Source: Ilumatobacteraceae bacterium (GTDB taxonomy: Bacteria; Actinomycetota; Acidimicrobiia; Acidimicrobiales; Ilumatobacteraceae). Taken from it: a stretch of DNA of 24,000 bases. The first letter of the stretch is position 1. Each line of letters opens with the position of its first letter. Where the stretch lies: NCBI GenBank assembly GCA_963720775.1, contig CAVRGR010000003.1, positions 22,391 through 46,390 of the forward strand. Reading direction: 5' to 3'. The notes under the pieces are model-generated. The model saw nothing but the letters and a program-made list of their open reading frames with translations. It did no database searches and was not told where the DNA came from. Below, in pieces: positions 1-24,000 of this stretch. The translations under genes were made by a program, and so were the position numbers.

Positions 1-237
1 GATGAGAAGCGTGGCCGGGTGCTGGCCGTCGAGTCGGTGTTCATCGGTGCATCCAACGAGCTCGGAGCGTTCGAGAGCGGTTTGGTCGCCCAGGCGATCG
101 GCACGCCGGCAACCGTCGTCGGCGGCGGCGTAGCGACGCTGGCGGTGGTCGGCATCTGGTGGTTCGCTTTTCCGTCGCTCAGGTCGATCGACCGCTTCGA
201 AGATCTCGAATATCGCCCAGCACCGCTTCCGAGCTGA
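1..237 (+). CDS. MFS-type transporter, C-terminal fragment (5' end outside window)
   Basis: Frame 1 is open from base 1 (DEKRGRVLAVESVFIGASNELGAFESGLVAQAIGTPATVVGGGVATLAVVGIWWF...). It shows two hydrophobic helices followed by a short polar tail, with stop TGA at 235-237. The pattern resembles the last TM helices of MFS exporters. The family call is from memory only. Confidence 0.55.
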   Translation, partial: DEKRGRVLAVESVFIGASNELGAFESGLVAQAIGTPATVVGGGVATLAVVGIWWFAFPSLRSIDRFEDLEYRPAPLPS

Positions 238-243
238 GACCGG

Positions 244-1443
244 TCATTCCTGCGCGGCGGCGTTGGTGGCACCTGGCAGCTCGCCGAACGCGGTCAAGAC
301 TGACCTGATCGCCGCGCTGTCGACGCCGGTGATCAGCGGAGTTGCTGCGGAGTTGCCGATGTTCCAGACCCAGAGATCACTGGATCCAGCGCACCCCGTC
401 GAGCGAACCGCCACCACGAGGTGGTTCGAGTCGAGCCAACCGACCGGCTCCGTCGACAACGCAGCGAACACCGACGGTTCATCCGAAACGGCCTCCCCGC
501 TGAAGATCTGCGTGCGGGTGAGACCGGCGCAGTCGCCGACTCGCCAGGCGATCGGCGCGCCGGCGGCAGTACTGACGGTGAGTCTGGCGAGCGGCTCGGC
601 CGTCTCGGCGACGTTCGTAACAGTGAGCGCTGGAAGTGTGACGGCATGGATGTGGAAGGTGCCGTTGTGATGGTCGTCGACGAAGTAGACCAGCGCGCCC
701 GACGGGTCGGGCCCGATCTCGGTGATGGTCGTGTTGGAGTCGGCGTTACGGGCGATCACCCTCGGGTTCTCGCCGCGGTTGCCGGCGACGAAAAGCCCGG
801 CGGTGCCGTCGCTCGCCCGCCCCGCGCCGAAGATGTTGCGGCCGGCCGGGTGGTAGGCGGCAACATCGGTCTGCTCCAGGAAGCTGATGTCCCTGCGGGT
901 CTCGGGTGCACCTGCGGTTCGCCACAACAGATGGTTGTCGGCGACCGCGGGGGCGATCAGCGCCCTGCCCGTCGGGAACGACCAGGAGACGCGGGTGTTG
1001 GTCGCGAAGTACCCGGAGGGCAGCGCCTGTGTTCCGTCGAACACCGTCACCGAGTTGAGCAGCACCCGATCGCCGGCCGGCGACCAACGCAGTGGTCCGA
1101 GGTTGTCGAGCGTCAGTTCCGTCAAGCAGCTCGTGATGCCGTCCGTCGGGTTGATCGTGTACAGGCGCGTTGCGACCTCGAACGTGATCTCAGGCGTCGG
1201 CGGTGCAGCTGAGAACACGCACGCGCCGCCGGGTAGGACGATGGTACTGGTGGGCGCTACGACGACCGATCCTGCCACTGTCGTGACGGTTGTCGGCGGC
1301 ACGGTGTTGCTGGGTGTGCCCAGAGGTGCCAGGGTGTCGGGAGTGGTCGAGCCTGCGTCGATGTTGCACCCCGCCACGAGCATCGTGAGCCCGAGCATCG
1401 ACACGCGGATGCCCAAGCCGTCGAGGTGCCTCATCGCACACAC
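244..1443 (-). CDS. Lipoprotein of unknown function (possible beta-propeller/TolB-like fold)
   Basis: Only the C-terminal ~397 aa of the 592-aa ORF looks protein-like. The N-terminus MRHLDGLGIRVSMLGLTMLVAG|C is a signal peptide plus lipobox. Two start models exist: GTG 1443 with AGGAG (1455..1451) 7 nt upstream, or ATG 1434. Recurrent strand/turn segments (WSPAGDRVLL, AYHPAGRNIF, PDPSGALVYF, WLDSNHLVV) suggest a repeated beta architecture. Confidence 0.75.
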   Translation of the reverse strand: MCAMRHLDGLGIRVSMLGLTMLVAGCNIDAGSTTPDTLAPLGTPSNTVPPTTVTTVAGSVVVAPTSTIVLPGGACVFSAAPPTPEITFEVATRLYTINPTDGITSCLTELTLDNLGPLRWSPAGDRVLLNSVTVFDGTQALPSGYFATNTRVSWSFPTGRALIAPAVADNHLLWRTAGAPETRRDISFLEQTDVAAYHPAGRNIFGAGRASDGTAGLFVAGNRGENPRVIARNADSNTTITEIGPDPSGALVYFVDDHHNGTFHIHAVTLPALTVTNVAETAEPLARLTVSTAAGAPIAWRVGDCAGLTRTQIFSGEAVSDEPSVFAALSTEPVGWLDSNHLVVAVRSTGCAGSSDLWVWNIGNSAATPLITGVDSAAIRSVLTAFGELPGATNAAAQE

Positions 1444-1470
1444 GGTAGATCTCCTGTGAAGGCTCGGTGG

Positions 1471-2187
1471 ATGACCGCGCTCTCGCTGGTCGCGTGCGCC
1501 GTGGTCGCCGCAGGGTGCGCTCAGGGAGATGCCGCGCCGGAGTCCACAGTCGCTCCGCCGACCTCGACCGTGCCCACCTCGACTTCGGCACCAGCCCCAT
1601 CTTCGACCGCACCCGCTACGACGACTTCGACCTCGACCACGCTGCCCAGACCGTTGGTGTACGTCTTCCCGTTCACCGGCAAGAAGGTCAGCTACGGCCG
1701 GCGTCATCACGACTACCCGGCCAGCGACGTCTTCGGATGCGGTGCGACCGTGGTCGCCCCGATTGGCGGGACGATCGACGAGACGCGCTCGTTCGATCCG
1801 TGGGATCCCAAGATCAACGATCCGGCGACACGGGGCGGGAAGTACGTGTCGATGGTGGGCGACGATGGGGTGCGCTACTACTTCGCCCACCTCGCCAGCG
1901 TCGACGTCGCACCTCGGCAGGTCGTCGACGGCGGCACACCGCTCGGGATCATGGGTCAGACCGGCAACGCCAGGAAGTCGGTCTGCCACACTCATTTCGG
2001 TATCTCGTGGCCATGCGAACACTCGGATTGGGCCGTGCGCCGGGGCGAGATCTGGCCGTGGAAGTATCTCGATGCCTGGCGAACGGGCGAGCAGCTCTCA
2101 CCCGTCGACGAGATCGCCGCCGCCGAGGCCGCCAATCCCGACGCATGCAACCTCGCCGGACTGGCTCCGGGTGCTTCCGATGAGTGA
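1471..2187 (+). CDS. Peptidase M23 family metallopeptidase, predicted lipoprotein
   Basis: M23 hallmarks are present: HHDYPASD (His/Asp metal ligands), YYFAHL, GIMGQTGNA and CHTHFG (HxH). The signal peptide MTALSLVACAVVAAG|C carries a lipobox, followed by a Ser/Thr/Pro linker. The start is ambiguous: ATG 1426, GTG 1456, or ATG 1471 with GAAGG 8 nt upstream. Confidence 0.85.
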   Translation: MTALSLVACAVVAAGCAQGDAAPESTVAPPTSTVPTSTSAPAPSSTAPATTTSTSTTLPRPLVYVFPFTGKKVSYGRRHHDYPASDVFGCGATVVAPIGGTIDETRSFDPWDPKINDPATRGGKYVSMVGDDGVRYYFAHLASVDVAPRQVVDGGTPLGIMGQTGNARKSVCHTHFGISWPCEHSDWAVRRGEIWPWKYLDAWRTGEQLSPVDEIAAAEAANPDACNLAGLAPGASDE

Positions 2188-2194
2188 CGAGCAA

Positions 2195-3118
2195 CTAGCT
2201 GGAGATGTGAGAGATGCCGATCCACAGCGCGGCTGGGATCAGGACCCAAGCCATCGCGAGTAGCACGATGGCGTAGACCGCGAAGTTGTACGAATCGTCC
2301 TTCGGCGGTTTGCCACAGGCGCCGATGGTTTCGTAGAGCGCCTTGATCGGTTGCTCGGTCGACAATCTGATCCGTCGGCGAGCGACGCCCGCTGCATACA
2401 ACGATGCCCATGCCAGACCGGCGAACACGATGGCGAACACGGCGGCGAAGACGATCACGCCGACGGTGCCGGTGAACGCCTTCTCCACGAGCCACTTGAG
2501 CCCGGAGCCGACGCTCGACAACAACGCACCACCGAGTAGGAAGGTCGGCAGACCGAGCTGATCGCCTGTGTACCCCTGTTCAACCTGCACGGCGTTGATC
2601 CGTGCCCGGCGCAACATGGCGTGTTCGCGGCTGCCCCACTCGGAGTTGGCTTCTCGACGTTCGTAGAGCCTGCGGATCCGGGTGACGAGACGGTTCTGGT
2701 AGCCCTTGACGATCCATCTGGTCATCTGTTGGACGATGTATCCGGCGATCGGCGTGGCGGGCCCGAGCCGGGGCATGTTCGGCGGCCGCACCCCGTTGCG
2801 GTCCAGCACCTCCAACGATCTCATCGCCAGGCGATGGGCCTCTTCGAACCGATCCGGACGCCACAACGCCCGCACCTTCGAGAGCTCTTTGACGATGTCT
2901 TGTTCCGGCTTGCCGCGTCCCGCGATCTGCTCGAGGATCGCCCCCTTCTCCTCGGCCGTGTCGGCGCGCAACACCCGCAGCGCATCGATGCGGTCGAGCA
3001 GGAGCTCGTCGAGTCGGGTCTCGACCTCGTTCTCTCCTCGACCCGTCTTGGAATGTCTCGCCGGAGCGGGATCGACATCGCCCATCGAGCGCAGGGTAGT
3101 GCCTGTCGCGGATTGCAC
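2195..3118 (-). CDS. Hypothetical membrane protein (N-terminal charged helical domain, C-terminal TM helices)
   Basis: The 307-aa ORF has protein-like composition. About 190 aa are soluble and Arg/Glu/Leu-rich. Three or four hydrophobic helices follow (LPTFLLGGALLSSVGSG, VGVIVFAAVFAIVFAGLAWASLYAA, FAVYAIVLLAMAWVLIPAALWIGI). I recognise no family. The start is GTG 3118 or ATG 3085, and neither has a clear SD. Confidence 0.65.
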   Translation of the reverse strand: MQSATGTTLRSMGDVDPAPARHSKTGRGENEVETRLDELLLDRIDALRVLRADTAEEKGAILEQIAGRGKPEQDIVKELSKVRALWRPDRFEEAHRLAMRSLEVLDRNGVRPPNMPRLGPATPIAGYIVQQMTRWIVKGYQNRLVTRIRRLYERREANSEWGSREHAMLRRARINAVQVEQGYTGDQLGLPTFLLGGALLSSVGSGLKWLVEKAFTGTVGVIVFAAVFAIVFAGLAWASLYAAGVARRRIRLSTEQPIKALYETIGACGKPPKDDSYNFAVYAIVLLAMAWVLIPAALWIGISHISS

Positions 3119-3182
3119 AGGGCAAGTCGGTGACGTGCTTCAATAACGGGTCCGGGCGCGCCGACCGACAAGGGGAACATCA

Positions 3183-3575
3183 ATGAAGAACTTCCTGAAG
3201 GAGTTCAAGGAATTCATCGCCACCGGAAACCTCGTCGAGGTCGCCGTGGCTTTCATCCTGGCCCTCGCCATCAAGGCGGTTATCGATGCGTTCATGAACA
3301 GCATCGTCAATCCGTTGATCGGCGCAATCGTCGGCAAGCCAAACCTCGACAACTTCCTCACGATCACCGTTCGCAAAGGCAAGCCCGATCAAGCGATCAT
3401 CTCGATCGGCGCGGTGCTGACCCAACTGATCTCGTTGATCATCGTCGGGCTGGTGCTGTTCGTTGCGCTGAAGGCCTACAACAAGATGCGCAAGCCTGTG
3501 GATGAGGCCCCGGCGGGCCCCACCGAGGTCGAGCTCCTCGCCCAGATCAGAGACGAGTTGCGGGCTCGTCCCTGA
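3183..3575 (+). CDS. mscL: Large-conductance mechanosensitive channel MscL
   Basis: MKNFLKEFKEFIATGNLVEVAVAFILALAIKAVIDAFMNSIVNPLIG... is collinear with canonical MscL: the (L)KEFKEF..RGNV.DLAVGVIIG N-terminus, two TM helices, and a charged C-terminal helix. Length is 130 aa. AGGGGA lies 8 nt upstream of the ATG. Confidence 0.95.
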   Translation: MKNFLKEFKEFIATGNLVEVAVAFILALAIKAVIDAFMNSIVNPLIGAIVGKPNLDNFLTITVRKGKPDQAIISIGAVLTQLISLIIVGLVLFVALKAYNKMRKPVDEAPAGPTEVELLAQIRDELRARP

Positions 3576-3618
3576 CCGGTGACTTGCGGAATTCGTTGGC
3601 GCTGACTCCAATGGAGGG

Positions 3619-4638
3619 ATGCGAGTACGGCGTGAGGTCTCCCTGGCCGTGCTCTGCATCCTCGTCGCCGCCTGCTCGGCGGTCGAGTCCGCGTCCCCCG
3701 ATTCGCACGATCAGACGATCGCCGGAGTTGGTGTTCTCCCAGGTGGGAGCCCCGTTTCGGAGGTAGTCGAAGCCTCCGACGCGCCGACGGTTCCCGTGTC
3801 GGACGCCACGACCATGACCACGACGACAACGCTGCCCGCGGTCACGATCGGCTCGATGGTCGCCGGTAACAGGCTGTTGATGATCGGCGACTCGATCACC
3901 GCGTCGGCGGCGCAGCGCTACGGCGGCGAGCTCTGCAAGGCACTCGTTCCACTCGGCTGGCAGGTCGAAGTCGACGCCCAACCGAGCATGTTCATCCAGT
4001 TCGGCAACGCGGTGCTCGACAAACGCCTGTCGGCCAAGTGGGACGCGGCATACGTGTTCCTAGGCACCAACTACGGCGGCAACCAAGACGCGTATCGCAA
4101 GCAGTTGGAGAAGATCGTGAAGCGGCTGGCGCCGACGCCCGTCGTGCTGCTGACCGTCACCGAGTTCGCCGATAATCGCCGCGAGGTCAACGATGCGATC
4201 CTTCTGGTCAGCACCGAATACTCCAACGTTCATGTTCTCGACTGGGGCGCGATCGCGGCGGCCGACGCCGGCACGATCCTCCGCGGCGACGGACTCCATC
4301 TGACCGACAGCGGACGCGCCACGCTGGCTGCAACTGTGGCTGGAGTCATGGGACAGGCACCCGTGCAGCCGGGAGACTGCTTGCCGTCGTCGTTCACCAA
4401 CGATGCCGGCGGCAACGTGAATGGCAGCGACACCCCGCCGCCGAAGAAGGTCGCTGGTACGGCGACAACCGTCAAACCCAAGACGTCGACGCCGGTCGGC
4501 GGAACCGCCACGACGACCACCAAGCCGACGACCAAGACCACCGTCACCGTGACGTTCCCAGGACAGACCACGACAGTGCCCACAACACCGCCCACCAGTC
4601 CACCGCCGTCACCCGGCCCGACCTCCGGCGGGCCGTGA
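3619..4638 (+). CDS. SGNH/GDSL-family hydrolase, predicted lipoprotein with Thr/Pro-rich C-terminal tail
   Basis: The signal peptide MRVRREVSLAVLCILVAA|C has a lipobox. Block I is LLMIGDSIT (GDS nucleophile). Block III-like is FLGTNYGG. Block V is GDGLHLT (DxxH). The C-terminal ~90 aa are low-complexity T/P/K-rich (TTTKPTTKTTVTVT...PPTSPPPSPGP). Confidence 0.85.
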   Translation: MRVRREVSLAVLCILVAACSAVESASPDSHDQTIAGVGVLPGGSPVSEVVEASDAPTVPVSDATTMTTTTTLPAVTIGSMVAGNRLLMIGDSITASAAQRYGGELCKALVPLGWQVEVDAQPSMFIQFGNAVLDKRLSAKWDAAYVFLGTNYGGNQDAYRKQLEKIVKRLAPTPVVLLTVTEFADNRREVNDAILLVSTEYSNVHVLDWGAIAAADAGTILRGDGLHLTDSGRATLAATVAGVMGQAPVQPGDCLPSSFTNDAGGNVNGSDTPPPKKVAGTATTVKPKTSTPVGGTATTTTKPTTKTTVTVTFPGQTTTVPTTPPTSPPPSPGPTSGGP

Positions 4639-4654
4639 GCACTGGTAGTTGTTG

Positions 4655-4702
4655 GAAGTGTTGCCCGACGGCACCGATGTGGTGCTCTACGGCAACACTT
4701 CG
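4655..4702 (+). terminator. Long nested hairpin / inverted repeat, 17 nt after the SGNH hydrolase stop (candidate intrinsic terminator or operator)
   Basis: GAAGTGTTGCC (4655-4665) is the exact reverse complement of GGCAACACTTC (4692-4702). The inner pair GCACC (4671-4675) / GGTGC (4681-4685) is nested inside it. No downstream T-tract is present. The hairpin lies 20 nt upstream of the ykgJ-like ATG. Confidence 0.35.
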
Positions 4703-4722
4703 ACGGCAGAGTGTGCACAAGC

Positions 4723-5331
4723 ATGGATGAGCAACGCGTCGACGCGGGAGATTTCTCGTCGTGGCTGGCAGGGATGCAAGCGGCGCTCCGCGGTGACCGT
4801 GGTTCGGATGTGCCCTGCGACGGGTGCACGGCATGTTGCACGTCGTCCCAGTTCATCCACATCGGCCCGGACGAGATCGACACGATCGCGCACATCCCCG
4901 GCAAGCTCCTCTTCCCTGCGCCGCGGTTGCCGCGTGGCCACGTGCTGATGGGCTACGACGAACGCGGACACTGCCCGATGCTGATCGACGGAGCCTGCTC
5001 GATCTACGAGCACCGTCCGGTGACCTGTCGAACGTATGACTGCCGAGTCTTTCCCGCCGCTGCCGTCGAGTTGGATGACGACGACAAGGCGCTGATCGCC
5101 CGTCGATCGAGTCGGTGGAGGTTCACGTTTCCCACGCAGGCGGATCGTGACGAGCACGATGCCGTACGTGCCGCGGCCCGTTTCCTCAGCGACAACCGTG
5201 ACCTGATGGCGGGCGGACCTACGGCCAGCGCGACGCAGCTTGCCGTGCGCGCCGTCGAAGTTCACGATGTCTTCCTGGGCAACGACGATCCGGACGAGAT
5301 CCGAGTGGAGCTGAGGCGACGCACGCGCTGA
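4723..5331 (+). CDS. YkgJ-family (UPF0153) cysteine-cluster protein
   Basis: It has the CxxCxxCC signature CDGCTACC near the N-terminus and downstream Cys residues (GHCPML, GACSIYEHRPVTCRTYDC) typical of the putative Fe-S/Zn-binding YkgJ family. The start is ATG 4723 (MDEQRV...) or GTG 4711. Confidence 0.8.
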   Translation: MDEQRVDAGDFSSWLAGMQAALRGDRGSDVPCDGCTACCTSSQFIHIGPDEIDTIAHIPGKLLFPAPRLPRGHVLMGYDERGHCPMLIDGACSIYEHRPVTCRTYDCRVFPAAAVELDDDDKALIARRSSRWRFTFPTQADRDEHDAVRAAARFLSDNRDLMAGGPTASATQLAVRAVEVHDVFLGNDDPDEIRVELRRRTR

Positions 5332-5368
5332 AGTCGCTGCTCCTCGATGACCGCGCGAGGATGGGGCA

Positions 5369-6343
5369 ATGCGCTATCGATCATTGGGCCGTACGGCACT
5401 GCAAGTGAGCGAACTGTGCCTCGGCACGATGAACTTCGGGCCGAACACTCCGGAAGACGAGGCGCGAGCGATCATGGACCGCGCCCTCGAGCTCGGCATC
5501 AACTTCTTCGACACGGCCGACCGTTACGGTGGCGACAAGGGAGCCGGTGCAACCGAAGAGATCCTCGGTCGCTGGTTCGCCCTCGGTGGCGATCGCCGCG
5601 AGAAGGTGGTGCTGGCGACCAAGCTCTACGGTGCGATGTCGACCTGGCCGAACGACGGGCGGTTGTCGGCGCGTCACATCCGTGCTGCCTGCGACGCCAG
5701 CCTGCGGCGCATGCAGACCGATCACATCGACCTCTACCAGATGCATCATGTCGACCGAACCGCGCCGTGGGACGAGATCTGGCAGGCCATGGAAACACTG
5801 GTGCAGCAGGGCAAGATCATCTACGTCGGCAGCAGCAACTTCGCCGGCTGGCACATCGCCCAGGCCAACGAGCAGGCGAAGGCTCGTGGTTCGCTCGGTC
5901 TCGTCAGCGAGCAGAGCCACTACAACCTGCTCGTCCGCACGGTCGAGCTCGAGGTTCTGCCGGCATGCCTCGCCTACGGGGTGGGGGTCATCCCGTGGAG
6001 CCCGCTGTCGAGCGGTGTGCTCGGAGGCGTGCTGAGCAAGGAATCCACCGTTCGCCGGCAGGGGGCCGAATCGCTCAAACGAAGCGAGAAGTTCCGGCCT
6101 CAGTTGGAGAAGTGGGAGAGTCTGTGCGCCGAGTTGGGCGAGCATCCGGCAGCTGTCGCCCTGGCCTGGCTCCTGCATCAACCAGGCGTCACCTGCCCGA
6201 TCATCGGTCCACGAACGATGGAACAGCTCGAAGGAGCATCGCTGCGCGCCCTCGAGCTGTCGCTCGACGACGACACGCTGGCCGGCATCGATGCCATCTT
6301 CCCCGGGCCGGGCGGAACCGCGCCCGAGGCCTACGCCTGGTAG
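5369..6343 (+). CDS. Aldo/keto reductase family oxidoreductase
   Basis: MRYRSLGRTALQVSELCLGTMNFG...INFFDTADRYG...EEILGRW is the classic AKR N-terminus, with the catalytic D and Y in DTADRYG. Downstream motifs are LATK, IDLYQMH, GKIIYVGSSNF and VIPWSPL. GAGGA lies ~8 nt upstream of the ATG. Confidence 0.93.
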   Translation: MRYRSLGRTALQVSELCLGTMNFGPNTPEDEARAIMDRALELGINFFDTADRYGGDKGAGATEEILGRWFALGGDRREKVVLATKLYGAMSTWPNDGRLSARHIRAACDASLRRMQTDHIDLYQMHHVDRTAPWDEIWQAMETLVQQGKIIYVGSSNFAGWHIAQANEQAKARGSLGLVSEQSHYNLLVRTVELEVLPACLAYGVGVIPWSPLSSGVLGGVLSKESTVRRQGAESLKRSEKFRPQLEKWESLCAELGEHPAAVALAWLLHQPGVTCPIIGPRTMEQLEGASLRALELSLDDDTLAGIDAIFPGPGGTAPEAYAW

Positions 6344-6346
6344 GTC

Positions 6347-6838
6347 CTACGGGGCGAGGGCGCGCAACGGAGCGACGGGTACGTTGCGCAATACGCCGTA
6401 CACCAACAGCAGCGTCGCAGTCGTGATGGCCAGCCATCTCCCCGCTCGCGGTGACACCCGAATCGGTGCCGCGCCCCACGACACTCGCGCCCATCCCACC
6501 CAGACGATCACGATCGCGGCGAGCGCCAACGGCGTGAAGATGTTGTAGCTCAACGCCGCACCGACGTGGCCGTGCAACAGTTGATAGGCACCCCTGGTCA
6601 AGCCGCATCCCGGGCACCACAGCCCGGTGGCCTGATGGAACACACAGCTGGGAAACGGCGACCCGGCTGATGCCGGGTTGTGCGTGGCCACGAACATCGC
6701 GCCTGCCACGAGACCAGAGCCGCAGGCAATCGGTGCCGTCCGCCTGCCCAGATCGCTGCGCAGCGTTGCCGCCAGTCCGAGTTCCATCGGCCCCATCGTA
6801 CGACAGGCAGCGTTGTGGACTCGCCGTTTCCCCGCCAC
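6347..6838 (-). CDS. DUF2752 domain-containing membrane protein
   Basis: It carries the CVFHQATGLWCPGCGLTRG motif (C...CPGCG(L/M)TR) characteristic of DUF2752, plus 3-4 TM helices. The start is uncertain: GTG 6838 lies only 11 nt from the divergent ABC-F start, and in-frame ATGs occur at 6796 and 6787. Confidence 0.75.
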   Translation of the reverse strand: MAGKRRVHNAACRTMGPMELGLAATLRSDLGRRTAPIACGSGLVAGAMFVATHNPASAGSPFPSCVFHQATGLWCPGCGLTRGAYQLLHGHVGAALSYNIFTPLALAAIVIVWVGWARVSWGAAPIRVSPRAGRWLAITTATLLLVYGVLRNVPVAPLRALAP

Positions 6839-6849
6839 GATGGACGGCC

Positions 6850-8466
6850 ATGTTGCAGGTCCAGGCGCTCTCGGTGGAAATTGGTGGTCGTCAGATCATC
6901 GATCGCGCCTCGTTCACCGTTATGCCACGCGACAAAGTCGGCTTGGTGGGCCGCAACGGAGCCGGCAAGACAACGCTGTTCCGAGTACTCGGTGGCGCGT
7001 TGGAGCCGACCGGCGGCAAGATCCTCCGCAAGGGTGGGTTCGGTTACCTGCCGCAAGACCCTCGGATCGCCGGCGTGCTCGATGGGCGTACCGCCATCAC
7101 CCACATCCTGTCCGGGCGTGGGATCGACGAGGAGTTGATCCGGCTGGAGAAACTTCGGTTGACGATGGAGGAAGACTCGAGCGAGCGCAACGTCAGCCGG
7201 TACAGCCGTGCCCACGACGAGTTCGCTACCGCCGGCGGGTATGCGGCCGAGAGCGAGGCGCGATCGATGGCCGCAGGGCTTGGGCTTCCCGACGATCGTC
7301 TGGAGCTGCCCATCGGAGTGCTCAGTGGTGGTGAGCGCCGGCGTGTCGAGTTGTCGCGCATCCTCTTCGCCGGGTCCGACGTGCTGTTGCTCGACGAGCC
7401 CACCAATCACCTCGACATCGACGCGAAGGCGTGGTTGTTGCAGTTCCTGCGCACCTATCGCGGCGCGCTCTTGGTGATCAGCCACGACCTCGATCTGCTC
7501 GACGAGGCCATCACACGGGTCATGCACCTCGATCGACCCGCCGAGGATGCGCTTGGTGTGCTGGTGGAGTACAAGGGGACCTACAGCCAGTACCGGGCGG
7601 CCAGGGCGAGCGACGAGGAGCGGACTGCTCGCAAGGCCGCCTTGCAGGCCAAGGAGATTGCTCGCCTGCAGACCGTCGTCGATCGCTTCGGAGCCAAGGC
7701 CACGAAGGCAGCGATGGCCCACAGCAAAGAGAAGCAGATCGTTCGTCTCGAGGCTCAACGAGTGCACGTCGGCAAGGGTGACCGCACGTTGCGCGTCCGT
7801 TTTCCGGATCCTCCGGCAAGCGGAGCCACGGTCATCACCGCCCAAGGTCTGTCGAAGGCGTACGGCGGACCACCGGTGTTCGAGGATGTGTCGTTCGACG
7901 TCGGCCGCGGCGACCGTCTGCTGGTACTCGGTCTCAACGGTGCCGGCAAGACGAGCCTCCTGCGCATCCTCGCCGGCGAGACCAAGGCCAACGTGGGCCA
8001 GTTCACGTTCGGCCACAACGTCAACGTCGGCTACTACGCGCAGGAGCACGACAACTTGCAGCCCGATGCGTCGCTGCTCGACAACATTCGCGCCGCCGTG
8101 CCCCACGACATCGTGTTGACCGAGACGCAGCTGCGCGGGCTGCTCGGCATGATGGGTCTCAGTGGCGAGAAGGTCTACCAGGAGAGCGGCACGCTGTCGG
8201 GAGGGGAGAAGACGAAGCTTGCGTTGGCGATGTTGATGGTGGGTCGCAACAACCTGCTGCTGCTCGACGAGCCGACCAACAACCTCGACCCGGCCAGCCG
8301 GCAGTCCGTCACCGATTCGCTGTCGGGGTGGAAAGGCACGATCGTGTTCGTCAGCCACGACACCGAGTTCGTCGAGCAACTGCGCCCGACCAAGGTGTTG
8401 CTGATGCCCGATGGCGAGCTCGACTACTTCAGCAACGATTGGTTGGAGCTCGTCTCACTGGCCTGA
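6850..8466 (+). CDS. ABC-F family ATPase (two tandem ABC domains, no TM domain; YbiT/Uup-like)
   Basis: The true start is ATG 6850 (MLQVQALSVEIGG...); the upstream ORF extension is Arg/Pro-rich junk. The first ABC domain has Walker A GRNGAGKTT, signature LSGGERRR and Walker B LLLDEPTNHLD. A charged linker follows (EERTARKAALQAKEIARLQ). The second domain has Walker A GLNGAGKTS, signature LSGGEKTK and Walker B LLLDEPTNNLD. Confidence 0.93.
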   Translation: MLQVQALSVEIGGRQIIDRASFTVMPRDKVGLVGRNGAGKTTLFRVLGGALEPTGGKILRKGGFGYLPQDPRIAGVLDGRTAITHILSGRGIDEELIRLEKLRLTMEEDSSERNVSRYSRAHDEFATAGGYAAESEARSMAAGLGLPDDRLELPIGVLSGGERRRVELSRILFAGSDVLLLDEPTNHLDIDAKAWLLQFLRTYRGALLVISHDLDLLDEAITRVMHLDRPAEDALGVLVEYKGTYSQYRAARASDEERTARKAALQAKEIARLQTVVDRFGAKATKAAMAHSKEKQIVRLEAQRVHVGKGDRTLRVRFPDPPASGATVITAQGLSKAYGGPPVFEDVSFDVGRGDRLLVLGLNGAGKTSLLRILAGETKANVGQFTFGHNVNVGYYAQEHDNLQPDASLLDNIRAAVPHDIVLTETQLRGLLGMMGLSGEKVYQESGTLSGGEKTKLALAMLMVGRNNLLLLDEPTNNLDPASRQSVTDSLSGWKGTIVFVSHDTEFVEQLRPTKVLLMPDGELDYFSNDWLELVSLA

Positions 8467-8489
8467 CGCAACGTCCGGTGCCGTGCAAC

Positions 8490-9347
8490 TCAGATGACGC
8501 ACAAGTTGAACTGGCCATGACGGGCGAAGATCGACTCGTAGGCGCGCATCTCGTCGGGCGTGGGTTCCACGAGTTCGCACGTGGTCGGTCGGGCTCCGTG
8601 CTTGCGGAAGCCGATGAGCTTGACGCGGATCGTCGGATCGACCTCGGCCAGCCAGCGGGCCGTGTCGTCGAGCAGCGTCGGATCGTCGTTGATGCCGGGC
8701 AGCAGCAGAAGGCGAACCTCATACAGGCGATCGATGGACTTGAGATAACGAATCGAGTCGAGGACCTGGTCGTTCGGTTGGCCGGTGATGGCGCGGTGGA
8801 TCTCGGGGTCGAGGCACTTGAGATCGATCATCGCACCATCCATCACCAGCAGGAGCGAGGTCCAGGTGCTGCGATCCGCGGCCCCGTTGGAATCGATGAA
8901 GCAGGTCAGGCCGCTGAGCTCGGGGTCCGCTCGAACTGCACCGAACAGCTCGCGCAGGAAATCGGCCTGCTGTGTGGCCTCGCCTCCCGACACGGTGATG
9001 CCTGACAGGAAAGGAGCTGCCCGGCGGATCTCTCCGAGGATGTCTTCCACCGGCCGACGCACGGCCTTCGGAGTCGAGTCCCACTGGCAGGCACCTATGC
9101 ATGCCTCGCTGCCTTTGCAGACGTCGGGGTCCCACGTGATCCCACCCGTCTGGGAGAAGCCGATTGCCTGTGAGGGGCACGCGGCGACGCAATCGCCGCA
9201 GTGGTTGCACAGGTTGATCGTGTACGGGTTGTGGCAGGCGATGCAGTCGAAGTTGCAGCCCTGCAGGAACACCACGAACCGGTTCCCGGGTCCGTCCACG
9301 TTCGAGAACGCGATGGTGTCAGTGACCAGGCCCAGTGTCGCGTTCAT
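8490..9347 (-). CDS. yjjW: YjjW-type glycyl-radical enzyme activating enzyme (radical SAM)
   Basis: The N-terminus is FSNVDGPGNRFVVFLQGCNFDCIACHNP (radical-SAM CxxxCxxC). Two extra Cys clusters follow (CNHCGDCVAACP and CKGSEACIGAC). ITVSGGEAT is also present. The 285-aa protein is collinear along its whole length with E. coli YjjW as I remember it. Confidence 0.88.
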   Translation of the reverse strand: MNATLGLVTDTIAFSNVDGPGNRFVVFLQGCNFDCIACHNPYTINLCNHCGDCVAACPSQAIGFSQTGGITWDPDVCKGSEACIGACQWDSTPKAVRRPVEDILGEIRRAAPFLSGITVSGGEATQQADFLRELFGAVRADPELSGLTCFIDSNGAADRSTWTSLLLVMDGAMIDLKCLDPEIHRAITGQPNDQVLDSIRYLKSIDRLYEVRLLLLPGINDDPTLLDDTARWLAEVDPTIRVKLIGFRKHGARPTTCELVEPTPDEMRAYESIFARHGQFNLCVI

Positions 9348-10866
9348 TGCATCCGATCCGTTTCACGGCTCGTTGAGTGAGGTGGAACGAAGCCTCGGAT
9401 CCGGCAGCGAGGTAGTCGCTGCTGTGCCGGGCGCCGCGTTGTTCGATATCGGTGAGATCGCTCTTGCGGACGAGGTAACCGGTGATGCGGATGAAGTCGT
9501 TCGAGTCGAGGTTGAAGGTGAAGTCACGCATGCCGGTGACGAAGGCGCCGCGAATGATGTCGACGACCGCTTCCGGATTGCGCACAGCGGTGTCGTCCAC
9601 GTGGAAGACGTCACTGATCCCGGCCGTGAACAGGTGGTGGTGGGGCGCACAGGTGTTGATGTGCTCCAACATCGGCGGCTCGTCGCCGACGGGGATTCGT
9701 GTGCCGGCGGTGACGCCGCTGTCGAGGTCGATGCCGCTCTGGGAATGCAGGTAGCAGCGACCGCCACCGCCCTCGCAGTAGGGCATGGGCCGTGCCGCGA
9801 CCAGTTCGGCCACCCGTTCGGTGATGCGGTACGACAACGTGTCGGCGTTCGCATCGTGGCCGTAGCGGCCTGTGCCGCCTTCGTAGGCGATCAGCAGGTT
9901 CACGGCCTCGGCGAGCCCGAACACGCCGAACATCGCCGAGAATCGATCGATCGAGATGAGCCCTTCTTGCGCCAGCCAGCTCGATTCGAAGAAGTGTTGC
10001 TGCTCGACCAACGAGCGAACGCGGGCCTCGGCCAGTTCTGCCGTGAGCTCCACGTACGCCGGCAGTGTCTCGGCGAGAAACGAGTCGGCGTCTCCGGCAT
10101 GGCGCAGCGCCGCCTCCTTCAGGTTGAGCCGGACGAGTGTGTGTGCCCCACCACCGATCTTCAGCGAGTTGTAGCAGCTGACCGCGGCGTACTGGTCGCC
10201 GTGATCTCCGACCATCATCGGATGGTTCACGAAATGCGGCTTGCCGGTCTCGAAGACGGTGCGGACAGCGTCGAGCACCAGATCGTCGGGTGTGAGCCGA
10301 GGGTCGACCTTCAAGGTGAGGTTGGGGACCACCTGGCGAAGTGATCGTTCGACACGAAGGATGGAACGGGCGATCCGGCTGTCACTCGGACCGATGTCGG
10401 TGTGGACGAACGCATCCGGGAGCATTCGATCGAGCGCGATCCAGAACCTGCGCAGCGAAGCATCGAGCTCTTGGTCGCTGACGCCGTCGAACCTGGCGAG
10501 CACCTTGTCGAGATCGCCGAGATAGACGGGATACGTGGTGACGGACGGGACGTGCGCATACATGATCTGCAGGAACGACAGCGCATCGTCGAGGTTGTGC
10601 GGCGCAGGAAGCTCGAGGTGCCGCGATCCTTGGGCGACGGCCCGTTCGTAGTCAGGCAGGACGTACCGAGGGGTGTACGGGGCGTTGCCCTCGTACATGT
10701 CGCAGATGACCCGTTTGTCGAGGGCGTTCTGACAAGCGTCGGAAAGCGTGGGGTAGTCGATCGATTCGGTCGCCAGGGTGGCCAGGCGACGCAGCTTCTG
10801 GTCGTATCCGAGGCTTTCATCACGCACGAGGGCCGTGGCCCGACTGCGCATCTCTTCGAGTTCCAT
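9319..10866 (-). CDS. yjjI: YjjI-family glycyl-radical enzyme (substrate unknown)
   Basis: The protein is 515 aa, versus ~516 aa for E. coli YjjI. The C-proximal motif is DSNDFIRITGYLVRK (the RxxGY glycyl-radical fingerprint; Gly463 codon at 9480..9478). The 3' end overlaps the activase gene by 29 nt. GGAAG lies 7 nt upstream of ATG 10866. Confidence 0.85.
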   Translation of the reverse strand: MELEEMRSRATALVRDESLGYDQKLRRLATLATESIDYPTLSDACQNALDKRVICDMYEGNAPYTPRYVLPDYERAVAQGSRHLELPAPHNLDDALSFLQIMYAHVPSVTTYPVYLGDLDKVLARFDGVSDQELDASLRRFWIALDRMLPDAFVHTDIGPSDSRIARSILRVERSLRQVVPNLTLKVDPRLTPDDLVLDAVRTVFETGKPHFVNHPMMVGDHGDQYAAVSCYNSLKIGGGAHTLVRLNLKEAALRHAGDADSFLAETLPAYVELTAELAEARVRSLVEQQHFFESSWLAQEGLISIDRFSAMFGVFGLAEAVNLLIAYEGGTGRYGHDANADTLSYRITERVAELVAARPMPYCEGGGGRCYLHSQSGIDLDSGVTAGTRIPVGDEPPMLEHINTCAPHHHLFTAGISDVFHVDDTAVRNPEAVVDIIRGAFVTGMRDFTFNLDSNDFIRITGYLVRKSDLTDIEQRGARHSSDYLAAGSEASFHLTQRAVKRIGCNERDTGPGH

Positions 10867-11157
10867 GGCATCACTTCCCTGCTCACACGGGGGCTCTGCG
10901 TTCGACGGTACGCGAGCGCCGTCTCCACCAACAGGGGCGAAAGACCTGGACGAAGTGATGAGCTGGGCCTATCTGGCCAGCCGACGACCAACTGCTGGGG
11001 CCGCATGGGCGCGATCCTGGAAGAGAGAATTCCACTTCCACGCCCAAGCAGGCTCAATGGGTGCTGTCGCGGAAGCAGCACTTCCACGTTCGCGCCCAAG
11101 AACACTGGATCGAAGCCGCACCCGTAGCGGTGCATCCGCGCCGTCCAACGACGCCGA
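10867..11157 (-). promoter_or_regulatory. Structured, repeat-containing upstream/leader region of the yjjI-like gene (promoter, operator and/or cis-regulatory RNA)
   Basis: This is the only long non-coding stretch in the window. A 16-nt direct repeat CACTTCCACG(TTCGCG)CCCAAG occurs at 11079-11100 and 11033-11048. A candidate promoter on the minus strand has -35 TTGAGC (11057..11052), a 17-nt spacer and -10 TGGAAT (11034..11029). A 9-nt pairing, CAUCACUUC (10960..10952) with GAAGUGAUG (10877..10869), covers part of the SD (GGAAG 10878..10874) and the spacer. Several other GC hairpins are present. Confidence 0.35.
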
Positions 11158-11200
11158 CCGGGCGCGCCCCGCGCCGGGCGAACGGTGCCGGTCGCGGCAC
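11158..11200 (-). terminator. Two adjacent GC-rich hairpins immediately after the VOC gene stop (candidate terminator without U-tract)
   Basis: On the minus strand, GTGCCG-cgac-CGGCAC (11200..11185) is a perfect 6-bp stem. CCGGCGC...GCGCCCGG (11178..11158) gives a 7-8 bp GC stem with one bulge. No U-run follows, so terminator function is uncertain. Confidence 0.3.
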
Positions 11201-11622
11201 TAGACGGCGAAGATCTGGGCCTCGTCGACGAACGCCTTGAACTCCAGGGCATTACCGGCCGGGTCGTACAGGAACATCGTCCACTGCTCGCCGGCTTCTC
11301 CGGCGAATCGAACATACGGCTCGATGACGAACGTCACGCGTGCTGAGCGAAGGCGGTCGGCCAGCTCGTGGAACTCGTCGACCGACAAGATCAGCCCGAA
11401 GTGGGGCACGGGCACCTCGTGGCCATCCACAGGATTGTGCGTCAGCGTCGTCGCCGGGGCGAGATGCGTGACGACCTGGTGGCCACGAAGATCCCAGTCG
11501 ACCCACATCTGGTCGCTGCGGCCCTGCGCGCAGCCCAGGACCTCTCCGTAGAACTCGCGGGCAGCGTCGAGATCGTCGACCGGCATCGCCAGGTGGAACC
11601 GCGGCCGCGCCGAGTTGCTCAT
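11200..11622 (-). CDS. VOC (glyoxalase/bleomycin-resistance/dioxygenase) superfamily protein
   Basis: The 140-aa protein starts [23 protein letters not shown] (beta-alpha-beta-beta-beta module start, metal-ligand His). It also has [18 protein letters not shown] and [12 protein letters not shown] (Glu ligand). These are typical of small VOC proteins. Confidence 0.82.
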
Positions 11623-11655
11623 CGCCTCCAGCCTTGCACGTTCGAGCCGATTCGT

Positions 11656-13302
11656 TCAGTGCAGGTTGACGGGAGTGCCGGCGAAGGGCTTGTCGACCAT
11701 CTCGAAGAAATCATGACCCTTGTCGTCGACAACGATGAAGGCAGGGAAGTCGCGCACCTCGATCTTCCAGATCGCCTCCATGCCCAGCTCCTCGTACTCG
11801 AGCACGTCGACCTTGGTGATGCAGTCCTGGGCGAGGCGGGCGGCCGGGCCGCCGATCGAGCCGAGATAGAACCCTCCGTAGGTCTTGCAGGCCTCCGTGA
11901 CCTGACGGCTGCGATTGCCCTTGGCGAGCATGACGAAGCTGCCTCCGGCGGCCTGGAACTCGGCGACGTAGCTGTCCATGCGTCCGGCAGTCGTCGGGCC
12001 GAACGAACCGCTGGCCATTCCGGTGGGAGTCTTCGCCGGACCGGCGTAGTACACGCAGAAGTCGCGCATGTACTGCGGCAGACCTCGTCCCTCGTCGAGT
12101 CGTTCTTTCAACTTGGCATGAGCGATGTCGCGGGCAACAACCATCGGGCCCGACAGCATCACGCGGGTCTTGACCGGGTAGCGGCTCAACTCGGCGCGGA
12201 TCTCGTCCATCGGTCGATTGAGATCTATGGCCACCGCTTCACTCTCGAGGTGCTCCTCGGTGACCTCCGGCAAGTAGTGAGCGGGGTCCGACTCGAGGCG
12301 CTCGACGAACACGCCGTCACGGGTGATCTTGCCCAGTGCCTGACGATCGGCGCTGCACGACACGGCGAGTGCCACCGGGCAACTGGCGCCGTGCCGGGGA
12401 AGGCGCACGACGCGCACGTCGTGACAGAAGTACTTGCCGCCGAACTGGGCGCCGATGCCCGTCTGCTGGCTGAGGCTCAGCACCTTGGCTTCGAGCTCGA
12501 TGTCGCGGAAGCCGTGACCCGACGCCGAACCATGCGTCGGCAGGCTGTCGAGGTACTTCGTGCTGGCCAGCTTGGCGGTCTCGACGGCCAGCTCGGCGGA
12601 GGTGCCGCCGATGACGACAGCGAGGTGGTACGGCGGGCAGGCCGCCGTGCCCAAGGTCTTCATCTTCTCGAACAGCCACGGCAGCAACGTCTTCTCGTTG
12701 AGCAACGCCTTCGTCTCTTGGAAGAGGTAGCTCTTGTTGGCGCTGCCGCCGCCTTTGGCGATGAACAGGAACTTGTAGGCGTCGCCGTCGACGGCGGCGA
12801 TCTTGATCTCGGCAGGCAGGTTGTTGCCCGTGTTCTGCTCGTCGTACATCGTCAGCGGCGCCATCTGGCTGTACCGCAGGTTGGAGGTGAGGTAGGTGTT
12901 GTACACCCCCCGCGCGATGGCCGCCTCGTCGGCACCCGTGGTGAGGACGAACTGACCCTTCTTGGCCTTGATGATCGCCGTGCCCGTGTCCTGGCACATC
13001 GGCAGCACGCCCCCAGCGGCGATGTTGGCGTTCTTCAGCAGGTCCAGAGCGACGAATCTGTCGTTGTCACTCGCCTCCGGGTCATCGAGGATGTTGCGCA
13101 ACTGTTGCAGGTGCGCGGGGCGTAACAGATGAGCGATGTCGCGCATCGCTGTCTGCGTGATGAGCGTCAGTGCCTCGGGCTCGACGCGAAGGAAGTCGCC
13201 CGCTGCGGTCTGCACACTCGATACGCCGTCTGTGCTGAGGAGCCGGTACTCGGTGGAGTCGGGGCCGAGTGGAAGCAGCTCGGTGAAGGCGAACTCTGGC
13301 AT
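11656..13302 (-). CDS. fumA: Class I (Fe-S dependent) fumarate hydratase, FumA/FumB family
   Basis: The protein is 548 aa, the same length as E. coli FumA. It is near-collinear with FumA: [119 protein letters not shown] and [10 protein letters not shown]. Confidence 0.96.
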
Positions 13303-13335
13303 GACCTCACGCTAGGCCGTCGGAGCCGTCGGGCC

Positions 13336-14691
13336 TCAGGGAGACGGCTGCTTCAAGGCGTTGTCGACCAGGGCCTGCTCCTGTGGCGTCGTCGCCGCGT
13401 GTGGATGGATGGCGCCATCGGCGACCAGCTCGGCCAAGTCGCCGATGCGGACGTCGGGGCTGAACGGGTACAGGGGTGCGATCGATTGGTCGGCGGTCGC
13501 GGCCGCCGGCGAAGCGGCTACCAGTTCCAGCAGAGTCCGCTCGCCGGCGGCGCGAGTTGCCCAGTCGTCGCCGTTCGATCTCAGCGCGCCGATGTTCACG
13601 GCAGTGGCGCCGACCAACACGAGCCGGCCGGCCCACTGAGCGGGAGGGGCGATGCCGGCCAGAAGATCGACTGCAATGCCGAACGCAGGCATCATGAGCA
13701 CAGCGCCGATGTACACGTACCGCGAGGTCGCTGCTGTCTCCATACCGAACCCGCCGCGTTGGATCGCAAGCCCGACGTACATGGCAACGGCGGTGACGGC
13801 GAGGGAAGCGATGAGATCGTGAGCGCTCGCGTCGCGTCGTCTCCACAGCAGCACTGCCAGCGTCGCGACCAGCGAGATGCCCACCAGCGAGCTGTTCAAG
13901 GTCATTCCCTGGAACACTGCCTCGAAACCACGATTGACGAACGCCGGCAACTCCGACCACGTCCCTCGGTTGGCATCGCCGGCCGGGTCCTGCCCCCAGA
14001 ACAACCACCACCACGCGGTGGCCAGCGCGGTTGGGACGGTCGCGATGGCCGCCGCCTTCCAGCGACGACGCATCACCATGAACAACAACGTGCCGAGGAT
14101 GAAGAACGGTCCGAAACCTGACGACGCCACGGCAACGAGTCCGGCCACGACGCCGAAGGCGTCGCGGCGATCCGGCGGGCCATCGTGGTCGATCAGGCTG
14201 AGCTGGACGAGGAACGCCAACACCGACAGGTTGTAGGTCAGCTGCACGGCGAACACGATGTTCTCCCACCCGCTGCCGAACACGGCGAGCATGGCGGCGA
14301 GGATCGTGGCCGTCCAGGCGGTGACACCGGCACGCAGGCAGATCTTGCGCACCATCACCGCAATTCCGAGATGGCACGCCATCGCAGGGATGAGGTACGG
14401 CCAGTACGAGCCGGTGCCGAACAGTGCGTGTATCAAACGCCAGATCAGGATGGGGAAGGTCATCCAATGCCCGTCCTGGGCCATGAACAGCATGTCGTCG
14501 AGCCCGCGGACCTGATGGATCTTCTCGCGGGTGAACGTGAACGCCCAGTCGTCGCGGATGAACCACTGATGACGCCCGACGAGGTAGAGAACCACCATGG
14601 CAACGCACAGAGCGGCGCGGAAGCCCCAACGCGCGCCATCGTCGGAACGTGCCCAGGCCGCGGCGTGGCGCGCTCGGGCCTCAACGTCCAC
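13336..14691 (-). CDS. Polytopic membrane protein, putative GT-C-type (polyprenyl-phosphate-sugar dependent) glycosyltransferase
   Basis: The protein is 451 aa with ~11 hydrophobic helices. An Asp-Asp pair sits directly after TM1 (LYLVGRHQWFIRDDWAF), as in the first extracytoplasmic loop of GT-C enzymes. It ends in a ~90-aa soluble tail. The GTG start at 14691 overlaps the GT2 stop by 11 nt. The fold and function assignment is an inference. Confidence 0.6.
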   Translation of the reverse strand: MDVEARARHAAAWARSDDGARWGFRAALCVAMVVLYLVGRHQWFIRDDWAFTFTREKIHQVRGLDDMLFMAQDGHWMTFPILIWRLIHALFGTGSYWPYLIPAMACHLGIAVMVRKICLRAGVTAWTATILAAMLAVFGSGWENIVFAVQLTYNLSVLAFLVQLSLIDHDGPPDRRDAFGVVAGLVAVASSGFGPFFILGTLLFMVMRRRWKAAAIATVPTALATAWWWLFWGQDPAGDANRGTWSELPAFVNRGFEAVFQGMTLNSSLVGISLVATLAVLLWRRRDASAHDLIASLAVTAVAMYVGLAIQRGGFGMETAATSRYVYIGAVLMMPAFGIAVDLLAGIAPPAQWAGRLVLVGATAVNIGALRSNGDDWATRAAGERTLLELVAASPAAATADQSIAPLYPFSPDVRIGDLAELVADGAIHPHAATTPQEQALVDNALKQPSP

Positions 14692-15391
14692 GGATCACCA
14701 TGTGCCACCACAGGAGCAGCAGCTGCCAGGCGCTGCGTGCGATCGCCGGCAGGCGGAAGAACTGTGACTTGCCCGACGGGCGGAAGTAGTGATGCACCGG
14801 GAACTCGACGAAGCGAGCTCCGGCGCGATCGAACGAACGCATCATCTCCACGCAGATCACCCCCGAGGTTGATGTCAGCGGACGGTCGATGACCAGCTGC
14901 CGGCGGAACATGCGGAAGTCGCAATCGGTGTCGCGGACCTTGAGGTTGAAGAGCAGTTTGACGACATGGTGGTAGATCCGCCCGATCACCTTGCGGTACC
15001 ACGGATCGCCGCGACCGATCTTGTATCCCTGGACGAAGTCGACCTTGTCGGTGGCCAACGGGACGAGAAGCGCCGCCTCGCCGGCGTCGTACTGAGCGTC
15101 GCCATCCGTGTAGAAGATCCAGTCGTTCGTTGCGGCGGCGAAACCGCTGAGCAACGCCTTCCCGTATCCGCCGTTGGTCTCGTGATGGATCGCCCGCAAC
15201 CACGGCCGCTTCTCGACCAATGCGTCGAGCGTGGCTCGCGAGTCGTCGGCGGACCCGTCATTGACGACGATCACCTCGACGTCAGGGACCAGTGGCGACA
15301 ACGCCGCGAAGACGTCGTCGACCAGACCTCCGATGGTCTCTGCGTCGTTGTAGCAGGGAAAGACCGCCGACACGCTCTGCACACCCGTCAT
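14681..15391 (-). CDS. GT2-family glycosyltransferase, polyprenyl-phosphate sugar synthase-like (DPM1/ArnC/GtrB-like)
   Basis: This is the C-terminal 236 aa of the 584-aa read-through ORF. Motifs are VSAVFPCYNDAETIG, VIVVNDGSADDS, NGGYGKAL and FYTDGDAQYD (DxD). ATG 15391 forms an ATGA overlap with the aminotransferase stop (15390..15388). Confidence 0.88.
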   Translation of the reverse strand: MTGVQSVSAVFPCYNDAETIGGLVDDVFAALSPLVPDVEVIVVNDGSADDSRATLDALVEKRPWLRAIHHETNGGYGKALLSGFAAATNDWIFYTDGDAQYDAGEAALLVPLATDKVDFVQGYKIGRGDPWYRKVIGRIYHHVVKLLFNLKVRDTDCDFRMFRRQLVIDRPLTSTSGVICVEMMRSFDRAGARFVEFPVHHYFRPSGKSQFFRLPAIARSAWQLLLLWWHMVIRGR

Positions 15392-16435
15392 CTGCCGAGT
15401 GCTGCCAACGCCGCACACACCTGGCTGATCTCGGCCTCGGTCATCTCCGGAAAGCACGGGACGCTGATGCACTCCGCCGCCCACGCCTCGGCAGCAGGGC
15501 ATTGGGCATGCTCGAGGTCGCGGTACGCGGGCTGTTGGGTGATCGCCAACGGATAGTGCACAGCACTGGCCACGCCGGCGGCCTCGAGCGCGGCGCGCGC
15601 CTGGTTGCGGTCTGCGCTGCGAAACACAGCGAGATGGTAGGCATGGTCGGGGTGCGGAGACTGCCAACGAAGTTGAGGCGCAGCGTGCCGGTAGCGATCG
15701 ACGATCCGGTGACGCCGTTCGACGTCGGCGGCGAGGTCGGGCAGGGCCAACCGTAGCCAAGCCGCTTCGAGCTCCGACATCCTGAAGTTCTGGGAGACGT
15801 GCTCGTGCACGTACTGGGTGGTCATCCCGTGCACGCGACGGGTGCGGACCAGGTCGGCGAGCGCGGCGTTGTTGGTGACGACTGCGCCCCCGTCGCCGAT
15901 GCCGCCGAGGTTCTTCGTCGGGTAGAAGCTGTACACCGTGGCGGCCGATCGCGCTCGGGTCGCGAAGCGCGCCGTGGGCCTGCGCAGCGTCTTCGATCAC
16001 GAGGAGATCGGTTGCCGGCAGGTCGGCCGGATAGCCATAGAGGTGGACGACGATGACCGCTTTGCTGCGCGGCGTGCGGCCGCGGTCGATGTTCGTCGTG
16101 GTGAGACACGCTGTGGATCGATCGACGTCGATGGCGCGCGGGATCGCTCCGAGGGCAGCGACTGCCGACGCGGTGGGTACAGCGGTGAACGCTGGTATCA
16201 GGACCTCGTCACCGGGCCCGATGCCGGCGGCGGCGAGTGCGAGCTGCAGAGCTGCAGCGCCCGACGAAACGCCGACGCAGTGCTGCGCTCCCAGCCATCG
16301 AGCGAATTCGGTTTCGAACGCGGACAGTTCAGCCCCCAGGAGGAAGCTGCCGCTCGACGCAATTCGTTCCGTCGCAACTGCGAACGCCGAGGCAAACCGC
16401 TGCCCGCGCCGACTCAGGTCGACGACAGGTACCAC
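15388..16435 (-). pseudogene. DegT/DnrJ/EryC1/StrS-family PLP-dependent sugar aminotransferase, interrupted by an apparent 1-nt frameshift
   Basis: The N-terminal half runs from GTG 16435 in one frame: ...FETEFARWLG, GVSSGAAALQLAL, VLIPAFTAVPTA, VIEDAAQAHGA. The C-terminal half is in the +1 frame (15936..15388): VYSFYPTKNLGGIGDGGAVVTN (PLP lysine), VHG, NFRMSELEAA, HLAVF, VHYP. The frames switch between 15968 and 15936. Removing one C from GGCCGCC would give ...SAIGATVYSFYPTK. Confidence 0.85.
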
Positions 16436-17403
16436 GGGTGCCCACGATAGAAGGTAACGGTCGCACGCAAGCCGTCATCGAGAGAGGTTGCGGCCTTCCA
16501 CCCGAGCGATTCGGCGATGCTGGTGCCATCCGTGTGGAACGACCCGATGTCGATGCGGTGCTGTTCCTCGGGCCAGGCGACCAGCTCGACGCCGCCCGCA
16601 CCACCTATAGCATCGGTGACGCAGGAGGCGATCTCGGCCAACGAATGATCGAGCACGTGGCCGACGTTGAAGACCTTGCCGATCGCCTCGGGTGCGGTTG
16701 CGGCGAGCAATGCCTCGACCACATCGTCGACGTACACGCAATCGCGACGCTGCGATCCGTCTCCGAAGATCTGGATCTTCTCACCCGACAAGCCCTTGCG
16801 GATGAAGACCGGGAGGAAGCCGAGCTCGTCGCTGGTCAACTTCTGGCGCGGGCCGTAGACGTTGGTCAGCCGCAGGCTCGTGGTGGGCATGCCGTGGGCC
16901 GAGTGGTACACCAGGTGCAGTTGCTCGCCGGCCAACTTGGCGACGCCGTTGACATCCATCGGCCGTGTCGGGTGCAGTTCGTCGACCGGCAAACGAATCG
17001 GCCGGCCGTAGACCTGGCGCGTCGAAGTGTGCACGACGCGCGCAGTGGGGTTGACGCGGCGGAGGATCTCGAGGAACGAGGCGTGGCTGACGGCGTTGAG
17101 ATGGAGGTCGACAAGCGGATCGCGCATCGAAGCTATGTGGCTGACCTGGCCGGCGAGGTTGAAGATGATGTCTGCGTCGGCGACCACATCGGCGGCCGCG
17201 GGCTCGCCGATCTCTGCGTCGACGATGTCCACGTCGAGTCCTTCGACGTTGCGGCGGTCGCCGCCGTGCCCTTCCACCGATGCGTCGATGATCCTCACGG
17301 CGGCGCCACGGCGAGCGAGCTCGTGGCACACGTTGGAGCCGATGAATCCCAACCCTCCCGTGACTACGCACACGGTGGACGAGAGGTCGTCGCGCAGGGG
17401 CAT
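16414..17403 (-). CDS. NAD-dependent epimerase/dehydratase family (extended SDR) protein
   Basis: The true start is ATG 17403 (MPLRDDLSSTVCVVTGGLGFIGSN = GxxGxxG). Other motifs are FNLAG, VHTSTRQVYG, RLTNVYGPRQ and DCVYVDDVV. The expected YxxxK is NGVAK here. The 3' end overlaps the aminotransferase start by 22 nt. Confidence 0.88.
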   Translation of the reverse strand: MPLRDDLSSTVCVVTGGLGFIGSNVCHELARRGAAVRIIDASVEGHGGDRRNVEGLDVDIVDAEIGEPAAADVVADADIIFNLAGQVSHIASMRDPLVDLHLNAVSHASFLEILRRVNPTARVVHTSTRQVYGRPIRLPVDELHPTRPMDVNGVAKLAGEQLHLVYHSAHGMPTTSLRLTNVYGPRQKLTSDELGFLPVFIRKGLSGEKIQIFGDGSQRRDCVYVDDVVEALLAATAPEAIGKVFNVGHVLDHSLAEIASCVTDAIGGAGGVELVAWPEEQHRIDIGSFHTDGTSIAESLGWKAATSLDDGLRATVTFYRGHPWYLSST

Positions 17404-17431
17404 CCCGCGATGATAGAGAAGCCTGCGTGCA

Positions 17432-18184
17432 ATGATCGTCCACGTGGACGATGACGAGTACCAGCGAATGGTGAAAGCCGGAGAACGGCACTGGTGGTAT
17501 CGCTCGACGCGAACGCTTCTCGAGACCCTCATAGCGCCCCTTCTCGGCCCCGTCGGCGGCAACTCGATCTATCTCGACGCGGCGGGCGGTTCGGGCGCGA
17601 CCGGTTCGTGGCTGGCAGATCGCGCCACGACCGTTCTCGACGATTTCGAACCCGTGGCGCTGCGGGCGGCGACGGTGGACCATGCCGGCTACCGAGGAGT
17701 CCGCGCCGACCTCAACGCTCTTCCCCATCCAGGCTCGTCGTTCGACGCCGTCTTGTGCGTGACTGCTCTGTACCACCGGTTGAATCCGAATCCGCAAGCG
17801 GTGGTCGACGAGTTCGCCAGAGTCGTCAAAGGTGGCGGTCTGGTGTGCTTGATGGAGCCAGGGGGAAAGTGGCTCTGGCGCGGTCACGACGAGGTCACCC
17901 AGGGTGCGAGGCGATTCAGTCTCGCCGAGATGAGATCGATGATCCGCGCTGCCGGTCTCGATCTCGTGCGCGCCACCGGCGCCTATTCGTTCTTGGTACC
18001 TCCCGCAGCCGTCATGGGGGTCATCGAGCGAGGCAAGAACAAGAGCGACGTCGGTCGCAACGAGAGTGGGCTTGGCGGACTCCTGGGCCTCGTGGCGCGT
18101 GCCGAGCGGGCGCTGCTCCGCAAGGTCGACCTGCCGTTCGGGCTCTCGGTGATAGCGATCGGTCGAAGGCCACTCGACCCGTGA
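17432..18184 (+). CDS. Class I SAM-dependent methyltransferase
   Basis: The N-terminal ERHWWYRSTR resembles the H(F/W)W(F/Y) element seen in polysaccharide-cluster methyltransferases. Motif I is YLDAAGGSG. The post-I acidic residue is in VLDDFE. Also present are FDAVLCVTALYH and VVKGGGLVCLMEP. Confidence 0.82.
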   Translation: MIVHVDDDEYQRMVKAGERHWWYRSTRTLLETLIAPLLGPVGGNSIYLDAAGGSGATGSWLADRATTVLDDFEPVALRAATVDHAGYRGVRADLNALPHPGSSFDAVLCVTALYHRLNPNPQAVVDEFARVVKGGGLVCLMEPGGKWLWRGHDEVTQGARRFSLAEMRSMIRAAGLDLVRATGAYSFLVPPAAVMGVIERGKNKSDVGRNESGLGGLLGLVARAERALLRKVDLPFGLSVIAIGRRPLDP

Positions 18185-18187
18185 AGG

Positions 18188-19054
18188 TCACATGGTGGCG
18201 CCGTAGGACTCGTCGAAGAACGCGGCCGCGATGTAGTCGGGATGCAGATAGCCGAAACCGTTGTCGCCCCAGCTCGTTCCCCAGCTGTTGCGAACGATGA
18301 AGCGTCCGTCGGCTCGATAGCCCACGATGCAGATCGCATGTCCGCCGCGCACGGTGTCGGGGTGGAAGACGTCGATGTTGCCGTTGTTCGCTGCAGCGTT
18401 GTCCCACGACGAGTCGACGTTGAACGCCGACAAGATGGGCCCGCCGGTTGCCAGCCACGTCTTCCAGCTGGTCAGGTTCTTGTGGAGGTTGAAGTAGGCG
18501 GCGATCTTCCGCTGCGCGCAGTTGGCGTAGAACGTGTTCTCGTTGCCTGTGTACATCTTCGTCTGGATGTGGAACGGCAGATCGTCCATCAGGGCGACAC
18601 CGGTCTTGCGAGCGACATCCATCGCGGCCTTCAACGTCGTGCCGGCTTCTTCTATGAAGCTTTCGGCGCGGTTGGTGATGGTGTCGGTCTCCTTGCTGGC
18701 CATCCACACGTGACGGGGCGACAGCAGCACGTTCTGACTGATCTTGCCGGCCTTTGTCATGTGATAACGCACGACTCCGTCAGCGGTTGCCCAGCCGACG
18801 CACGAGCCGGTGTTCTCCTGGTTGTTGATCGTCCACCACGCGGCGCGCAGGTCAACGGACTTGGGTGGCGCCTTGGGAGCGCCGATGGATCCGGCAGCGA
18901 TCGAGTCGCTCAGCTGCCAATCGCCGTCCGTGCCCTTCGAGGGCACGACGTTGCAGATGAACTTTTCGAAGTTCGCTGCTGCCTTCTTCGCCGCTGATCG
19001 CTTCTTCGCCGGCGCTTTCTTCGCTGCCTTCTTCGCTGCCTTCTTGGCTGCCAT
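18188..19054 (-). CDS. Papain-like (C1 family) cysteine peptidase with N-terminal Lys/Ala-rich tail
   Basis: The catalytic constellation is present: Q79...NTGSCVGWA (Cys85 codon 18802..18800), GGHAICIVGY (His), and VRNSWGTSWGDNGFGY (Asn-Ser-Trp). The N-terminus is MAAKKAAKKAAKKAPAKKRSAAKKAA. There is no hydrophobic signal peptide and no propeptide. GAGGAG lies 6 nt upstream of ATG 19054; an alternative ATG is at 19060. Confidence 0.85.
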   Translation of the reverse strand: MAAKKAAKKAAKKAPAKKRSAAKKAAANFEKFICNVVPSKGTDGDWQLSDSIAAGSIGAPKAPPKSVDLRAAWWTINNQENTGSCVGWATADGVVRYHMTKAGKISQNVLLSPRHVWMASKETDTITNRAESFIEEAGTTLKAAMDVARKTGVALMDDLPFHIQTKMYTGNENTFYANCAQRKIAAYFNLHKNLTSWKTWLATGGPILSAFNVDSSWDNAAANNGNIDVFHPDTVRGGHAICIVGYRADGRFIVRNSWGTSWGDNGFGYLHPDYIAAAFFDESYGATM

Positions 19055-19125
19055 GGTCATCTCCTCTGCGAGTGCTCGACGGGAAGACGTTACGACGGAT
19101 CGCCGTGATACATGGACGCGTCCGT

Positions 19126-21622
19126 TCAGTCGGCGGGGCGGTCCTTGAGGCGCTGCGCTGGTGCCGTCGAGGGGTCGGCCGGCCAGAGGTGCTTGGGGTA
19201 CCGCCCAGCGAGCTCCTTGCGGACCATGGCCCACGATCCGGCCCAGAACCCGGGGAGATCGTTGGTGATCTGGATCGGGCGGTTCGCCGGCGAGAGCAGT
19301 TCGATCGTCAACGGGAGACCATTGGCGATCGTCGGGTGTGAACGCGTGCCGAACATGTCTTGAACTCGCACCGAAACCGTCGGGTGGTCGCGCTCGTAGT
19401 CGATCGTCACCGTTCGACCGGCACCCGTCGTCAACGTTGCCGGCACCTGCTCGGCGAGCTGGCTCTGCTGATCCCACGAGAGCATGGCGCCCAGGACCAT
19501 CACCAGGTCGACCCTGGCGAGATCCGCACGGTTGGTCGCCCGCTGCAGGTACGGCGCCATCCACTCGTCCAGCGTGGCGAGCAGGCTCTTGTCGTCGACG
19601 TTCGGCCAATCACCAGCGAGGTTGGCGATGGCGAAGCTCATCCGGCGGCGCATCTGTTTGGCGGCCTCGGTCCAGTTCAGCGCGTCCAGACGTGTTGCCC
19701 GTACCCGGTCCAGATAGTGCCGCGACGGTCGCCTCGCCGGCGGTCGCCGGGCGGTACTGCTCGTCGAGCAGCATCGAACCGAGCCTGACGGTCTCGTGCA
19801 TCACCAACTCATCGCGCTGCTTGTCCCAGGTGAGGACCTCCCGACGTTCGACGTTGTCGCCGAGTGCGGCGATCAGTTGCGCCGGTTCGATTCCGGCGCC
19901 GATGCGCACGCGGGCACCGCTGCGATTGCCGTCGAGGTCGGCGGCAACGATGAAGCGCTCGTTGGCCAACGCGTCGTTGGGGGCAACCCACACACCACTG
20001 CCGGTGCGCATCTGGAACTGACCGGGTTGCCGCCGGCGAGTTGCGACGCGGTCGGGGAAGGCCAGCGCGAGTGCAGCTCCCGCGCGCTCGGCGTCGAGGG
20101 CGTCGAAATCGACATGCACGTCGCTGCGACGGCCGATGTCGACCGCGCGATCGCGCACACGGGCGAGGTCACGCCGGTCGGCTCGGTCATGGTGGTCATG
20201 ACCGCACACGAGGCGGACGCGCAGCGCCAGGTCGGCGGGCAACTCGTCTGCTCGACCGCGCAGCACGTCGCGCTCGTCGAGGATGGCAGCGATCACACAG
20301 CCCAACGCCTTGTCACCTTCCACCGCGGCGATCACCATGTGCGCCAACCGAGGGTGCAGCGGCAGGGCGAGCATGGCTCGGCCAGCGGCGGTCGGCCGGC
20401 CCCCGGCGTCGAGCGCGCCGAGACGCACCAGCAGTTCATGTGCCTGTTGCAGCGCTCTGGTCGGAGGCGGATCGATGAAGTGCAACTCGTTCACCGGGGT
20501 TCCCCACACTGCAAGCTCGAGCGCCACGCCGGCCAAGTCGACCTGCGTGATCTCGGCTTCGAGGTGTGCGCGGCGGGTGGCGTGTTCCAGCTTGCTCCAC
20601 AGCCGGTAGGCGACACCGGGCCCCGTTCGTCCGGCGCGGCCGGCGCGCTGGTCGGCGGACGCGCGGCTCGTGCTGACGGTCGTGAGACGGGTCATGCCGC
20701 TACCGAGGTCGTGTCTCGGCACGCGTGCAAGACCGGCGTCGACGACGATGCGCACACCGCTGACCGTCAGTGACGACTCGGCGATGTCGGTGCTCAAGAC
20801 CACACGCCGTCGCCCGGTTGGGCTCGGCTGCAGCGCCAGATCCTGCTCGGCCAGCGAGAGCGCGCCGGCAAGCAGGCGCACGTCGACGTCGTGTCCGACG
20901 CGGTCTACGAGGAACTGCTCGACCCGGCGGATCTCGCCGATGCCGGGGAGGAAGACCAGTACGTCGCCCGTCTCGTCGTTGAGGGCTCGCATCACCGCCT
21001 CGCCGGTCGCCTGATCGACCCGGGTTCCCTTCGTCATGGGCAGCCAGCGCATGTCGACTTCGAAGGAGCGGCCGACGCTCTCGATCATCGGGGCGCCTCC
21101 GAGCACGCTGCGAAGCTTGGCGACATCGGGTGTTGCCGACATCGCCAGGATCCGCAGGTCCGGCCGTACGGTTGCCCGCGCATCGAGTGCGAACGCGAGG
21201 CCGAGGTCGGTCGGCACGTTGCGCTCGTGAACCTCGTCGAAGATCACCAGTCCCACCCCGGGCAGCTCGGGGTCGCCCTGCAAACGTCGTGTGAGCACGC
21301 CTTCCGTCACGACCTCGATCCGGGTCTGGCGGCCGATCCGGCGCTCATCGCGAGTCTGGTAGCCCACGAGCCCGCCGACGTCGCTGCCCAGGAGCGCGGC
21401 CATGCGTTGTGCTGCAGCGCGGGTCGCCAACCGCCTTGGTTCGAGCATCACGATTCGGCCTTCGAGCCAGTCGTGTTGGATCAGCCAGAGCGGCGCAATC
21501 GTGGTCTTGCCGGCGCCCGGTGGAGCGACGAGCAGCGCCGTGCCGATGGTCTCAAGGGCCGTCGCCAGCCGCGGCAGCACGTCGACGACAGGAAGATCGT
21601 CGGCTGCTGCCGGCAACGCCAC
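19126..21622 (-). pseudogene. hrpB: ATP-dependent RNA helicase HrpB (DEAH-box), interrupted by an apparent 1-nt frameshift near the C-terminal domain
   Basis: The N-terminal frame (21622..~19717) has APPGAGKTT, FDEVHERN, MSATP, FLPG, STDIAESSLT and QRAGRAGR. The C-terminal HrpB_C-like part is in another frame (…19126): LDALNWTEAAKQMRRRM..., WPNVDDKSLLATLDEWMAPYL, LLSPANRPIQITNDLPGFWAGSW, RYPKHLWPADP. The frame switch is at ~19711-19722 (GCACTATCTG). The combined length is ~830 aa. Confidence 0.9.
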
Positions 21623-21625
21623 GTG

Positions 21626-22114
21626 TCAGCCGAGTGCTGGCGTGCCGTGAAACGGCCCGGGATCACCAGCCACTGGGATGGTGGGACTGATCCATGCCGT
21701 CGTCGCCGCGATCTGCTCGGCGACCGCGCGCCACTCCGCAGCGTCCCATCCCTCGGCGCATGCCTCGAGCGTGCCATCGAGCCGAATGAACACGAAAGCG
21801 GGTAGTTGGGCAAGACCAAGGGTGCGAACGAACATCCGATCCGGGTCGATGTAGACGAGGAAGTCGTCGGTCAACGGTCCGAGGAACGCCTTGGCTCCGT
21901 CGGCGTCGGCGGTGACGACGAAGTTGACCCTTGCGTCGGTGCCGCGCAAGTTCTCCAGGATGCGCGCCGCCGTCTTCAACACCCACGAGCTCTCGTTCGT
22001 GTACGGATCGAGCACCACGCTGGCCAGGTGGAACGTGGTCAACCACTCTTCCAACGGACGTGTGTCGCCGCCGAGCGCGGTCAACTTCGTATCGAGGGCC
22101 GGGTTGCTCGCCAC
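21626..22114 (-). CDS. Hypothetical protein, thioredoxin-like (TlpA/redoxin-like) fold lacking CxxC
   Basis: The 162-aa protein is spaced like redoxin-family proteins: ...LASVVLDPYTNESSWV where CxxC would sit, then VNFVVTADAD, FLVYIDPD, and LPAFVFIRLDGTL (like the cis-Pro strand). The stop lies 3 nt before the hrpB GTG. The function call is tentative. Confidence 0.6.
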   Translation of the reverse strand: MASNPALDTKLTALGGDTRPLEEWLTTFHLASVVLDPYTNESSWVLKTAARILENLRGTDARVNFVVTADADGAKAFLGPLTDDFLVYIDPDRMFVRTLGLAQLPAFVFIRLDGTLEACAEGWDAAEWRAVAEQIAATTAWISPTIPVAGDPGPFHGTPALG

Positions 22115-22173
22115 GGCTGCAGACGGTAGCGCGCCAGCACATCGCGCCCCAATGTGGCACTAGCGTCAGGGTG

Positions 22174-22992
22174 ATGCATCCGATCGAGCGGCTGCGCTAT
22201 GTGGCCAGGGCTTCGGGCGGGGATCAGCGGATGCTGGTCCGCGAGACCGCCGGGGCGCTTCGTGGTCTCGGTTTCGATCCGGCCGGTCTCGTCGTGGCAT
22301 GCCGTCGGATCGTCGAACGGCATCCGACGTCCGGACCGATGTGGTGGCTGTGTGCGACGGTTCTCGCCGCGGCCGACCCGTACCGGTGTGCGGCCGCCTT
22401 GGCCGACGACCTCGACGCCGATCCAACTCCCGACGTGTTGGTCGAGGCTCTGCCCGACGGTGCCACCGTGTGTGTCGTCGGGTGGCCCGATCTGATCGGC
22501 GAAGCGTTGCTTCGCCGCGGCGACGCGATGGTCCTTGCCGTCGACACCAGCGATGCAGCCGACGGGATGAGCGGTGACGCCTTCGTTCGCCGGTTGCGGC
22601 GCGCCGATGTCGAGGCAGAGAGCGTCCCGGCCTCCGGCATCAGCGCCGCAGTGCTGGCCAGCGACGTCGTGGTCGTCGAGGCGCTGGCCGCGTGTGACAC
22701 CGAGTTGTTGGCGACTACCGGTTCCCGAGCTCTGGCTTCGGTGGCGTACTGCTCGGAGGTGCCGGTGTGGGCCGTGATCGGTCGCGGCCGTTGCCTGCCA
22801 CCCGGACTGTTCGAGGCCATGGGTCAGCGCTTGGCGGACGTGCGGCTGCCGTGGGATGCACAGGCCGAACTGGTGCCGATGGGCCTGAGCAACTGGGTGG
22901 TCAGTCCGCATGGCGCGGTGCCGACTGTCGACGCGACGCTCGCGGCGGAGTGCCCGATGTCGTTCGAGCTACTCCGCTCCAGCGCCATGTAA
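22174..22992 (+). CDS. Conserved-looking hypothetical protein (possible eIF-2B/ribose-phosphate isomerase-like Rossmann fold)
   Basis: The true start is ATG 22174 (MHPIERLRYVARASG...); the upstream ORF part is Arg/Pro/Ser-rich junk that overlaps the neighbouring gene. The C-terminal half VVVVEALAACDTELLATTGSRALASVAYCSEVPVWAVIG resembles the eIF-2B-family core (GAdav..nG...n.iGT..lA..A....vP). This is a weak, memory-based similarity. Confidence 0.6.
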   Translation: MHPIERLRYVARASGGDQRMLVRETAGALRGLGFDPAGLVVACRRIVERHPTSGPMWWLCATVLAAADPYRCAAALADDLDADPTPDVLVEALPDGATVCVVGWPDLIGEALLRRGDAMVLAVDTSDAADGMSGDAFVRRLRRADVEAESVPASGISAAVLASDVVVVEALAACDTELLATTGSRALASVAYCSEVPVWAVIGRGRCLPPGLFEAMGQRLADVRLPWDAQAELVPMGLSNWVVSPHGAVPTVDATLAAECPMSFELLRSSAM

Positions 22993-23014
22993 ACACGCCG
23001 GGTAGCCTCCGTGA

Positions 23015-23482
23015 ATGGCGAGCAAACGTTCACAGATCACGATGACCGACGACGAGGTGCAGGCCTATCTCGAGTCCGAACGCATCCTCAACGTGGCTAC
23101 GAACGGCCCGTCCGGTTACCCGCATCTCGTCGCCATGTGGTTCGCCTTGCTCGATCGCAAGCCGGTGTTCTGGACCTACGGCAAGAGCCAGAAGATCGCC
23201 AACCTGCGGCGCGACGCGAAGATGACCGGCCTGATCGAGAGTGGCGCTTCCTACGACCAACTGCGCGGTGTGGAACTACGCGGCCGAGGCACCATCGTCG
23301 ACGACTACGAGGCGGTGCTGGAGATCGGCAAGGCGGTCGGCGTGAAGTACAACGGCCCGTCGGCGCTCGACGACGCGGCACTGCCGTTCTTCGAGGCGCA
23401 GGCGACCAAGCGCGTCGGAGTCGTCTTCGACATCGACCACATCGTCAGCTGGGACCACACCAAGCTCGCCGGCTCCTACTGA
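23015..23482 (+). CDS. Pyridoxamine 5'-phosphate oxidase (PPOX)-fold protein, probable F420/FMN-binding class
   Basis: The 155-aa protein has MTDDEVQAYLESERILNVATNGPSGYPHLVAMWFALLDRKPVFWTYGKSQKIANLRRDAKMTGLI. This is the typical split-barrel PPOX N-terminal pattern (..fL......LaT...dG.P....vwf......f.t...s.K..nl.rdp.v.l). Confidence 0.82.
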   Translation: MASKRSQITMTDDEVQAYLESERILNVATNGPSGYPHLVAMWFALLDRKPVFWTYGKSQKIANLRRDAKMTGLIESGASYDQLRGVELRGRGTIVDDYEAVLEIGKAVGVKYNGPSALDDAALPFFEAQATKRVGVVFDIDHIVSWDHTKLAGSY

Positions 23483-23502
23483 AGTCCTGGCACGGCCTCG
23501 CG

Positions 23503-23787
23503 TCAGCGGGATTGTTTCGGTGGATCGATGCCGATGCACTCGGTGATCGCCGCCCGCGCCACCTCGGCGCGCACCTCCATCACGAAGATGCGCGCCATCG
23601 GTTCTCGTGCGGCGAAGCGCATCATCGACGTGTGGTCTTCCGCCATCGTCGCCGGGATCTCGTTCTCCCACAGATCGTGGAGCGCCAACTGGCACTGCCA
23701 CAGCGGTAGCCAGGCAACCTCGACCACGCGGTCCTCCACGGGCAGGCGCTTCTTGTGCTGACCCGAGAGCCAACCCAACAGGTTCAT
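23503..23787 (-). CDS. Small protein, DUF2007-like (putative signal-transducing/PII-like fold)
   Basis: The real start is ATG 23787 (MNLLGWLSGQHKKRLPVEDRVVEVAWLPLWQCQLALHDLWENEIPATMAED...IFVMEVRAEVARAAITE). The pattern vveVa.....A.la...Le..gIpa.......i.V...d...A resembles DUF2007. The ATGA start overlaps the upstream gene's stop. The upstream ORF extension is Arg-rich junk. Confidence 0.5.
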   Translation of the reverse strand: MNLLGWLSGQHKKRLPVEDRVVEVAWLPLWQCQLALHDLWENEIPATMAEDHTSMMRFAAREPMARIFVMEVRAEVARAAITECIGIDPPKQSR

Positions 23788-24000
23788 CGATGCCCCCGCC
23801 GCGAGCGAGAGCCGCCGGCGGCTCCGGCGAGCTGGCCGGCGATCCGTTCGTGATCGCAGTCGATGAGGCCCACCGTCACGCGCAGGTGCGGCGTGTCGTC
23901 GCGAACCTGGAATGGCTCGCCCGGCGCTGCGCCGGTGCCCTGAGCTGCCAACGTGACGAGGGCGGACCGTTCGTCGGCAACGGTCATCCACAGATTGATC
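23784..24000 (-). CDS. 3' end of an unidentified gene (start outside window)
   Basis: The frame is open to the window edge (...INLWMTVADERSALVTLAAQGTGAAPGEPFQVRDDTPHLRVTVGLIDCDHERIAGQLAGAA...). The stop TGA (23786..23784) overlaps the next gene's ATG. The tail faintly resembles C-termini of PLP-dependent transferases, but there is too little sequence to call it. Confidence 0.4.
   Translation of the reverse strand, partial: INLWMTVADERSALVTLAAQGTGAAPGEPFQVRDDTPHLRVTVGLIDCDHERIAGQLAGAAGGSRSRRGHR

Follow-up and report, generated by a model that had tools for sequence, protein, structure and literature searches.

The window, defined here as the entire 24-kb stretch of Ilumatobacteraceae DNA that was analyzed, contains a co-directional row of four genes in the order FumA, VOC, yjjI, yjjW, with an intergenic region of 333 nt before yjjI. 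The features of this row are as follows.

9319..10866, minus strand: yjjI-like gene, a 515-aa ORF encoding a YjjI-family glycyl-radical enzyme
8490..9347, minus strand: yjjW-like gene, a 285-aa ORF encoding a radical-SAM activase
9319..9347, minus strand: overlap of the 3' end of yjjI with the 5' end of yjjW, 29 nt
11200..11622, minus strand: VOC/glyoxalase gene, upstream of yjjI
11656..13302, minus strand: class I fumarase gene (FumA), upstream of yjjI

The yjjI and yjjW ORFs are both intact and have a coding-type GC3 of 0.80-0.83. The original prediction, made from the DNA letters, had described these ORFs, the 29-nt overlap, and the fumarase and VOC genes upstream, and each of these sequence facts checked out. 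The overlap, which is also 29 nt in E. coli K-12, probably results in translational coupling of the two genes; the overlaps implied by candidate yjjW starts in most related loci are 29, 20, 14, or 4 nt.

Assignment of the two proteins to the YjjI/YjjW family is far above chance. YjjI scores 659.7 bits against the NCBIfam model TIGR04040 (curated cut-off 498.3; model positions 3-497 of 497) and 632.9 bits against the Pfam YjjI-like family PF11230 (E = 3.5e-190; positions 1-484 of 485), and over 491 aa it shares 49% identity with E. coli YjjI. TIGR04040 is the sole NCBIfam model that YjjI matches, and PF02901 (PFL-like), absent from the Pfam matches of the window protein, appears in relatives only as a weak or faint precomputed match. 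YjjW scores 321.7 bits against TIGR04041 (NCBIfam; curated cut-off 250.2), contains the radical SAM domain PF04055 in addition to Fer4 matches, resembles the structure of the PFL-activating enzyme (PflA; 3c8f, E = 1.9e-21), and is 41% identical to E. coli YjjW. The window pair is a genuine copy of the known YjjI/YjjW family; the profile-HMM comparison bears out the proposed YjjI/YjjW-type designation of both proteins, and their full-length collinearity with the E. coli proteins also holds. The Pfam family PF11230 was formerly named DUF3029.

The predicted radical sites of YjjI are located as follows.

9478..9480, minus strand: codon of Gly463 in RITGY (residues 460-464), the predicted glycyl-radical site
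10174..10176, minus strand: codon of Cys231 in the S-C-Y-N loop (AAVSCYNS), the predicted thiyl-radical site

The C-proximal fingerprint R-[IV]-[TS]-G-[YF] is matched as RITG463Y, the Gly codon of which had been placed correctly, and Gly463 is kept in 141 of 148 full-length homologues and invariant in two diverse alignments (A1 and A2). Cys231, the residue that had been put forward as the candidate active-site Cys, is kept in 147 of the 148 and, like Gly463, does not vary in the diverse alignments; it is the sole invariant Cys of the YjjI family alignments. Invariant polar residues are E59, R67, Y68, D120, D146, H155, N182, N233, R246, E301, H374, Q376, D382, R390, and R460. E. coli YjjI carries the Cys loop as VSCYNS and the Gly motif as RVTGY, and its Gly465, the equivalent of Gly463, has been tagged in vivo by a radical probe. 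The description of the family as one that lacks an assigned reaction agrees with the literature, a search of which returned no paper giving YjjI a reaction.

Two sets of Cys motifs are present in the activase.

9234..9257, minus strand: CNFDCIAC, a CX3CX2C motif (C31/C35/C38) for a predicted SAM-cleaving [4Fe-4S] cluster
9087..9209, minus strand: ferredoxin-like insert with CX2CX2CX3C and CX5CX3C, seven Cys

The three Cys of the CX3CX2C motif are invariant in 64 of 64 YjjW sequences. The two additional Cys clusters that had been noted in the 285-aa activase are confirmed as C47/50/53/57 and C77/83/87, giving seven insert Cys in total and not eight, with Ser80 occupying the place of the eighth insert Cys of E. 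coli YjjW. Among 64 related activases, the insert is present in 19 and missing in 45, and therefore it does not, in practice, define the YjjW family. Compared with the E. coli pair (YjjI, b4380; YjjW, b4379), the window pair has the same gene order, overlap length, and S-C-Y-N loop. The differences are its origin in the Acidimicrobiia (Actinomycetota), the number of auxiliary Cys (seven in the window YjjW versus eight), the insert being wholly missing from most related Acidimicrobiia activases, and the genomic context (deoCABD and yjjV in E. coli versus fumA, VOC, and ABC-F here).

Upstream of yjjI, the following putative promoter elements were located.

10933..10947, minus strand: DosR/DevR-type box AGGTCTTTCGCCCCT, with 2 mismatches to GGGACTTNNGNCCCT
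10905..10910, minus strand: -10-like hexamer TACCGT (TANNNT), 22 nt downstream of the box
10871..10880, minus strand: Shine-Dalgarno-like sequence AGGGAAGTGA, within a predicted leader of ~32-38 nt
10867..10962, minus strand: conserved promoter-proximal stretch, with similarity of 85%, 72%, and 76% to the related loci L001, L003, and L007, respectively

The box is a full match to the weak DosR consensus RRGNCYWNNGNMM, published for mycobacteria (PMC6448022), and at two or fewer mismatches no other site of the window matches the published consensus GGGACTTNNGNCCCT. With 1 match observed in 24 kb and 1.78 expected by chance, the box alone is not significant, and the weight therefore rests on its conservation across loci. 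An orthologous box is found in 62 of 75 upstream regions, and 35 of the 75 have two or fewer mismatches to the published DosR consensus, compared with 0.5% of control segments. The hexamer has the form of the M. smegmatis SigA -10 (TANNNT), and of 122 metagenome instances of box plus TANNNT, 102 have the two elements 22 nt apart, each other spacing occurring 4-7 times. The predicted leader is specific to the clade: most related loci have their start codon 6-7 nt past the -10, pointing to a leaderless mRNA. Within the 333-nt regulatory region, which had been described as long, conservation is confined to the promoter-proximal ~96 nt, and the distal ~237 nt show no similarity among related loci. 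The 333-nt region holds no repeats beyond one 9-nt inverted repeat and short matches present in two copies, and folding of the predicted leader is no more stable than that of shuffled sequences (z = -1.5). Scans for sigma-70 promoter and intrinsic terminator consensus sequences found nothing, and an Rfam scan of the whole window revealed no riboswitch or known RNA.

The architecture of this element resembles that of mycobacterial DosR/DevR promoters in several respects (e.g., the palindromic core GGGnC-N4-GnCCC and the TANNNT -10). The positions critical for DevR binding (G4, G5, C7, and W9) are kept in both half-sites, and the end of an 18-bp form of the box would lie ~33 nt from the predicted start, in agreement with the 33-34 nt reported for proximal Dev boxes. 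In metagenomes, the same box-22-TANNNT arrangement precedes genes for USP, CBS, HSP20, BON, flavodoxin, ferredoxin-type proteins, and formate/nitrite transporters, which are classic DosR-regulon gene types, and additional boxes in related loci precede PFOR, tandem USP, and molybdopterin oxidoreductase genes. However, all M. tuberculosis DevR promoters have at least two tandem boxes, whereas the box before yjjI is single (a second tandem Dev box upstream of the primary box was not found, the median score of -8.6 being that of background), and position 6 is C instead of the T of the stringent consensus. These differences would be expected if the box were bound by a regulator other than DosR/DevR, either another NarL/LuxR-type protein or an unrelated dimeric factor, in which case the signal need not be oxygen. 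Such a regulator is an unlikely alternative that still deserves to be taken seriously; against it stand the retention of every DevR-critical position, the full match to the weak consensus and near match to the stringent one, the distance to the predicted start, and the kinds of genes found behind the same arrangement.

Control by a DosR/DevR-type regulator is preferred here, and the conserved promoter with its putative DosR box, which is new here, suggests that expression of yjjI/yjjW is induced by hypoxia. YjjI is not mentioned as a member of the DosR regulon in the DosR literature examined. In enterobacteria, yjjI is directly activated by FNR and induced anaerobically, and both promoters suggest activation at low oxygen, with a DosR-type box here instead of the FNR site. 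The low-oxygen role that had been proposed for the pair is plausible.

The AlphaFold (AF2) model of YjjI (pLDDT 87.6, pTM 0.87) has ten barrel-type strands and two beta-hairpins that carry Cys231 (between strands 226-229 and 233-236) and Gly463 (between strands 458-460 and 465-467) at their tips. When the model was compared with the PDB using Foldseek, NrdD was the best match (E = 6e-17, TM 0.71), followed by PflD, glycerol dehydratase, and PFL (E = 1e-14 to 1e-11); no solved structure of a YjjI family member was found at E <= 1. YjjI has in common with the PFL-type enzymes (PflB, PflD, and the glycerol and propanediol dehydratases) the superfamily fold, the RxxG[YF] fingerprint, and a PflA-like activase, but it is ~250-300 residues shorter and has Cys-Tyr-Asn instead of the Cys-Cys (PFL) or Cys-x-Glu (dehydratase) active-site motif. 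The likeness to NrdD/NrdG extends from the closest solved fold to a C-terminal Gly loop, a radical-SAM activating partner encoded downstream, and the catalytic Cys, since profile alignment with E. coli NrdD (probability 94.7%) places Cys231 on the NrdD thiyl-radical Cys384. YjjI also matches the NRDD domain PF13597 weakly (33.2 bits).

Taken at face value, this likeness would make YjjI a non-canonical class III-like anaerobic ribonucleotide reductase that supplies deoxynucleotides in hypoxia, as is thought of NrdZ (class II) in the M. tuberculosis DosR regulon. The DosR-type promoter before yjjI is in keeping with such a function, as is the placement of Rv0570, which we take to be nrdZ, within the Rv0569 operon in the DevR promoter table. 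Nevertheless, this identification is very improbable. The second active-site Cys of NrdD (C175 in E. coli, C79 in T4), which is required for reduction, falls in an alignment gap in YjjI, after the invariant R67-Y68. The C-terminal Cys4 zinc ribbon is also absent (past residue 400 the only Cys are C406 and C506), there is no Pfam match to an ATP cone, and YjjI matches no NCBIfam NrdD model. Identity to the NrdD structures is 12-15%, YjjI is ~200 residues shorter than E. coli NrdD and belongs to a separate curated family, and E. coli has nrdDG in addition to yjjIW. Since YjjI has a single catalytic Cys and its invariant polar residues are a set of their own, its reaction would be distinct from that of class III ribonucleotide reductase.

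Gene neighborhoods were surveyed by tblastn of all window genes against the best 80 of 384 related loci and by clustering 1,427 flanking ORFs de novo. YjjW adjoins YjjI in 78 of the best 80 loci; no conserved metabolic partner was found in these 80, the recurrent neighbors being just helicases, DtxR, TetR, UvrD, a multicopper oxidase, and MraY. In Clostridium, Helicovermis, and Bibersteinia, yjjW again adjoins yjjI and no other neighbor is conserved. The pair is a stand-alone two-gene module in four phyla, and the lack of conserved partner genes across these phyla therefore implies that the substrate is most likely a ubiquitous intracellular metabolite and no exotic nutrient. The original prediction had speculated that fumA and the VOC gene hint at the substrate, and the corresponding alternative, in which the pair shares a pathway with the products of the upstream class I fumarase and VOC genes and acts on a C4-dicarboxylate or related compound, could appeal to the shared direction of the four genes and to the presence of FumA upstream in the nearest relatives as well. 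The survey has largely refuted this alternative, which is now highly doubtful. Among the best 80 loci, FumA lies beside yjjI in 5 and VOC in 2, and both are confined to the closest relatives, which therefore reflects synteny by descent. VOC is absent from locus L001 despite the presence of FumA, yjjI has its own conserved promoter, and in Clostridium, Helicovermis, Bibersteinia, and E. coli the pair is surrounded by unrelated genes.

A relative is encoded in 384 stretches of species-representative genomes; the best 80 of these carry the label of Acidimicrobiia or of other or unclassified Actinomycetota, except for two MAGs labelled Bifidobacterium, and protein identity across the best 80 is 71-93%. 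The YjjI/YjjW pair is common and highly conserved in the Ilumatobacteraceae/Acidimicrobiia lineage, where it is typical and no exception. Of the earlier view that the pair implies a low-oxygen capability in an otherwise aerobic actinobacterium, the capability is plausible, and the idea of an oddity gives way to a gene pair that is common among relatives. Cultured Ilumatobacter species are described as aerobes, and a strictly anoxic enzyme therefore needs an explanation (e.g., transient hypoxia); a literature search found no link between Ilumatobacter and glycyl-radical enzymes. That the pair is an inactive relic would suit this aerobic description, but it is scarcely credible for two intact, coding-type ORFs with such identity across the best 80 of 384 loci and with catalytic residues and promoter conserved.

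The explanation favored here, to which a probability of roughly 0.85 is assigned as a whole, is that yjjI and yjjW form a two-gene operon encoding a glycyl-radical enzyme and its dedicated activase, acting on a ubiquitous intracellular metabolite under low-oxygen control. This analysis shows the family, the fold, the invariant Gly and Cys, the conservation of the promoter, and the missing conserved context, while we infer the radical chemistry, the substrate class, the identity of the regulator, and the response to oxygen. By analogy with the chemistry of glycyl-radical enzymes, the [4Fe-4S] cluster of YjjW (C31/C35/C38) would cleave S-adenosylmethionine reductively, and the resulting 5'-deoxyadenosyl radical would take a hydrogen from Gly463 of YjjI. 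Stored at Gly463, the radical would in turn oxidize Cys231 of the opposite finger loop, and the thiyl radical so formed would take a hydrogen atom from the substrate. Expression at low oxygen would most likely be driven by a DosR/DevR-type activator at the box, centered ~41 bp upstream of the predicted start, and translation of yjjW would be coupled to that of yjjI via the overlap.

YjjI/YjjW is among the last glycyl-radical enzyme families without an assigned reaction and is present even in E. coli K-12. The present analysis offers three clues to its role. The scaffold of YjjI is nearest to that of the anaerobic ribonucleotide reductase, minus features required for reduction; the absence of a fixed gene context around the two-gene module in four phyla speaks for a common intracellular substrate; and the DosR-type promoter of the Acidimicrobiia, parallel to FNR control in enterobacteria, would link YjjI/YjjW with the response to low oxygen through two unrelated regulatory systems. 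A more speculative proposal, offered tentatively and judged unlikely as it stands, is that YjjI forms the catalytic core for a new class of glycyl-radical reaction, in which an NrdD-derived scaffold that lost the second Cys and the zinc ribbon would process a ubiquitous metabolite resembling a nucleotide or sugar phosphate in low-oxygen housekeeping, controlled by DosR in Actinomycetota and by FNR in enterobacteria. If this were true, the strong conservation of the pair in 'aerobic' Acidimicrobiia would mark a hidden anoxic survival program. The Ilumatobacteraceae abound in waters, soils, and sludge and are considered aerobic; the findings suggest that they possess a set of enzymes adapted to anoxia.

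The two overlapping genes encode a YjjI-family glycyl-radical enzyme and its radical-SAM activase YjjW, and the reading frames, the 29-nt overlap, the RITGY motif, and the glycine codon lie exactly where the original prediction had placed them. The pair, its promoter elements, and its upstream neighbors occupy the following positions in the window.

9319..10866, minus strand: yjjI ORF, 515 aa
10176..10174, minus strand: codon of Cys231, the sole YjjI Cys within AAVSCYNS
9480..9478, minus strand: codon of Gly463, in RITGY (YjjI residues 460-464)
8490..9347, minus strand: yjjW ORF, 285 aa, with CNFDCIAC as C31/C35/C38
9087..9209, minus strand: ferredoxin-like insert of YjjW, CX2CX2CX3C (C47/50/53/57) plus CX5CX3C (C77/83/87)
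10947..10933, minus strand: DosR-like box AGGTCTTTCGCCCCT
10910..10905, minus strand: -10-like TACCGT, 22-nt spacer from the box
11200..11622, minus strand: VOC/glyoxalase protein gene, 140 aa, upstream of yjjI
11656..13302, minus strand: class I fumarase gene (Fumerase and Fumerase_C domains), upstream of yjjI

Profile searches bear out the family assignment. The 515-aa protein covers the whole Pfam YjjI-like model (PF11230; E = 3.5e-190) and scores 659.7 bits against NCBIfam TIGR04040 (cut-off 498.3), and the 285-aa protein scores 321.7 bits against TIGR04041 (YjjW activase; cut-off 250.2) and falls under the cut-offs of every other activase equivalog. Identities with the E. coli K-12 proteins are 49% for YjjI (491 aligned residues) and 41% for YjjW (275 residues), and both ORFs have a coding-type composition (GC3 0.80-0.83). 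The E. coli genes overlap by an identical length (29 nt), and candidate yjjW starts in most related loci give overlaps of 29, 20, 14, or 4 nt, so that translational coupling looks like a family trait.

No solved structure of a YjjI-family member was detectable by sequence search, and a confident AlphaFold2 model was built from 26 diverse sequences (pLDDT 87.6, pTM 0.87). Disorder is confined to the C-terminal tail (residues 479-515), and DSSP assigns ten barrel-type strands plus two beta-hairpins, whose tips, residues 230-232 (S-C-Y) and 461-464 (I-T-G-Y), hold the candidate cysteine and the glycine. Class III ribonucleotide reductases (NrdD; 8p2s, 9dau, 1h78, 4coj) rank first in a Foldseek search of the PDB (E down to 6e-17, TM about 0.7, identity 12-15%), followed by PflD, glycerol and propanediol dehydratases, and pyruvate formate-lyase. 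Cys231 aligns with the thiyl-radical Cys384 of E. coli NrdD (profile alignment, probability 94.7%); however, NrdD Cys175 falls opposite a gap in YjjI, beside the invariant R67-Y68, and the zinc ribbon is absent, since just two cysteines lie beyond residue 400. Among 148 full-length homologues, Cys231 is kept in 147 and Gly463 in 141; further near-invariant residues are E59, R67, Y68, D120, D146, H155, N182, N233, R246, E301, H374, Q376, D382, R390, and R460. The tail (window 9319..9381, minus strand) is predicted to be disordered, yet R499 is invariant in 19 diverse homologues, and its final codons overlap the yjjW start.

A literature search found no reaction assigned to YjjI, in keeping with the original description of its substrate as unknown, and Gly465 of the E. 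coli protein has been labelled in live cells by a radical-trapping probe. The most likely chemistry is a canonical glycyl-radical relay on an NrdD-like scaffold without the reductase-specific features. The [4Fe-4S] cluster of YjjW and SAM would generate a 5'-deoxyadenosyl radical, which would produce the Gly463 radical; this in turn would give a Cys231 thiyl radical that takes hydrogen from the substrate. All 64 YjjW sequences keep the CX3CX2C motif unchanged, and the ferredoxin-like insert is present in only 19 of these 64 related Acidimicrobiia proteins (L001-L080, the best 80 related yjjI loci). The insert of E. coli YjjW has eight cysteines, whereas that of the window clade has seven, with Ser80 at the place of the eighth. 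The yjjI genes of Helicovermis and Bibersteinia likewise have partner activases without Fer4 matches, and the auxiliary clusters are thus probably dispensable for YjjI activation.

Expression of the operon is probably driven by a putative DosR-type low-oxygen promoter. Upstream conservation in related loci is limited to the adjoining 96 nt (10867..10962), and an alignment of 75 yjjI upstream regions reveals a box (consensus GGGACCTTCGGCCCT) ahead of a -10-like TACCGT. The box occurs in 62/75 regions, at 22 nt from a TANNNT hexamer in 26 and at 23 nt in 13. Of the 26 regions with the 22-nt spacing, 17 have their start codon 6-7 nt past the hexamer, which implies leaderless mRNAs in those loci with the box centred near -41; in the window clade, by contrast, the predicted leader is about 32-38 nt long and includes AGGGAAGTGA as ribosome-binding site. 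Compared with the mycobacterial DosR motif (stringent GGGACTTNNGNCCCT, weak RRGNCYWNNGNMM; PMC6448022), the window box departs from the stringent form at 2 positions and from the weak form at none. As the sole such site in the window it is not significant by itself, because 1.78 matches are expected by chance in 24 kb. The signal across loci is strong: at most 2 mismatches were found in 35/75 yjjI upstream regions versus 0.5% of random same-loci segments, and at most 3 in 62/75 versus 5%. Positions critical for DevR binding are retained in both half-sites, and the predicted start would lie about 33 nt beyond the end of the 18-bp box, in agreement with published values for proximal Dev boxes (PMC3177182); no second tandem box was found at the yjjI promoter. 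Enterobacteria offer a parallel: E. coli yjjI is listed with the operons that FNR activates directly (PMC3688515), anaerobic Yersinia intermedia shows yjjI up 4.3-fold and yjjW up 2.1-fold (PMC3792023), and a previous computational analysis placed yjjI together with narG under FNR- and NarL-like motifs (PMC3228777).

The architecture of box GGACCTTCGGCCCT, exact 22-nt spacer, and TANNNT is widespread (window 10905..10947, minus strand; L001-L080, upstream of yjjI; metagenome contigs L083-L202), and the genes behind it are often leaderless. A metagenome scan for GGACCTTCGGCCCT-N18-22-TANNNT gave 122 instances, 102 with a spacer of exactly 22 nt and 4-7 at every other spacing. The downstream ORFs do not include yjjI; among their products are aldehyde dehydrogenases, CBS, BON, and universal stress proteins (USPs), flavodoxins, HSP20, a 4Fe-4S protein, a formate/nitrite transporter, and a PPDK-like protein, several of them classic DosR-regulon gene types. 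Extra DosR-like boxes (16-20 bits) in two related MAG loci precede genes for a pyruvate:ferredoxin oxidoreductase divergent from yjjI, a tandem USP, and a large molybdopterin oxidoreductase (L056 5346..7871 and 1262..2200; L016 3196..6786; minus strand), which suggests an anaerobic regulon around yjjI. Separately, a perfect 9-nt inverted repeat (GAAGTGATG/CATCACTTC, 10952..10960 and 10869..10877) connects the yjjI ribosome-binding region to a position immediately upstream of the DosR-like box; of its two arms, the upstream one falls outside the predicted transcript and is in part conserved in L001 and L003. Related loci show no similarity to the distal ~237 nt between VOC and yjjI (10963..11199). 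The VOC reading frame ends within ~0-25 nt of the box in L003 and L005; the window carries additional DNA here.

The suggestion that the fumarase and VOC genes hint at the substrate found no support. In the best 80 of 384 related stretches (one genome per species), yjjW adjoins yjjI in 78/80, and VOC (2), FumA (5), and ABC-F (11) genes are confined to the nearest relatives; the window fumarase itself has FumA as its best NCBIfam match, under the equivalog cut-off. De novo clustering of flanking ORFs recovered only helicases, DtxR-, TetR-, and UvrD-like genes, a multicopper oxidase, and MraY. The pair stands alone amid unrelated genes in Clostridium estertheticum, Helicovermis profundi, and Bibersteinia trehalosi, and its E. 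coli neighbors are yjjV on one side and the divergent deoCABD operon on the other. With no transporter or pathway gene as a partner, the substrate is inferred to be a ubiquitous intracellular compound. Downstream of yjjW, with 23 nt between the two stops, is a convergent ABC-F ATPase ORF (6670..8466, plus strand) whose listed 5' end is probably too long; alignments to family models do not begin before residue ~60, which puts the start near 6850, and the extension overlaps an opposite-strand DUF2752 gene (6347..6838, minus strand). A 584-aa ORF (14681..16435, minus strand) joins a family-2 glycosyltransferase domain to no more than the N-terminal half of a DegT-type aminotransferase, and a nested ORF (15388..15936, same strand, other frame) has coding-type GC3; this arrangement may be a frameshift, fusion, or assembly error.

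The best 80 relatives (71-93% identity; L001, an Ilumatobacteraceae MAG, being nearest at 93%) are all MAGs labelled Ilumatobacteraceae or other Acidimicrobiia, unclassified Actinomycetota, Nocardioidaceae, Micrococcales, or Ca. Phosphoribacter, with two labelled Bifidobacterium as the sole exceptions. The family is compact, with only 490 clusters (50% identity, many of them fragments) at E <= 0.001 among 1.84 billion representatives, and close Ilumatobacteraceae MAG homologues in the protein database already bear the name 'YjjI family glycine radical enzyme'. The added clues on yjjI and yjjW are helpful but stop short of identifying the reaction. The pair adds a member to a family that is known but uncharacterised, and this distribution and compactness mark it as a regular and strongly conserved trait of the Ilumatobacteraceae/Acidimicrobiia lineage rather than an oddity.
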